DNA of 64,000 bases from Epithemia pelagica. Lineage: Eukaryota; Protista; Bacillariophyta. Positions 1 to 64,000 of the stretch are shown piece after piece. Numbering within the stretch: the first letter of the stretch is position 1; every line of letters begins with the position of its first letter. Made by a program: the position numbers and the translations under genes. The notes under the pieces were generated by a model. That model ran no database searches, had not been told where the DNA came from, and saw nothing but the letters and a program-made list of their open reading frames with translations. The stretch spans positions 682,001 to 746,000 of the forward strand of contig OX337236.1 of the NCBI GenBank assembly GCA_946965045.2, in the 5' to 3' direction.

Positions 1-253
1 GCAGACGACGCCTTGCCACAAACAAAAACAATCACATGTTCTAGCAAGTTGCAGTACACCCTCGAGTGGGGGAGGCCTTGGCGATCCCAACGCAGCCACC
101 ATCGCTACCGGCGGAGCAAGACGTATCGAATCGATACACCAAGAACAACAAAAACTGCAAAACGAGTGGAACGATTCGACGGTTCGCTCACCAAAAAGGG
201 TTCTTGCCATGGACAAAAAAGCAAGTCCTGCACAAAACAGTAGTGCCACAGCA

Positions 254-1656
254 TTAGAGGGACTCCATGTCGTCTTCCAAACCCCCACCACCACCATTAC
301 CCCATTCTTGACGCATCTGGTCCTCTTCCTCTTTGTCATCATCATCCGATTCGAACAAGTCTTGAAACAACAATCGTTCTTCCTCCTCGGTGCCACCAAA
401 AAGGGGGATGAACGCAAGGTTGTTCCTCATAGCATTGTATTCACTGGTACTACTAGTGGACAATGACAACATGTTTGTTGGGGTCGTTGTTGCTGTCCCC
501 ATGGTAGAAGACAAGGGCTGGTTGTACATGTTATCCATGGATGGTACTGCTGCTGTTGTTGCAGTAGAGTCTGGATGGTGGAAGGAAGGGACGATACTTC
601 GAGACCTTTTGGGGTTTGGTTCGGCCAGATCCGCGTCCGTTTCGTGTTGTTCTTGTTGTTGTGGTTCCAGCTGTTCCAACGACCAGTTGGCATTTGGTCC
701 TGGCGCCAAATACTGAAGCCTTGTTTCTTGTGTTTCTCGGGACGACGAGGCACCTGTGGGAGGGTATTGATGTGTAAATGGCTCTGTAGGCGGATGAACA
801 TTGGGCCACGAGACGGTACGTCGCGCCGGTCGTTTCTTGGTGCTGGGAGACGCCGCAGCGTCCGGTACCTCACTGGCACTGGCCCGTCGCTGCTTACTGG
901 CCACGCGACTGCGGAGAAACGTACTGCTGTTATTCGTATTCGGGGAAAAGTGGAAAGGCACCAAGGATCGTGGCCGCCGTGCTGGTTTTTGTGGTGTCGG
1001 TTGTTGTTCTTGTTCTTGTCGAGGAGAACCAACGGTGAATGACTCATTTTCTTCTTCTGGTCGTCGTCGTTCCAAACTCTGCTGCTGCTGCTGTTGTTGG
1101 TGCTGGTTTTGCTTGGAGCTGCGGGCCGCCACCATGTCGCGAAAGGCATGACTGCATTTGCGATGCACCTCCTTCTCGTTCAAGGGCACGTACGTGTGGG
1201 TGTCGGTGGACCATTTCAAAAAGCGACCGCCACTTTGACGAATGGTATTGGCCACCGTTTCAATCATTTCGCTCTTGGCCAAGCGGTCGGGAGCCTCCAT
1301 GTACTGGGCCAAATACAGAGACAAAAAGACGCGCATGCGACGATTGCCAATATTGTTAAAGGCCGACTTGTCTCGTCGACACAAGACATCGTACGGGCCA
1401 ATGACAACGCTGCTGCTCGAATGGGCGGTTGTCGTACTCCTCGGGAAGCCGCAGCAGTGGCAACCACCGGTGTGGAGCCATGTTCCTCCTCCGGATCATC
1501 CTCTCCGGTAACACTGGTCGGTGTACCGGTACGGCTTGGATCCTCCGTGACATTGTTGTGGTTCTTGTTGTTGTCGGCAGCAACTTTGAGTACTGCTGCT
1601 GAACGGTCCTGCTGTACGGTTTGTGCCTGGTTCGTTTGCTCGGTGGATCCGGACAT
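254..1656 (-). CDS. DUF6824-domain protein (paralog A), with an apparent 1-nt frameshift near 1437-1442 upstream of the domain
   Basis: ORF 254..1384 carries (VIGPYDVLC)RRDKSAFNNIGNRRMRV...KSEMIETVANTIRQSGGRFLKW...KCSHAFRD, the diatom DUF6824 signature. Its frame has no ATG before an upstream TGA, whereas an acidic/Ser-Thr-rich leader starting at ATG 1656 (MSGSTEQ...) runs in a neighbouring frame. Confidence 0.75.
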
Positions 1657-2675
1657 TGAGGATTCCAACAGTCTCTGCCCAACTACGAGTTGCTTGTGGG
1701 TATCAAGGAGAAGTCGTCAAGGGTGTCGTTATTGTTGTTGCTCTTCTTATTATTATTCTTATTCTTCTTTTGGATGTTGGTGTCGAAGAATTTGTGGTGT
1801 CAAACGACAAAAGAGGCTTGTGAGATTCCGTAGATTCGTGGATGGATACAAGGGTGATGGTGTTTTCGATGGTGGGTCTCGGGGTTTTGTGAGAAATCTT
1901 GTGGAACTGATTGGAACTGTCGGAGGAATACAATCGATCATCCTTTAAGTGGTACGACTTCGCATTTGAAACGACCGTCTCCTCACCAATGAAATTGTAC
2001 CAAGGATGCTAGAACGATTGCGTTTTGATACTTTGGTATCTTGTTTCATTCCTTTTGTTGCGTGTGTTCTTTTTGTTATCAATGCTGCTCAAGAATCCTT
2101 GTGTGCGTTTCGTGGCTGTCTTGTTGAGTAAGATGTTGGCTGTTGTTCGTTCTTGAGACGATCGTCGCAAGCTGGATAAGGACAGAAACAACCGTCACTC
2201 TTTCCGACCATGTCTTCAACATTCTCTATAAGGAAGAGGGAAATGAGGATTGTGAAAAGAGTGGACAAGAGGACGGCACACGCACGATTGTAATGTCTCA
2301 AATCTCAAATCGTGAGGATAATGAGACGACCAAGGTCCCAGTACTGTTATGTTCTATAGTAAAATTTAGGACAGGGTCGTCACCTGAACCTTCCTCAATG
2401 TTCTCACTGTTTCAGATCTTCACGAGAAGATACTTATCAAGGTTCTCGTTGGGCGCGGTTGAGCGTAAAACGTCCGAGCAGTCCCAACCGAATTCGCATT
2501 CATATTAATATACTTCAGCTCATAGAGAATATTTTCACTATAGGATAAAGTGTACGTTAAGAATATCCTTTGGGAGAGGGGTCGCACATACACGGCCCCT
2601 TCTTTCGCGACTGAGAAAGGATCTTTGTTGTGTTCTTGACCATGAGATCCTCCAAAGTGTTTCGTTCGTGTCGTC

Positions 2676-5066
2676 ATGGCAGATCCAGAGACCTTGTCGT
2701 CGGAAATCCTTCCCTCCAACGCACTTTCTTTTACGGACCACCATGGCGAAACCGTTTCCATGGCAAAGGACGAGATGAAAGAAACAGAGGCAACAACCGC
2801 AACACCTCGCATTTCTGGGTACCAAGACTTGCTCCAAACACTCTTGGATCATGTGACGCTCGCGGATCATGATTTTGATTGGTACTCCTCTTCGATTCTG
2901 AGGGGTGGTATTCTCTTGACGGGAAGTGCTGGAGTGGGCAAAACATTTTTGGTCTCGTTTCTCGCTCATTGCTTGACCACTCGGCAAACACCACGGAGTA
3001 ATAGTAGCAGTAGCAGCAATACGCTGGGATCTAGACCCGTCCAATGGCAGATTCAGTGGAACAGTGTCCATTCCTTGTGGTTGCGCGTTGCCGAACGTCC
3101 ATGGGCGACGGTTGAAGAAATTGCCTCGTGGATCGCACCAGGCATTACACACAACGACGACGCGCCGTCGTTACCCGAACCAGTTCCTGGCATTGACGGC
3201 AGCGACACCAGCTATAGCAGCAACATGCCAATGGTACGAACCTTGGTAGTATTGGACGATTTGGAAGTGTTATTGTCCAGTCCCATTGCTTCCTCCTCGT
3301 CGTCGATGGGCGACCACGATCCGAAGGACAGTGTCGTCACCACCACAACGACGACACGTTCCTCCGAACTCCAACGACTGCAAGCTGCCGTGATGCACGT
3401 TCTCGATCATGTCATCACGAATCCAAGGTTGGTCCAAGTCATTGGCATGGCCCAACAAGCTGCATCATCTTCCTCACTGGCACCGTGGCTCACCAAAGTC
3501 CATCGACTGGATTGTCACATTCACATGGAACCACCGACCCAATGGCAACGACAAGAATTGTTGGAAACCATGCTGACTGCACTCCTTGGTCATTCTCGCA
3601 CTCCACCACCACAACAACCACAACAGGCCAGAGACGACGAGCCACGAGCAACCACCAAAATCGCAAGCGAGACTGGTAATACCATCCCCACTACGACGAC
3701 AATGCCGCAAGTGCCGTTGTGGGCCGATTCCTTGGCGACGGTCACGGCTGGCTTTGTGGCGGGCGATTTGGTACACTTGTGTTTGCAAGCCCATTTGCGA
3801 GCCGAGGCTCGCTTGGAATCAACCGCCGTTTCCGGGGAGACTGCTGGAGAAAACGACCCTAGTACTACGGGCCGTGTGGAGTGGGACGATTTGGCGCACG
3901 TGGCCCAATCCATGACACCGTCGCAATTGGAATATTTGGATGTGATTCGACCGCCCATGGGTGTCACGGTCCCCGATTCCAGGGATACTACTCGCAGTAA
4001 CAGTAGTAGCGACACGGTGACGATGGATCCACGACATTCCTACCGACACTGGTACACACACCATCAAGACTGTTGGAAAGGCTTTATCGGTTACGAGACG
4101 CTCAAGAAACATGTCTTTCGTTCCATTGTGTTGCCATGGAGACAATTGCTCTTCCTCTCCAACAACAAAACGAAACAACAGCAACCACGCTCAACGACTC
4201 TGGACCGCGATTCCACCCATGACTCATCTCCAACAACTACAACAACCATACTAACACCACCCCGTGGTGTCGTGTTTCACGGTCCTTCCGGTTGTGGCAA
4301 ATCGTTGGCCGCCACCTGTTTGGCTGCCTCGTGTGGATTGCCCATGATTCGGGTGCGTCCGGCTGATATTTTGGACAAGTGGTTGGGTGGTTCCGAGGCG
4401 GCCCTACGGTCCATCTTTCAACGGGCCCGCGGCGCTGCGCCGTGTATTTTGTTCTTGGAGGAACTTGATGCCTTGGCCACCAATCGACAAGAAGACCAAG
4501 ATGGTGGTGGTGGTGGTGGTGGTGACACGACCGGTGTCATGTCGAGACTCTTGTCCACGTTTTTGAATGAATTGGATGGAGTCACGACACTTTCGTCGTC
4601 CGGTGGTGCTGGTCGCGTGTTGGTGGTGGCCTGCACCAATCGCATGGAAAGTTTGGATGCCGCCTTGTTGCGACCGGGACGATTGGAGGAACATGTCCAA
4701 GTGCCACCCCCGTCACGAAGCGATGTTCCTTTGATTTTACGACACTACTTTTCCTGGCCACCCAAGACTCGAGACACCAAGGCTTCGCCCTTGTTTGTCG
4801 ACAATGAGGTCAATCTCGAGCACTTGGCAACTCGCTTGACAAAACACAATTCCTCACTCGATATTACAGCCGCTAGCCTAGAAGGGCTGGCACGGGAAGC
4901 CGTATTCCGATGCATTCGAAAACAAACCATGACGGTTTCGGATGGGGAAGAGGATGATCACACAGACTCTACTCGTAACGATCACGACGACGACGTGTTT
5001 TCTCCCAAACTGGTATCTCTCGCAGATATTGAAGAGGCCATGGAAGCTCTGCATCTATTGGGATAA
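2676..5066 (+). CDS. Type II AAA+ ATPase, CDC48/AFG2(SPATA5)-like, 796 aa, single exon
   Basis: Two Walker A motifs (GSAGVGKT, GPSGCGKS), pore loop KWLGGSE and second region of homology VVACTNRMESLDAALLRPGRL. Confidence 0.9.
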   Translation: MADPETLSSEILPSNALSFTDHHGETVSMAKDEMKETEATTATPRISGYQDLLQTLLDHVTLADHDFDWYSSSILRGGILLTGSAGVGKTFLVSFLAHCLTTRQTPRSNSSSSSNTLGSRPVQWQIQWNSVHSLWLRVAERPWATVEEIASWIAPGITHNDDAPSLPEPVPGIDGSDTSYSSNMPMVRTLVVLDDLEVLLSSPIASSSSSMGDHDPKDSVVTTTTTTRSSELQRLQAAVMHVLDHVITNPRLVQVIGMAQQAASSSSLAPWLTKVHRLDCHIHMEPPTQWQRQELLETMLTALLGHSRTPPPQQPQQARDDEPRATTKIASETGNTIPTTTTMPQVPLWADSLATVTAGFVAGDLVHLCLQAHLRAEARLESTAVSGETAGENDPSTTGRVEWDDLAHVAQSMTPSQLEYLDVIRPPMGVTVPDSRDTTRSNSSSDTVTMDPRHSYRHWYTHHQDCWKGFIGYETLKKHVFRSIVLPWRQLLFLSNNKTKQQQPRSTTLDRDSTHDSSPTTTTTILTPPRGVVFHGPSGCGKSLAATCLAASCGLPMIRVRPADILDKWLGGSEAALRSIFQRARGAAPCILFLEELDALATNRQEDQDGGGGGGGDTTGVMSRLLSTFLNELDGVTTLSSSGGAGRVLVVACTNRMESLDAALLRPGRLEEHVQVPPPSRSDVPLILRHYFSWPPKTRDTKASPLFVDNEVNLEHLATRLTKHNSSLDITAASLEGLAREAVFRCIRKQTMTVSDGEEDDHTDSTRNDHDDDVFSPKLVSLADIEEAMEALHLLG

Positions 5067-5714
5067 CCACAAAACTCTGCATTCTGGTTCGCTCGTGTCT
5101 TTCTGAGGCATTGTTCTGAGACTCTCATGATATGATCACCATATCATGATGCTCCGGATAAGGCGATCTTTGATGGCGATGCCGTACGGAAAGCACGAAT
5201 GACATATGCAACATGAGCTGATCTAAGGATGAGTGATTCTCGCAAGAGTCTTCAGTGTGGTTACGAGGTCAACGTCCATGGCGGGCGAACCACAATGAGC
5301 TTTGCTCGCAAAAGAGAATAACCTGCTCCTTTTTGCTTTGTAGTTTGTAGGTATTCGCTAAGGCGGGCTTGTCAGCAGTGATTGACTAAATTTTAGTTTT
5401 GCTTCAGCTGAATACATCAAGCTTGTACATTGCTCTTTGGATTGCCGCTGACTACGTCGTAGATGGATTTTATTCATTTCATTTCACGCGAGTTGCCATA
5501 TATTTGAAAATATGAGGGTACAATCGAAGTGTTTCTGGAATTCATCGATTGGGTTCCTTGTCATGGCCTTTTCCGAGCGGTCGTATACCATCATGGTACA
5601 CTCTCCGTTACATTCAATGATTCAGATTTTCTGGTGCGAATTTTGCGCGAGCATAGCGTCTATCATTCTACACTTTATCTCACACTGGATCGAAGTGCTT
5701 CTTACCGCGCTTAA

Positions 5715-6319
5715 CCCTTTCAGCCCGGCAAGTCAAATTTTTGACAATTATGTCAGTCATTTCACTTTTTTAGTGACCGCACAAACTACTTAACAAAAAA
5801 GTCAAAATACTCTATGGGTATATCAATCCACGTCACTCCACGTATGCCTAATCTATAGGGAGTGTTCGCCCAGGACTCACCTCCTCTTCGTTTGAAAGTG
5901 ATCATTGATCTTGTGATACCATAGGAGACCATGGACTCTACAAGAGAGTCGGGTTGTCCATTGGTGTTGATGAGAAGTGGTTTTTGGGGTTTTGTATGAA
6001 AATGGGAAATTGGCGATTTCATAACAAGCAGCCGTCAAAATACAAAGTTCTGACTATCGTACGAAAGTACATTACAATACGCTTCATATGTGACAAACAG
6101 TAGGCCTATAACATATTGGTCATTGAAATATGATCGTTGCAAAATCACAAATTTGCAAATTTGGAAAATGACGATATTGTCATCATTTTTTGAATCACGA
6201 GTTGTTGGTCATAACTCACGTTCACGTGGCATTTTGTTAATTGGATTGCAATTTTGTTATGTATTTTTGGTGACAAATTTGTCAGTGACCGGGCCAAAAA
6301 AAGTGCCGGGCTGAAAGGG
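5715..6319. mobile_element. Non-autonomous piggyBac-type DNA transposon (MITE), 605 bp
   Basis: Perfect 16-bp TIRs CCCTTTCAGCCCGGCA (5715-5730) and TGCCGGGCTGAAAGGG (6304-6319), each flanked by TTAA (5711-5714, 6320-6323). Palindromic subterminal TGACA...TGTCA motifs at both ends; no transposase ORF. Confidence 0.9.
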
Positions 6320-6694
6320 TTAATTTTCCCATATGTGCTCGCGATACACAGCGTCCACAATCCACAACAGCGAACAAACGTCAGAATTCAGACCCACGAC
6401 CCACGCGCTTTGGAAGATGGCGTGTACATCTCTCACAAAAATTGCAGATCAACAAAGAAACTGCAAGAATTCTAGAACGTGTCCATCAGTCTCACAACTT
6501 TTATTTGAGGGGCACTTGAAACACAAGTGCGTGAAGAATGAATGTTGGGCCTTTTGGGGAAAAATATTCCCTGAACAATCAGCCTCAAGAAGAGTCTGTA
6601 CATCCATCAAAGAGCAATGACATTGCCGAAAACGACGTGAGGGACCAGGACAGCTTAACCAAAAACGTATCTTCCTTGTCAACCCAGGAAAAGT

Positions 6695-7936
6695 ATGGCG
6701 CTCATGGGATTTGGTCCATATGATGTAATTTGCGGTCGCGACAAGCAGGCATTTAACAATGTTGGCAATCGTCGAATGCGAGTCTTCTTGACCTTGTACT
6801 TGCCTCAATATTTGGACTCCAAAACTCGAAAGGGCAAAAGCAAAATCATTCGGACTGTCGTAGAAACTATGCAAGCCGGTGGGGGTCGCTTTCTCAAGTG
6901 GAATCGAACGGAAAAATCATTTTCGGAGCTTTCAGACAAGGAGGCCCACGCCAAGTGCAGTCATGCATTCCGAGATATGGTGACTGCGCGAGTTACGGTT
7001 TGTGCCAACAATCAAGGGACTGCACCCAAAAAGGGTCGGTCTCGATCGTTGGTATCCATTCACGGGAGTGTAGCCAATACCTACTCTTGGTCGCCAACTG
7101 GCGCAGAGACTAGTGCTACGCCGGCAATACCTACTCGAAGTAAAGTACGTCGAGCGCTTTCTTGTCCAAGCACAATGCAGGGAAGTGGTTCCGATTCCTC
7201 CAGTAACAGTAGTGCTCCTCCGACATTTTCGAGAGATGGGCATGAAACGGAAGACGTCCTACCTGAGGACACGAAACAATCAGCCGAAAATCGTGGAGGT
7301 GGAGAACCAATGAAAGGATTATTGTTGGATGGACCCGAGGACGAAGATGAGTGGGACGAAGAAGGAGAATATGATTGGACGAACAGCAAGCCCGTATCGC
7401 GTGCAACACCCGAACGATATGGAATGAGCATGCGCCGAGAACCGTTTCAGGCCGCCATTGCAGAGGATGGCTTTGATCCTGACACGTTGTCGCTTCCTCC
7501 CGGAAACCCGACTACTTTCCCGGCGTCAATGACCATGGGACATTCCGATGGAGCAAATCAAGAGAGATTGGATGAGCAACCAAAGCTTGGTGTTCCTGTG
7601 GACAGTATCGTGTTCTACAAAGACGATCCAATGGAACTCGACGAACAACCAGAGCCACCAAATCGTCAGGGCGTTGAAAATGTCGAAGAAATTTGTCAGG
7701 AAGAGACTAGTATTAGTCCAAAAGTGATTGATATGATGTTTTCATCGGACGAGCACCATATCGATGAGGAGGAAGAACGAAAACTCTTCCAAGATTTCTT
7801 TACAGATGGAATTCAGGACGCAAAGATGGATGATCCACCCAACTTCGCAGTTATGGAGGAAGAGGACGCTACCGATATCAAAAATGAGGATACATTTGTA
7901 GGAGCTAACAAAACAGATAACAATAGTGTCACATAA
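6695..7936 (+). CDS. DUF6824-domain protein (paralog B), 413 aa
   Basis: N-terminal GPYDVICGRDKQAFNNVGNRRMRVFLTLYL...GGGRFLKW...KCSHAFRD followed by a long disordered acidic tail; clearly homologous to paralog A. Confidence 0.85.
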   Translation: MALMGFGPYDVICGRDKQAFNNVGNRRMRVFLTLYLPQYLDSKTRKGKSKIIRTVVETMQAGGGRFLKWNRTEKSFSELSDKEAHAKCSHAFRDMVTARVTVCANNQGTAPKKGRSRSLVSIHGSVANTYSWSPTGAETSATPAIPTRSKVRRALSCPSTMQGSGSDSSSNSSAPPTFSRDGHETEDVLPEDTKQSAENRGGGEPMKGLLLDGPEDEDEWDEEGEYDWTNSKPVSRATPERYGMSMRREPFQAAIAEDGFDPDTLSLPPGNPTTFPASMTMGHSDGANQERLDEQPKLGVPVDSIVFYKDDPMELDEQPEPPNRQGVENVEEICQEETSISPKVIDMMFSSDEHHIDEEEERKLFQDFFTDGIQDAKMDDPPNFAVMEEEDATDIKNEDTFVGANKTDNNSVT

Positions 7937-8306
7937 GAAGCAACCGGAAGAGCGTCGTATATATGCTTTGTCCTTGACAAGGCACACTTTCGTCACTGCA
8001 AACTTCATCTTGACCTGTCGGTGGATGTAATGATCTTTGTTGTCATTACCCCATATGTGTTTATGAGTGAGTGCTTTGTGTAATGTACTGTTGTTTCCTG
8101 TCAGTTGATGGTTACAAACGCTCCATCTGGAGCCGTTTGTATGCTTTCAAAAGAAATCTATATGCAATGCAGTACTAATAGAACAGGACACTTTTAATTC
8201 TCGTAGTGTCCATGAATCAATAACATTTCCAAGCTCGCTGTATAGAACACACCATCACCATGAATCCTCGTCCTCCTTTTTCCACTCAGCTAGCAGCTGC
8301 CATTCT

Positions 8307-9378
8307 TTAATAGGCCGGTGCTTGTTCGGGCATGTCATTAAGGTTTCCACCAAAGTTGACATTGAATCCTTGATCAACGCCATTGGGACGCGTACACAAC
8401 ATTTCGGGGGTTCCATCCACGACATCCTTGAGACGTGGTTTGACTTGTTCTCGTTGCGCCAAGGCCCCCATTTCTTCCATCATGCGTTGAAAGGGTTGTG
8501 CCATGACGTGTCGTTCATGGTTACAAACGTCGACTTCCATTTGCAATGTTTTGAGCAAGAGAGGATGCAAATCTCGCCAGGACCGATCCACGACTTCGTC
8601 CATCAACAAGTACAAGTCTTCGGCCGCGTCATTGTACAATCGCGTCGCCTCTTGCAATTTCTTTTCGTTCCGATCCAATTTGTCACGGGTGGCCTCTGGT
8701 ACGGCCTTGCCATGATCTTCATACTTTTTCACATTTCCCTGTAGGGACTCTACCTTGGATTTGTAATGATCCGCATCGCGTCGCAACTGGTCCGTGGCTT
8801 TCATGTCGGCATTGACACGGGTTGTGACGGTCGTTTCCCATTCCGCCACATAGTCAATGGCAAACTTGTGAAAGTCATCGGCCTGTTTGCGTGTTTGGCG
8901 GTCCAAGTCATCAATCATGACGCTTGCGTAGGTTTCATTGCCTTCTCTTGTATTTTCCGGGCCGTCGTCCGTGGAGGAACCAGCAATCTTTTCCAAGGGA
9001 GTGTCATTACTCATGGCCGATAACGTTTGAGCGACCTGTGGTACGGGGAAACAAGACACATCAGTCGGTTGAGATCCAAAAAAAAGAACGGACTATAACG
9101 CAATGGTAACAAACAACAACACAGCGATTCGTTGGACACGCACGTACCGCGACGCGTGCTTGTGTGGTGTTGAGAAGGGCGGCATGGCGATCTTTGAGTG
9201 CCTTTTTGACAGTCGTCAACCGTTTGCACATGGTATGGTACCGCAGTCTCAAGGCTTCTAATTCTTCCTTTCCATTGGCCGACTTTTCTCCAAAGGACTG
9301 ACGCAAAATGACTCCCATGCGCGTCTTGTTGCCCTTGTTGTTGTTGCTCATCAACGGACCATTGTCGTCGTATCCCAT
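8307..9378 (-). CDS. BAR-domain-like coiled-coil protein, about 319 aa; exons 9378-9148 and 9035-8307
   Basis: Helical sequence KRLTTVKKALKDRHAALL...DQLRRDADHYKSKVESL...KLDRNEKKLQEA. A 112-nt intron (GTACGT...CAG) joins the two ORFs in phase 0. Confidence 0.7.
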
Positions 9379-10194
9379 GGTTGGATACTAATGGAGGTTT
9401 TCTTTAACTTTGTAGGCAAAAGAGGAGATGGAGTGGAATCAGAGGCGACAACAACAATACACCTCTGGAATGGATGATCGGTGAACCTTTCGTCCCTGGA
9501 ACACACACACCAAAAGAGGAAAATGTTCTTTGTCCCAATAAAACGACAGGGGAGATGACAAGAAAAAAGCAAGCAACGGTCTTTTTCAAGAAAGAGGCAC
9601 TTGCTTTCAAAACCCCGCTTTCTGAATTTACAAACATCAAATGGAAGATATCCATAATTTAATTTGTATCACTGGGAAGTAAAGTTTGGAGATCGACCCA
9701 ACCAAACCAAAATATAAGCATTCTGGTTGCGCCCAATCGGAGTCGGGGGAAATGGGGGACAAAAAAACGGCAGTCAAGATTTCTATCCCTCTACTTCTAC
9801 TTGGAGTAGCTATTAGCTATTGGGGTTGGATCGATGGGTAGCCGCGCACTCTTCTCTACGTAGAGTAGTTGGCCTACCTATAGATAGCATCAAACGTATG
9901 ATTCCAAGTATTGTATGCGTGTGATCGTTTCTCTCTCTATTATGAGTCTTTATATTCGTCCTGATCCTGTTCTTCGGTATAGAGAACAGGAGCATACAGC
10001 AATGGTGGTGTTGTGAGTGTACGAGTGATGAGTTAGTTGCAACTCTTCCCGTCTTGTCTTGGTGGTGGCCAAAGGGACCACAACGAAACACACAAGCGAG
10101 GATACGCTTGGTAGGTCTATCATGATGACGGCGAAAAATGGAGTTGCGCAAGCCGTGTTGCGTAATTCTTGTTGGAATTCAAAACTTTTGTCTC

Positions 10195-10227
10195 CTTCTT
10201 CTTCTTCTTCTTCTTCTTCTTCTTCTT
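10195..10227. repeat. (CTT)11 microsatellite followed by GGTGC
   Basis: Read directly from the sequence. Confidence 0.95.
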
Positions 10228-10257
10228 GGTGCTAGTGATGGTCTTGTCGTTGGTATT

Positions 10258-12453
10258 CTATTGCATTCCTCGCGCATATCCAATGGCCATGGTCAAGGTA
10301 CAGCTGAGAATAATGGGTGCGACGGCAAATTGCATGGCAATGACATTGGCAATGCCTTCCTTGGTATTGGATCCGGACAATTCCACCATGACCATGACAT
10401 TGTTGGCCGTCGGGGTCAAAAAGACAATGAGCAAGACGAGATAAAAGGCGGCATCAATGTCGTCGGGAATGTCCAAGATATAATTGTCCAAAATCCAGGC
10501 CAAGACAAAACCCATGGCGGGCATGACCATCATTTTTCCAATGACAATCCCAATCATGGTCTTGAAATCCAACAAGCCATCCTTGTCTTCTTTACTCATG
10601 GTCGCCACGGCTGTTTCGGAGGTACCACCACCACCACCATTGGACTTGTTGTTGTTGTTGTGGTTCTTGTGTTTGACGAGTTTGTTGTAGGAATTGGAGA
10701 GATTGCAGCCAAGAATAATCATATTGATGGGGACGGCCGTCAATCCAATGGAATACAAGCCATCAAACAACCATTCCAGGGGGGCATCGGCATCCCGATC
10801 CACGACATCGACAAACAAGCCTCGGGCCGGAGAAATGGCCACCAAAATACCCGTAATCGCCCCCACGACGGGTGGTTGCAAACATCGTTCGGCAATGTTG
10901 CGAAACGACGTCCAAATGGAATCCACCTTGTAGTGTTCGGAAAAACTAGGTGACGTGGATTCCGTGGCGGCGGGGGGAGGAGGAGCTTGGACGGTCCCAA
11001 TCGTCTTTTGCTGGTTGGTCGTCTTGCTATTGTTGTTGTGATTTCGTCGAAAGGGCAAGGACGAAAAATTGGCCGTACTGCCATACACCGTGGAGGATGG
11101 GGGACTGGTCGTCGTACTACTACTAGTCGTATACTGGGTCAAGAGGGGTTGTGTTTCCACGAGGGTATCCAACGATTCGTGGGGCGTCGTCGTTGTGGGT
11201 TCGGGGTCACTGCTGTGTGGCGGAGAATCGGGTGTTTCATCGTAGAGCAAAAAGGGTTCGGCCGCCGTCGTCGAATCTTCCGACGAGACATCGGTGGTGG
11301 GAGGAGATGGGGAGGACGTGGACGAGGTTCTCGTGGTAGTAGTTGTCGTGGTCGTATTGACTGCATGGGACGCGGATGCGGCAGCCACCTCGGGGACCGA
11401 CCGAGTCATGGCGGTGTTGGCGACATGCAATTGCTGTTGCTGTTGTTCTTCGAGAGTATTCAAATTGACTTCGGACAAGTACAAGCCTTCATCGGAACTG
11501 TACAATCCTTGTCGATGCCTTAAGTACTGTTCATCCAAACTCTTGTTGTTGAGGACATTGATTTTGAAGGAACTTCGTACCGAACGCATGCCCCGACGTG
11601 GAGGACTGGACGACAACGACGACGAGGCATCCACAAGGGGAACCATCAAGGTGCCATCGTCGAGTTGCTGTCCTTCTCCATCTCCCACCACCATTTCGGG
11701 AAGTTGCAACGATGTCAAGACGGCGGAACGGTCCTTATCATTATCGTCGTCGTGTGCCGTGGTCAAGACCGGTTCCGTGAGAATCGAGGTGGACACGGCC
11801 GATGGTTCGGGAGATGCGGGTAGGGAGGGCGCTTCTTTTTGGGTGGAAGGAACGACGGCTTGTTCGACATCATTACGATTCGTGTGGTTGGATTTGGACG
11901 ATGTGGGTGCCAGGAGCCATCCACCCAATCCCCATTGCAAGACTGGATAGAGCAAGAGGTAGACCGACAAGAAGAGCGTGGGATCGACTTGTCCCAATTC
12001 GGACGTTTTGGAAAAATTGGTATGGACGACCGTCAAGAGCGTAATGGGCAATCCGGTACTATTGCCAAAGGCCACGGCCGCCATGACGGATTTGCGTTGA
12101 TGGGGTGGCGTCCGACACAGGGACGAGACCACGTGTCCCACCAACAAGCCCAAGGAAACCAGAACAATGGGCCAAAAGACGAGAATCCATACTTGTCGAA
12201 GCGATCGTGTCACACTGGGACACGTCTCGGTACTCCAATCTTGATTGCAATAAATAATTTTGGTAAACAAAAAGAGGGGAAAGGTCACTTGTTGACTCAT
12301 CAAGGCCAACATGCGCTTGCCCGGTACGGAAATCAACCCCCGTTGATGCATGTAGGTACCGGCTGCTGCTAGAGTACAAGCCGTACCCACCGATCGAATT
12401 GAAGCCAAAAAGGTTTCATAGACAAAATCCCAAAAGGAGGCAGTGGACGACAT
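10258..12453 (-). CDS. PILS-like: PIN-LIKES (PILS)/AEC-family membrane transporter, about 731 aa, with a very long central hydrophilic loop
   Basis: N-terminal TM bundle with QQVTFPLFLFTKI and AFGNSTGLPITLL; C-terminal bundle with LQPPVVGAITG, AVPINMIILGCNL, GKMMVMP, FLTPTANNVMVM. Likely start MSSTASFW at 12453. Confidence 0.85.
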   Translation of the reverse strand: MSSTASFWDFVYETFLASIRSVGTACTLAAAGTYMHQRGLISVPGKRMLALMSQQVTFPLFLFTKIIYCNQDWSTETCPSVTRSLRQVWILVFWPIVLVSLGLLVGHVVSSLCRTPPHQRKSVMAAVAFGNSTGLPITLLTVVHTNFSKTSELGQVDPTLFLSVYLLLYPVLQWGLGGWLLAPTSSKSNHTNRNDVEQAVVPSTQKEAPSLPASPEPSAVSTSILTEPVLTTAHDDDNDKDRSAVLTSLQLPEMVVGDGEGQQLDDGTLMVPLVDASSSLSSSPPRRGMRSVRSSFKINVLNNKSLDEQYLRHRQGLYSSDEGLYLSEVNLNTLEEQQQQQLHVANTAMTRSVPEVAAASASHAVNTTTTTTTTRTSSTSSPSPPTTDVSSEDSTTAAEPFLLYDETPDSPPHSSDPEPTTTTPHESLDTLVETQPLLTQYTTSSSTTTSPPSSTVYGSTANFSSLPFRRNHNNNSKTTNQQKTIGTVQAPPPPAATESTSPSFSEHYKVDSIWTSFRNIAERCLQPPVVGAITGILVAISPARGLFVDVVDRDADAPLEWLFDGLYSIGLTAVPINMIILGCNLSNSYNKLVKHKNHNNNNKSNGGGGGTSETAVATMSKEDKDGLLDFKTMIGIVIGKMMVMPAMGFVLAWILDNYILDIPDDIDAAFYLVLLIVFLTPTANNVMVMVELSGSNTKEGIANVIAMQFAVAPIILSCTLTMAIGYARGMQ

Positions 12454-12756
12454 TTTTTGGTGTGTGATTGTGAGGATGTATGTATACAGAATCCGTTGAA
12501 CGCGTTTGAAAAGACTGGATGAGTTGGTTCGTGAATCCACTGGGTGGTCTTGTTGTTGTTCTTGAGGGTAGGTGCGGTCAATCGATCCGTTGAGGAAACC
12601 AGTGCACCAGAAAGCAGTAATACAGCTATTCCAATATCCAATAGAATCGGAATGTCCAACGCACAAAAGCGAATTGGAGGAGAGGCAGAACGAAAGAGTC
12701 TGAATCAAAAGGATGTGATCACGAACGCCGCTGGAATGATCAGGAACCACAGCAGT

Positions 12757-12792
12757 CTTCTTCTTCTTCTTCTTCTTCTTCTTCTTCTTCTT
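12757..12792. repeat. (CTT)12 microsatellite followed by GGTGC
   Basis: Read directly from the sequence. Confidence 0.95.
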
Positions 12793-13714
12793 GGTGCAAA
12801 GACGTATGCGCGTGTAATGTGTGTGTGTGTGTGATGGATTGGCCACCACGAAAAAAAAGCGAGGACACAATCCAAAGAAGAACAAAGGATGATGATGGTC
12901 GTAAAGTTTTTTCTTATTGTGTTGTGACGGTGGAAGTTCGCACGTCCGCAACATAAAGATGGTGCTCTCTCGATTCGTAACAGCAACGCGAGAACGCAAA
13001 GAAACAGCGTGCGTGCGAATGCGTTGGTCTGCTTCCGGGCTCGTGCCGAATGTCCAAAGTCATTGCCACCAGCTGTGCCGAGAGAGAAGCCCCGATGTCT
13101 TTTCCGTGTCCTGTTTCGGGTAGTCAATGGATTGGTATGTCGCATACGACATCCTGGACAGATGTGGCGAAGCCTGGACCCAATCCGAGAGCGCGAAGAT
13201 GACGTCACATGGATTTCAGTCGCGCTTTCAAGATACGGAATAGTACAGTTCGACCCATACTGGATCATGGAAGATTCATGGAGGAATCTTTGATCCCGTT
13301 TTTGTGGGACTCGCTTCCCGGAAGCTCGTCACGACTGCATCGAGCGGGATCGAACTACCACAAATCATTCGAGATTAAGAGTCAATCCAGCAAGGTAGCT
13401 ATGACAGTACTACCAAGTGGCTCCATCGTTTTGGAGAAGCAGAACATATTTTCGCCTGAGAATGATTACCACTGGGGTTTTCCTCCAACGAAATCTTTGC
13501 TGCCAACCGATACAACTCCATCCCTCCATGGCAGCAATGATCGGTTCTTCGACTCCAACACCTTCAACAAACACAAGAAGGTGAACTGAACCCAGGATTA
13601 TTCGTTTCGAAAACCAGTGCCACAGTCTTGATCCAATCGGCCTTTTCCCCTCCTCCGATCCATCCAACGAGTTTCGGTTATTGTTTGTGTTTGAAATAAT
13701 CCGGACACTGAACA

Positions 13715-16700
13715 ATGCCTCGCAATTCGCATCGCGAGCGTGTGGACGATGGCGACGATGGCGTCTCGGGTCCACCAAGTCGATTGCAAAATGTCGCCGC
13801 CGCGCAAAAGGCGCAAGTGGCCGCCAAGCGCAAAAAAATTGCCGCGGGCAAAGCCTCCAGCAGCAACACCAAATCCAACAACACTACCAATAATTCGGAC
13901 GATCAAGATTTGGAACATTTGGAGCAACGCTTGAATGACGAAGTCGATGAAGATTTGTTTGAAGAACCGCGACGATTTCAAACCTTGCCCCGTGTCATTG
14001 ATGTCTTGGGCGTGCAAATGATTGACGATGCCACGCAGGCCAACAATACGAGTAATATGGGTCAAAATCCAGCCTATCAACAATTAAAGACCCAGCAGAC
14101 GGTCGTGGAAGCCGCCATTGAACACATGGCTGTCATTCATTGTGCCAATTTAAATGCCTCGGTCATCTCCGTAGGACGGGTGGCCCGACAATTTAGTGAT
14201 GCCGTCGATAAAGTACGACAATTGCGCAAACAAGTACGAGACATTCAAGATTCCTTGGGACCCACCAACAACAATAACAATACTGCCAACAACAATAGCA
14301 ACAAGGCCATGGCCAATCCCAACGAACCCGCCAGTGGTGCAGGGAATAATGCCGCTGCCATGTCCCTACGAGAATTGTGGCTCAAAAAGTTGGAATGCGA
14401 AGCCACCTTGTCCTTGCTCGACAAGCTTGATGTGATTCGGGCGGCACCGGCCCGCTTTGACGAATACATGAAAAAATCACGCATTGGAGCCGCTGTTTTG
14501 GCCGTCAGTCAAGCCTTGGAAACCATGTTTCGCAACGATGTCGCACAAGTACAGGCCTTGCACAAGATTATGGAACAATTAATGATTCGCAAACAAACGG
14601 CCGAAGAAATTGTCTGGGACACCCTCATGGATGTCTTGTTTTTGCGGACCGGCAATGGCTTGAAAACCACCTCCGTCTTGCAATCTCGCATGTTGCGATC
14701 GTCGGCGGCCGCCGCCGCGACGTCGTCGGATGACTATGTCAGTGGCAATGCCAGTGTGACCGCGCACAGTGTTTCCTCCGAATCACGGCATCGATCTTCC
14801 GTGGCGGGTGGTACCGCCACAGCCACGACGGCGGCTACCACCACCAATCCTTCCACCACCACCTCGACCGGTGGTACGACAGCCGTCGTGGCCAATGGCA
14901 TGGTCAATCCCTTTTTGTCGCAAATTTTTCGATTTGCCACGGTCGTCGATGGAACTCCCATGGGACAAGAGGGAGATGACGACGATACGGTCGCGTCCGA
15001 TCAGTCCCATGCCTCCCTCTTTTCCATTGAAGGCGAAGTGGATGCCGCCGCAACCACGGGCGACGACGAAAAATCCAAGACGGCGGCGAGTAGTAAAACG
15101 ACGGCAGCGTCCACCAAGAAACGTCGTTTGTTAATTCCCATTCCCATGATTGAAGCCGAATTGGATTTGGAAAATGATGAACGTCGTGTTCAAGAAGAAA
15201 TTGCCCTCAGTGGCATGGCCACGCAATCCTCTCTGACACACAATCGTTTTGGTGGTGCCATGACCAGTGCCTCGACTGCCGGAGGTGGCAGTGCCACGGC
15301 CGGACGGCCTCAACCACATCATCATCGATGGGCCTTGCCCCGATATGGGGATCATGTGTTGGGATTGCGCATTTTGGTCGAATGCGTGGCCTTTTTGAAA
15401 CGCATGGATGACGTGGAACGACATGTCGCCGAACAAGTAGCGGCGGAAATTCGATTTCTCGTCCAACAAGAACAGGCCCGAACCTTTGCCCGCATGGAAC
15501 AACAACAGCAACAACAAGCGTCCTCGTCCGTCCATCATCATAGTAGGGTAGCGACAGTGAGTGGAGATCCCGTGCAAGTTAGTATGCGAGAATTTCGACG
15601 CCATTTGACCGGACTCTTGTCCGCCTTTGGATCCGTCTTGTTGCGATTGTCCCATTTGGCACAAATTTTACGATTCCGAATTGTACGTACCACAAAAACC
15701 TGAGACGATATTCCAGAACAGAAATGTTCCAATCTAACCTGGACTTTTTGCCCTTTATGTCGTCATTGTTCTTGACAGAGTGCGGATCGTGAGCTGATGC
15801 AAAAGATAGAGTCCCCGGCGTCGGTTATGCGATCTGTTATTTCATCTTCCATGGTGTTGATGCAACAAGAAATCAAGGCCTTTTTGCAAGCCTGTATCAA
15901 GGAACCAGAACAGGGCAGCGCCTCCGCCATGGAAAGTGCGGTGCGTCAATCGGCCGAAGTGGGTGGATTCTTTTCCTTGGGTGTCATTGAAGATCCCAAG
16001 GGCGAAAGTGAAGCGGCCAAATTGGCCACGGCCACGCGAAGCAATGTCATGGAAATGCCTACAGCACGATTCACCTCTAGTGTCTTGTTTTCGAAAACCA
16101 AAACCGCACCACAAGCACGCAATGCCCTAGCCTTTCGAAGAATGATTGCTCGCTGGACGGCGGAAACAGATGCCCTCAAACAAGAATTGGCCTTTTGGAC
16201 GGGGGAAGATCCATCGTCGCCTGCCTTCAAGACGCCAGCCAAGGAAGATGGTGCCCTTGCATTTTTGGATAAGGTGATTCAGAAAGATTTGTTGCCTGCC
16301 ATGCAAGAAGAAGCCGTCAATGGCACTGTTTTGGGTTTGGAAAGACGAGATGCCTTTGATCCAGTTCTGGACCGAGCCGTCTACAGTCGACCCAATTCCA
16401 ATGAGCCACAAGACGTTGACATGTGCATTGCTTGCCAGTCCGTTTATGTCTCGACTGGACCTCTCTTTTTGGCGCTGCACCGTCTTCCTCGTGGTGGAGG
16501 GGAAATGTATCTTCCAGTTGTGGCTGTACTGGAACATGTTATGCTTACCTTTATTTCGCGGATCAAGCATCAAATGTCCAAGTTGTGTGAACAAAAGACG
16601 GCCAAAAAGCTGTTGGAGAAGGAACCCGGTAAACCATCGGCGTTGGCCATGGTGATGGAGAAACGACAACCTTTTGTGAAACTCATGCGGGCCTATGCGG

Positions 16701-17743
16701 ATGGGGACATGTTGGATGGGACAATATCCACTCCGGGCACTGGAGGCTCCAGTGCTAACAAACTCGCTCCACCCTCGGGTGATACACCGCGACAGGCCGG
16801 AGATGATGAAGCCAATCAAGTTTTGAATGAAGAGGTTGCTGATGGCGTGGACGGAGAAGAACTCTTAATGCAAAAGGAATTGGCAACTCTGAAACCCTAC
16901 TTTGATTTCACCAATGACAAGGTGGCGGCCGAGATTAAGATATGTACGGATGAAGAATTGATGAAGGCAGAGGCATTGGCACACAGTTTACTCAAGGTTT
17001 CGAGTTTGTTGGAAAGTCGGCTCAAGGTACGCAACCACGGCAGTAGTTATCAGAAGCCCTTGACGTCCACGCGAGCGTTGCGAGAGGCAATCAAGAGCGT
17101 ACTTCAAAGTGGATTGCACATGGCCAAGTTCTGTCGCCTCGACTTGTTGTTACAGACAGTGACACGCCTGGCCAAGGTTAGCAAAAGTTCAACCTTGGTG
17201 GCCCGTGATGCCGTACGAATTCCTAGCTCAGTCAATGATTTGGGCGAATACTTGACGGGGGCCAGCGACAACCTCCGAGAGGCTGCAGGCAATGCTGTAA
17301 CCGCGTACGCCTTCTCGTCGCTGGAGCAGTACATTCCCTTCTGTTTGATGCAGACAGTCCGTGTTGTCGCTCAGGGCCAAGGTATCATTCAAAAAGCTCC
17401 CCTGACCATGAATGGTATTGAAGCGATGGATCGGAGTGGAAGTGTCTTGTACCGTGATTTGAAGGGCGCGACCGCCTTTGACAATTCCTATTGGGACGTT
17501 GATTTGGCAGCCATCTCGTTTGAACGTTCAGCCAGTTTCATGGCTTTGATGGAGTTGGAAATGGAAGAGCTGGTAGCTTATTACAATGCCAATCCTACGG
17601 ACTTTGATCCGGCTGATTTTGAACTCATGTTCTCCATGACCGGGCCGCGGCGACAAGGTGACGTTGGGCGTTTCCACATGATGAACCGAGGACGTTCGTC
17701 GGGTGGCGGCTCATCTTCGAAACGTAAAAAGGAAAAGCGATAG
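13715..17743 (+). CDS. SEC8: Exocyst complex component Sec8/EXOC4-like, about 1310 aa; exons 13715-15682 and 15779-17743
   Basis: Sec8-like N-terminal region (LNASVISVGRVARQFSDAVDKVRQLRKQV...LRELW...TLSLLDKLDVIRAAPARFDEYM). A 96-nt GTACGT...CAG intron joins the two long ORFs in frame. Confidence 0.75.
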
Positions 17744-18042
17744 ACTCTTCATGGTACGTCGTTATACTTATTGGGTATCGCTGCTGAGCACCGAGGAAAG
17801 ACGAATACTTTTGTGTTTAATGGATCGATAGGACTGAAACTTGATGTCGAGAATCGCATTGAATTGAACTGACCTCGAAGTAATGGTAGTCCGTAGGTCT
17901 TGCGGACTCGATATCTTATCTCAGACATTGTTTTGTTTCATCTCAGATGTCTGTACACTCGCTACAATCGAAATATCAAACTGAGGTGAGTGTTGTGAGA
18001 GTAGCATCGTTTTCCGAACCGATTTGGCCGACGGAAATCAAT

Positions 18043-18133
18043 GAAATATGTGATGATCCCAAAAAACAAACACTTATTCTACACCACTGACTGTTGGTGA
18101 GGACACAATTCATTACGAGTAGCCTGATGTTTC
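18043..18133 (+). ncRNA. Box C/D snoRNA guiding LSU rRNA 2'-O-methylation
   Basis: Box C GTGATGA 18050-18056, D' CTGA 18087-18090, C' GTGAGGA 18097-18103, D CTGA 18124-18127 and terminal stem GAAATA/TGTTTC. The segment 18071-18085 (CACTTATTCTACACC) is complementary to the conserved LSU segment GGUGUAGAAUAAGUG (recalled from yeast/eukaryotic LSU). Confidence 0.85.
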
Positions 18134-18502
18134 CTTTCGTCGGTCCTGTCGCTTCTTGATCAAATGAGGAATCCACTGGTCTTATGCATATCCGGCCTTA
18201 CCCTTCATTGTTGTATCCTCTGCAGAGTTGTCCTTATATCAGGTTCTTCTGTTTGGTTTCTCTTTGTATGGACTCGCTCGCAGAACGCATCTGGCTTAAT
18301 AATTTCGAGAAGGGAACCTTGTTAGAAGCTCTACTCTAGACCACATATCTGCTATTGTCATTAATCTTTTTCTACTACTTTCTGCACGCTAAATGGTAAG
18401 ACCACATGTTCAATTCTGCACCGATTTGCATCGCTCAAGTGTCTTACGTTTCGATTGTTAACACAGTTGTATATCAATAGTGACGGCCCGATTGTAATTA
18501 GC

Positions 18503-21500
18503 TTAGTCTCCTCCTTTGCCGTATCGGGGTCGCCAGAGTCCATGAATGCCATGGGAAACACAAGAGTTTGGCGCAGCAATCTTTGCCGTCATGGTTTTGG
18601 CATCGCGGAATTCGGATCCATAGGTAATTTCCGATACATCGCACGGAAAGACACCCGACTGCACATCATTGTGCGAGAACAAGGAACTATCATCCGCCAT
18701 GTGGGCAGTCCTACTGGAATCAACATGGTACTTGCTGGCATCATACTCCATCCTGGGCAAAACTTGCTGCTCAAGTAGTGTTTTGCGAAAGAAGGACCGA
18801 TCCTGTGTCTTGTTCTTGTTGTCACCACCCGAGTTGTGCTTTTCTGCATTGGTCATGGTGGCAGTACTCCGCCGAATGGGCAGTGCTGCAACATCGTCAC
18901 CCACACTTGCTTGCGGTGCAGTGGACCGACCAAACAAGTGAAACAGAAAAGACGAGGAAGAACTTGTTTGACGACGCTGCAAGTTGGAAGGCGGTGGAAC
19001 ACAAGTCTCGAGAGAAGAATCCACAGCGCCGGGCTGGGCAGTGTCGTGGTTCCATGGTCCCGTTTCTTCCGGAGGGAGCAGTAAATGATCGTCCATGGTT
19101 AACTTGGACAACTGGCTGGTCAACATCTTGGTGGTGGTGGAAGGAGCCGATTCGAGAATTGCCGTGATTTCGTCGACATTGCTGGTGAAACACGAAGGCT
19201 TTGAGTCACCGGACGAGGCCGTTGACGATGCTTCATCTCCAACCTCTGCCGGATGAGTGGTCCATGTCGTCATCTCTGGCCGGGTGTCATTACTACGCGC
19301 CACCACATTTTCTTGTTGGTAGATCGGTCGTTCTTGTCTGTCGACCGGTGACTTAGTGGAAGAAGGAATTCCGGGAGTCCAATCAAAGTGTCCATCAAAT
19401 ACCACTGGAATGGGTGTCGTAGCGGTGGTTCCTTCGGCAACTGCAGCTGCTGTTTGGATGGAATCCATTTGCCGGAGCTGCTCGACACTCATATAGGGTA
19501 GAATGGTTTCCAATACATGATTGGGTTCGGCTCCAAAATCATGACGATGCCAGGCCAACAAGGCTGGCACGACCACGACCCCACGAGGAGAAAAAGAAGA
19601 CGATACTTGTCCTGCACTGGAAGCTGACGTACGATTGAGAGCATGATCCTGAATGGTAGTGCCACTGGAGGAGGAAACCAGGACACGAACATGGGTGCGG
19701 ACATAGTCTTGGACTGCTGCTTCCAATCCTTCATTGAGTTGATCGGGGTACAAGGTGGACACACGGGGAGAGGACTTGGTTCCCCAGGTTGTGGCCATGA
19801 GGAGTCGTGGATCATTGCAAATAATGGGAGACGTGAAACAGACATTGGTTCCATGTTCCAATACGGCACCCGTGGCGGAACAGCGACAAGCGGAGGTGGG
19901 ATTCCGAAACCGGAACCATCGACGGAGACGTGAGGAAAAGGATCGTCGTTGGCGTGGTTGGTTGGATGCTTCCTGCGTCAGTGGTGACTCCACGTACGCA
20001 GCCAATTGTGGAGAGGGAGGAAGGCTTGATCCCATGGTCGAACCATGCTGCTGCTGTTGTTGTCCTTGTCCCATGTCATTTGTATTGCGTGGAGCTCCAT
20101 ACAAACACTTTTGTAGATAGGCCAAGGACATGAACATGCCACCCACATTGTATCCAATTTGGTGAAAAAACTCATCTTGCAAACCAGTCATGGAGTGTGG
20201 CCACAAGTTGGTCACATGGGCCACCCACAAGTTTGGTGGTACGGCGGTCGGCGGTCCTTCTTCTTGTTCACGATGTTGCGAGGAATGGGCTGTTTGTCCG
20301 GCCACGGCCAGAATCATGGCATGTCGAACGATGCAATTGAAGAGATTAATGAGAAAGGCGACACGTTCCATTTTGTGTTGGGGAAGACTCAACACTTGCA
20401 ATTGACAGCAGGCCACTTCATAGTCTTGAAAGAGACGGGAGTTGTACAGATCCTGCTCTTGTGCTGCTGCTGCTGTGTTGTCAGTGTCACGAGCCGCAGT
20501 ACTACTGCAAATATCATCCATGAGACGAGACAAGTGCAACAAGACATGCATGGGATCCCGGGCCAATTTGTTGTTCTGGATGGTTTTGCGGGGCTCTTTT
20601 GGTTGTGCCAGAGTACTAGTACTTGTTATTGGATAGGAATTGGTCTCGACCGGCCATTGCACCAAGGAATTCAAGACATGGGGTTCCTTGAGAGGCTGTA
20701 AGACGAGAAAAAACTTGGAAAAGTCTGCAACAGCAACAACAACAAGAATCGAATAAATGATCCATGAGGCTTGGTTCCGCAGGCAGTGGTTCCATAGAGC
20801 AGCGCTCTCGGTAGGAAAATGTACCCGATCCAACATGGCAATGGATGATACGTACCCGTGACATTGGGTGTATAATTGTGGACAATGCCCCGTTCCACGA
20901 GCAATTGACCAAAGGCTTCCAAATCGGCCACGGACGGTGTCCTCTTCGTTATCGAAGAAGTGGTGGTAGCATGGTGGTGGTGGGACGACGGTTCCTCGGC
21001 TCCAGCGTCGTTCCAACCAGAGGAGGGGGAGGCAGCAAACAAGACACGCCACCAGTGCAATCCCTCGGCACCCCGAAAGGAATAGACTGGATCACCGGTT
21101 CCGGGATGAATGCGAATTTCATGGGGAAGGACTGTAATATAGAATATGTGCAGAGAGAGGAGCATACGTTATGCAGAAAAGAAGCATGGGAAGGAGAATG
21201 AGAGTGTTGCCTCCCCAAGACTCGAGTTTGGTATCACACGCTCTGGGTGTTTTAAATTCCAGTATGGAGAGCAGCTCTTGTGTACGTACCTTGCAACAAG
21301 AGTCGCGTCAAGGCGGCGACCGTGACATGCTTACCGTTGGGCAAGGGAACCAGGGGCAACAACAATGCTTGGCGTTGCACCCACAAGCAAGAGGATGAAA
21401 CAGTCACTTTTCCTGCAGAAAAAGAGGGGGATGCACCTTGCACCACTGTCGAGTGGTGAAAGGCTTGTGATGGTTCTTCGTCATGGGGGGTTTGAGTACT

Positions 21501-22748
21501 TTTGCTAGTGGTGGAAGTGGACGATGGAGATAGTGTGGTGGGAAATTGTACAGGAGTTGGGTCCATGTCTGGCCCAGTTTCCTGTTCCTCCTCTTCTTCT
21601 TCTTCTTCTTCACTTTCGTCGTCTAGCGAGATTCCTGAAAAGGGTCGTCCTTTCTCATTTGGGTCATTCATCATGGCCAACAATTCCGAAGCACTGTTGC
21701 GGCGATGCGCCTTGTGATGCTTGGTAGTGGCATTGCTCCGAGGAGGAATGGGAGTGTTGGTGCTGTTCAAGGTGGCCAGACTGGTACCCCACCAGACAAA
21801 GGAATCGTGGTCACGACCCACCAGCAACATGGGATGGGTATCCTTGGGGAATCGACGACGGTCGCTCGTCTTGTCGCCGTCCTCATTGTCGTTGTCCTCA
21901 TTGCCGTTGTCCTTGGTGGTTGTATTCTTGTGAGGAGTGCCGTCGACCAAATGACTGTCCCTTTGGTCGGGCAGGGTGGTGGCCCGTTGTGGGGTGGAAC
22001 TGCCAGGAGTACTTGGAGTACCGGGCGGATCCACGGTTCCCACCACAGTGACAGTCTTGTTGTTCTTGTTGTTGGAGGGCAAGGAGGACCTTGTGGAGCA
22101 TGTGGAGGAGGAAGACGATGATCCGGAACCATCATCTTGTGGTTGTTGTTGTGGAACAGTGGTCTCCACAAGAGCAGCCGATTCGTGGAGTCGTTGTTGC
22201 AATCGAGTCCACCAAAACGGATGCCTGGCTGGATCCATACCATGGCTGTCGGCCATTTCCTGGTTTGAATCATCATCCTGATTGGTGCTACTACTACTCG
22301 ACCAACCAAACCATTCCGAATCGTTCCACAAAATGCCTGGAACGGTAAAGTCGGCTCCAAATCGTTGCAACAATTGTGTATGATAATCTGTGGGCGCCAT
22401 CAAAAAAGGAAGCGAGAAAGAAAGAGACAAACAGACAGCGCGCGCAACCGTGGGTGAGACCCTGCAAGCCATACAAACTATAGTGGGCCTCGATCCAAAA
22501 GCCTCCGAGGACAGTTTCCTTGTCCTTTCTCTCATTGTGTCATCTCTCGTGTCGTCCACAACAAGAAACCTACCGGGACGTGCCGTCAAATCGACTTCCC
22601 GAAAACTAATGCCTTGAGTAGTCAACCAATCTCGAAGTTGATTGGATTCGGCATGACATTCCAACGAGGTGAACAATTCCACACGCATTGTGGGATCCGA
22701 GGACAAGAACAACGAGGGTGGACTTGTGGTCGTGGTCGTTGTTGTCAT
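18503..22748 (-). CDS. Glutaredoxin-like + DEP + DUF547 domain protein; exons approx. 22748-22574, 22387-21290, 21131-20856, 20724-18503
   Basis: Grx-like RVELFTSLECH...QGISFREVDL...TVPGILWND; DEP-like SFRGAEGLHWW...EAFGQLLVERGIVH; DUF547-like ERVAFLINLFN...DPRLLMATTWGTKSSP...PALLAWHRHDFG. Three GT-AG introns (186, 158, 131 nt) with matching phase 1. Confidence 0.8.
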
Positions 22749-24077
22749 GGCGCAAAATGGTCTTTTTGCAATCACGATTTCCTCTCTTCTTCTTCTTCTT
22801 TGGACGAGGTTGTTGTTGGAACAAGAGATTGTGTTGGTTGATCCAAATTATGAAAAGAAGGATGTAGTTTGTAGTGACTGTTTTGTGTGCCCTTGTTTTC
22901 TTGTGTAGACTTGGTGGTGGTAGTGCTGCTGCTGGTCGTTGAATTTATCAGATTGCTTGCGATGCGAATTCAGAAAGTGTGTTTCAAAATGGCTTTTGAC
23001 AGTCGCAATGTATGTTTCTTCCCCCCTTGTGCGTGGAAAAATGGAACAAAACATGCGTAAAGGAGGCGCCATTTGGGTTTTTTGTATACCAGCCAGCGCC
23101 AAACTGTGGAGCCTCCTCCCTCGTTGTGATCGATCCACAACTTTTGTGTACAAACTACGAACAGTGTAGGGTTCGGAATCGAGAATGTGCGATGATCCAT
23201 GGCTTGTGTGGGGAACGACCGAGAGAGTGAGAGGAGGCGGATTCAGAGAACCAATCACACACACTTCGTGCCGTCGTTTTGTCCAAAGAGTCCAGCGAAT
23301 CAGGATTAGAGGCGCTGCTGCCGATCGTAGAATGTGTCTCTCGCGGGATCACCGGTGGAAAATGTGACGGCGTCTCCCACAAAACGCCCAATCGATTTCT
23401 AAGGTCCCCCCACCAACGGGTTTGAAAGAGCGACCAACGTGAGAGAGAGGTATCGAGTCCCGTTCCGCGGATTCGAAATACTACGTCCATACTATGGAGT
23501 CTATCCCTACAGAATGTTTCGCAATGTATCAACATTACTGTTAGCAGCAACAAGTTCTACTCTCTAACAAAAGTGTGTTCCATCACGGTGTTGTCAACAA
23601 AGAAGAACCTGCAACATTGTTCGGCTACATGCGGAAGAAACCAGCGTGGTCTCTTTTACAATTGGGGGCATTTTCTGGATGCGCAAACTACGAGCCATGC
23701 GTCTCACATCGTTTGCCATCCATAGAGTGTATGCATGTGTGTTGAGAATGAGAAAATTTGGCACAATGACCCAAGATGAATGACCAGAAATGTGCGCTGC
23801 TGGAGCACTCATGTCCACGGCACATCGTTTCGTTTGGACAGTCTCTCCAAACACACACACACACATTCGTTGTATATATACTGTCTGATCCAGCGATCTT
23901 CAAAAGGGCGCCACCGCAGTGGTGGCCGAGAGTGCGTTCGTGCACCCATGAGAATGGCCATCTCACAAACCAACGTTCGGCCCACGTAAGCAAGAACCTC
24001 GTCGGTGACATGTCCATGTCTGCGTCACACACACACAAAAGTGTCTCTTGGGAGAAGAGCATTCTTCTTCCAAATTT

Positions 24078-27000
24078 TTACAAATCCACAATGCTGCCGA
24101 CACTGGGCGATTGGTGCAACCCCATTTCCTCCCGGGCCATCATCACGGCAGCCCGTTTCCTCTGTGTGGTCAACGTCAACGTCGTCCTCGTTCGACTCAT
24201 GCTATTGGATTCATCTTCCAAGGGTTCACCGCCACCTCCAACTTGTTCCGTGACATCATTGATTAATCGGGCATCGGTCCGTAACGTCGTCCCACGATTG
24301 GACCGATACATCATATTGACAAAGCGGTATCCGACAATGACGGCATCAAAGTCATAGACCTTGTGGGCATAGACCGTCTTGCCATCGGCATTGGAGGTAC
24401 CATTGAAACTCACCAGTATTTGATCAAAGGCAATGGCCCTGCGAACGCCCTTGACGTTGCACATTTCAAAGGGCCACTGTCCACCACAGGCTTGAATGGT
24501 TTCCCGAATTTCCGGTTTTAAAATGGGCGAATCTTCATCCAAACTGTGCCGGACAATCCATGTATGTTGCATAAAGGGGTGGCTATGCGTTTCTACTTCC
24601 AGCCTCGAAAAGATTCGTTGAGGAACCAAATGTCCAGTAGCATCTTCTTCGTAGGATTGGGGCAAGGTGGGATTTGTGGATGACTGATTGTGGTGGCTGT
24701 GATGATGATGATGACTGTGATGACGATGGTGATGATTTTGTTGACCCGAATGTTCCATGAAATCACCAAACCCAATAATCGAAGTGGATGAGTTCAATGC
24801 CTTGAGTCCAGTTCTGTCTTTTTTGCCCTTTTTCTTTCGTTTCTTTTTACTCGTCTTGTGCGTGTTGTGATTGGATTCCAACACTTGATGGGCATCAATA
24901 CTGGCCACCATATTCACAGTGGCATCCATGATTTGACCCACGGGAACATCGCTGAGACGATTCACCAATTGAAACTCGAGAACCGGACAAGGCATTAATC
25001 CTTCTTCGTCGAGGGTCGTCGTCGAGGATACACCAAAATCACTGACACTGCTGGTACAGTGACGTGCCCCGTTCATGTTGCTACTGCTGCTGTGACGGAA
25101 GCTTCCATGATGGCTTCCATTCCGAAGGTGATGATGGCTTCCATTCCGGAGGTGATGATGATGATGCTTGTGGTGATGAGAATGTCGATCGCGTGGTCCT
25201 TCGTCGGAATCATCCACCAAGACACCGGAACCATAGCGAATGACAATGGGTTCACTAAATTGAACCTGAGCAAAGCTTTGTGCCCGTCCTACCTTGGCAA
25301 AGGTCACGGCCACCATAAAACTGGCAAACAAGACACCCACAAAGGCTTCCAGTGAGACAATAATGGTCAAACCGGTACATTTACGAATATCCGGTTCATT
25401 TGCCGAAATACCCGAATGAATCACACCGTATCCAACCTATCCAACCACAAGAGTCATGAAGCCAACCACAAGTGAGTATGGAATCCATATATTTGGTTGA
25501 TTCTTGTTCCTGTTCCATCCACGTACCGTACTAAAGGTGGTCCAACTCAAGGCAAAGGCATCGGTAAAGTAATCGGTGGTAAAGTCGACACCACCAATGC
25601 ATTTGGGATGTTTGTGGCCAATACTCCAAATGGGTACGGCAAACAAGAGCGTAAGGGCCAAAAACACGACAAAGGCCGACAAAATAACAGCCACCAAGGC
25701 ACTTCGAAAACACCAATGCAAATAATCAATCACCAATTGTTCAAAGCTGAGTGAACAACAGGTCAAGCGCGTTGTGCTGTTGATATCGTCCCATTCCACG
25801 TGCATGCCAAACTTTTGAAACAAGCGAAAATAGGCAAACTGTTCTTGACCACGGCGACATCGGAGCGTGTATTGTTTGGGAGGACGAGAGGAATCCGTGG
25901 CCGCGGTCTCACTCTTGCCACCGCTGCTAACACTTCGGAACCGTGTCATGAGTTCGTCACGATGATGATGAAGATGATGAGAGGATCCAATGCTGCGACG
26001 TGCAACACCTGTCGATGCCATGAGTGCCCCTCGTAAGGAGGGTCCCAAGGCAGGTTGGACCAAGTCCAGTTCTTGTCGATTGTCCACAAGCAAACCATCC
26101 GAGGTTGTCGTTGCTGCCATGGCTTCTTCTGCTTCTTCTTCTTGGAGTGGTCGTTGCTCTGGTACTTGCAATTGTCCGTGTTCAATATCATCTTCGTCGT
26201 CCGAATCCACAAGCATGTGTAGGCTGGAGGAGGGAGTTCGTGGACAGGGCAGATGCAATGCCCTCATCAATCCATGTCGTTGTCGAGTCGCATGTCCCAT
26301 GGCATCCATGGAGGACATGTGACGTTCCAAGACCCGATACCGATGGTGCGACGTTGTGGTTCCCAAACTACTGCCGGTAGCCGTCGTATGATCGCTCAAC
26401 AAGCGATCACGGCTGCTGCTTCCACCACCACCACCACCTTCAACCACATCCAGAACACGAGCCACATAGGACAAGGAGGAAGATATATCGTGGTCCTTGG
26501 CGTCACTGTCTTTTTCTTCATCTTCCGATGGAGCCAACAAATTGACATCTTCCATAAAACTCACAGTTTTGCTAGATTTCAATTCACTCACAACATTCCC
26601 AAGCCGATGATGGTCCATTTTCTGGTTGTTGTTGTCGTCGTCACTGTTGCTGCTGCTACTACTTGAACTGCTACTGCTGCTGCTGCTCTCAATAAAATTG
26701 TGATCCCCTTCTGGGTGGGCGATCGGCAACCGTGCAACGGATTCAATGGAAGCAGGAGGAGTAGTGGTATTCGTATCTTCTTCTTCTTCTTCCCCCAGCT
26801 CCCAAGGAGCCGGATCATCCTTGTAGTTTGTGGTTGTGGTGGTGCCGTCATTGCTGCCTTGCATTGGAATGTCGTCATCCGACGTGGGGGAAGAGTGGTT
26901 CGGTTTTGTGCTTTCGCGGTCGCTCATTATAGTGGGTATTGTGCTGGGTGCGGAAAAGGTCGTGTTGCTGGTGCTGTGGCGGCTCATGATCATGGTGCTG

Positions 27001-27107
27001 TCCTCCGTGTCTTCGGTTACTTGCTCCACCGTTGATCCGGTTTTGGAAGCATGATTCCTTGCTGCAACTGACGACGGTGCGGCCCGCTCTACTTCCTTCT
27101 TTCCCAT
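24078..27107 (-). CDS. Inward-rectifier-type (Kir/IRK) potassium channel; exons 27107-25527 and 25436-24078
   Basis: TM1, pore helix FTDAFALSWTTFST|VGYG (90-nt intron 25526-25437 falls just before the filter), TM2 LEAFVGVLFASF..AKV, and cytoplasmic FSEPIVI, PCPVLEF, HPF...WIVRHSLDEDSP motifs. Confidence 0.85.
25107..25154. repeat. Two tandem 24-bp units encoding HLRNGSHH repeats in the Kir cytoplasmic domain
   Basis: ATGATGGCTTCCATTCCGAAGGTG / ATGATGGCTTCCATTCCGGAGGTG (one mismatch). Confidence 0.9.
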
Positions 27108-27565
27108 GCTCCCCTTTTGTTGTGTGTCTTTGTCTGCAGCTTGCAAAAGAAAGAGGATGATGTGGACGAGTGACTGTCCATCCGCAGCACCATCGTCCCC
27201 GATCCCTGAACCAATCAAAACACACGGATCAGGCCGTTCCTTGATATTCTGCAAAAACAAAAATCGACACATGACATCACCTTTTTGTAGACAATTGCGC
27301 GACACGCCGTCCTTTGGCATTTACAAAACCAAAACCTATAACCGCACTTTTTCCCCCAAGGCCCCCAATAGTCCCCATATTCACTTTCATGATTTGAATA
27401 CTACAATTATCAAAGTAAGACATTAGGAGGACGTTCCGTCTTCCTCTTCATTGAGGTTAGGGGGACCGTTGGAGTCGAACGCGCGCCGTTCAAATCCTAA
27501 ACCGTCATTTTTGTTTCTGTAGGGCCCAATGTACACTAGCAAGAAGAAAGCACTATCCCTAATGT

Positions 27566-27680
27566 CTGTTCAGCTTTTGCCGGCCTGCAAAAGTTGGACC
27601 CAACTTTTGCAGCCTCAAAAGCTGAAACAGCGTCGAACCCGGATTTGATGCCATATTTCCGGGTTTTTTGTGACGTGTCA
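27566..27680. repeat. Cluster of inverted repeats; about 65-nt near-perfect hairpin plus two smaller palindromes
   Basis: CTGCAAAAGTTGG-AC-CCAACTTTTGCAG (27585-27612) nested in TTCAGCTTTTG/CAAAAGCTGAA (27569-27626); AACCCGGA...TCCGGGTT (27636-27665); GTGAC-GT-GTCAC nearby. Confidence 0.85.
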
Positions 27681-28297
27681 CCCTCCAACTTTTGTTTTTG
27701 CAGAATATCAAGGAACGGCCTCAGAGACACAGCAGAGACATCCCATGCAAAAACATGGTACACGTCTCACTACAGTAAATTTAATGTTTGAAAATGTGTA
27801 CACCTCACGATGCCCCTGGTGGAACATTGGGATTTGGGGGAGAACAGAATTCTCACTCAAACAACTCCAAACAAAAAACTCAATCAACGACTAGATATAT
27901 CTACCTGCAGAAAGGTTCGACCACCACCGCAACACGCCGCATGCCCCCTGTTACAATCTTGGAAGCGGAATCTTCACCATTGCTGGAGAATGAACTACAG
28001 GACTGGCTGCGAATTGCATGGCTCTTGGTTCCTGGACGTACTTCAGGGACTAGTCGTGTCTGGAAACACAAAACAAAGGAACCACAACCATCCATTAGAG
28101 AAAACCATGAGAGGGAACCATAGGAGAGACTCGAATCACCCAAAGCCCTCTGTCATTCGATCTATGGTTGGCATGAATCCCAGACTAGCTTCATTGGTAT
28201 CAAACCAAATGGTTTCTCGCCATGTCTTGATAGTACGACAGGTAAACGGCATTTTTATTGGGAATCAATCACGAGCAAACTCTCAAGACACACACAA

Positions 28298-28941
28298 CTA
28301 GAATAATACACCCAACAAAAAAAAACAAGGAGACACACCTTGGTGTGTATGGGACGAGATCTGAGCAAGGGCTTGGGCCACGGCTCGACTTACAGGATAC
28401 ATGACCTGTACATAGAGAGAAGCAAAACGAGAGAACTACCATGAGAGAGGACACAGAGTAATCGTCGTCGTCGTGGTTGTTTGTTGAGGCGTACCGTAAA
28501 ATAGTGTCCTTGAATGTGTTGCACGAATTGCCCACCCATGCCTTGGATGCCATAACATCCTGCCTTATTCATGGGTTCTCCCGTTGCCACATAGGCTTGG
28601 ATATCCGTCGATTGCAAGGTAGCAAAGGTCACCTCGGTCGTATCCACAAAGGACGACATGAGTTGGACTTGGTGGTGGTGGTGGTTCGTGTCATTGCTTT
28701 GTTGGAGGATAGCATACAGTGCCACGCCCGTGAGCTTAAAATGCGTTCGACCCGACAATCGGGCCAAGGTCTCTTGTGCTTCGGAAACACTTGTGGGTTT
28801 TTCCAAAATGACACCATCCAAATGGGCAATGGTATCACTTCCCAAAATTAGGAGGGGAGTAACTAAGTGTTCATACATACAGATTCTTTTTTGTGCGACC
28901 AGATTCTCGCCCCTGCTTGGGGGTACCTCGACCCTCGACAC
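28298..28941 (-). pseudogene. maf: Maf/YhdE-family nucleotide pyrophosphatase, 5'-truncated and degenerate
   Basis: LILGSDTIAHLDGVILEKP...EAQETLARLSGRTH...TGEPMNKAGCYGIQGMGG, with an 89-nt intron 28494-28406. The N-terminal LASASPRR motif is absent, there is no ATG before the partial N-terminus, and DKAG>NKAG, GDY>GHY and VMGLP>VMYP are altered. Confidence 0.7.
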
Positions 28942-29036
28942 CCATCACTTTGCTGCTTTTGGATTTTTGGAGACCAAAAAGAGAGAGCACATCATGTGCA
29001 ATCAGCTAAAGTATAACGCGCAGAAGAGTTTCCACC

Positions 29037-30647
29037 ATGGCTAGTAGTGTATCATCGAAGAGCGTCGACAGGAAAGGAAAGCACTATGAGTGGAAAAGCT
29101 GCTCGATTGATGTATCGTCTCTTTTTCCGGAGGAAAACTTTCCTCCCGTCGGCACTGTTCTTAACTTGTATGCTGTTCTGAAAGACTTGTCCGCCGAAAA
29201 AGAGTTCTTTTTGTCTCGTCAGCTTTATGTTCGGAATGAAATGGAACAGTTATTTCGAGAGATGCAAATGAGAGAAGCTGCACGGAGCCACATTGTGACT
29301 GGATCGCCCGGTATTGGAAAATCTCTCGTCTTTTTCCTTGTTGCCATCTTTCGAGCAGCAAAAGAGCAGAAGCGAATATTTTACTTTCGCTGTACCGCAA
29401 ACGCGCAAGAAGATGCAAGCTCTTTTTTTCTCGAAAAAGGCACCGAGGAGAACTCGGTCCACGTGCATTTTACTCGAACCATAGAGAAGGTCAACGAGAC
29501 CAATATCTCTCCTCCCGGCCTTTTCAAAAAGGCTTTGTTTGACTTATCACTGGAGGGTCAATCGACCAGGGACTTGGTCATTATGATTGACGGGGTTGAG
29601 CCAAGTTTGTACAATTCATTTGGGCGAATTTTCTCCCTGTGTACATCAGGCGGTGGCATACGCATCACAAGCGAAATGTGGGCGGGAGAAACAAATTTCC
29701 ATGCTGATTACGATCCTACCCCTTCGGTAACCAATATTGTCATGGGCGCGTGGAGCTTTAACGATCTGAAAATGGCTGTCAAGCGTTGTCGAGATGATGC
29801 GGGTAGGCCTTTTGACGACGAATTATTTGAAAACATTTATTTCGTGACGGGTGGGCGCATTCGTGACGCTATGATCATGTACAACTCAAAGCAAGTGATG
29901 ACGGAATATGCGAATCGAATCGTCCAAAGAGTATCAAAAGGTGTCGCAAAATTGGCTTTGATGCGAGTTGACGAGATGTCATCGTCTGAGCACGTGGATG
30001 CATTACGTTCCATCTTCCGCCGCCAAGACCACACCTCGAGGAGAGATTTTGATGCTGTCGATATTCTGGTGGACAGCCATTTTCTGGTGCGAAAATTGCA
30101 TGACAAAGTGGACGGAGATGAGATTTTAAGGTCCTATCATTCTGCTTTGGACCGCGGAATGAGGAGAGCCGCGGGTGACTACTTTGAAGAGTTACTTCAT
30201 TGGTGTATGTGCCGGCCAGGGAAGTTCGACAGCATCTCGGGCTTCCTAAACACTACTGGCTGTGGAACTGTCGAAGAAAGTGTGCGGATGCTGAAAACGA
30301 GTGATTGCTACTGGATTCCTAGTATCCCAAATTTTGTCAACGTGGACTCTGCCATTGTAAGGGATGACGATCGGCTGTTTTGCTTTCAATACGCAATCCA
30401 GCCGACCCATACATACAAAACACTAAGGATTCGACCGAAATTGCTGAACAATTTGTGGACAACGATTTCGGAAACCACAATTATCTTTGTGACACCGGCG
30501 GGTGTGCAATTTACACCCCCTAGCGATGCCGCCACCGAATGCAATGTGAAAGTGATGCACGTCTGCTGTGACAGTCTTCAAGACGTCAACGAAGGCCTTA
30601 CGAAGGTTGTTGCCGAAACAATGGCCGCACCATCAACAATGGAATGA
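29037..30647 (+). CDS. Crinkler/RHS-type (CR) protein: P-loop NTPase + C-terminal restriction-endonuclease-like domain, 536 aa, intronless
   Basis: LYVRNEM...IVTGSPGIGKS (Walker A), VIMIDG (Walker B), GGRIR helical motif, GDYFEELLH, and WIPSIPNFVNVDSAI...FCFQYAIQPTH (PD-(D/E)xK-like with Q and His), as typical of CR effectors. Confidence 0.75.
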   Translation: MASSVSSKSVDRKGKHYEWKSCSIDVSSLFPEENFPPVGTVLNLYAVLKDLSAEKEFFLSRQLYVRNEMEQLFREMQMREAARSHIVTGSPGIGKSLVFFLVAIFRAAKEQKRIFYFRCTANAQEDASSFFLEKGTEENSVHVHFTRTIEKVNETNISPPGLFKKALFDLSLEGQSTRDLVIMIDGVEPSLYNSFGRIFSLCTSGGGIRITSEMWAGETNFHADYDPTPSVTNIVMGAWSFNDLKMAVKRCRDDAGRPFDDELFENIYFVTGGRIRDAMIMYNSKQVMTEYANRIVQRVSKGVAKLALMRVDEMSSSEHVDALRSIFRRQDHTSRRDFDAVDILVDSHFLVRKLHDKVDGDEILRSYHSALDRGMRRAAGDYFEELLHWCMCRPGKFDSISGFLNTTGCGTVEESVRMLKTSDCYWIPSIPNFVNVDSAIVRDDDRLFCFQYAIQPTHTYKTLRIRPKLLNNLWTTISETTIIFVTPAGVQFTPPSDAATECNVKVMHVCCDSLQDVNEGLTKVVAETMAAPSTME

Positions 30648-30825
30648 AGAGAACAGCATTCAGTACGTGTTGCAGAAATGGCAACGGGTAGCTAGTTTAC
30701 TCTTGGTGTAGGTGGTAACACTGACTGTATGTCTGAAAGGACAAGCTCCTCATCTCTCTCTTGGTCATCTTAGTGTCTTCTATGGGATATTGCTATTCTC
30801 TACAATGTAGTCTTCTTGTTGTTCA

Positions 30826-33372
30826 TTATTGTGGTGTGGATTTGGGTTTGACGCCCACCCATCGTTGAATCAAATCGTGTTGGTTGTTAAAGGTGGGACC
30901 TGTATGGCCACCTCGTTGCAAAATTTCCAACGTTTGAATTTCGTACTTGCGCTGCTTCACACCCCCCACGGATACCGGTCTCAAATAGTCCTTGATATGC
31001 GCAGGAATGTGCGGTTCCAAACTCGCCAGGGTATTCTCGGATGGTACCAACTCTTCGGCATCCAACGACGACGACGGTTTCACGGCTCCCAGCAACCCCA
31101 ATTCGTTCTTGGCGTCCGCTGCCGTCGATGAAAAAGATTGGTCCGCATGTTTATCCTCTCGTCGTTGAATCACATGACATACGTACATGGTACCACCCGG
31201 TTGCAAAATCTCCCACGACTGTTTCACAACCCGTTCCGCCGTGGCCGGTGTCAGCGGATTGGCCAAAAAGGTTAAACTAACAATGGGGTAATGCTCCACT
31301 TGGTGTTGCGTCGGCACATTGTTTCGTACATGTTGCGCCGTGGGGAGTTTGGCTTCTTCGTCTCGATCCTTGAGGGATGCTGGAGAAACCGGAGACGGGC
31401 TCAGCGGCCCACGTCGTTTGGCATGGGTCAAGCCTGTCCGAAAGTTGGTAAAGGAAAACTTGGAATCCTTTTCATCTCCCGTTTGGGGTGTCAATGGAGT
31501 CGGCGATAGGGGAGTGTAGTAACTTTTTCGCTTGGTGGCAAGCGGGGAAGAAGTGGGCATGGAGCGAGGACTCGACAAGACATTACTCTCGACACTGGTA
31601 TTCACATCCACATGGGCTGGTGGTGGTGGTGGTGGTTGTCGTCGTTTGGGACACTGGTTCTCTTTTTGACACAATGATGATACAGTTGGATCCTTCCTGT
31701 CTTTGGTATGGTCCTTCTGCTGATTGGTTTTCTCAGTTTCGTTCACCACCAGTGGAGGTCGTCCAATCCAATTGCAGCCTCCGCGACTGGCCAACCGACG
31801 CAAGGCATCAAATTGTTTGGTCGACTCCTTCACTTGGTCATCAATCGAAAGAGCCGGACTGACAGTGGTTTTCTTTCCGAGTGATGGGCGCGACGGTGAC
31901 TTTTCTCGAATTGGAGACAGTTGACTGAGGTTCTGGAGAGCCGATGGGAAATCCGGCAAGACATCCAAGTCACTTTCGTCCTGCGACAAGAAGGACGCAG
32001 TCGTTGACTGTAGCGAGCCGGGAATCTCCACCGAAGGATCGGAAGCGTGAGTCATGAGCGACGTTGAGACAGCATCTTGTTGTATTTGTTCTGGCTCATT
32101 GCTTTCTTCCAGTTTCAGCGCTGGAGACTGAAGAACCACATCGTCTTTCTCCCGTCCCTCAGGAAAGGAGGTATGGGATGTCGACAAGGTTTGACTGCAA
32201 TCATCGTCCTGGTCCACTCTAGCACCAAAGTGCCCATGGTATTCCAGTTTACTGTCATCCACTTCGGACAAATTCTTTTGCAAGGTCGGCAGGGCCAAGC
32301 TATCTTCATCCGAGCAATAAGAGGAGGTCTCCTCTTGGCCCTCAGACCGTGTCTCGGACAAATCCAGATTCAAATCCTCCAAAAATAAGCTAGGCAGAGA
32401 GCCCACACCATCCTCCTCATCTTCGACAGGTTGCCCACTACCCACATTGTCAGTTTCCAATACGAGACGAAATTGACTTTCCGAGGGTGCAACCGAAGAG
32501 ACTAGTGTGGATGAATCTTCATCCAACGAGACTTCATGCTGCTGTTCGTCACTATATACTGTGATTTCTTCGTATTCCGAAGCAGGATACGCCGCGGGGG
32601 AAAGGCACGATTCATAGTCAAATTCGACAATATGCTCCGAGCCATGATACAGCTGCTCCTCTCCCTCCTTGTCATCCAGTAGCAACTCCCAGGATCCGGT
32701 CAATCCAATCGACTCTATTCGTGTGTGGCCTCGCGATTCAGTCGTCAACGGACTCAGAGGTCGTTCGGGTGAATCAAAATAGGATATTTCCGGCGACTCA
32801 TCTATATCATTGTCAATCTGTGAAGCTGGATCATCATGTAAACTGGAGGCTATCGCAGGGGGATGCAGAGGTGAGCAGGATGAAGAAACCTGTGAAGACG
32901 CGCATGACGAGGACGCTGTAAACAGTCGCGTGGCTTTTTGTGCGGAAATCAACTGGAAGCTTCCCGGATCTTGTCGCGTCTCGTGGGGAAGCGATCCGGA
33001 AGAAAGTATTCTGGGTTGTTCTGGAGTCACCATGGGCAATCGCAAATCCGGTGAGGCTTCTCCCGAAAGAGACAAGAGAGCTGCATAGGTTTCTTCCGCT
33101 GTACTATTGGTGACGGGTGTATCGTGTCCACACGTGTCTCGTTTGGTACTGATCGAGGATGGATCCGAGTGACGACGCGGATAGAGCCTTCTCATGGTTT
33201 CGGAAGAAGCAGATTGATTGTGAATGGAAAGGTCGCTACTGCAATTGCTACTGCTTCCGGTATGAGTGGTAGGAGTAGTGGTGGTAACACAAGTGGTAGT
33301 TGTTTCATTGCGCGGTCTCTTGGAGGCCGTCCAAACCGGAGGGGAAGATTCCATTGGTGATGATAATGTCAT
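30826..33372 (-). CDS. Hypothetical protein (about 848 aa), mostly disordered, with a C-terminal fragment resembling a class I methyltransferase
   Basis: Long uninterrupted ORF with S/E/P-rich composition; YPIVSLTFLANPL...VVKQSWEILQPGGTMYV resembles the post-motif-II part of SAM methyltransferases. Confidence 0.65.
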   Translation of the reverse strand: MTLSSPMESSPPVWTASKRPRNETTTTCVTTTTPTTHTGSSSNCSSDLSIHNQSASSETMRRLYPRRHSDPSSISTKRDTCGHDTPVTNSTAEETYAALLSLSGEASPDLRLPMVTPEQPRILSSGSLPHETRQDPGSFQLISAQKATRLFTASSSCASSQVSSSCSPLHPPAIASSLHDDPASQIDNDIDESPEISYFDSPERPLSPLTTESRGHTRIESIGLTGSWELLLDDKEGEEQLYHGSEHIVEFDYESCLSPAAYPASEYEEITVYSDEQQHEVSLDEDSSTLVSSVAPSESQFRLVLETDNVGSGQPVEDEEDGVGSLPSLFLEDLNLDLSETRSEGQEETSSYCSDEDSLALPTLQKNLSEVDDSKLEYHGHFGARVDQDDDCSQTLSTSHTSFPEGREKDDVVLQSPALKLEESNEPEQIQQDAVSTSLMTHASDPSVEIPGSLQSTTASFLSQDESDLDVLPDFPSALQNLSQLSPIREKSPSRPSLGKKTTVSPALSIDDQVKESTKQFDALRRLASRGGCNWIGRPPLVVNETEKTNQQKDHTKDRKDPTVSSLCQKENQCPKRRQPPPPPPAHVDVNTSVESNVLSSPRSMPTSSPLATKRKSYYTPLSPTPLTPQTGDEKDSKFSFTNFRTGLTHAKRRGPLSPSPVSPASLKDRDEEAKLPTAQHVRNNVPTQHQVEHYPIVSLTFLANPLTPATAERVVKQSWEILQPGGTMYVCHVIQRREDKHADQSFSSTAADAKNELGLLGAVKPSSSLDAEELVPSENTLASLEPHIPAHIKDYLRPVSVGGVKQRKYEIQTLEILQRGGHTGPTFNNQHDLIQRWVGVKPKSTPQ

Positions 33373-34427
33373 TTTGTAAAACTCAGGACTCACGAAAACG
33401 TATTGTTGGGTTTGCGTGTTTGGTTTTCAATTCGCAAGGAGCGCGGTTTTCAGGATTGTTGATGGGACTGATGGGTCAAGCACCTCTTTTCCTGGTGCAA
33501 AAGGCGATTCTCAATCTCAATGTTTGGCAACAACGAAAGTCGCTCTTGGAATGGAACGAGAAAGAGCACCGCTGATCCCAACACTGCTCAGCAGTAATCC
33601 GGCGATGCAGTATAGTGGTGTGTGTTTAATTCGTCGCGTGTGTGTGGGGTAGGAGAATCTGTGGTGTGGTGTTTGTTGTTGCCAACCGCGAAACGTGGCC
33701 CAGGTTTTTTGGGAAGGCGTCGCAAGTCGCAAGGAGAACAGAGAGGGTTTAATACTGCACGTATACGCCAATCGGACTATCGGGAGGCATGTGCTATGGA
33801 TCGATTCGTCCCTTTGGTGTGTCGCGTTGTGTTTGCTTCCTTCCTCCTCCGAGCAACAGCCTAAACAAGGAGGCAGGCTTATACTCGATTGCGCCAACCG
33901 TGCATTTGGGCCAACGTTGTGTTTGCAAAGTGACACAGAGCCCATGCGGTTTCTGCATCCAATCGCTACAAGACCCGAAAGATCTACTTCTCACATGATA
34001 GGTTAAAATTTCTGGAGACGAAAACGTAAACGAGAAAATGGTACAACCGACCACTGCACCGTAATATATTTTAACAAATGTTGGTAAAATTGAAGTGTCA
34101 TAGCGTTAGAAATTAGAATAATTATGTCACCAACAGATTTGCGAGTCATCAAACGGACGATTGGAAATGCTACAGAGAATTCTGTAACCGTAGAGCACGA
34201 CGGGTCTCCCACTTCCCGCTCGCAGGGGCAATACACCGATATAAGTGGACGTTCCGCTGGAAGTTCCCCCATCTATGCCCGGCGCGATGCATGTCCGGCT
34301 AAATGAAAACGGAGACTTAAGGGTGGTGGGCGTTGGCGTGACACGATCCAAGTGCACGACTTGGTTACTTAGACCCTACTTGCGACATCGGAGTGTTTGC
34401 ACCAGAGCGTTATACTCGTACCGGTAC

Positions 34428-35009
34428 CAAGGTTGCTACTACGTCACGTCACGGGCCACAACCGTGACGTGACGCCGTCAAATAGTGACGGGAATATGTT
34501 CCCGTCAGGTTTTTCCCGTCACTTTCGTCAATTTTGGGATATTGATAAGACAAAAGGGATGTATGATAGAAATATGATGTTTTGACTGTATGTATCATGA
34601 TTAATGGTCTCTGATGTCTGTAAATGGTGCCTGAAGTGGACGGAAGCTCCACTTCGTCTCCTTTTCCAAGGATGAATCCCCAAAGTTTGTCCTTGTCCCG
34701 TCACAGTAGTGGTTCTGACATCCAACCACGGTAAGTCAACATCGATCATGCACACATAATACTTATGACCATGCATGATCATCAATGGTTGATTGTTGCT
34801 CATTCCTTGGATCACTTTGGATGCCATTTTTGTGCGTTTCTCGACGTATCTGTTTGCCTACAAAAGATCCACAAAGATTTTTTTGTTTCCCGTCACTTTT
34901 TTTCATTCCCGTCATTCGTCACAGCCTGATGGTCTGACGTGACGTCGTCAATTTTACGTCACGTCACGTGACGTGCGTCAATTGTGACGTCGTCAAAGTA
35001 GCATCCTTG
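34428..35009. mobile_element. Non-autonomous TIR DNA transposon (582 bp; P- or hAT-like) with dense subterminal CGTCA/TGACG arrays
   Basis: 13-bp TIRs CAAGGTTGCTACT (34428-34440) and AGTAGCATCCTTG (34997-35009), one mismatch. Target duplication CCGGTAC at 34421-34427 and 35010-35016. About 100 bp at each end is saturated with TGACG/CGTCA. Confidence 0.85.
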
Positions 35010-35200
35010 CCGGTACCGGTGGGTGGATGGTGGATGTACTTCCGGCTTCCGTTTCCATGCTCACAAAGATCTCAAAATTGGTTTATTCGGACGGTGAATT
35101 CAAAGAGCTGCGAGAGATCATAAGAAAGACCCGTTCATGTTGCCCTCGATGACAGAGAATGAGCTGACATTGAACAGAGACAAATCCAAAAGCTGTCTCC

Positions 35201-35231
35201 ATGGCCTGGAACGTACAACGAGCCACCACTA
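35201..35231. repeat. Direct repeat, left copy (31 bp)
   Basis: ATGGCCTGGAACGTACAACGAGCCACCACTA; 30/31 identical to 37711-37741. Confidence 0.9.
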
Positions 35232-35372
35232 TACTGACTCTGGCTTGTAACTTTGCATACGCCATTAGCAAAGACAGCATGAAACAGAGACCGCTAGTGG
35301 ATCGAGTTATTGATTTTTGACTATCATGATGATGATGAATAAGAAGCGGTCTTGTTTTCTTGTCGCCACTTC

Positions 35373-37539
35373 TCAATAGGTGGCTGACCTCGACGGAATC
35401 AACTCATACAATGCAGCATCCTCTGGGCCTCTCCATTTCTTCTTCTTAGCTCCGAAGAAATTGTACGTTTGGAGGAATTGAGTTGCTTCGTCATCACCAG
35501 GCTCAAGCAAAAAGTAGCCGACTTTTTTGAGCGTCTTCAGGAAAGAAACTTCAACGGCGCCAACCGAATAGTCCGCATTCTCGAAAAATTCAATCACAGA
35601 GTTTATGTATCCTGCCTTCAAAATGAGAGTTCGCCCTCTTGTGACTTGCATGAACCGCAAATGGATTGTTGTCCCACCAGCAAACTCAACATAGAAGACA
35701 TCATATCCTTGTTGGTTCCAAGCTGTGGGTCTACAAGCAATCGAATTACCAGTGACTTTTGACACAAGTTTGGAGGCAATATCTCGCACCCTCTCCCTAA
35801 TCTTGGTTTTTTGCTTTGCATTTGCCGACTTCAAAAGTTGGATACGGCTCTTGTTCTTTGCTTGCTCCCATGTTTGGATCGTTTCGACTTTGACAGGTGC
35901 ACAGTATCGTGTAATGTGCCGTGGGTGGAAATCAACTGACTGGCGCCTGGCCGATTCCAACTGAGAAAAAAGATCGGCTTCCAGAATCCACCCTTCAAAT
36001 AATGGGTTTTGAAGCCTGTCGGTGAAACGAAAGAGTGCGTCAAAGCCCGCTACTCCTGTGAACTCCGTGAGAATCTGCACGGCGCGCTGACAAGAAAGTA
36101 TTCGTCGCTACCATCTTCACGTCTTGAGGAACCAAAGAAATCGTTAGTTGCCGCTCTTGACGTAGGTCCGATAGCACCATCCAAGATGTCCTTCCGATTC
36201 GGCGCTTTCTCACAGAACTCTCGCAGGTTCCTATCAATTCGTGATTTCGTGTAATGGAACATCCACAGGGCTGATCCTCCGCTGTAGAAGTACCGACTAG
36301 ACAAGACATCAAAAATTTCGTCTTTCCCGAGAGGTTTCATTTTCTTTGGTTGGCCTGGCTGGTGACTTTTCTCGTCTTGTACCACCTGCTGCTGCTCGTC
36401 GTCGTTGTCTGGAGAAACATTCATGACTTGGTTGCCATTGTTGGCTTTATCTTCGCTTTGGGTTTCATCATTGGCAGTTGACTTTCAACCGTCATCAGCA
36501 TCTGGCATTTCCGAATCTGGAACTTCGTCGGCATCTGTACCATTTTCTTTCTTAGGGGCCGCGTCACCTGCTTCATCGACTCGACAAGTTTCGTCATCGA
36601 CAAAGGTTGTCTTATGGATTCCATACTCGTCATAGAAAAGTGCAGCACATGCTTCAAATAGAGGTGTCGTCTTGTCATGAGAGTCGATCAGAGCTCGTTT
36701 GAACTCGTCGAGTTGCCAACTATGGAAGACGCGATACGTCACGTAATCGTTCTGGTGTGGGCGGAGCCTCTCGACTTTCGTGGAAGAGGTTAGAATGGCG
36801 CGGCACGTGGCACTTGTGGCAGTATGCTTTATCCAGGAATGAACATCTGTCCTTATTTTGTTCGTCTTTTCTGACATACCGTCGATGACCACGGTATCCA
36901 GAGCAATTTCTTTCTGATACAAGAAAGCCTGAAATAGATTGCCGCTGAATTGCAAACAAATTTTGGCAAAACGACGCCCTTGGAAGTACACCGCAGACAC
37001 TGGCAGACCAAAAGAATCCAATGAAATCCACAACATATTCGTTCAAGTACTTTTCGCCAGACCGAACAAGACTTTCCGATGCCGGGTTGTCCTTGCAGTT
37101 CCAGGATCTTCTTTCCTCCAAGCTGATCCATAGCCTGCCATACGTCTTCGACTTCTTTTCGTTTGTAGAAAATGTCGCACGCGGTGGTAGCCTTGTTGTC
37201 ACTGTCTTGTACCACTAACCCCGCCAACTCCATGAGAGGGACGCGAAAGAAACCCTCGTCGTCCAGCGGTGCCAACAAAGACGAATCAAAGGTCTCCACA
37301 GACACATATTCACTGAGCGGAGGCTCGAATGACTGCTGATACTTCTCGTCAAGGGTAGCAAGTGCTTTCTTGAGCATTTGCTTCGGATCAGTCATTTTAG
37401 TTTGAGAAGCCCTTTGTTGGGAGTTATTCAAGAAGCGTACTCCGAGAGGAGAGAAGGTATCTACCGCAAGGTATGACAACAATATACTGCGGATGGTTCT
37501 CCTATTCCAGTTCGCCTCTTCTCGGTCCATTTTCTTCAA
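35373..37539 (-). pseudogene. Crinkler/RHS-type NTPase+REase pseudogene (two frameshifts, one nonsense codon)
   Basis: FYKRKEV...LQGQPGIGKS, then frameshift (about 37040) to LWISL...VVIDG, in-frame TGA at 36485-36487, YFYSGGSALWMF, frameshift (about 36080) to GWILEADLF...PTAWNQQGYDVF...FMQVT. Collinear CR motifs across three frames. Confidence 0.8.
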
Positions 37540-37631
37540 AATCTCAACCGGCGTCTAGGGATTGATCAATTCACACAAGTGTTCATTTTCTTCAAAATCT
37601 CAACCGACGTCATAGGGATTGATCAATTCAC
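37528..37631. repeat. Tandem duplication (47/48-bp units, 56-bp period) of the CR pseudogene start region
   Basis: CATTTTCTTCAAAATCTCAACCG(G/A)CGTC(A)TAGGGATTGATCAATTCAC at 37528-37574 and 37584-37631. Confidence 0.9.
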
Positions 37632-37710
37632 GAGTGCTCACAAAGACAAAACAGGTGGATGCGGACAGGAACCATTTGAATGTAAGCTGCGATAGCTCGT
37701 GCACGAAACG

Positions 37711-37741
37711 ATGGCCTGGAACGTACAATGAGCCACCACTA
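37711..37741. repeat. Direct repeat, right copy (31 bp)
   Basis: ATGGCCTGGAACGTACAATGAGCCACCACTA; 2510 bp from the left copy. Confidence 0.9.
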
Positions 37742-37869
37742 CTGGCTCCACCCGTCCCCGTCACCTAGCTAGTCAGTCTTTTACGCACATTGTTCTGTGA
37801 ATAAATTCCAGAACGTGCAAGACATGGCGACCGGACTCGTAGCAATTGGTGGGGTCCGTTGTGGTATCA

Positions 37870-39705
37870 TTATTTCGTTTGCCGTATTGCCAAAACGGTT
37901 CCATTGGCCAGGGAATGAATGGCATAATGATCGTGAAGCCAGGAGGCAAAATTCTTTTGGTTCTCAACATACATTCGATCAATTTCTTCTTTGATATTCT
38001 CGGGTTGTAACTGCCATGCATGACGGTCGTCCTCTCGGGCGTGTTGCATCAATGTCTCTTGACGTTGTACCAACTTGGCAAAATAATCGGCAAGTGTCGT
38101 GGCAGCGGACGACGACGACAACAACGACGAGTCGGCTTTCCAGGGTAATTGTTGCCCCGATCCTTCCAGCAAGTGTGTAATGAGGGTCCAATTGTTGTGA
38201 AATTCCTGACAAAATCCATGGAACCAGTGTTGAATAGCTGTATCGGGAGGAGTTTCACGACCCAATTCGGAGCGGTATTCATAGAGTTGTAAATTGCGAA
38301 ACCTTCCCGCTCGGGCATCTTGGACTCGACCCATGTAGGCATCCCAGCTCCCCAAATAATGACGCAATCGAATTGGTGCGGGCTCTCGGGGTGGTGGAGG
38401 AAAGGGACACTGATTCAAAATACGATGAGGACCACCCGAAAAGCCACTCTTGATAGTACTGCTTGGTTGTGGTTGCTGTTGTTTTGCGGCTTTTGGTCCT
38501 TGGTCGCCTTGCTTCTTCTTGGTACGACCGCCACCCGGTTTGGCACGAGCGAGCAATGCAGTGGAAACGTCGACCCAACTTTTCCCCACGCCATTGTTTT
38601 GATAGTCCCAATGGGTTGTACGATGTTGCCATCGCAAGGTTTCGAGCGATACCAAGTGCAGTTGTTGTTGCAACAGCGCCGTGGGAATTTGCGATTGGAC
38701 ATGATCCAACGACTCGTCCGTGGCACCAAAATAGGTACGAGGGACCATCCAACAGGACGAAGCAATGGCGGTCGCGCCCGTTTCCAGAGCCTTTTTGGGA
38801 AGATCCAGTGTCCTATGATCCGGATCACCAGGAAGCTCCAGGAAGGATGGATCACCACGCAAATCTTGTTCTCGTTGTTGGTGTTGTTCCTCCATGTCTT
38901 GAAGAAACTGCAACATACTTCCGGGTCGTGACATGCGCTCTAGGGCATCCGGTACGACCAACGGATCCAAGGAGGCGTATTCGTCCACATCGTGAAAGCT
39001 CACCCAGGCTCTGCTGGTCGTAGTCGTGGTGGCATTCGACGCTGACGCTGACGACGATGCATTCTCATGGTTTTGGGTGGTTTGATTGACATGGTCTTGT
39101 TGAAAGTGTTTGGCACAGGCCCGATAAAAGAGATCTTGACGTCGACGATGGGCCTGGATCAAGCCATTGGGATCGGTTCGATTGTTGGGGACAAAGCCAA
39201 AGGACGCATCACTCCAGACTTGGATTTTCATATAGGGCCTCCAGCGCTCCACAATGTCCAGGGGAGAAGTGGCCGAACGAGGGTCCACCAACAAGACGAG
39301 ATGTCGCAAGGGCATCATGTAGTAATGGTAGGCGATCCATTCCGGCAAACGAAAATTTTCGTCCATGACCAACAAACAGGCACGAAAATAGTGCTGTTCC
39401 TTTATGATTACGGAGGAGAAGGAGGAGGAGTCATTGGACGATTCCAGAGTGTGACTGCCGACGGTCTTGGAGGAGGACCTGTTGGTTTGTTGTGAGACAT
39501 TGTGGTGGTGGTGTGGCTGCTGCTGATGTTTGAAGGTGGAAAGATGTCTTTGTTCCGTCTTGATGCTAGTAGAAGTCGGAATGCTCGATTGCTGCGTCAA
39601 CCACAAACATGCAATCCCATACACCAAAGCTAGCAAGAAGATGCTGGACGACAAGAACGCTCCCTTCTTGTGGTGTCGTTGTTGTTGTTTCCTTCTCATC
39701 ATCAT
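37870..39705 (-). CDS. Type II membrane GT-A fold glycosyltransferase, GT92/GT2-like, about 611 aa
   Basis: N-terminal basic tail + TM (SIFLLALVYGIACLWL); ACLLVMDENFRLPEWIAYH, LVDPRS, RQDLFYRAC, and WVSFHDVDEY (DxD). Confidence 0.75.
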   Translation of the reverse strand: MMMRRKQQQRHHKKGAFLSSSIFLLALVYGIACLWLTQQSSIPTSTSIKTEQRHLSTFKHQQQPHHHHNVSQQTNRSSSKTVGSHTLESSNDSSSFSSVIIKEQHYFRACLLVMDENFRLPEWIAYHYYMMPLRHLVLLVDPRSATSPLDIVERWRPYMKIQVWSDASFGFVPNNRTDPNGLIQAHRRRQDLFYRACAKHFQQDHVNQTTQNHENASSSASASNATTTTTSRAWVSFHDVDEYASLDPLVVPDALERMSRPGSMLQFLQDMEEQHQQREQDLRGDPSFLELPGDPDHRTLDLPKKALETGATAIASSCWMVPRTYFGATDESLDHVQSQIPTALLQQQLHLVSLETLRWQHRTTHWDYQNNGVGKSWVDVSTALLARAKPGGGRTKKKQGDQGPKAAKQQQPQPSSTIKSGFSGGPHRILNQCPFPPPPREPAPIRLRHYLGSWDAYMGRVQDARAGRFRNLQLYEYRSELGRETPPDTAIQHWFHGFCQEFHNNWTLITHLLEGSGQQLPWKADSSLLSSSSAATTLADYFAKLVQRQETLMQHAREDDRHAWQLQPENIKEEIDRMYVENQKNFASWLHDHYAIHSLANGTVLAIRQTK

Positions 39706-40022
39706 CGTCAAATCTCATATGGTGCTTTTTCTTGTTCTCGGATTTCGGATGCTCCCTCTTTCTCTTGGGGCGTACTTTCTGGATCAGTGTCCGGGTGAAA
39801 ATCGGAGTCCAACGGACCGCGCGCATCCCCTGATCGCGCGCGCTGCGACCTGACTTCTATCACAAAAAGGGAATCCGTTGAAACAAGTTATTTTGCAGAA
39901 GTGTAGCCATAAAAAGAAGTAGCATGATCGCATCCTACATGAATCAACACAATTCTTTTTCGAGTGGATTGTCGAGATTGGTATTGGATCCAGGGTCTAC
40001 GTGAAAAAAGAAGAAGGTGACC

Positions 40023-41123
40023 ATGATGATGAAATCTCGTTTCCCAGGCAAAAACTCTACCGGATCAATTCTGATCTTGACAATGGTCGCAGGTCTTCCC
40101 ATTGCACTATTATCCTCCAAGACGTTGAGTACAATGATTGCTGTGGACCAGAGTATTCGAGTCATGACTGTGTCAATGAAAACGCTGCAGTCGAATCCAC
40201 TGGATCTGATCGTTCCAGCCACAAAATGGCAAGATCAGGAAAAAGAGGAAAAAGAGGAAACAGCGGAACGAATGACCTATTACAAGACCAGGTATCAATA
40301 TCAGCCTCCCCATGGCACAACGGCTTTCACAACCACGTTTGATACGGACGCCGTGTGTGGAAGTCACCCACAGTACGACAAATGGTTTGCGTTGGATTAC
40401 CACAAGCGTTCGAGGAAAAACGAAGATCGACTCATTTATGAAACCTTTTTCAAAAATGACAACAGTTCCCGACCACAAGAGGAGACCTATGTAGAAATTG
40501 GGGCCTACGATGGTAGTCAAGAAAGTAATACCAACTTTTTTGACACGTGTTTGCGCTGGTCTGGTTTGCTAGTCGAGGGGAATCCCATCATGTGGAATCG
40601 ACTCTCCCAAAATCGACCCCAAGCGCATCGCATGAGTTATGTGCCTTCCTGCTCACTCCAAGAGCAAAAATCCAACAAAACCATTCCCTTTCATCCCATT
40701 GGATCTACCAATACCGGTGTCGAAGCACAAGACCGCGGGGTTCACCTTGTGTACAATCGTCGATCGGATTTTGTGCAAGTTCCCTGTGGTAGTTTGTGGC
40801 AAGTCTTGGTCGACATTTTCCCCCAGCAGGGACACGTCTCTTTTTGGTCCTTGGATGTCGAAGGTTCCGAGCACTTGATTTTGGAACACATGGACTTTGA
40901 CAAGGTTTTTATTGAGTTGCTCATGGTCGAGGTGAAAAACAGTTTCTGTCATCCCCAAAAACCCTGTGAGGCACGAGACAAGTCTCGAGAGATTTTGCAA
41001 CGTCAGGGCTATCTTCGCTTTTCCGGCAAAGTCCATGCCTCGGACATTTTTATTCATCCCCATTCGTTCCGTCTCTTGGAACGAGCCAACAAAGCAGGCT
41101 GGATTCCCACAACGGGAGCATGA
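40023..41123 (+). CDS. FkbM-family (Methyltransf_21) SAM methyltransferase with N-terminal membrane anchor
   Basis: YVEIGAYDGSQESNT..FD..LRWSGLLVEGNP and SFWSLDVEGSE motifs. Confidence 0.85.
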   Translation: MMMKSRFPGKNSTGSILILTMVAGLPIALLSSKTLSTMIAVDQSIRVMTVSMKTLQSNPLDLIVPATKWQDQEKEEKEETAERMTYYKTRYQYQPPHGTTAFTTTFDTDAVCGSHPQYDKWFALDYHKRSRKNEDRLIYETFFKNDNSSRPQEETYVEIGAYDGSQESNTNFFDTCLRWSGLLVEGNPIMWNRLSQNRPQAHRMSYVPSCSLQEQKSNKTIPFHPIGSTNTGVEAQDRGVHLVYNRRSDFVQVPCGSLWQVLVDIFPQQGHVSFWSLDVEGSEHLILEHMDFDKVFIELLMVEVKNSFCHPQKPCEARDKSREILQRQGYLRFSGKVHASDIFIHPHSFRLLERANKAGWIPTTGA

Positions 41124-41523
41124 TGAGACTGTTGTTTGGAGCATCCCTGGACTGGCAATCGACCATTCACCTTGTATACAACATATTACAAAAGGACTTA
41201 TAAGGCTGACTTAGTAAAAATACTCTTCTTCACCCATGGACCGGAAATAGATCCAATTCTCCAACACCATCAATTCTTTGTCCACAAATCACAATCCATT
41301 GATTTTTGCACAAAGTTGGAGCTACCGTTGTTCTACCAGCACAATTGGGCACTTTGGTTGTACGAATACAGTTTGTTGGTTCGTGCCATTCAATGGATCT
41401 GGTCTTGCTCCAAAACAGGAGTTTTCTGGACCCGACAATGAACGAGGCATGTACACGAGAGTTTCCATGGGTAGGGTCGAGATCTGCAGGTAGTGCGCTT
41501 CGTCCTTCGATTCGACTCCCCGC

Positions 41524-43347
41524 TCATGAGGATCGACCCGACGACGAACTCTTACTGCCAGTCAACCATAGGAGACTGGTGACCACCACAACGACTGTGG
41601 CTCCTCCCACCGCTCCCACACCCACTGACGGCCAATGCAAGTCTTGTAATTGTTGCTGTTGGTGTGCCAACGTCTTGGTTTTCTCCTGTACCACGTTCCA
41701 GAATTGGACCATGGCAGTTCCCGTCGCACGGGTGGCCTGGGTTGCAGTGGTCCACCAAGACGACGACAACGACGACGACGAGCGGTCGGTGGAATCGCTA
41801 GAGTCGGTCGCCATGTTGGGAATCGGCTGCTTTTGCTGGAACAGAAGAGCTACGTTTGTGGTCCACCACTGCGAAAGGGCAACCTTCCATGTCTTGTTGT
41901 TGTTGTCGTGGTCGTCGTTGCTGATGACGTTTGTTGTTGCAGTCTCGTCACGTTTCTCTTCCACCATCGTCTGGGCCCTTGCACCATCCTTTGGTTCGGT
42001 ATGGGTCATTGTTGCTTGGCTTGGGACCACGTCTTGTTGGTTGTCGTGGGCGTTGTTGCTCGATACGTTTGAGGGCGGTTCATCCTTAACGGACACTACA
42101 GTTGCTTGCTTGTCCGTCGAAACCGCCACTTGTTCTGGTTGTGTTGTCGTTGTGGTGGATGTGGTGGTTGGTTGCGAGGATGATAGGGTTGCTAATTGGG
42201 GAAGGAGTTGTTCTTGCAACTCTTGAACCAAACTGGTTTGAATGGCTTGGAGGCGGGCTTCTTCTCGTCGCCAATGCAAAACTTGTCCCGCCACAAAGAC
42301 GACACTGTTCAATCCAATCAAGAGCCAGGTCCAATAGGTGCCCAACACGCGCCACTTGTCTTGCCACACTTGTTCTTCATGATAGCGTTTCCGTAAGGCA
42401 TCCATGTACACCATTTGACCTTGATGCAAGGCCGCTTCGGCCGCCGTCAAGGATTGCAGCGAGGCCGTGGCCGTGGCGCGTGCCTTGCTTTCCGCCGCCG
42501 TCAATTGGGCAAATTGTTGAACATCGTCCTCCGTCAAGACGGCAGTGCCTTCGCGATGCAAGAGGACCATTTGTTTGTGCCGGGTCGACAATTGTTCGGC
42601 TTCGAGCGTGTGTTTTTGAACCTTTTGTCGAGCTTGTTGGACCGTCCGCGTGTGTTTGTCCACCTGGCGGGCCGCGTCATTGACGGTTTCCTTCAAGACG
42701 GCAATTTCATTGACACCAGCCGCATCGGCCCACCGATCCGTCAACTCCTTCCACCAATACTGAAACAAGGAGGAGGGAGATTGAGTCGTGGGTTCGGTGC
42801 TCCCAGTCGTTGGTTTGGGTGGGACAATCGGAGGTGGCTCGTCCTCCTGGACCTGTTGTGATAATTTGGGCATGGTACTTTCATTCGCCTTGTTGATACT
42901 TTGGGTTTCTGCCAACGACGTGGTTGCATTGGTTGTTTCTCCTTGTTTGCTGCTGCTACGACTGGAAGAAAGGTTGGTTGGAGGAGTGCTGCTGCTGGGA
43001 TTCTTGCTTGGCTCCTTACTTTCGTTCGCCACGGACTGCAGTTTCGCGGTGCTTGTCTTGGAGGATCCAGTCGTAGTATTGGAAGTATTCGACGAGAAGG
43101 ACGAAGCGAGAATGTGATTTGGAACAAGCAATGCCCTCCTCCTATCATCAGCAAAGGACACTCTGGATGGGTGTCGCGAAAACTGCCGGGGGTAACATCC
43201 CGTTCCTTTCTTGATGGGAAATGGTTGTGGGAATGTGCTCCGGCTGCTGCCTGTAATCGAGGCGAACGATCGCCACCCATACAGACGAACCAGACGAGAG
43301 GCGTCCATCAGATGCCACGACGACGATGGTACAAGACAGCGTACCAT
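41524..43347 (-). CDS. SHE9: She9/Mdm33 (CCDC51-like) mitochondrial inner-membrane coiled-coil protein
   Basis: Arg/Ser-rich presequence, coiled coil, then LRKRYHEEQVWQDKWRVLGTYWTWLLIGLNSVVF. Start position approximate. Confidence 0.8.
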   Translation of the reverse strand: MVRCLVPSSSWHLMDASRLVRLYGWRSFASITGSSRSTFPQPFPIKKGTGCYPRQFSRHPSRVSFADDRRRALLVPNHILASSFSSNTSNTTTGSSKTSTAKLQSVANESKEPSKNPSSSTPPTNLSSSRSSSKQGETTNATTSLAETQSINKANESTMPKLSQQVQEDEPPPIVPPKPTTGSTEPTTQSPSSLFQYWWKELTDRWADAAGVNEIAVLKETVNDAARQVDKHTRTVQQARQKVQKHTLEAEQLSTRHKQMVLLHREGTAVLTEDDVQQFAQLTAAESKARATATASLQSLTAAEAALHQGQMVYMDALRKRYHEEQVWQDKWRVLGTYWTWLLIGLNSVVFVAGQVLHWRREEARLQAIQTSLVQELQEQLLPQLATLSSSQPTTTSTTTTTQPEQVAVSTDKQATVVSVKDEPPSNVSSNNAHDNQQDVVPSQATMTHTEPKDGARAQTMVEEKRDETATTNVISNDDHDNNNKTWKVALSQWWTTNVALLFQQKQPIPNMATDSSDSTDRSSSSLSSSWWTTATQATRATGTAMVQFWNVVQEKTKTLAHQQQQLQDLHWPSVGVGAVGGATVVVVVTSLLWLTGSKSSSSGRSS

Positions 43348-43639
43348 GGTTACTATAGAATGTGTTGTCTTTGGTTGGCTTTTTGTGCATTCTTGCAATG
43401 GACGACGCCGTTTCGTGACTGACGTAATCAACCGAGTCCCGTATCGTTTTACCAAAAATCCCAGAAAGGATCCAGCCGAGTATCCACCCCAAAAGATACC
43501 ACAAAATGGCCAATGGAGGATTTGAGCCATCAGCAGCTCTTTTGACTGCGTATCTACACAACGAGAGAGATCTATTCGGAACAAGGTTTGGGTTCGGTAC
43601 GGTCCAGCCGACAGAATTACAGTTTGGGAAACGGGGGAC

Positions 43640-45094
43640 ATGGTTTCCTCCTCTGTTCGTTACTTCCTTTGGGTGACAGCATTACCGTTCTGCTGGTGTC
43701 GTTCGTCCATTTGGGTGGCATCATCCACGGCATATGCCGTGGATCGGAGTGCGGCGAGACGACGACGACGATCTGAACCAACAAGCAATTTGCATTCTCG
43801 AACACACCGACAGCAACACGACGCCGTGGCCTTTGCATTACTCAAACAGGAGCGACGTGGACACAACACTGCAAGGACACAACAACGTTCCCAACAACCA
43901 CCTTGTTCCTTCTTCTCGTTGCGGACAAGAGGATTTGGGACCTTTCGAAAACCACATTCTACAGGGACCCTCAGGACGTTGACCAGTCTTAACCACAGAG
44001 AGGACGAGATACCCCGATCATTCCAGGTCACGAACCGTACCACACCCTATACCATTACGGGTTGTCCACCGACAGAACCTCATTTATTGCAATCGGTCGT
44101 CCGCAAACACGTGCATACCTTGGATCGCTATTTGCAACACCGTCCCATTTCGGCGCATACATGCCAAGCCTTTGACGAATTCTGGGCCACCTATCAACAA
44201 CACCTTCAACCACCACAAAATCATACGACGACAACGTCCAGTACTACCGGTAGTCATCCATCCTCCAACTCTACTATTCGGTTGATTCTCGACAGTGGAT
44301 GTGGAACGGGACGATCGACACGAGTTTTGGCACGCCGAGAACGACGACAAGCCGACCACCATCCGAATGCGACACGAAATGGGCATACCATGGTGCTGGG
44401 TGTGGATCGATCCTTGGCACGGCTAAGTCGCAACCGTGAGGGAAGTGGATTTCCGAATGCCAGTGTTCATACTGACTCGCCGCCATTGATGCAACCATTC
44501 GACATGTCCACCAACAATCGTTCCTCCCAGTGCAATGACACCACCAACAACACATCGGCCTGGTTGATGCGAGCCGATTTGGTCGACTTGTGGAGGCTCT
44601 TGTACCAGCACAATATAGCGGTTCACGAACATTACCTTTTGTATCCCAATCCCTATCCCAAAAAGTCTCGATGGAATCTACGATGGTATGGACAGGCCTG
44701 TTTTCCACTCTTGTTTCTGCTTCAAAGTCAAGTCATTGTCCTTCGATCCAATTGGTACGACTATTTGGCCGAATTCCTGGCCGCCCTGCACGAACTCCAA
44801 ACCATACAAATCGAACCCACTGCCGTGGAACAGGTCGTGGTCAATGTATCCACGGCGACTACCGAAACGCCAGTTTCACCCGCAACAACAACAACAACAA
44901 CCAACCGGATTGTCCAAGAGGCTCGTGCCTACTACAGTGACGAGGGGATCCGTCTACGCGCACGGACCGTTCCACCCCATGCCGATTGTTGGACCAATTT
45001 TGAACAAAAGTACGATGTGGTGGGGGAACCAACCTATGAACTCATTTTGAAACGACGACGACGACAAGGAGATCCATCCTCGTCGTTGATATGA
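43640..45094 (+). CDS. TrmB-like (Methyltransf_4) SAM methyltransferase, probably plastid-targeted
   Basis: ILDSGCGTGRST, LGVDRS, LYPNPYPKK..RWY, LRSNW, TNFEQKY; hydrophobic N-terminus ending ...ASSTAY-A followed by an Arg/Ser/Thr-rich transit-like region. Confidence 0.75.
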   Translation: MVSSSVRYFLWVTALPFCWCRSSIWVASSTAYAVDRSAARRRRRSEPTSNLHSRTHRQQHDAVAFALLKQERRGHNTARTQQRSQQPPCSFFSLRTRGFGTFRKPHSTGTLRTLTSLNHREDEIPRSFQVTNRTTPYTITGCPPTEPHLLQSVVRKHVHTLDRYLQHRPISAHTCQAFDEFWATYQQHLQPPQNHTTTTSSTTGSHPSSNSTIRLILDSGCGTGRSTRVLARRERRQADHHPNATRNGHTMVLGVDRSLARLSRNREGSGFPNASVHTDSPPLMQPFDMSTNNRSSQCNDTTNNTSAWLMRADLVDLWRLLYQHNIAVHEHYLLYPNPYPKKSRWNLRWYGQACFPLLFLLQSQVIVLRSNWYDYLAEFLAALHELQTIQIEPTAVEQVVVNVSTATTETPVSPATTTTTTNRIVQEARAYYSDEGIRLRARTVPPHADCWTNFEQKYDVVGEPTYELILKRRRRQGDPSSSLI

Positions 45095-45291
45095 CGACTC
45101 TCGTGTCCGACAACAACCGTACCTCTCTCTTGGTGCGAGAGGGTCCTGATCCAGTTTCATCGGACCAGAACCAAGAAGGGGGAGAATCAAACTAGAACTC
45201 TTCGAAGAATTTTGCAGTTAACAATGATTCTAGCTAGCATGGGCATTCTATTCGAGTAGGTCTCATTATTCATCAACAATCACACTCTTTA

Positions 45292-46227
45292 TCATTCTTT
45301 TCGGGAGAAAATGTAAACTCCTTCGGCTCCCTCTGGTGTTTTCCATACAAAGTTTCGTTTCTCGGCGTGTTGGAGGACCAAATCAATGGGAACATTGCGT
45401 CGAGCATAGGCCAACCAAAATGCTCCTCCTCCGTGAGGCCCGCCCCGCAACAAACAATCGACCGTGTTCCACAAGGGTTCCAAAATCTCTTCGACATAAA
45501 TAATGTCCGAGCCCAAAATGAGGTCAAAGGTACCATGGCGTTCCTGGAAGCGATGCAAGTGTTGTCCCCAAATCAATTGATGACACTCCATGGTAGTAGT
45601 ATTGCTATTCTTTGTGGAACCACCATTCGCCTCGACATTGTCTCGCATGCGCGCCAGTGTATCCGTGTCTCCATCCGTCAACGTGACACACCTCGCTCCC
45701 AATCTGGACGCCACAATCCCACACATTCCCAATCCTGCACCCAACTGATGAGAACACACACACACACGCAGGAGTGTCAGTCTCACCAGGAGGTTCTCAG
45801 AGTGGCCGCAACCATGTAACATTCTCGCCAACACCCATACACTCACTTCCAATACACTTTGAGTGGACCGAAGGACCGCCTCTTGCTCAATCATGAAATC
45901 GCACAAAATGTTGGAGGCTCGCCACAATGTCAAGCCGGTACTGTGCAGAGTTTGGCCCAGTTCTGCCTTGTATCCATGCAGGGTAATTTGCACCCGTTGG
46001 TCAGTAGTGGTTCCAACCTTCCATTCAAAGGAAAATGTCTCCATGGGATCCGGATCGGCAAACAAATCGGTCGATATTTCCGGCTCGTCGTCATCATCAT
46101 CTTGTTGTGCACCAGGGGATGGTGAATTTTGTTTCACCCATTCCGATTCGATCCATGGCGTTTCCTGATCTTCTTCTTCTTCTTCTGTCACTTGTTTTTG
46201 CCTCGCATTTGACATGTTGCTTTCCAT
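45292..46227 (-). CDS. METTL21/Methyltransf_16-family protein-lysine methyltransferase; intron 45846-45745
   Basis: STGLTLWRAS, VLE|LGAGLG (102-nt GTGAGT...CAG intron), LTDGD, LIWG and FDLILGSDIIY. Confidence 0.9.
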   Translation of the reverse strand: MESNMSNARQKQVTEEEEEDQETPWIESEWVKQNSPSPGAQQDDDDDEPEISTDLFADPDPMETFSFEWKVGTTTDQRVQITLHGYKAELGQTLHSTGLTLWRASNILCDFMIEQEAVLRSTQSVLEVSVWVLARMLHGCGHSENLLVRLTLLRVCVCSHQLGAGLGMCGIVASRLGARCVTLTDGDTDTLARMRDNVEANGGSTKNSNTTTMECHQLIWGQHLHRFQERHGTFDLILGSDIIYVEEILEPLWNTVDCLLRGGPHGGGAFWLAYARRNVPIDLVLQHAEKRNFVWKTPEGAEGVYIFSRKE

Positions 46228-46276
46228 CGTCTCTCCTCTTTATTTGTCAAATCTCTTGTCGTCAGTCCAGGATTTA

Positions 46277-46549
46277 TTATTTGTCCTTTTCCAATTCCAA
46301 CTGGACATCCACTGGAATGTAGCGACTCGAGGAGTGTAAAGGGCCGTCCTCCTTCCAGGACGAGACGACACAGGGCAAACAAAAGCAGGGAAAGACCAAG
46401 CAGTTCGCTACGTGTGGACACGGAATGGCACAACAGGGAGTTTCACCCACACAACACGCTGCTTCCCCTCCACCACAACACGGCAAACAACCAAAGAGTT
46501 GTGGGAAACAACCACAAAGACCACCCAAACAACAACAATCCACCGGCAT
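46277..46549 (-). CDS. Small cysteine-rich protein (90 aa, 17 Cys in residues 5-60)
   Basis: ATG-initiated ORF MPVDCCCLGGLCGCFPQLFGCLPCC...; the Cys/Gly/Pro patterning is non-random and not caused by a simple repeat. No family recognised. Confidence 0.55.
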   Translation of the reverse strand: MPVDCCCLGGLCGCFPQLFGCLPCCGGGEAACCVGETPCCAIPCPHVANCLVFPCFCLPCVVSSWKEDGPLHSSSRYIPVDVQLELEKDK

Positions 46550-47507
46550 GAGACGAAATCAAAGAGCGAGAGAACGAGAGCGAATATTCAAGCTTTGAGC
46601 AAAAGTGCAATCCAACTGGAATCTGTAATCCGTTTCCAAGTCCTTCTGACAGCACAATTCCACGACCCGTTCAACGCTTGTGGGGGGCAAACACTAATTT
46701 TTCATGATCCTAAGACAATGCAATGATATATAGTCGTTGAGAATGGGTTTTGGATTCAGATCCAAATTGGAGAATGGATTTGGAGAACTTGGATCTATGT
46801 GGATGGAATCGCACACGCGTATGGTCGACCATGGTGCACGCGCGAGAAGCAAAGTGGGACTGCCCCAACGGATCGAGTGGTTCGTGCGTTGAGATTTTGT
46901 GGTCTCGCAGCTCACAGCTCACATAGACAACAAGCTATACGGTAGGTAGCCAGGTATAGTATTCATCCAACCTGGTTCAATCGCCAAGTTGCTCCATCAA
47001 CCTCCGCCTCTAGGTAGGTGCACGTACAGGTCCATTTGGAATGTCGCCACACTAACCGTCGACCCACTACTGCTGCAACAGCAAAATGACCATATACTTT
47101 CATGTTGAGATGAGGAGGGGAAGTCAATCCATTCAACACGGAACGGAAGGCCCCTCTGTGTGGGGCATGCCTCGTAAAGTTGCACTCCTCGTTTACGAGA
47201 TCAGCTACACGGCAACACAAGATTTGACCGCATTGACCGTAACAACCTATTCCGCCACAAACTGTCCAAATGTGTTGACGTTGAACAGTCCATCTATAGG
47301 TAGCAATCCAAGAGAGTATAAACGTTACTTTTACAATGCTGTTACAAAACCATTCACAACTCTCGGTGGACCACAAGCACTATGTACTCGAGAGCATGAT
47401 TCCGCCATTCTTTTGACCATGGTCGTATGGAATCCACAGGAAACCACTGTGTTTCAAATGCGGAACATTACCATGGCAAAACCGTTGCGGCCACACTCCC
47501 TAGATTC

Positions 47508-48911
47508 TCACAAAAAGTAGCGATGGTAGGGATCCAACGGTTCCGAGTTGGGTGTTGGACTCACCTTCCAACAATGTGAGGAGGAGGAGACACGCTGTAT
47601 GGGACGGAGGCTCCGAGTCTGTACTCGGTACAGCGGAGACGGGTGGACGGAAACACCCACCTGTTCCTCCTGCTCTTGAGAGTCCAACGAGGAGTCGTCA
47701 CAGTCTCGTGGTTGTAAACCATGATGTCCCTGCAAGACTAAAATCGTTTCATCGTGCTCCTGCGTCAACCAACAAGTAGTCATGGCAGATTCCATGCCTT
47801 GCGACGTGAGGGTCGAACTCGAATCCACCGAACTCAAATCGTCGTCGTCGTACTCCTCCTCCTCCTCATCCGACAGACTACGGCGGTCCTCTTCCTCGTC
47901 GTGGCTCCCACTCGTACTGGCACTGCAGCTGCAAGTGGACTGCGTGGTGGACGGACGAATCACGGAGGCATCTCTGGTACCTTGTCGTCGTGTGGGAGAG
48001 CTGGGTGAAGGAGTCTTTACCAAATCATCAGTACCGCCATGTGCAGGGGGATTGGACGCACAATAGTCTGGTACGGTCGTTCCTCCAGAAGCAGTCGTTC
48101 GACGACACTGCATAAACCGAGCGGTCGAATCCAGCAACCTCCAAATGGAATCTTGGTCCAAGGAAGATGCATCCATCAAGACGCTCACGTCCGCATCCTC
48201 CTCATGATTGTCGCTCGTTTGGCTAGTCGCCATGGGACGTCTCAAAATGGTGGGCCATAATGTGGCAGCAGCAACAGGTTTCTGGGGCGTTGCCAAAAGG
48301 GATGGTCGTTTGGCAATGCCCAGCATGTAGGGACCCTCGTCGTCGTCACTGTTGTCGTCATCTTGTTCGTCGCGGTCTCTGGTGGTTTCCTCATTGCAGG
48401 AATGCTCCTCGTCCTCTCGATTCGTTTCGAGATGGTGCCACAGTCCCGGAATTGAATGCTCGGCCGAACTCAAGCTGTCGACGCACGAGTCCTGGTCGTC
48501 CTCATCCTCCACGTCGTCACTGTTTTGCGTTTCTTCCAAGAGTTCCAAACAATGGTCCCTTTCACGTTCCTCCTTCTTGTGAGACCGCCGCTGGTAAAGG
48601 CACCGGGTAAACCAGGACACAAATCGTCCTTGTCGTCCTTGTCCTTGGTTCCGTCGCACCACAATTGTCTTGATGGGCGGCTCTATGGGAAACCGGTACG
48701 GTTCGTACGGGTCATTGTCGTCGGCATGTGTGGGTACTTGTTGTACAGACGGAGGCGATTCACACGGTTTGGACGGACCCTTGCGCAGTCCTCTTCCTGG
48801 TCGTCGTCCTCGTCGTCTTGGTGGGGTGTGGCCCGATTCGAGGGCGGCCTCCCTTGGGTGGTCGTCGTCCTTGGGCTCATACAAGAGTACGTGGCTGGTT
48901 GAAAGCTTCAT
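47508..48911 (-). CDS. Hypothetical low-complexity acidic/Ser-rich protein (about 467 aa)
   Basis: Long ORF with composition typical of host genes; start MKLSTSHVLLYEP at 48911 is inferred. Confidence 0.55.
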   Translation of the reverse strand: MKLSTSHVLLYEPKDDDHPREAALESGHTPPRRRGRRPGRGLRKGPSKPCESPPSVQQVPTHADDNDPYEPYRFPIEPPIKTIVVRRNQGQGRQGRFVSWFTRCLYQRRSHKKEERERDHCLELLEETQNSDDVEDEDDQDSCVDSLSSAEHSIPGLWHHLETNREDEEHSCNEETTRDRDEQDDDNSDDDEGPYMLGIAKRPSLLATPQKPVAAATLWPTILRRPMATSQTSDNHEEDADVSVLMDASSLDQDSIWRLLDSTARFMQCRRTTASGGTTVPDYCASNPPAHGGTDDLVKTPSPSSPTRRQGTRDASVIRPSTTQSTCSCSASTSGSHDEEEDRRSLSDEEEEEYDDDDLSSVDSSSTLTSQGMESAMTTCWLTQEHDETILVLQGHHGLQPRDCDDSSLDSQEQEEQVGVSVHPSPLYRVQTRSLRPIQRVSSSSHCWKVSPTPNSEPLDPYHRYFL

Positions 48912-51736
48912 TTTTGGAGAATGGACACTTGATTCAACCAAAAGTCTTTTGGGAAGTGACTCTGGTAAAGAAAAAGAGAAATGCCTTGTGTGACAAGCAA
49001 ACACGTTGACGACAAACACCTCAAGTCTGGTTCTGTCAAACGAGAGAGTGTGTGAAGAAGATGACTGCAACACGGTCCATTCTTGTCAATCTTGGAAAAA
49101 ACGATGGACCGAATGGCATGCCCGACCAACAGTGATCCAACAGTGATGGAAAACGTGCCTGTGGGTGGCAGTCGTGCTACTTGTTCCGTCTCGGCTGGTT
49201 GTTGGTCGGTAGTTGTGTCTTTGGACGAATCGAGTTCCATCCGATGCTGTCGTCGTCGTTTTCACGAGATGATTTGTTTCCACGACAAAACTTTATGGGG
49301 GGACAATGACGACACACAAGTTTTGTTCCATCCTCCTTCGTCCAATCAACGGTCCAATTCTGTCGGTTGTGGTTGGCACATCCGAATGGGGTTGTCCGTT
49401 GTCCCCCAGCGGATGCGACAGCGGGACTTGAGATGGTAATTGGGGAGTCATTGCTCGAGGTGTGCAGGCGCGCCGGTCATTCTGGGGTTTGGGGGATATC
49501 CCGAATTGTGAGAAGACGATGGTTCCATCTCTGTTGTCTGTTGCGCAGCAGCAGTGATCAGTTGCGACAAGACGACAAAGAACGGCCCGACGATGCGCCA
49601 CAGGACACACAGAAACATTGAGAATACACAACGAAAGCAAAAAGCCACAGCCTTTTGAACCAATGGCTTTCTGCGATGCCATATTCCTGCAGTCAACCAA
49701 TTCTGTACCCATCCTTTTATCTCTGGTATCGAGAATGGATCCAAACTCCCCACGATTGACGACTTTTGAGAAAGGTCCAAGAAGAAGGAATACAAGCGAC
49801 TGGGAAAATTGTACAAGGCCCTCTCCGACGAGAAATTCCAACTTTTTCCTCGTCGTCTTGGATAGTACTCCAGAATCGGTCAAGGATTGGATCATGACCA
49901 TGTCGCAAGAAAGGACGCATCCGATGGATCCGCAAGCGATCATGTTGGAGAGTGTGCATTTTGGAACAGTCACCAAGAAGTACGCCTATACTATTGCGCC
50001 ACGTTGAGTATCCAGACATCAAGGTTGACGAGACGCATGCATTGACTCTGTTGCCGTATCACCAAAGCCTGCTGGTTTTTGCCACTTTGAGCAGTCGCAA
50101 AGCCATTGGGTGCGCGCAAGTTTGGACAGATTCAATCCTACGAGGCCAAGCAATAACAGACGCCGCCCTTTGTTTGGCAGAGTCACTGCTGTCGTGCTAT
50201 GGCAATGAGTGTCGTGGCGTTTGGTGTGGCCACCGCGTCCTTGGTGTACTTGCGCCTCTGTATGCCTACCTCTTGGCATATTCCTACAACAACCCCATTA
50301 TCGTACGCTTGTTGTCGTCTATCAACGAAGTCGTCTATCAACGAGTACCCTGGTATGCAACTGGCAGTATAATAATAATGGCTATACTTTACGGCATGAA
50401 CTGCCAACCCTTGTGTGGTATTGGGAGACGCGATTCTTGGTGAATCTATGGAAATAAGAATCATGAAAGGCATAAGGAAAGCCTACTACAAAGGATAGGA
50501 CCTTGGAAAAGAATGCAACCAAGGACCTTGGCTCGTACAAGCCTTGAGTTGGAAATCAACGTCATCCGCTTTGCCAAGACTACAGAGTTGTGGGTGAGCC
50601 TAGTCCTGATCTATATACACTTGACCAATAAAATTGAGCACTGGGTCATGACGTTGGGATTGAAATCGTCCGCGCATGACAACATTCATGGACTTGCGCA
50701 TCTTCCAAACCAAAATCGGCTTCCATGGCAACAGACATTTCAACGCATGGACCTGACGAATAGGACCGTTGGCATCCATCGGTAGAAGTTGGCTTGTTGC
50801 AGCTGACAACGGTACGTGGTGCGAGTAATGGTAGGAGAGGACAAGAAGGACATTTCAAATGAGAATGTTTACGTATCAGGAATGAGCGGGCTGATTGCGA
50901 TAGCTATTTGCATTCTCCCTCTCGCCATTACTTGAGGTTGTAACATCCTCAGGAAACTGCTACATACGATATAGATCGTCCGGTGTCATCATCCCGCACA
51001 CTACCTACTCCTAGTTTCCTACTCCTACTCATGTCGTACTGTTAATAGGGATAAGGGACACTCCGGTAGACGGCAAACGATGTCCTTTTGTTTTCTTGTG
51101 GCGTTTACTATCCGCATCGTCTACCATGTTGAGATAAGCACCTCTACCTGCCAAGGACCACTCGACACTCGACCCAGAGTTGGAACTTCGCGATTGTTCG
51201 AACCAAAAAACACACGATCGACTTGACGACTCCGTGTCCAAACAAAAAATGAGACAACCACCCAGGCACACAAGTGGGATTCTCGTTTGAGTCTTTGAGT
51301 TGGACACAAATTGGCATTGTCGATTGTCGCTATACAAATGAGAAAAGTGACAAGTGGAAGCACATGTTCGTCCGTCTTTTTTTCGGTCGGCGGACCGATG
51401 GCGGAGCGGACGGCATGCATATGCTAAGTGTTTGAATCCATTCGAACGTGCTGTTTAGGAAACTGTCAACGGCAGGAGCCGCGCCTGTCCAAGTTTTTCG
51501 TTAAGTATTCTTCCAGTTTTCCGTTGGGGTCCCCAAAATCGGAACCAAATGAATGTTCTCGTCTCATTTTTTGTCGATGCCTTCAAGATTTTTTCCTCAC
51601 TCCCACAAAATCGCACCCAAAAAACCACTGATCAAGGATCAAGGTCATTCTCTATTGTGGACCTTATAATCCCCATATCCCTCCATAAATCACCTCTACC
51701 CATCCCGAATCCGTCACGTTAACGCCCTTGACCACC

Positions 51737-52558
51737 ATGAAGTTCCTCCTGGTACTCTGGAGTCTGTTCTCCTTGTTGCAACAGTCTGTTGCATGGTCGC
51801 CCTACGACGACTATTATCCTTCGGAAAAGAGCAAAAAGGGCAAAAAAGAAGCCGACGACTATTACTACGAGGACGATGTATACAGTTCCAAGGGCAAAAA
51901 AGAAAAGTACGACTACGACGACTATTATGACGATGAGAAATATAGCAAGAAGAAGGGAAAGAAGGACATGTACGACGACTATTACGATGATTATTATGAT
52001 GACTACTATCATCATGACGACGATTACTACGATGATTATTATGACGATGACAAGTACAGCAAGAAGGGAAAGAAGGAAAAGTACGATGACGACTACTATG
52101 GATCGGATCCGAAGAGCAAAAAGGGAAAGAAGGAAAAGTACGAGGACGATTACTACCCAGAGACTTGCTCGGTGACGGTGGAAAGCCAATGCATTGGGGA
52201 CTGCGCCAGAACTTACCACGGCGATCGCGCTCTGGGTCGCTACGGTCCTCGACATCCACAATTGATGGAAAGTGAAATGGTCCATGTCGCTCCTTATTAC
52301 AAAGGTGGACGCAAATACTTTTGTCTCGTGGCGGAACCAGGCAATTTCTGTCCCTTCAAGTATGCCACGGCCACGATATGGGTCGACTATGAGGCTATTG
52401 CCGTGGATGTCGACATGTCGGAAGAGGGCGATGGCTACCACTTCTCGGCCTACGAAGGTTCCACCATTACCGTGGTGGTGGCCATTCGGCCTGATCCTAC
52501 CATTCGGTGTATCCAACAAGGCTCCTACTGGTACTATTTGTCATCCGACTATTATTAA
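51737..52558 (+). CDS. Secreted Lys/Tyr/Asp-rich repeat protein (273 aa), cingulin/silaffin-like, with a C-terminal 6-Cys domain
   Basis: Signal peptide MKFLLVLWSLFSLLQQSVA; five SKKGKK(E/D)-type blocks alternating with YDDYY/DDDYY blocks (51794-52159); globular C-terminal region with 6 Cys. Confidence 0.85.
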   Translation: MKFLLVLWSLFSLLQQSVAWSPYDDYYPSEKSKKGKKEADDYYYEDDVYSSKGKKEKYDYDDYYDDEKYSKKKGKKDMYDDYYDDYYDDYYHHDDDYYDDYYDDDKYSKKGKKEKYDDDYYGSDPKSKKGKKEKYEDDYYPETCSVTVESQCIGDCARTYHGDRALGRYGPRHPQLMESEMVHVAPYYKGGRKYFCLVAEPGNFCPFKYATATIWVDYEAIAVDVDMSEEGDGYHFSAYEGSTITVVVAIRPDPTIRCIQQGSYWYYLSSDYY

Positions 52559-52721
52559 ACACTCACGCGAATCCACATCTAAACATTATCCAGAAAATAA
52601 ACTGTTTGTATAATGATATCTAAATGAATGCACGCCACCGATCTAATGAAAGTTGGTATAGACTGAACTTGGAACACAGCTGAGCCGTGTCTCGCTTGTT
52701 TGTACCCTTCGCAGTGCAAAA

Positions 52722-53384
52722 CTATTCGAGACGCAACAAGATATGTACTCCACTGGGTGTTTCCACAATTCCCGAAAGTTGATGCACATCTAATGCATAG
52801 GCCGCACGTTCAAATTCTGGAAACATCGTGTTGCGTTCTAATAAGCCTAAATCCCCCATCCGTTTCGCTGAACTATCATCCGATTCGTGGAGCGCCATGG
52901 TTTGGAATGTGGAAATCAAGGCGCTCGTGTCCGAGTTTGTTTCCCGCAGAGTTTGGAGCAAACGATTGGCTTCCGCAATGGCTTCCTCTCGTGTTTTCAC
53001 AATGGGCACTTGGTGATTGGTTCTCCAACTCATTGGTCGACGAGACTCACAGTGTTTCTTCAAAATGTGTAGAATGCGCACGCGTCCTCTCGAATGTTGT
53101 CGTGTTCTGGAGGTTGCCGTTGAACCAACTTTCCTTTGTCGTTTTCGAGGCCCATGGACGTCGTCCATTTGCTCGAGTTCCACTTCTTCATTATTGAGTG
53201 GCGCCGTCCACGACGACGTACCGGTCGTGACGTCAAAGTAATAAAACTGATTTGGCCTGGATCGTGATCTCTTTCGAACCCATCCCACAGGAAGCCGCTC
53301 ATTATGGGCATTTTCAATCTTGTGCCTGTTAATGTCCTGGGTCGAAATAAGATTCTCCTCAGAGAATCGCACTGTCTTGGCCAT
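52722..53384 (-). CDS. PIN1: Pin1/Ess1-type parvulin peptidyl-prolyl isomerase (WW + PPIase), 220 aa
   Basis: WW domain LPVGW...YYFDVTTGTSSWTAP; PPIase HILKKH..SRRPMSWR, ESDDSSAKRMGDLG, MFPEFERAAYAL..HQLSGIVETPSGVHIL. Confidence 0.95.
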   Translation of the reverse strand: MAKTVRFSEENLISTQDINRHKIENAHNERLPVGWVRKRSRSRPNQFYYFDVTTGTSSWTAPLNNEEVELEQMDDVHGPRKRQRKVGSTATSRTRQHSRGRVRILHILKKHCESRRPMSWRTNHQVPIVKTREEAIAEANRLLQTLRETNSDTSALISTFQTMALHESDDSSAKRMGDLGLLERNTMFPEFERAAYALDVHQLSGIVETPSGVHILLRLE

Positions 53385-53757
53385 GATAGTATGGTCGTAT
53401 AGATAGCTTCGGACTAAAAATGTTATGGTTGTCGCTGCAATAGCGCTATAAACTTGCGAGAGTCTACGTCTGTTATGGTCGATGGACTGAGACTGGTTGT
53501 TTGTGTGCGATAGGATTCAGGGACTGCAGTGACTTTGCTGAGGTGATCGTGTTACTCTTCTTTTTGTTGGGTCGAATAAAAATGTACGCACTGTGTGTTG
53601 GATGCGAGTTGCGAGTGTTGGGCTCGAATTTTTCGGAACATCATCGAACAATTTCCTCCATACACGTCTGGATTCCAGTCGCATATTGGTTGGTCATCCT
53701 TGGGTCGCTTTTGGTTCACGCGTGGCTTTTTTTCCGTGCGCAGTGGTCATTTACACA

Positions 53758-55742
53758 ATGGCAATCAAAACCAGCCTAACCACAGAGGTTCTTGCCATTC
53801 TCTGTATCCTTTGGGGGTCTTTGTTCTTGACAAGATGCGCTGCGTCGTACGAGACGGATCAGGTGTGCCGTTCGGGCGAGAACAACGAATGTCAAGATCG
53901 AAACGACGAGAATGGTCGTGTAGAACATGGCGACGACGAAGAGTGCACATTGTACATTGCTGAATCCACCATCCCCAACGCTGGCTTGGGAACCTTTACG
54001 ACAATCCCACGTCGCATTGGTGATTTGGTGGGAATGAGCGAACTTTGCATTCCGTACGTGCATTTTGGTTACAGTGGGGGGACTGATCCCTTTTTGGATT
54101 ATGTGTGGAATGGCATGACACTGGAAATGTTTCGAGAGCATTTGTATCATGGTCATCTGGAAGCATTTTGTGCCGGTCTTGGATCGGTCGTGAATAGTCA
54201 CTCGGCCTTGATTAATGCCGCTCGGCCTCGTCCAAAGTATGATCCCTTCCTCGTACGACAAGTTCATCCAGGAGCTGGGGCACTAACGCCCTACCACAAT
54301 GCAACATCTACCATTGTTCGAGATATTCCTGCAGGGTACGTGATGATCACGTTTGAACTGTTTCATGGAAATGACATTACTCACCCATTGTGGTGCTACT
54401 CTTTGTTGGATACAACAGCGCGGAACTATTCAAAGACTATGGTGACAACTGGTTCCATCAGAGAACACCACAGATAGGTTATGTAGCTTTGACGCTGCAT
54501 TACGAATATACCGACAAACTAATCAAGAAGCTCTATGGTATAGCGATGCAGCACTCCAATGAGGAGTTGTATGAGGAACTGTACAATTTGTGCATTGCCA
54601 TTCGTGACATTTTCCAAAAAGCGCGTATTCTCAACGGTTTTCCTCCCACATTCAATCAAGCCCTCGTGGCGGCACAACAGTCCATTTCGGCGGCCCACCA
54701 ACTCGATCACATCCGCTCCAATGAATGGCTCCAAACACATGGCCGATGCGTGGATACCATTGTGTCCAAGGATTCCACAATTCCCGGTGCAGGTCGAGGT
54801 GCCTTTGCCAAGACAACCATCCAACAAGGACAAGTCGTAATAACGTCACCCGTGTTGCACGCGCCACAAACAGCACATGACTTCATGGCCAAAGTAAAAG
54901 TTTCGGACGATGCCGAACTCCAAAAGCGCTTGTTTCACTGGGACAAGGTGGAATCATACCAGCTACTTCTGAATTACTGTTTTGGCCATGCCGAATCGTC
55001 TCTTCTCTTGTGTCCAAACGGTGGAGGTGTCGGTTTGATCAATCATGCAAAGAATGGTGTCGCCAATGTTCGAGTTCAGTGGGCTCAAGACTTTTCTGCG
55101 CACCGCCATGACATGGTCCACAATGCTACTCTGGAGGACTTGGAACAGGTTCATACGTCCGTCTTTCTCTTTGAATTCGTGGCGTTGCGAGATATTGACA
55201 AGGGAGAAGAGATATTAATGGACTATGGTGACGACTGGGAAAGAGCCTGGCAGTCCCATCAAGAATGGTGGCAACTTTCCGGCATTCGAGATACTCCCTA
55301 TGTTAGTGCAATCGAAATGAACCAAAAACTGAGGGACGCAGTTATTCGCACCACTTTAGAACAAGAGAAAGATCCTTACCCATCCAATGTTGAGATTCGC
55401 TGTCACCCAAACGTAGTGAAGAATAATACGTGGCACTATACATGGACGACACAGCACCATGGGCATTTGTGTCGAGTATTGGACCGGTATCCGACCGATG
55501 ATGGGAACGATTGGTTGTATCTTGTCGATGTGGAGGTGTGGCCTTTTGAATATGTTATGTTTCGACCTCCGCAAAAGCGCCAAGCCCATGTGGGACAACT
55601 TACCAGGGGCCGTGTCCCGCGACGGGCCCTCCGATTTTTCGACGTACCCGGAACAACCGATCTTCATATGACGTCAGCCTTTCGACATTGGATTGGAGTA
55701 CCAGATGATATATTTCCTGATCAATGGCGGAATAAAAAGTGA
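53758..55742 (+). CDS. Signal-peptide-bearing tandem (double) SET-domain protein, diatom type; intron 54336-54418
   Basis: Signal MAIKTSLTTEVLAILCILWGSLFLTRCAAS. SET1: ESTIPNAGLGTF...VVNSH...RDIPAG|AELFKDYG. SET2: STIPGAGRGAFA...LINH...VALRDIDKGEEILMDYG. The 83-nt intron is phase 2. Confidence 0.85.
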
Positions 55743-56299
55743 GAACGTTGGCTAGGAGGCTCTTTCTCGAGAACATGGTCTCGCAGCCTGTTGCTTTCCA
55801 GCTTGTTGCTTTTCAACCTCAGTTCTCCCTTGGTGGAATATGCAGTCCATAAGATGAAAGTCGCGTCTATTGGAAATATGCGTGTCCACAGACAGGTGCC
55901 TTTATTTTCTCTCAAGTGACCGTTTGAGCAGACGGGTTGAGCGTACGTCGACGGGGTGACCTTGACCCTTGACCGTAGCTATCAACTACTCCTATCAAGA
56001 TCAACCTTGTTTTGCTAAGTGTTGCTTTCAAGTGTTGCCGGACAGGTTCAGTTTGATTGTGAGTTGCGAGTCCATTAGGAGTGGAGAAATCTTGCTTTTA
56101 TAGACCGTTTCCAAGTACTCCTAGGACTAGGAGAATAGGCTAGAGGTAAAAGAATGAAAAAAAAGGTTATTGACTCTTAGTTAGGAATTCATACCCGCAC
56201 AGTTTGTCCGCCGTCCAACGCTCCAACAATGCAAAATCCATAACCATAAAAGCAGCGAACGGTTCGATCATTAGGCCTTGTGTTGTTCCAAATTGGATC

Positions 56300-56688
56300 A
56301 TGGTACGTTGATTACGAAATGTTGACAGAGTCGAATTGTCTATATAGTGTGAGCTGACGGTCTCTTTTGCATTTCCGTTTCGCAGTCAGAGTTTATTGTG
56401 AATCCGAAGCCATTCTTGATGGATCTTACAGGGAAAATGGTAAAGGTGAAACTAAAGTGGGGGATGGAATATCAGGGGAAACTTCAATCAGCGGACGCTT
56501 ACATGAATCTTCAATTGACAAATTGTGAAGAATTCCTGGATGGTCAATTTGCAGGGTTTTTGGGAGAAGTCCTAATTCGATGTAACAATGTCCTGTACAT
56601 TCAGGCTCTGCCGGCTGATGATCAAGCCGAAGTGAAAGAAGAAGATGCCAAAGGATCCGCCGATGCGATCATGCAAAACAACCAGTAG
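56300..56688 (+). CDS. SNRPF: Small nuclear ribonucleoprotein SmF; first exon is the ATG only (56300-56302), intron 56303-56385
   Basis: [42 protein letters not shown]...[14 protein letters not shown]. Confidence 0.95.
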
Positions 56689-57293
56689 AATGGGGGATCA
56701 AATGAGCTGTTTGTTTTACGTGCCAAACACGTAGGGATGGGTAAGTTGGCTGTTCGGATGTTACAATCTTCGTGTTTATTTTTGTGTTTGCTCAAAGAGG
56801 AGAGAAGGAGTCCGAATCGTATCAAGGCCAAGTACCGCGAGGTACTTGTTGTTGTGGAGAAGTAGAGAACGAATTCTCCGAAAGGAGAATCATCTCTTCG
56901 TCTTTACCTGCTTTGTGCGGCTGCGAATCAACTACAAGCGTTGTGGACCACACGTGGCTTAACAACCACACCTACCACACACCCATATCTGAGAGATTGC
57001 ATCACATGAACAACGGCCCTTTGCGTTTTGACACAGGAAGTCTTTTAGTTTCTCAATACATCTACTTGCTCTACTTTTTCTATCATCACAGAACAATTCT
57101 TGAAGGTCTCACTGCCAAGACCATTTCGCTTTCCAGTTCCGCTGTGAGATCTTTTGTTCAAATGTGGTACAAAGGACCAGGCTAACGCCAAACCAAATTA
57201 TTCGGGATCACATTTCGAGACATTGACTGATCAGCTTTACCCCAATGCGTGAAGCACGTAGAATCACTTTTGAATAGACGATCGGTCACAACT

Positions 57294-57747
57294 CTACTTG
57301 AAAAATAGTACATGGAGGGCCATGATGGCACATCCAGCACCGACATAGGGTGAAAGACGTTCTCCTATCCGAGAAAGTTTCCATAGAAAACCAACAACCC
57401 CCTGGCGCTTCAAATGGTGATCTGGTTGGGTTCCGGTGGCATTCATTTGTTGTTGCTGCTGCGGTTGACCATTGCTGTTGTTTCCCTGTTGCTGTGATAG
57501 CGCTGCTAGCTCCTACATGATGCAACACAGAGAGTCGTGAGAGCTTTTGCCTTTCAGGGTCATTTGGTCGGAGAACCCATTGGTTCATCGATCAATCCAT
57601 CATATTCGTTCGAACTCTTGACAATCGACTTCTTACCAAGGGAGAATGATCAAATATGGTTGGTCGAAGCTCGCGAAGATATGTGCAAGTACATATCAGT
57701 AGCAATATAATGGTTACAAGGCTGGAGAAATCAAAGAAAGCAGACAT
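57294..57747 (-). CDS. TMEM167: Protein kish (TMEM167/DUF1242); exons 57747-57637 and 57512-57294
   Basis: [25 protein letters not shown]...[30 protein letters not shown]; 124-nt GTAAG...TAG intron. Confidence 0.9.
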
Positions 57748-58010
57748 GGTGTGCTTCGACTTTGAGTTAGAAGAAGCGTTATGGACGACGATTTGCTTCC
57801 ACCATTGCCCGACTGCTCGCCCCCAAAATCCCCCCCCAAAGGTTTGCATCGGGGGTTGTGTGTTGGGTGACATAAAAAGAGGGGCGGCTTCTGAGGGGGT
57901 CGGGCAACTACCTACTCCTACCTAGGTGTATGCGTAAGCGATATGAATAATCAAAACGGGATGGTCCAAAGAATGGATCTCCCTTACAACAACTATCCTT
58001 ATCTTTAGGA

Positions 58011-59099
58011 TTACTTGGAATCTCTTTGGTTTTTTCCCTGAACGGCTTGATCTGGATTGACGGGCTGTTTGGGTGGGGTAAAGGATTGCGACTGAGACTT
58101 GGCCGGTTCTTGTAGCACATTATACAAAATGGCATTGTCTTGCGCCAGTTCTGGATGGACAAACAAATAGACAACATCGGACGAGGTGGAGGACGACGAT
58201 GACGACGACGTTTTGATGTTGTCGTTGTCCAGTGACGTGTCGGTATGTGCCACAAGATTGGAGAGTGGATGCAAAATTCCAGAAAAAGGACGCAATCCAG
58301 TTTCTGGATCAAACACATGATCTTTGCGAGATAGAAACATGGTCCGTGTCGTGGCTTTGAACAGCAAGGACGAGGAACCGAGATAGGTTGGGGATTTTCC
58401 GTGTGTGACCACCCGCTTTTGTTGTATTTCCAGGACGTAGGGTGAAAACACGTAGGTAATGGCGGCCGTCGTGGATAGAGTGCCAAACGCAAAGGTGCCG
58501 CAAATTAACCAAAAGGCCAGAGAGGAAGGATCATATTGCTGCGTTTTTTCGGACAATACCATGGCGATGGGTAGTCCAACGATACCGGCAACGCAACTAA
58601 AGAGCGATACCCCACGCAAGCGCATAATGGAACCATCGTAGGGGCTCTCATAAATTGTTGTCCATTCACCGTCGTCTTGTTCTTTATTCATGTCATCGTC
58701 TTCTTCTTCTGTTTTCTTGTTGTTCTTGTTGTCGTCGTCGTCCTCTTTGCTCTCTTCACTGGATGATGAAGAGGAAAAGCGACAGGGCGAATGATGTACA
58801 GATAGTGGTGAACGAAGCAACGTTGCGGAACCAATCCACGATCCTCCATATCTGTGCCATGAAGTCCTGATCCTTCTGTCGACGTTTATTCCTTCTTGTC
58901 CAGAACTGAAATTTTTGCATGACACGGAGTATGTTCTTTGAGAGAACGAACCTTGGACTTCATGGCCACTCGAAAGTTGTGATAAATGTCGAAGCATCCG
59001 TCCCGAATTTTGTTGTCGCAACATTATTGTTGTTTGGGGAGCCTTTCTTACGGATTGCCCCGTCAGGATAAGGATCTGTGACATGTTGGTTGCGGCCAT
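58011..59099 (-). CDS. TMEM70: TMEM70-family mitochondrial membrane protein
   Basis: Mitochondrial-type presequence; TIYESPYDGSIMRLRGVSLFS, two TM helices, YVFSPYVLEI, TRTMFL and PFS motifs. Confidence 0.75.
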   Translation of the reverse strand: MAATNMSQILILTGQSVRKAPQTTIMLRQQNSGRMLRHLSQLSSGHEVQGSFSQRTYSVSCKNFSSGQEGINVDRRIRTSWHRYGGSWIGSATLLRSPLSVHHSPCRFSSSSSSEESKEDDDDNKNNKKTEEEDDDMNKEQDDGEWTTIYESPYDGSIMRLRGVSLFSCVAGIVGLPIAMVLSEKTQQYDPSSLAFWLICGTFAFGTLSTTAAITYVFSPYVLEIQQKRVVTHGKSPTYLGSSSLLFKATTRTMFLSRKDHVFDPETGLRPFSGILHPLSNLVAHTDTSLDNDNIKTSSSSSSSTSSDVVYLFVHPELAQDNAILYNVLQEPAKSQSQSFTPPKQPVNPDQAVQGKNQRDSK

Positions 59100-59290
59100 G
59101 GTAGATTGGATGGAATCTGATGAGTGATGAGAGAATCTTGAAAAAAATCCGGCTCATAACCTGTAGGGAGTATTTGTCTCATGAGTCCCGCTGCGACATA
59201 TCCTCGAACAATGACACATCCGACGCAAAGACCTCTTGGAACGAGATTTTTCGTCGTCGATCTGATGGCCATGAATGAATGAGAGGAGCC

Positions 59291-60517
59291 ATGGCGGATG
59301 CCACCCACTCCAACAAGGACGCAAATGAGGACGACGCCGTGGATGACGAAGTGGAGTTGCGTGCCGCGGTACAATATACCGTGATGCAAATTATTCAGCA
59401 TGAAGAAGATCGGCAACAATTGACCACGGACCATCGTTCGACGGCCACGACGACCACCAGTGCGGCCATGAATAGCATTGCGGAATTGACCTTTTTGTAT
59501 GCCACACAATCGTTAGGTCCTGATTTGGTGGCCTTTGCCAATCATCGTCGATCCACGGCATCGTCGTCGGTGTCCTCCTCCAAGTCGACGACGACTGCAA
59601 CACTGGCCAAAATCACACCGGCAGATGTTCAATTGGTGGCCCGCAAATGTCCCTCCACGGTGGAAAAGTTGAAGGAATTTACCGCACAAGTCGAAGAAGA
59701 AAAACAGGAACATGCGGCGACCAAGAAACAATCACGTCGACGATCGTCCAAACAGCAACACGAAAGCAATGATAACAAGGACGACGATGACGAAGAGTTG
59801 ATTGATATCCAACAACAACTGCAAACACCCAGGAGTGATGCGAAAAAGAAAAAGAAAGATAACAAGAAGAAAAAAGACAGCAAATCCATGTCATCGACGA
59901 AAAAGAAGAAAAAACAAGAAAAGAACAAGACGCCGATCTATTCGATTGATAGCGAGAGCAGCACTACCAGTGATGATGAAGATTTGCAAGAAGTACTGCA
60001 AGCAACGGCACATGTGGATCGGGATCTCGAATGGTCACGCAAATCGCTGGAATCGGAGCAACAAAAACATGGCAAGAAGAGTACAAGCTCCAACAAGAAG
60101 CCAGAAACGTCGACTTTTCAAAATATACTGGAGATGAAAATGTCATCGTCATCTTCCGATAACAGCGACGACGAAAATATGCAAGCTGGTAACAAAAAGA
60201 GTAAGAAGAAGAGAAATGGGGAATCGTTAAGCGGTAAACCAAAAAAGCAACAACCAAAAAAGAGCATGAATGGCAACGAAACTAGGACCTCTGGTGGTGA
60301 AGGACGGAAACGGTCCTCCACTGACACTTCCACGGGTCCGAATCACCGTCGATTCCGGTTTTCCGTTGATCGAAACGCCGACAAGAAGAAGGAGGATGCA
60401 TTGGATCTAGCAACCAAAAATGACAGTGACGACTCGAACGATGCCCTCGAAAGTCCTTCCAGTTACATTCGTCCCTCGGCCAAGATTCAAGCCCTCCTGG
60501 ACCAAGAATCGCCTTGA
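59291..60517 (+). CDS. CENPS: CENP-S/MHF1 histone-fold protein with a long charged C-terminal extension (408 aa)
   Basis: LRAAVQYTVMQI...AMNSIAELTFLYATQSLGPDLVAFANH...ITPADVQLVARK. Confidence 0.85.
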   Translation: MADATHSNKDANEDDAVDDEVELRAAVQYTVMQIIQHEEDRQQLTTDHRSTATTTTSAAMNSIAELTFLYATQSLGPDLVAFANHRRSTASSSVSSSKSTTTATLAKITPADVQLVARKCPSTVEKLKEFTAQVEEEKQEHAATKKQSRRRSSKQQHESNDNKDDDDEELIDIQQQLQTPRSDAKKKKKDNKKKKDSKSMSSTKKKKKQEKNKTPIYSIDSESSTTSDDEDLQEVLQATAHVDRDLEWSRKSLESEQQKHGKKSTSSNKKPETSTFQNILEMKMSSSSSDNSDDENMQAGNKKSKKKRNGESLSGKPKKQQPKKSMNGNETRTSGGEGRKRSSTDTSTGPNHRRFRFSVDRNADKKKEDALDLATKNDSDDSNDALESPSSYIRPSAKIQALLDQESP

Positions 60518-61120
60518 GAATGATCAGAAACCCCTACCAGAACCGAGACCAGATGATTGTGAACCAGTGCTCTGTTTGGTGCTGGTAAACAAGTTCAACC
60601 ATGTGTCGGTGTGGGTGGGAGCTTGCCTTCCATTCCGTCAGCCAGCGTTTGGTCTGTAAACTGCAAACATCGCACAACGAGATGACCCTTTGCATCCCTG
60701 CTCTTGTTCTGGTATGATGAAACCAAAACGACCTTTGAGTGAACTTGTGAAAGATCAGCTTCAGAACCAAACATTGGAACAAAGAGGCCTGCCCCATGAG
60801 AATGGTAGTTCGTCTGCCAGTGACCCTATCAGGTCATCATAGCCACTTTTGGTTGCACTGATCACTGATCTCCATCCAAGCCTTTGTGGTAGCGGAAGAC
60901 ATCTAAACTAGTCCTTAACGTTCCAATCTACCCATTTAACTATCCAATCCCCTTCTCTCTTCTTTGACATACAAATGTACCATTCACGAAGAAACTTGAG
61001 GACCAGCGTCCTTCGTGTCCAATGCCCAAAACAGTTTTATGTGGTAGTAGCCATGGCTCGGTCCCATCGAAACGCTTTCGTTCCCATAATCCCTAACCAA
61101 AACACGGACTCTTTATCCAT

Positions 61121-62017
61121 TTACTTCTTGGTACCAATGAGGGACAAGAAAATGTTAAAGGCGATTTGGACCGAGTTGATAAAGACGAGACGGTGCTTGG
61201 TGGAGATGAACTTGAAGTTGACGGCATGCACCAAGGGCCAGACCTTCCAGGATCCTTGACAGGCGGAGAGCAAGTCATTCTTGATCTTGTTGCCAATGGT
61301 GGCAAAGGAATCTCCATCGCACAAGCCCAAGTAGGTGAAAAAGACAGTCATAAAGAGGGGGCACCACAAGGTTTGGTCAATAAAGACCTTGAGGGCGACA
61401 ATCTTGCCCGAAGTACCTTCGATTTTGCGGTCCAACCAGTTGTAAAAGTAGTGACCCGAGGGACCGTGGTACAAGAAACCAAAGGCCGACAAGGTGATGA
61501 ATCGCTTCATGTCAAACGGTCCACCACTGATAAAGATCTACAAAAGAATCAATACAAGCAAACAAGACACGTGACATGAGATCAAGAAGCATGATAATGT
61601 TGCCAATCCGACACCTACAACAGATTCGAATGCCAACAACTACTGCCGACGACCCAAAGTACGTCTTGGCACTGGCCACAACCCGAATCTCGTACGTATT
61701 GGGGTTCGAATCATTCTTACCTGTGCCAACAAGTCACCCAAGGCCCATCCGACCAAGGAGGTCATGGCCTTGGTGATCAAGGGCTTCTTGTCCAAGGCGT
61801 CGTTGTAGGCGGCCCATCCTGGAACAGCACCACCTCGCACCACGGCCGGATCGCGAAACAAGGGACTCTTGGTGGCCACGGTGTTCTTGTGAAAGGCCGA
61901 AGGCACCTTGTCGGTGGTGACCAAGGCGGACTTTCTCGTCAAGGACGGATCCGAACTGACACCGAATGCCCGAACGGCAAAGGAAAAGGACAAGAGCAAA
62001 ACACAAGTCAACTTCAT
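61121..62017 (-). CDS. Mpv17/PMP22-family membrane protein, predicted plastid-targeted (237 aa); intron 61720-61538
   Basis: Signal peptide ending VRA-FGV (ASAFAP-like); YNDALDKKPLITKAMTS..GDLLAQ, GPSGHYFYNWLD, KVFIDQ, WKVWPLVHAVNF. Confidence 0.9.
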
Positions 62018-63629
62018 GGTTCTATCGGCAATTGTTGGGATTTGAAATGGCAACAACAGAACTGACACCAAAGATGCTGTCCACCCACGACGAGAGACGA
62101 GATGCGTGAGGCATGTTTGATTGGGTGGTATCACTGCTTCCGCTACAGGGTATCTTAGTACCGAGCGGGCTCGAAGAAAGGCAGACTCTCATTGTATACA
62201 GAAACACGGAGTGTATCGCGCCGGACGATGGCAAATCACGCATGCACAGAGCCTACGACGGCGTGTGGCGATCTTTCTGGGTTGAACATGGAGCCATGGT
62301 CCCTTTTTTTGTGTGTCGGAGCTGCATCTGTGCGCCTGCGTGCGTGTGTCGATATATGCGACTGAACACGTGGGAAATGGAAATCTGACGTCAGTCTATT
62401 AGAAACTACTCGCGAGCGATCCGGGTTCACTTAGTATAGAAAGAATAAGTACAAAGTAGCTTTTCCACGCTTCGAGTTTAGAAGCGACCGCATCACGGAC
62501 TGTTCGCGCGCCGACCCCGCATTATGTGAACACAGAACAGCTAAATGTGCGCACGAACGTCGAAGAAAGACGAGAAACTCAACCAGAATGTCTTCTTTGT
62601 CGTCGTCGCTCTTCCTCGGCCCCCCTTTGTCACACTGAGTTTCTGTTTGGGATCTTTGTTGGTTGGGTGTTCTCTCTCATCGTTGTCTTCCTTCTTGGGT
62701 TACCCCCAAGTAGGGGTGAGTGGTCGCATGTGTGTCGTGCTTTTGGTGTGCAAACTCTTACTCACCCCCAAGGCGCGACCTCTGAGCTCCCAGTACTGAC
62801 ACAAACCTCCAAACCACCAACCAGTCTCATCGCGGCAATGGAGATATGGAGCCGTGCTTAGGGATCCTACAATGTCTTCTTCGTCGCACAAACGCCGTCG
62901 CATTTCCCAGAAATCCATTAGGAAGCTACATGCTTCCCGCGGCATGGCCATTCCTCCTGCATCCGAAGCAAAACAAGAATCAAGTGATCCTATCGCCGAC
63001 ATGGCATCTCACCTTTCTTATTGTCACGTGTTGCATTGAATGGATCAATGGACATTGAAACCACTCACCAAACATTGGACTTCTCTACAGATCACTTAAG
63101 CTTGTCGACCTGCATAACGCATGGCCGAACAGCCATTAGTCTCATCATGCCACAGTAGGAGCATTTACTTGTCCCTTCAATTGACACAACTGACAAATGT
63201 TGTGATACGAGACATTTCTACTCATAAACATTGCTAATTTGATTTTGTTGAGACCCTTCTTGCTATTCCTGTCGTCATCCATCCACTCCATTTTCATTTC
63301 TTCGCTTACATGAAACATGTCCAAATCATCGTCCATAAAGCTGCACACGGAGGCTCCCAAATCAGAGCTAGAAAAAGCCGAGAAAAGCGCCCAGACGGTG
63401 GGAAACGACGTGAAGGTTCCAGCATCTCGTCCCATAGGACCACAAATGGCAGATACCCAATCACAGAGAATCACATTTCCACTCGGTCCAAACACATTTC
63501 GTAGTCATTTTCAGTAGTTTTACATTTTGTTTCGACCAAAATGTTAAACGGATGGCTGTCTCTATGACAGAGTGACTTTCTCACTTCCATGATCTGATGA
63601 GAATATCTGTCTACCACATTGTCAAAGGT

Positions 63630-64000
63630 TCATTGTCCCACTTCCTTGAGTAAGTTCATCAAGGCATCACAGTCTTTGTCCAGAGACATGGTGGGTTTGG
63701 TGAAATGAAGTTTTACCATGGAACAGACAGACAAAAGGGCGCTTCGCCCACTGTCGTTCCATTCTTGGTCCACTCCGGTAAGATTGAGAATGGCAAAAGC
63801 CTCGGCCGCCTTGTGCGCAATTCTCTCACCTACTTCCGCATCGATAAACTGACTGGCCCATTGTTCTTCCATGTTGGTTGCCCAGTACTTGGCCAACATG
63901 AACTTAGCATCATCCTCCACATCCAAGACACAGAACAAGTAGGACGAGACAACTGGAAACGGAGCGGCGTCTGCTTCGTAGCCAATTTGATCGAGCTTTT
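63630..64000 (-). CDS. 3' end of an unidentified protein gene running in from beyond the window
   Basis: Open frame from the window edge to a stop at 63630 with globular-protein composition (KFMLAKYWATNMEEQW...); no family recognised. Confidence 0.5.
   Translation of the reverse strand, partial: KLDQIGYEADAAPFPVVSSYLFCVLDVEDDAKFMLAKYWATNMEEQWASQFIDAEVGERIAHKAAEAFAILNLTGVDQEWNDSGRSALLSVCSMVKLHFTKPTMSLDKDCDALMNLLKEVGQ

What the first reader, a model, noticed from the sequence alone, without database searches (positions are those of the whole stretch)
51737..52558. Secreted zwitterionic Lys/Tyr-Asp block copolymer: candidate new biosilica protein
After the signal peptide, 122 residues alternate five polycationic KxxK-rich blocks (SKKGKK, KGKKEK) with polyanionic Tyr/Asp blocks (YDDYYDDYYDDYYHHDDDYYDDYY), followed by a compact 6-Cys domain. 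KxxK motifs and Tyr-rich/acidic segments are established features of silaffins and Y-type cingulins. However, this protein is Ser-poor, supplies its acid as Asp rather than phosphoserine, and adds a folded domain I do not recognise. It could self-assemble or coacervate as a silica template, or be a Tyr-crosslinked adhesive.
Basis: partly seen in the sequence, partly recalled or inferred. Interest (0 to 1): 0.8.

Follow-up and report, generated by a model that had tools for sequence, protein, structure and literature searches.

The report
Secreted lysine/tyrosine-aspartate repeat protein of Epithemia
A nitrogen-fixing (Epithemia-type) diatom has a real, transcribed gene for a secreted protein that joins a cingulin-like tail of alternating lysine clusters and tyrosine/aspartate tracts to a small undescribed six-cysteine beta-sandwich domain. 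It looks like a cell-wall protein, but nothing yet shows that it touches silica.

Summary
Window 51737-52558 (+) is an intronless 273-codon gene. It encodes a signal peptide, then 122 residues (D 26%, Y 25%, K 22%) in which five lysine clusters alternate with Tyr/Asp tracts, then a 131-residue domain with six cysteines. The blockiness exceeds composition-matched shuffles. The frame is kept in the second haplotype (pN/pS 0.16, one in-frame 15-bp indel), and a run that behaves like RNA covers the gene.

The genome is very likely Epithemia pelagica. The C-terminal domain defines a small undescribed family. Two tandem "hypothetical proteins" of E. clementina sit at the collinear locus, one of them with nine GGKKEAKSDDYY units. 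A third member is a 144-aa protein on a short contig of unknown, possibly prokaryotic, origin. All six Cys are invariant, and the model is a generic beta-sandwich of the binding-module type.

The repeat follows the logic of Y-type cingulins, and four of its five lysine blocks fit the pentalysine-cluster rule. It is not homologous to them, is Ser-poor, has no RXL site or CinY motif, and is net acidic (-14), not charge-balanced.

Best reading (about 0.45): a frustule-associated matrix protein. An adhesive role or another secretory destination remains open. The scan noted this same stretch twice (s1-230524, s1-230579) and noted other Lys/Tyr modules elsewhere in this genome.

The parts
51322..51736 (+). 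Probable 5' untranslated region
   Evidence: In run X3, which behaves like RNA, a contig runs unbroken from 51322 to 52152, while 50674-51234 has no depth. Contigs cannot fix a transcript start.
51737..51796 (+). Signal peptide, residues 1-20, predicted cleavage SVA|WS
   Evidence: This is the only hydrophobic segment of the protein. All three homologues also begin with a signal-peptide-like segment.
51797..52162 (+). Polyampholyte repeat region, residues 21-142: five units of a lysine cluster plus a Tyr/Asp tract
   Evidence: Composition and blocks come, the shuffle tests and the DNA repeat spacing. The second haplotype has an in-frame 15-bp length difference near 52150.
51827..51847 (+). Lysine cluster 1 (KSKKGKK)
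   Evidence: It has 5 Lys in 7 residues.
51890..51907 (+). Lysine cluster 2 (KGKKEK)
   Evidence: It has only 4 Lys and does not meet the pentalysine rule.
51938..51964 (+). Lysine cluster 3
   Evidence: It has 6 Lys in 9 residues.
51968..52051 (+). Longest Tyr/Asp tract (residues 78-105, with an HH pair)
   Evidence: This unit is 111 nt instead of 54-57 nt.
52052..52081 (+). Lysine cluster 4
   Evidence: It has 6 Lys in 10 residues.
52112..52138 (+). Lysine cluster 5
   Evidence: It has 6 Lys in 9 residues.
52163..52555 (+). Six-cysteine C-terminal domain, residues 143-273; its core is a predicted beta-sandwich
   Evidence: It is homologous to P0003, P0005 and P0006 with all six Cys invariant. 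The AlphaFold2 model built on that alignment has pLDDT 64 and pTM 0.63 and shows 7 strands. The first ~36 residues of the 136-residue modelled segment (protein residues 138-173), which carry 3 Cys, are not modelled with confidence.
52556..52558 (+). Stop codon

Best explanation
This is an expressed, single-exon gene of an Epithemia-type diatom, very likely E. pelagica. It encodes a soluble secreted two-module protein of a small, undescribed, Epithemia-restricted family. The conserved module is a disulfide-stabilised beta-sandwich of the kind that serves elsewhere as a non-catalytic binding module. The variable module is a cingulin-like polyampholyte in which compact lysine clusters alternate with Tyr/Asp tracts. 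I think it most likely ends up in the cell wall, either in the silica or in its insoluble organic matrix. In that model the lysine clusters, possibly methylated or polyamine-modified in the secretory pathway, act as wall or silica targeting and silica-condensing sites. The genetically encoded Asp/Tyr tracts supply the polyanion that silaffins obtain from phosphoserine, so that molecules pair block to block with each other or with long-chain polyamines. The tyrosines add cation-pi contacts or oxidative cross-links. The beta-sandwich holds the protein to a wall polysaccharide or partner protein. What is shown: the gene, its frame, its transcription, the signal peptide, the block pattern, the family and the microsynteny. 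What is inferred: wall location, self-assembly, modifications and the ligand.
For: - Gene and frame: the ORF and its signal peptide are read directly. The second haplotype keeps the frame, with 7 synonymous and 5 non-synonymous changes (pN/pS 0.16) and an in-frame indel.
- Transcription: run X3 carries a GT..AG-spliced contig in the neighbouring gene, an Illumina adapter, no depth in the upstream intergenic stretch and contigs over 51322-52800.
- Family: an exhaustive HMMER search gave P0003 and P0005 of E. clementina and P0006, and all six Cys are invariant.
- Orthology: P0005 and P0003 lie at the collinear locus, in the order gene(s), Pin1, SET, LSM, DUF1242.
- Conserved repeat logic: P0005 has nine GGKKEAKSDDYY units, although these two species are reported to be as divergent in protein identity as human and pufferfish (PMC12377750).
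- Non-random blocks: the shuffle tests are. Mixed codons show that the pattern is held at protein level.
- Literature on cingulins: they are defined by alternating KXXK-containing and Trp/Tyr-rich regions (PMC4557024). The CinY1 and CinY2 sequences show KSGK clusters between G/Y/D/E tracts.
- Literature on targeting: 5 Lys within 12-14 residues targets proteins to silica (PMC9650480), and 4 of the 5 blocks qualify.
- Literature on chemistry and precedent: polyamine-driven silica precipitation needs polyanions (PMC4557024). AC3362, found by a K/Y composition screen, proved to be a wall-matrix protein rather than an adhesive (PMC4220933).
- Fold: the best matches are binding modules, namely HA70 D3 (Z 9.0), GOLD (Z 8.4), the ColG collagen-binding domain (Z 7.6), CBM35 and PA14.
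Against: - There are no localisation, proteomic or silicon-response data for any family member.
- The protein has no homology to any known frustule protein. Ser is only 7%, there is no RXL site outside the folded domain, and the CinY 'UM' motif is absent.
- The lysine spacers are K/G/E rather than S/G.
- The region is net -14 rather than balanced.
- The repeat is dispensable in the family: P0006 has none and P0003 has a Lys/Gly/Met leader. The conserved function therefore sits in the domain, whose ligand is unknown.
- The fold matches are at the level the tool calls common (Z 7-9), and the model is of medium confidence.
- Restriction to Epithemia fits a lineage-specific role of any kind.
Confidence: 0.45

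Rival explanations
1. It is an extracellular mucilage, adhesive or surface-coat protein. In this reading it is secreted through the raphe or girdle into the polysaccharide matrix of this benthic diatom. The beta-sandwich binds sulfated or carboxylated polysaccharide, and the Lys/Tyr/Asp blocks give cohesive, coacervate-type or Ca-bridged interactions. It is not built into silica.
For: The protein has a signal peptide and no anchor. The best fold matches are carbohydrate- or ligand-binding modules. Lys plus Tyr richness was the search rule for diatom adhesive candidates, and DOPA-independent coacervation was discussed there (PMC4220933).
Against: The one candidate from that screen that could be localised was a wall protein rather than an adhesive (PMC4220933). 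The strong net negative charge is unlike the basic mussel-type adhesives. There are no adhesive-trail data.
Confidence: 0.2
2. It is a secretory-pathway protein delivered to an internal compartment peculiar to Epithemia, such as the host membrane or the space around the nitrogen-fixing diazoplast. This would be comparable to the Cys-rich secreted peptides that other hosts send to their symbionts.
For: The family was found only in the two Epithemia genomes plus one unidentified contig. It combines a signal peptide, six conserved Cys and cationic clusters. Epithemia-specific families of unknown function were the main import candidates in the diazoplast proteome (PMC12377750).
Against: The six import candidates named in that paper carry other gene numbers. 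Three of them belong to one low-numbered (presumably large) orthogroup, whereas this family looks small. The paper itself found little support for import. I could not reach its tables to check these proteins.
Confidence: 0.08
3. It is a plastid or periplastid protein. The predicted signal-peptide cleavage is followed by an aromatic residue (W, W, Y) in all three diatom members, as in the ASAFAP-type motif of diatom plastid presequences.
For: The junctions are SVA|W in the window, ASA|W in P0005 and AVA|Y in P0003. The P0003 leader is Gly/Ser/Thr/Lys-rich.
Against: In the window protein and in P0005 the residues right after the junction are acidic (D or E within 3-6 residues), unlike transit peptides. 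That the aromatic +1 residue matters for plastid import is from my own knowledge. Tyr is 25% of this region, so an aromatic at +1 is not unexpected. Six invariant Cys fit an oxidising extracellular or ER route. P0006 has QA|Q.
Confidence: 0.05
4. It is a secreted cation-binding or protective protein. In this reading the Asp/Tyr tracts, perhaps Tyr-sulfated, chelate Ca or metals or act as a heparin-like polyanion, and the protein has no structural role in the wall.
For: The Asp/Tyr tracts are long, up to 28 residues with an HH pair. From my own knowledge, Tyr flanked by acidic residues is the classic context for tyrosine sulfation in other eukaryotes.
Against: No sulfotransferase link or metal-site motif was tested or found. 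The conserved interleaving with lysine clusters is not explained by simple chelation.
Confidence: 0.1

Closest known systems
Y-type cingulins (CinY1-3) of Thalassiosira pseudonana
   Same: Both have a signal peptide followed by lysine clusters that alternate with acidic, tyrosine-rich tracts. Both are of similar small size (CinY2 is 248 aa).
   Different: No sequence homology was found. Cingulin clusters are K-S/G-S/G-K and Ser/Gly-rich, whereas here they are KKGKK(EK) with 7% Ser. Cingulin Tyr tracts are Gly-rich, whereas here they are almost pure Tyr/Asp. The 17-residue CinY motif after the signal peptide is absent. Cingulins lack this six-Cys beta-sandwich domain.
Silaffin pentalysine clusters and silacidins
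   Same: Four blocks have at least 5 Lys within 14 residues, which is the rule for silica targeting. The acidic tracts could play the polyanion role of phosphoserine or silacidins.
   Different: The repeats have no RXL processing sites and the region is not Ser-rich. Its acid is Asp encoded in the gene, not added phosphate.
AC3362 of Amphora coffeaeformis
   Same: It is a K- and Y-rich secreted protein of a raphid pennate diatom without known relatives. It was shown to sit in the insoluble wall matrix.
   Different: AC3362 is Pro/Thr-rich and has KG repeats. It has no Asp tracts and lacks this domain.
KAL7558645.1 and KAL7558646.1, hypothetical proteins of Epithemia clementina
   Same: They are true homologues, 38-44% identical over the domain depending on the method, with all six Cys conserved. 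They lie at the collinear locus, and KAL7558645.1 has the same Lys / Asp-Tyr repeat logic.
   Different: They are a tandem pair instead of a single gene. The repeat unit is a regular 12-mer in one, and is replaced by a Lys/Gly/Met leader in the other.
Beta-sandwich binding modules (HA70 domain 3, p24 GOLD, ColG collagen-binding/PPC domain, CBM35, PA14)
   Same: The predicted domain core has a similar size and strand arrangement (Z 7.5-9.0, rmsd about 3 A over about 90 residues).
   Different: There is no sequence similarity. The scores are at the level of a common fold, and the protein lacks the TM segment and coiled coil of p24 proteins. This is a fold class, not a family assignment.

Membership tests
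Cingulins (Y-type) | N-terminal signal peptide | tested here: met
   The protein has a hydrophobic N-terminus with an SVA|W junction and no other hydrophobic segment.
Cingulins (Y-type) | Alternation of lysine-cluster (KXXK) regions with Tyr-rich regions | tested here: met
   Five clusters alternate with Tyr/Asp tracts, and the clustering exceeds all 20,000 shuffles.
Cingulins (Y-type) | K(X)2-4K clusters whose spacers are Ser or Gly (PMC9650480, Table 1) | tested here: not met
   The spacers are K, G, E and one S, and Ser makes up 7% of the region.
Cingulins (Y-type) | Conserved 17-residue motif directly after the signal peptide in CinY1-3 | tested here: not met
   The motif given in the supplement of PMC9650480 is absent, and the mature N-terminus here is WSPYDDYY.
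Cingulins (Y-type) | Sequence homology to known cingulins | tested here: inconclusive
   The full-length word search gave no hit. The exhaustive search used only the C-terminal domain. Low-complexity regions are poorly searchable.
Cingulins (Y-type) | Component of ammonium-fluoride-insoluble girdle-band microrings | not testable with these tools
   This needs wall fractionation or GFP tagging.
Silaffins | Pentalysine cluster: 5 Lys within 12-14 residues | tested here: met
   Four of the five blocks qualify. The rule is taken from PMC9650480.
Silaffins | Ser-rich sequence for phosphorylation, with RXL processing sites | tested here: not met
   Ser is 7%, and the only R-x-L lies inside the folded domain at residue 164.
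Silaffins | Released from silica by ammonium fluoride; precipitates silica in vitro | not testable with these tools
   This is a biochemical test.
Epithemia six-Cys beta-sandwich family (undescribed; P0003, P0005, P0006) | A domain of about 125 residues with six invariant Cys and the motifs C-x-G-D-C, F-C-L, E-G-D-G-Y and C-I-Q-x-G-S | tested here: met
   phmmer E-values were 3.5e-20, 1.4e-15 and 3.2e-08, and alignment A2 shows the invariant columns.
p24 / GOLD-domain cargo receptors | GOLD domain followed by a coiled coil, a TM helix and a short cytosolic tail | tested here: not met
   The similarity is in fold only (Z 8.4). No TM-like window follows the domain, and there is no Pfam hit.
Mussel-type DOPA adhesive proteins | Lys/Tyr-rich, strongly basic, Gly-rich repeats | tested here: not met
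   The protein is Lys/Tyr-rich, but the repeat has net charge -14 and only 5% Gly.

The most novel reading that the evidence does not exclude
The protein is a silica-templating wall protein whose zwitterionic self-assembly is written entirely in the gene, with Asp tracts in place of phosphoserine. Its lysine clusters are methylated by the ER-targeted SET-domain enzyme that has stayed two genes away in both Epithemia species. Its anchoring domain was acquired from bacteria. This would be a substrate-modifier pair and a modification-light route to biosilica patterning.
Probability: 0.1. Interest if true: 0.7.

Novelty: new variant of a known kind. Interest (0 to 1): 0.4.

Why it matters
If it is wall-bound, it would be a natural silaffin/cingulin analogue that carries both charges in its primary sequence. 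A plain recombinant protein might then self-assemble and template silica without phosphorylation or added polyanion, which is useful for biomimetic silica work. It would also show how fast diatom lineages reinvent wall proteins. The same Lys / acidic-Tyr logic appears here in a family unrelated to cingulins, attached to a folded domain that has a possible prokaryotic relative. If it is not wall-bound, it is one of roughly a thousand Epithemia-specific families (PMC12377750) and a candidate for biology peculiar to these nitrogen-fixing diatoms. As it stands it is a well-documented candidate, not a discovery.

Tried and rejected
- **Family and sequence searches that gave nothing.** Pfam and NCBIfam on the whole protein and on the domain gave nothing. 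PDB searches by sequence and by profile gave only chance-level rows. The ESM Atlas search by features gave no usable hit.
- **Word-index protein searches.** The full-length query, the domain region and the profile gave nothing beyond P0003 and P0006. The window protein itself is not in that collection, so paralogues in this genome could be invisible.
- **P0004.** This 2128-aa Bacteroidota T9SS protein with thirteen 84-residue repeats scored 1.7e-17 in phmmer. I rejected it because the score is a sum over near-identical repeats, and hhalign gives 6.7% probability over 28 columns. P0007 and P0008 are repeat artefacts.
- **Bacterial origin of the domain.** L005 has two short signal-peptide genes and an AT-rich spacer. 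The promoter/terminator scan, NCBIfam, Pfam and the Atlas were all uninformative. Scans of GTDB genomes and JGI metagenomes with the profile and with P0006 found no relative. The origin is left open.
- **Structure.** The single-sequence AlphaFold model was useless (pLDDT 33).
- **Opposite-strand ORFs.** ORFs of 266 and 181 aa lie over the repeat on the opposite strand. I rejected them as mirror images of the Asp/Tyr codons, because homologues, the signal peptide and pN/pS all support the + frame.
- **SET linkage as evidence of function.** The block Pin1-SET-LSM-DUF1242 is collinear as a whole. This gene and Pin1 lie tail to tail and share no promoter with the SET gene. The linkage is therefore explained by descent.
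- **Supplementary tables.** The tables of the Epithemia genome paper are not held.
- **Literature search for the motif strings.** It found nothing relevant.

Full report
**What is there.** Window 51737-52558 (+) is one open frame of 273 codons plus stop.
- Signal peptide: residues 1-20 are MK, a 12-residue hydrophobic core and the junction SVA|WS. No other hydrophobic or TM-like segment exists.
- Repeat region: residues 21-142 are D 26%, Y 25%, K 22%, S 7%, E 7%, G 5%. Five compact lysine clusters of the SKKGKK(EK) type are separated by Tyr/Asp tracts of 10-28 residues, and the longest tract carries an HH pair.
- C-terminal domain: residues 143-273 have ordinary composition with six Cys at 144, 152, 156, 196, 205 and 258.

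The one correction concerns charge. The repeat has 27 K against 41 D+E, a net charge of -14, and the mature protein is about -20. It is a blocky polyampholyte, not a balanced zwitterion.

**Is it more than chance and is it a gene?**
- Shuffles: in 20,000 composition-preserving shuffles of the 122 residues, none reached the observed lysine clustering and 7 reached the observed charge segregation.
- DNA repeats: the region is five diverged copies of a unit spaced 54-57 nt, with one copy expanded to 111 nt. The units use mixed synonymous codons (GAC 20 / GAT 12, TAC 17 / TAT 13, AAG 20 / AAA 7). The pattern is therefore kept at protein level and is not a simple DNA microsatellite.
- Second haplotype: the same ENA assembly holds a second haplotype (L002). 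Its product is 96% identical, with 7 synonymous and 5 non-synonymous differences (pN/pS about 0.16) and one in-frame 15-bp insertion in the last Tyr/Asp tract.
- Transcription: one of the four public runs holding this DNA (X3) behaves like RNA. It has a contig that skips 54335-54417 with GT..AG ends in the neighbouring gene, an Illumina adapter at a contig end, and no depth over the upstream intergenic stretch 50674-51234. Its contigs cover 51322-52800. I take the gene as transcribed. Contigs cannot give level, strand or ends.

**Whose genome.** The flanking genes are collinear with contig JBGMNV010000359.1 of Epithemia clementina. The order is this gene, a Pin1-type WW-rotamase on the other strand, a SET-domain protein with a signal peptide, an LSM protein, a further conserved stretch, and DUF1242. 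The LSM and DUF1242 segments are 85-93% identical at protein level, and Pin1 is 42% identical overall. The published description of the Sanger assembly of E. pelagica gives 60 Mb and 48.2% GC, and describes it as strongly diverged from E. clementina (PMC12377750). That matches the window (GC 0.45-0.52). Notes of other agents on this genome also call it Epithemia-type. I therefore treat it as E. pelagica or a very close relative.

**Relatives.**
- Negative results: no Pfam, NCBIfam or PDB sequence match exists.
- True homologues: the exhaustive HMMER search with the C-terminal domain found three. P0003 (211 aa) and P0005 (260 aa) are KAL7558646.1 and KAL7558645.1, 'hypothetical proteins' of E. 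clementina. They lie in tandem at the collinear position. P0006 (144 aa) consists of a signal peptide plus the domain only.
- Shared features: in the alignment all six Cys and the motifs CxGDC, FCL, EGDGY and CIQxGS are conserved.
- Origin of P0006: it lies on a 1.3-kb Logan contig carrying two short signal-peptide genes separated by an AT-rich spacer. This looks prokaryotic, but I could not place it. Scans of GTDB genomes and JGI metagenomes found no further relative.
- Rejected hit: a Bacteroidota T9SS giant (P0004) scored well only because thirteen near-identical repeats add up, and profile comparison does not support it.
- Conclusion: the family is small, undescribed and so far confined to Epithemia plus one unplaced sequence. 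Transfer from bacteria is possible but not shown.

**The folded domain.** With the five-sequence alignment, AlphaFold2 gives pLDDT 64 and pTM 0.63. The model has a seven-strand beta core at pLDDT 75-87. The first ~36 residues of the 136-residue modelled segment (protein residues 138-173), which carry three of the Cys, remain unmodelled. Fold searches return only generic beta-sandwich binding modules:
- botulinum HA70 domain 3 (Z 9.0)
- p24 GOLD domains (Z 8.4)
- clostridial collagen-binding/PPC domains (Z 7.6)
- CBM35
- PA14

Foldseek E-values are about 1e-3 and TM about 0.4-0.57. The tool itself rates such Z values as common. I read the domain as a disulfide-bonded, non-catalytic binding module with unknown ligand.

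**The repeat compared across the family and with known wall proteins.**
- Within the family: P0005 has nine regular GGKKEAKSDDYY units. P0003 has instead a short Lys/Gly/Met leader. P0006 has none. The Lys / Asp-Tyr alternation is thus conserved between two species whose orthologues are about as diverged as those of human and pufferfish (PMC12377750). It is nevertheless the variable module of the family.
- Cingulins: they are defined as alternating KXXK-containing and Trp- or Tyr-rich regions (PMC4557024). The CinY1 and CinY2 sequences in the supplement of PMC9650480 show KSGK-type clusters between G/Y/D/E tracts. That is the same logic.
- Pentalysine rule: four of the five blocks here satisfy the pentalysine-cluster rule for silica targeting (PMC9650480).
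- Differences: the clusters are KK-dense with K/G/E spacers. Ser is scarce. No RXL site precedes or separates the repeats. The CinY-specific motif after the signal peptide is absent, and there is no detectable homology. This is convergence in design, not membership.

**Mechanism proposed.**
- Shown: a secreted, soluble, expressed protein with a conserved folded domain and a conserved block-polyampholyte design.
- Inferred: the lysine clusters direct it to nascent silica or its organic matrix and, if modified like silaffin lysines, promote silica condensation. The Asp/Tyr tracts act as a built-in polyanion that pairs with lysine clusters of neighbouring molecules or with long-chain polyamines, whose silica-forming activity needs polyanions (PMC4557024). 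The tyrosines add cation-pi contacts or oxidative cross-links that would make an insoluble matrix. The beta-sandwich ties the assembly to a wall polysaccharide or protein.
- Precedent: the Amphora protein AC3362 was picked by K/Y composition as an adhesive candidate and then found in the insoluble wall matrix (PMC4220933). This is the main empirical reason to favour wall over glue.
- Weights: I put about 0.45 on wall association, 0.2 on mucilage or adhesive, about 0.1 on a cation-binding or protective secreted role, 0.08 on an Epithemia-specific internal destination such as the diazoplast surroundings, and 0.05 on plastid or periplastid targeting. The last is prompted by the aromatic residue after the predicted cleavage site in all three diatom members, but the sequence that follows is acidic.

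**The neighbouring SET gene.**
- Gene structure: this other note on the stretch (s1-230579) concerns a real two-exon gene, with exon 1 at 53758-54334, an intron at 54335-54417 seen in run X3, and exon 2 at 54418-55742. It has a signal-peptide-like start and a SET domain in exon 2. The E. clementina orthologue has the same features.
- Literature link: diatom-specific secretory SET methyltransferases are co-expressed with wall formation in Seminavis (bioRxiv 10.1101/2020.11.23.393678), so a lysine-rich substrate next door is suggestive.
- Against a functional link: the whole six-gene block is collinear, and the two genes are separated by Pin1 and share no promoter. The linkage is explained by descent alone. 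I searched the exons separately and did not search a joined model.

**Verdict.** The protein is a new variant of the silaffin/cingulin-like class, carried on an undescribed six-Cys domain family. It is of moderate interest, among many such candidates noted in this genome.

Noticed in passing
window 53758-55742 (+): This is a two-exon gene for a SET-domain protein with a signal-peptide-like N-terminus. The 83-nt GT..AG intron at 54335-54417 is confirmed by a spliced contig of run X3. The automatic gene calls on the ENA contig split it into two genes of 291 and 398 aa. The E. clementina orthologue (662 aa) also has the signal peptide.
   Followed up: partly
window 51908-52050 (read ends): In all four runs, including the RNA-like one, contigs match only about 20 nt of the Tyr/Asp-coding DNA. 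They then run on into unlike sequence that encodes GKKGYDDDYYYD and DDYYYGDDDY. This suggests at least one expressed paralogue with the same Lys / Tyr-Asp design elsewhere in the genome, possibly the stretch noted as s1-238857.
   Followed up: no
window 52722-53384 (-): This is a Pin1-type peptidyl-prolyl isomerase (WW plus rotamase, 220 aa). It lies tail to tail with the studied gene, with only 163 nt between the two stop codons, so the 3' UTRs probably overlap (contig 52476-52800 in every run).
   Followed up: partly
L003 1100-5400 (E. clementina, upstream of P0005): There are long ORFs of a retroelement or tyrosine-recombinase-like element directly upstream of the tandem pair. Collinearity with the window ends there, which fits the reported repeat expansion of E. 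clementina.
   Followed up: no
window 51630-51643: A 7-bp unit (GATCAAG) is present twice in this haplotype and once in the other. It is one of several small indels in the probable 5' UTR.
   Followed up: no
L005 788-1267: The gene beside P0006 on the unplaced Logan contig encodes another signal-peptide protein with no family match. Its nearest Atlas clusters are all bacterial but score weakly.
   Followed up: partly

Follow-up and report, generated by a model that had tools for sequence, protein, structure and literature searches.

A Lys-rich protein gene of Epithemia pelagica with a signal-type leader (the Lys-block gene), a Pin1-type isomerase gene and a SET methyltransferase gene are probably three independent nuclear neighbours, which came to lie together by chance, were then inherited within a block of about nine genes and do not form a dedicated enzyme-substrate locus. 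Initial annotation of the window, i.e. the whole stretch of 64,000 nucleotides that was analysed, had suggested that the first and the third gene are a substrate-modifier pair. What stood of this suggestion is that an enzyme of the type of the diatom BacSETs lies beside a secreted protein with KxxK blocks. The specific link between the two was not supported, as the genes are separate units with Pin1 on the opposite strand between them, belong to the larger block, and the SET genes at the other loci examined have no such neighbour.

Gene order and the double-SET protein

All three genes were found where they had been annotated (Table 1). The Lys-block and SET genes are both on the plus strand, and the ATG of the latter, at position 53758, lies exactly 1,200 nt beyond the stop codon of the former, in agreement with the annotated distance of 1.2 kb. 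Pin1 is, as had also been stated, the sole intervening gene; it is encoded on the minus strand, convergent with the Lys-block gene and divergent from the SET gene. The SET gene thereby has its upstream spacer in common with Pin1 and not with the Lys-block gene, and the three genes are separate eukaryotic transcription units. Pfam identified the rotamase domain of Pin1 (PF00639, E 1.5e-16) and its WW domain (PF00397, E 5.9e-6), the latter with 26.6 bits, just below the cut-off of 26.9 bits. An ortholog of Pin1 is present at the corresponding position of the collinear locus of E. clementina. Rfam families were found neither in positions 50000-58500 nor, with a more permissive search, in positions 56650-57300.

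Table 1. Features of the locus, in coordinates of the window (slashes mark predicted cuts)
Feature	Position	Strand	Basis or remark
Lys-block gene	51737..52558	+	
Signal-type leader (aa 1-19)	51737..51793	+	read from sequence; predicted cut S-V-A/W-S, Trp at +1
Low-complexity polyampholyte region (aa 20-139)	51794..52153	+	composition and block positions; five Lys blocks alternate with Asp/Tyr runs
Six-Cys beta-sandwich domain (aa 140-273) and stop codon	52154..52558	+	profile search, AF2 model
Pin1-type peptidyl-prolyl isomerase (WW + rotamase), 220 aa	52722..53384	-	Pfam
Spacer, 373 bp	53385..53757		from coordinates; separates the divergent start codons of Pin1 and the SET gene
SET gene	53758..55742	+	
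SET exon 1: leader (aa 1-29), acidic linker, most of the N-terminal SET module	53758..54335	+	48% identity to P0002 residues 13-204
SET intron, 83 nt, GT..AG, phase 2	54336..54418	+	splits the Gly codon before A-E-L-F-K-D-Y-G; ORF frame change
SET exon 2, including stop	54419..55742	+	Pfam SET PF00856, E 8.9e-9; 54% identity to P0002 over 440 aa
Last strand of the N-terminal module (E-L-F-x-x-Y-G), then helical linker	within 54419..55742	+	
Canonical C-terminal SET module	about 54741-55250	+	
Conserved C-terminal beta domain, SET protein	about 55389-55739	+	

The SET gene has one intron and encodes a product of about 632 aa, in which a signal-type leader precedes two SET modules that are homologous to each other. 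The splice was confirmed by contiguous alignment of the exons with P0002, the annotated ortholog from E. clementina (exon 1 to residue 204, exon 2 from residue 206). A gap equivalent to the intron was also present in the E. clementina locus, and paralogous first exons were found in the E. pelagica genome. The two exons were searched separately, and structure prediction was carried out on P0002 in place of the full-length protein. Every top Foldseek match of the P0002 model (AF2, pLDDT 88) was a SET methyltransferase, and comparison of residues 313-482 with minimal SET enzymes (VIA) gave a Z of 8.1 and an rmsd of 2.5 over 112/114 residues. The leaders of both the Lys-block and the SET protein were judged by eye, from a hydrophobic core and small residues at -1 and -3. 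In the SET protein a hydrophobic core of 14 residues is followed by C-A-A/S, and the P0002 model begins with an N-terminal helix and a disordered linker. The product would enter the ER by means of this N-terminal signal or signal anchor.

Pfam detected only the second SET module in this protein. Nevertheless, the annotation as a double-SET protein proved true, since the family profiles of the two modules matched each other (hhalign probability 98.4%, E 7e-15) and three homologues showed two SET stretches in Pfam. The C-terminal module carries the motifs I-N-H-A and E-I-L-M-D-Y-G, and its residues N412, H413 and Y474 are invariant across 73 homologues; judged by these motifs, it is likely to be an S-adenosylmethionine-dependent lysine methyltransferase. 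In the N-terminal module V-N-S-H-S (family consensus N-C) aligns with I-N-H, while the Tyr of E-L-F-K-D-Y-G is retained. This module may be weakened or may serve to hold the substrate. Both the change from N-H to N-S or N-C in the first module and the double-SET build are family-wide in the homologue alignment.

To our knowledge, the lysine methylation of diatom silica proteins has so far been assigned to no enzyme, and the BacSETs are the standing candidates. In the works that cite it (PMC11151724, PMC11554505, bioRxiv 10.1101/2020.11.23.393678), the report of Nemoto 2020 (Mar Biotechnol 22:551) is given as the source for BacSETs as a diatom-specific secretory SET family, and the same works describe them as proposed to methylate either silica-forming wall proteins or long-chain polyamines. 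In the literature BacSETs are multi-copy genes co-expressed with wall genes, with 24 in Seminavis and 12 in Skeletonema. The search for relatives of the SET enzyme yielded 779 homologues at E <= 1e-5. Among the best 120 of these, all matches named by organism were from diatoms, while most matches carried no name. The diatoms named were Epithemia, Cylindrotheca, Pseudo-nitzschia, Cyclotella, Fistulifera, Mayamaea, Skeletonema, Seminavis, Detonula and Cyclostephanos. The E. pelagica genome itself contains at least 25 BacSET loci (47 exon-level matches, corresponding to some 28 genes in about 20 places). The SET gene shares with the BacSETs a SET domain behind a putative secretory signal, named homologues from diatoms only and multiple copies that are often in tandem, and shows no feature that sets it apart from them. 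It belongs to this family, with membership defined by these features and by the descriptions in other papers rather than by named BacSET sequences. The SET domain, the signal-type leader and the diatom-only named homologues thus uphold its annotation as a diatom-specific SET enzyme of secretory type.

The Lys-block protein and its relatives

The Lys-block gene encodes a product of 273 aa, in which a signal-type leader is followed by a stretch rich in Lys, Asp and Tyr and by a six-Cys beta-sandwich domain. Residues 22-140 comprise 32 Asp, 30 Tyr and 27 Lys out of 119, i.e. 75% of the total, and the polyampholyte region is net acidic. The Lys blocks are of the type S-K-K-G-K-K-E-K; four of the five contain at least five Lys per 12 residues and one contains four. 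With 16 KxxK motifs and five such blocks behind a leader recognised by eye, the protein agreed with its description as KxxK-rich and secreted. The blocks fall in a diverged 57-nt repeat, and the DNA identity of only 60-73% between units indicates that the repeat is no recently arisen microsatellite. Across the 60.5-Mb genome, sequence coding for K-K-G-K-K-E was matched 16 times, three of them in the Lys-block gene, as compared to eight for a reversed-pattern control.

The Lys-block gene is single-copy in the E. pelagica genome. Two tandem copies of its homologue are present at the corresponding place in E. clementina. In one of them the Lys-block character has been kept while the region has been rebuilt from a 36-nt unit (G-G-K-K-E-A-K-S-D-D-Y-Y), indicating that the blocks are under selection; in the second copy, the Lys blocks are almost gone, with its position kept. 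The leader junction is likewise A/W or A/Y in both E. clementina homologues, so that the +1 residues of the three Epithemia proteins are W, W and Y. The protein has no Pfam family, a search of the ESM Atlas gave no usable match, and a word-index search at E <= 0.001 found no relatives of the repeat region. By sequence comparison, the Lys-block protein is restricted to Epithemia, with relatives only in E. clementina.

In a profile search against 1.84 billion representatives, the C-terminal domain gave full-length matches to the two E. clementina proteins and to about seven small secreted proteins. The latter appear to be bacterial; one is named, MGD1845820.1 from a Salibacteraceae (Bacteroidota) MAG. 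They share with the Lys-block protein a domain of about 125 aa, the motif C-x-G-[DE]-C, the Cys pattern and 23-32% identity. The bacterial-looking proteins consist of the bare domain and occur in tandem arrays of six genes, whereas in the Epithemia proteins the Lys/Asp/Tyr region and an inserted loop rich in Arg are added. The AF2 model of the domain (pLDDT 81) has eight strands, and its six Cys would form disulfide bonds. Foldseek gave weak CBM35/CBM6/PA14-like matches (best E 5e-4, TM 0.38-0.43, identity 12-14%).

Silaffins are characterised by a Ser-rich composition and by an RXL propeptide site behind the leader. The Lys-block protein has a signal-type leader (by eye) and the Lys clusters and KxxK motifs of a silaffin, but neither the Ser-richness, as only 8 of the 119 residues of its repeat region are Ser, nor the RXL site; no Arg was found directly behind the leader, the first one occurring beyond residue 155. 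Also in common with silaffins and the silica-targeting pentalysine clusters, both attributed to Kroger, Poulsen and Sumper in a work citing them (bioRxiv 10.1101/2021.09.18.460806) as the published background, are the density of KxxK, the four blocks of five or more Lys in 12 residues and the zwitterionic character. The acidic partner of Lys is, however, encoded Asp and not phospho-Ser, the C-terminal domain is folded, and there is no sequence homology.

Membership of the Cingulin-Y family is decided by composition and by location in the girdle bands. Cingulin-Y of Thalassiosira and AC3362 of Amphora coffeaeformis (PMC4220933) are secreted, as the Lys-block protein is predicted to be, and like it have Lys-rich segments that alternate with Tyr-rich ones. 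The likeness is one of composition only, as AC3362 is Pro/Thr-rich with K-G repeats while the Lys-block protein is Asp-rich, and no homology of the repeat region to either protein was detectable by word search. By its composition the Lys-block protein resembles the Lys/Tyr-rich proteins of the diatom wall matrix; it may be associated with the wall, and BacSETs in general could act on it.

Conservation of the adjacency and rival explanations

The E. clementina locus is collinear with the window, with the order Lys-block gene, Pin1, SET, LSm, Kish, two unnamed genes and Mpv17. The block comprises about nine genes, including unrelated housekeeping genes, and covers about 10 kb in the window; its left end is exactly the Lys-block gene. 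The two Epithemia species are roughly 35 My apart, and their genomes have been reported to be without large syntenic blocks (PMC12377750). At the other SET places of E. pelagica, no secreted Lys-cluster ORF was found in 190 kb (one 10-kb left flank at each of 19 places) or in nine 4-kb loci. A single Lys-cluster ORF near the paralogous SET locus L029 was rejected, as it was an (AAG)n tract. Outside Epithemia, seven loci from six species or assemblies were investigated, namely those of Cylindrotheca, Mayamaea, Fistulifera, Cyclotella and Seminavis and an ENA genome with the closest non-Epithemia co-orthologues; no Lys-block-like neighbour was present within 10 kb of their SET genes. The co-orthologues in the ENA genome were 47-49% identical and likewise lacked this neighbour. 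The microsynteny proposed as a check was thus found in E. clementina, but only inside the block of about nine genes, and was absent at the seven other loci. Given about 20 SET places, a total of 20,203 genes (PMC12377750) and several tens of genes for Lys-rich secreted proteins, roughly 0.1-0.2 pairs of a SET gene and a gene of the latter kind would be expected within two genes of each other.

The SET and Lys-block genes therefore appear not to be coupled, and chance adjacency followed by inheritance in the block is the explanation that we favour. Three observations count against it: the pair has stayed together for about 35 My in genomes reported without large syntenic blocks, the blocks are under selection, and they present KxxK, the setting in which silaffin lysines are methylated. 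The rival is a dedicated writer-substrate locus, in which the BacSET would act in the ER or Golgi on the Lys blocks encoded next to it, the two genes staying linked through co-regulation or co-adaptation. This is improbable. Both products have signal-type leaders, the blocks are overlapping KxxK motifs, the adjacency is kept in E. clementina with two tandem substrate candidates, and the collinear block ends on the left exactly at the Lys-block gene; yet the conservation extends over about nine genes and is not specific to the pair, Pin1 intervenes on the opposite strand and faces the promoter side of the SET gene, and from the second E. clementina copy the Lys blocks have nearly disappeared, although it has kept its position. 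Moreover, co-orthologous SET genes elsewhere do without such a neighbour, the pattern is absent at all other SET places examined, and at least 25 paralogous enzymes could serve equally. The most far-reaching form of this idea is very doubtful, namely an Epithemia-specific wall or silica protein in which a bacterial-type beta-sandwich is fused to a hard-wired zwitterionic 'silaffin' region, with the Lys blocks methylated specifically by the adjacent BacSET and the pair kept for about 35 million years.

It is also conceivable, albeit unlikely, that the Lys-block protein has no relation to silica or lysine methylation. It might bind polysaccharides or coacervate by itself, as a protein of the extracellular matrix or an adhesive, with Tyr sulfation conceivable at the Asp-Tyr runs, or might be routed from the ER to the plastid. 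The best structural neighbours of the beta-sandwich are carbohydrate-binding modules, although these matches are weak (TM about 0.4), and the sequence relatives of the domain are small secreted, bacterial-looking proteins. The low Ser content and the absence of an Arg, and hence of an RXL site, directly behind the leader likewise differ from classical silaffins. The composition is, however, compatible with a role in the wall, as the secreted, Lys/Tyr-rich AC3362 of Amphora was shown to reside in the insoluble matrix that accompanies biosilica (PMC4220933). Plastid routing would agree with the aromatic +1 residue of the three Epithemia proteins, but the six conserved Cys and the acidic stretch after the leader fit secretion better than a transit peptide.

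Value of the locus

If true, the enzyme-substrate pair would be the first assignment for any BacSET, and it could be tested with one peptide and one recombinant enzyme. At present the locus offers a convenient candidate substrate for such a test rather than a biomineralisation 'module'. Two smaller gains were obtained from the individual genes. The BacSET family is built of two homologous SET modules, with an altered cofactor motif in the first, and an Epithemia-only secreted protein combines a Lys/Asp/Tyr repeat with a domain otherwise found in bacterial-looking proteins.

Gene layout and the double-SET enzyme

ORF listing, Pfam and direct reading of the sequence confirmed the three genes where the initial annotation had placed them. 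The SET gene starts exactly 1,200 nt beyond the stop codon of the gene for the Lys-block secreted protein, on the same strand as claimed. Pin1 does lie between the two genes; its minus-strand orientation, a detail absent from that annotation, makes it convergent with the Lys-block gene (163 bp between them) and divergent from the SET gene (373 bp), so that any promoter sharing of the SET gene would be with Pin1.

Window coordinates of the genes and features described in the text
Feature	Position	Strand	Remark
Lys-block protein (gene 1)	51737-52558	+	273 aa; ORF listing, Pfam, direct reading
Aromatic residue after predicted signal-peptide cut	51791-51799		
Six-Cys beta-sandwich	52154-52555		
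Arg-rich loop	~52205-52276		
Pin1-type isomerase (gene 2)	52722-53384	-	ORF listing, Pfam, direct reading
SET gene (gene 3)	ATG 53758; intron 54336-54418	+	ORF listing, Pfam, direct reading
Non-coding block between LSm and Kish genes	56791-56997		

The single intron of the SET gene (83 nt, GT..AG) splits a Gly codon immediately ahead of A-E-L-F-K-D-Y-G. In alignments to P0002, the annotated ortholog from Epithemia clementina (54% identity), exon 1 ends at residue 204 and exon 2 begins at residue 206, and tblastx comparison revealed an equivalent gap at the E. clementina locus. Used unjoined as separate queries, exon 2 showed a Pfam SET domain and exon 1 on its own gave no Pfam match. The two beta-rich modules, excised as profiles from a 73-sequence alignment of the family, matched each other in hhalign with a probability of 98.4% (E 7e-15, 139 columns), and Pfam detected two SET stretches in homologues of Cyclotella, Fistulifera and Mayamaea, indicating that the double-SET build described initially is genuine and shared across the family. 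In the AF2 model of P0002 (pLDDT 88, pTM 0.85), a helix at the N-terminus and a disordered linker precede module 1 (74-220); a helical linker connects it to module 2 (318-480), which is followed by a C-terminal beta domain. Every top Foldseek match was a SET methyltransferase, and VIA-align mapped minimal SET enzymes to residues 313-482 (Z 8.1, rmsd 2.5, 112/114 residues). Module 2 has the N-H and the motif Tyr, both invariant across the 73 sequences; module 1 has the motif Tyr, with N-S at the expected N-H position in the window gene and N-C in the family consensus.

At E <= 1e-5, 779 homologues were obtained, and, among the best 120, all matches naming an organism were from diatoms. The window enzyme is an ordinary member of the published, biochemically uncharacterised BacSET family, as judged from its features and the descriptions in other papers. 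Passages in PMC11151724, PMC11554505 and bioRxiv 10.1101/2020.11.23.393678 credit the family name to Nemoto 2020. Other papers describe 24 BacSETs in Seminavis, which peak alongside wall-formation genes at cytokinesis, and 12 salinity-responsive BacSETs in Skeletonema. Exon 2 gave 47 exon-level matches in its own genome (60.5 Mb, 23 contigs), which corresponds to some 28 genes spread over about 20 places, with several in tandem. Three of these matches (G000:C8:683225-688710), spaced 2,065 bp apart, scored almost identically, which points to a putative recent tandem triplication; more clusters were observed at C11:1767-1781 kb and C2:1552-1561 kb.

The Lys-block protein

The leader, judged by eye, has a hydrophobic core followed by an S-V-A|W junction. 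The residue after the signal-peptide cut matters for diatom plastid targeting; the +1 residue after the predicted cut was aromatic in all three Epithemia proteins (A|W, A|W, A|Y). Of the 119 residues in the region behind the leader, 32 are Asp, 30 Tyr and 27 Lys; the lysines form five S-K-K-G-K-K-E-K-type blocks, four of which reach at least five Lys per 12 residues, and the protein has 16 KxxK motifs. The blocks are encoded by a 57-nt repeat whose copies are mutually only 60-73% identical, indicating that the array is old and maintained. The coding pattern for K-K-G-K-K-E is rare genome-wide (16 sites, three within this gene; eight for the reversed-pattern control), and the gene is single-copy in the E. 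pelagica genome. The protein matched no Pfam family, and a word-index search and the ESM Atlas revealed no relatives of the repeat region.

The protein closes with a Cys-bearing C-terminal domain, a six-Cys sandwich modelled with eight strands (pLDDT 81), for which the best Foldseek matches, all weak, were CBM35, CBM6 and PA14 modules. A profile search with this domain, covering 1.84 billion representatives, gave full-length matches to the two E. clementina proteins encoded beside the orthologous SET gene and to some seven secreted proteins 140-170 aa long, and partial matches to PPC-type repeat domains; among named eukaryotes, the domain was found in Epithemia only. One small six-Cys homologue comes, by its annotation, from a Salibacteraceae MAG (Bacteroidota), and others make up a tandem array of six genes adjoining guaA and a his operon (L041 4976-8472), so that these homologues appear bacterial. 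This distribution suggests that the domain may have been acquired horizontally and then fused to the repeat region. The sandwich of the Epithemia proteins contains an inserted Arg-rich loop, about 20 residues long and modelled with low confidence, which is missing from the bacterial homologues. In each of the three Epithemia proteins, this loop includes an R-x-L tripeptide (RAL, RDL, RKL), the motif at which diatom wall proteins are usually processed.

The Lys-block protein is a new, lineage-restricted protein that is predicted to be secreted. By composition, its nearest characterised counterpart is AC3362 of Amphora, a Lys/Tyr-rich secreted protein located in the insoluble biosilica-associated matrix (PMC4220933), a resemblance without homology. 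Because of this composition, the protein is a reasonable test substrate.

Conservation of the gene pair

The best named relative of the window genes was E. clementina, in which the locus L012, collinear with window 51764-62033, contains two Lys-block genes, Pin1 (minus strand), SET, LSm, Kish/DUF1242, two unnamed genes and Mpv17. The tandem Lys-block copies have diverged: copy 1 (6221-7003) keeps the alternation of Lys and Asp-Tyr, but is built from a different 36-nt unit and has seven G-G-K-K-E-x-K units, and copy 2 (7844-8479) has lost these repeats, with a Gly/Met-rich stretch in their place. The adjacency of Lys-block and SET genes is kept, along with that of some seven unrelated neighbours, and is best read as inherited gene order rather than as selection acting on the pair.

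Pairing in other diatoms, proposed initially as one check of the functional link, was not observed at the SET loci examined outside Epithemia. The closest of these SET genes (47-49% identity, ENA assembly ERZ25042306) form head-to-head pairs surrounded by transposon genes, and homologues of Pin1, LSm and the Lys-block gene are all absent within 10 kb. No secreted Lys-cluster ORF was found at the SET loci examined in Cylindrotheca, Mayamaea, Fistulifera, Cyclotella and Seminavis. Nor was one detected in the E. pelagica genome when the 10 kb to the left of each of 19 other SET places, together with nine loci of 4 kb, was scanned; a lone Lys-cluster ORF near a paralogous SET locus was an (AAG)n artefact. 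If the genome holds some tens of Lys-rich secreted genes and about 20 SET places among its 20,203 genes (PMC12377750), chance would be expected to put roughly 0.1-0.2 such pairs no more than two genes apart, and finding one when the whole genome is scanned is not surprising. With conservation in E. clementina read as inherited order, no counterpart at the other SET loci examined and the promoter side of the SET gene facing Pin1, the dedicated modification locus proposed initially is unsupported, and it is unlikely that the SET enzyme and the Lys-block protein form such an enzyme-substrate unit.

In Fistulifera solaris (L038 2577-9575), the region upstream of a tandem BacSET pair holds four orphan genes whose products are poor in Lys and have signal-type leaders, three with an R-R-L-G-R-A-L-type motif and one without. 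Between the LSm and Kish genes of the window, a non-coding block of about 205 nt shares about 88% identity with E. clementina, and its flanks do not align. The block is single-copy in the E. pelagica genome, matches nothing in Rfam up to E <= 1 and folds into hairpins with GCGA and GAAA loops and two compensatory pairs, making it a candidate unclassified structured RNA.
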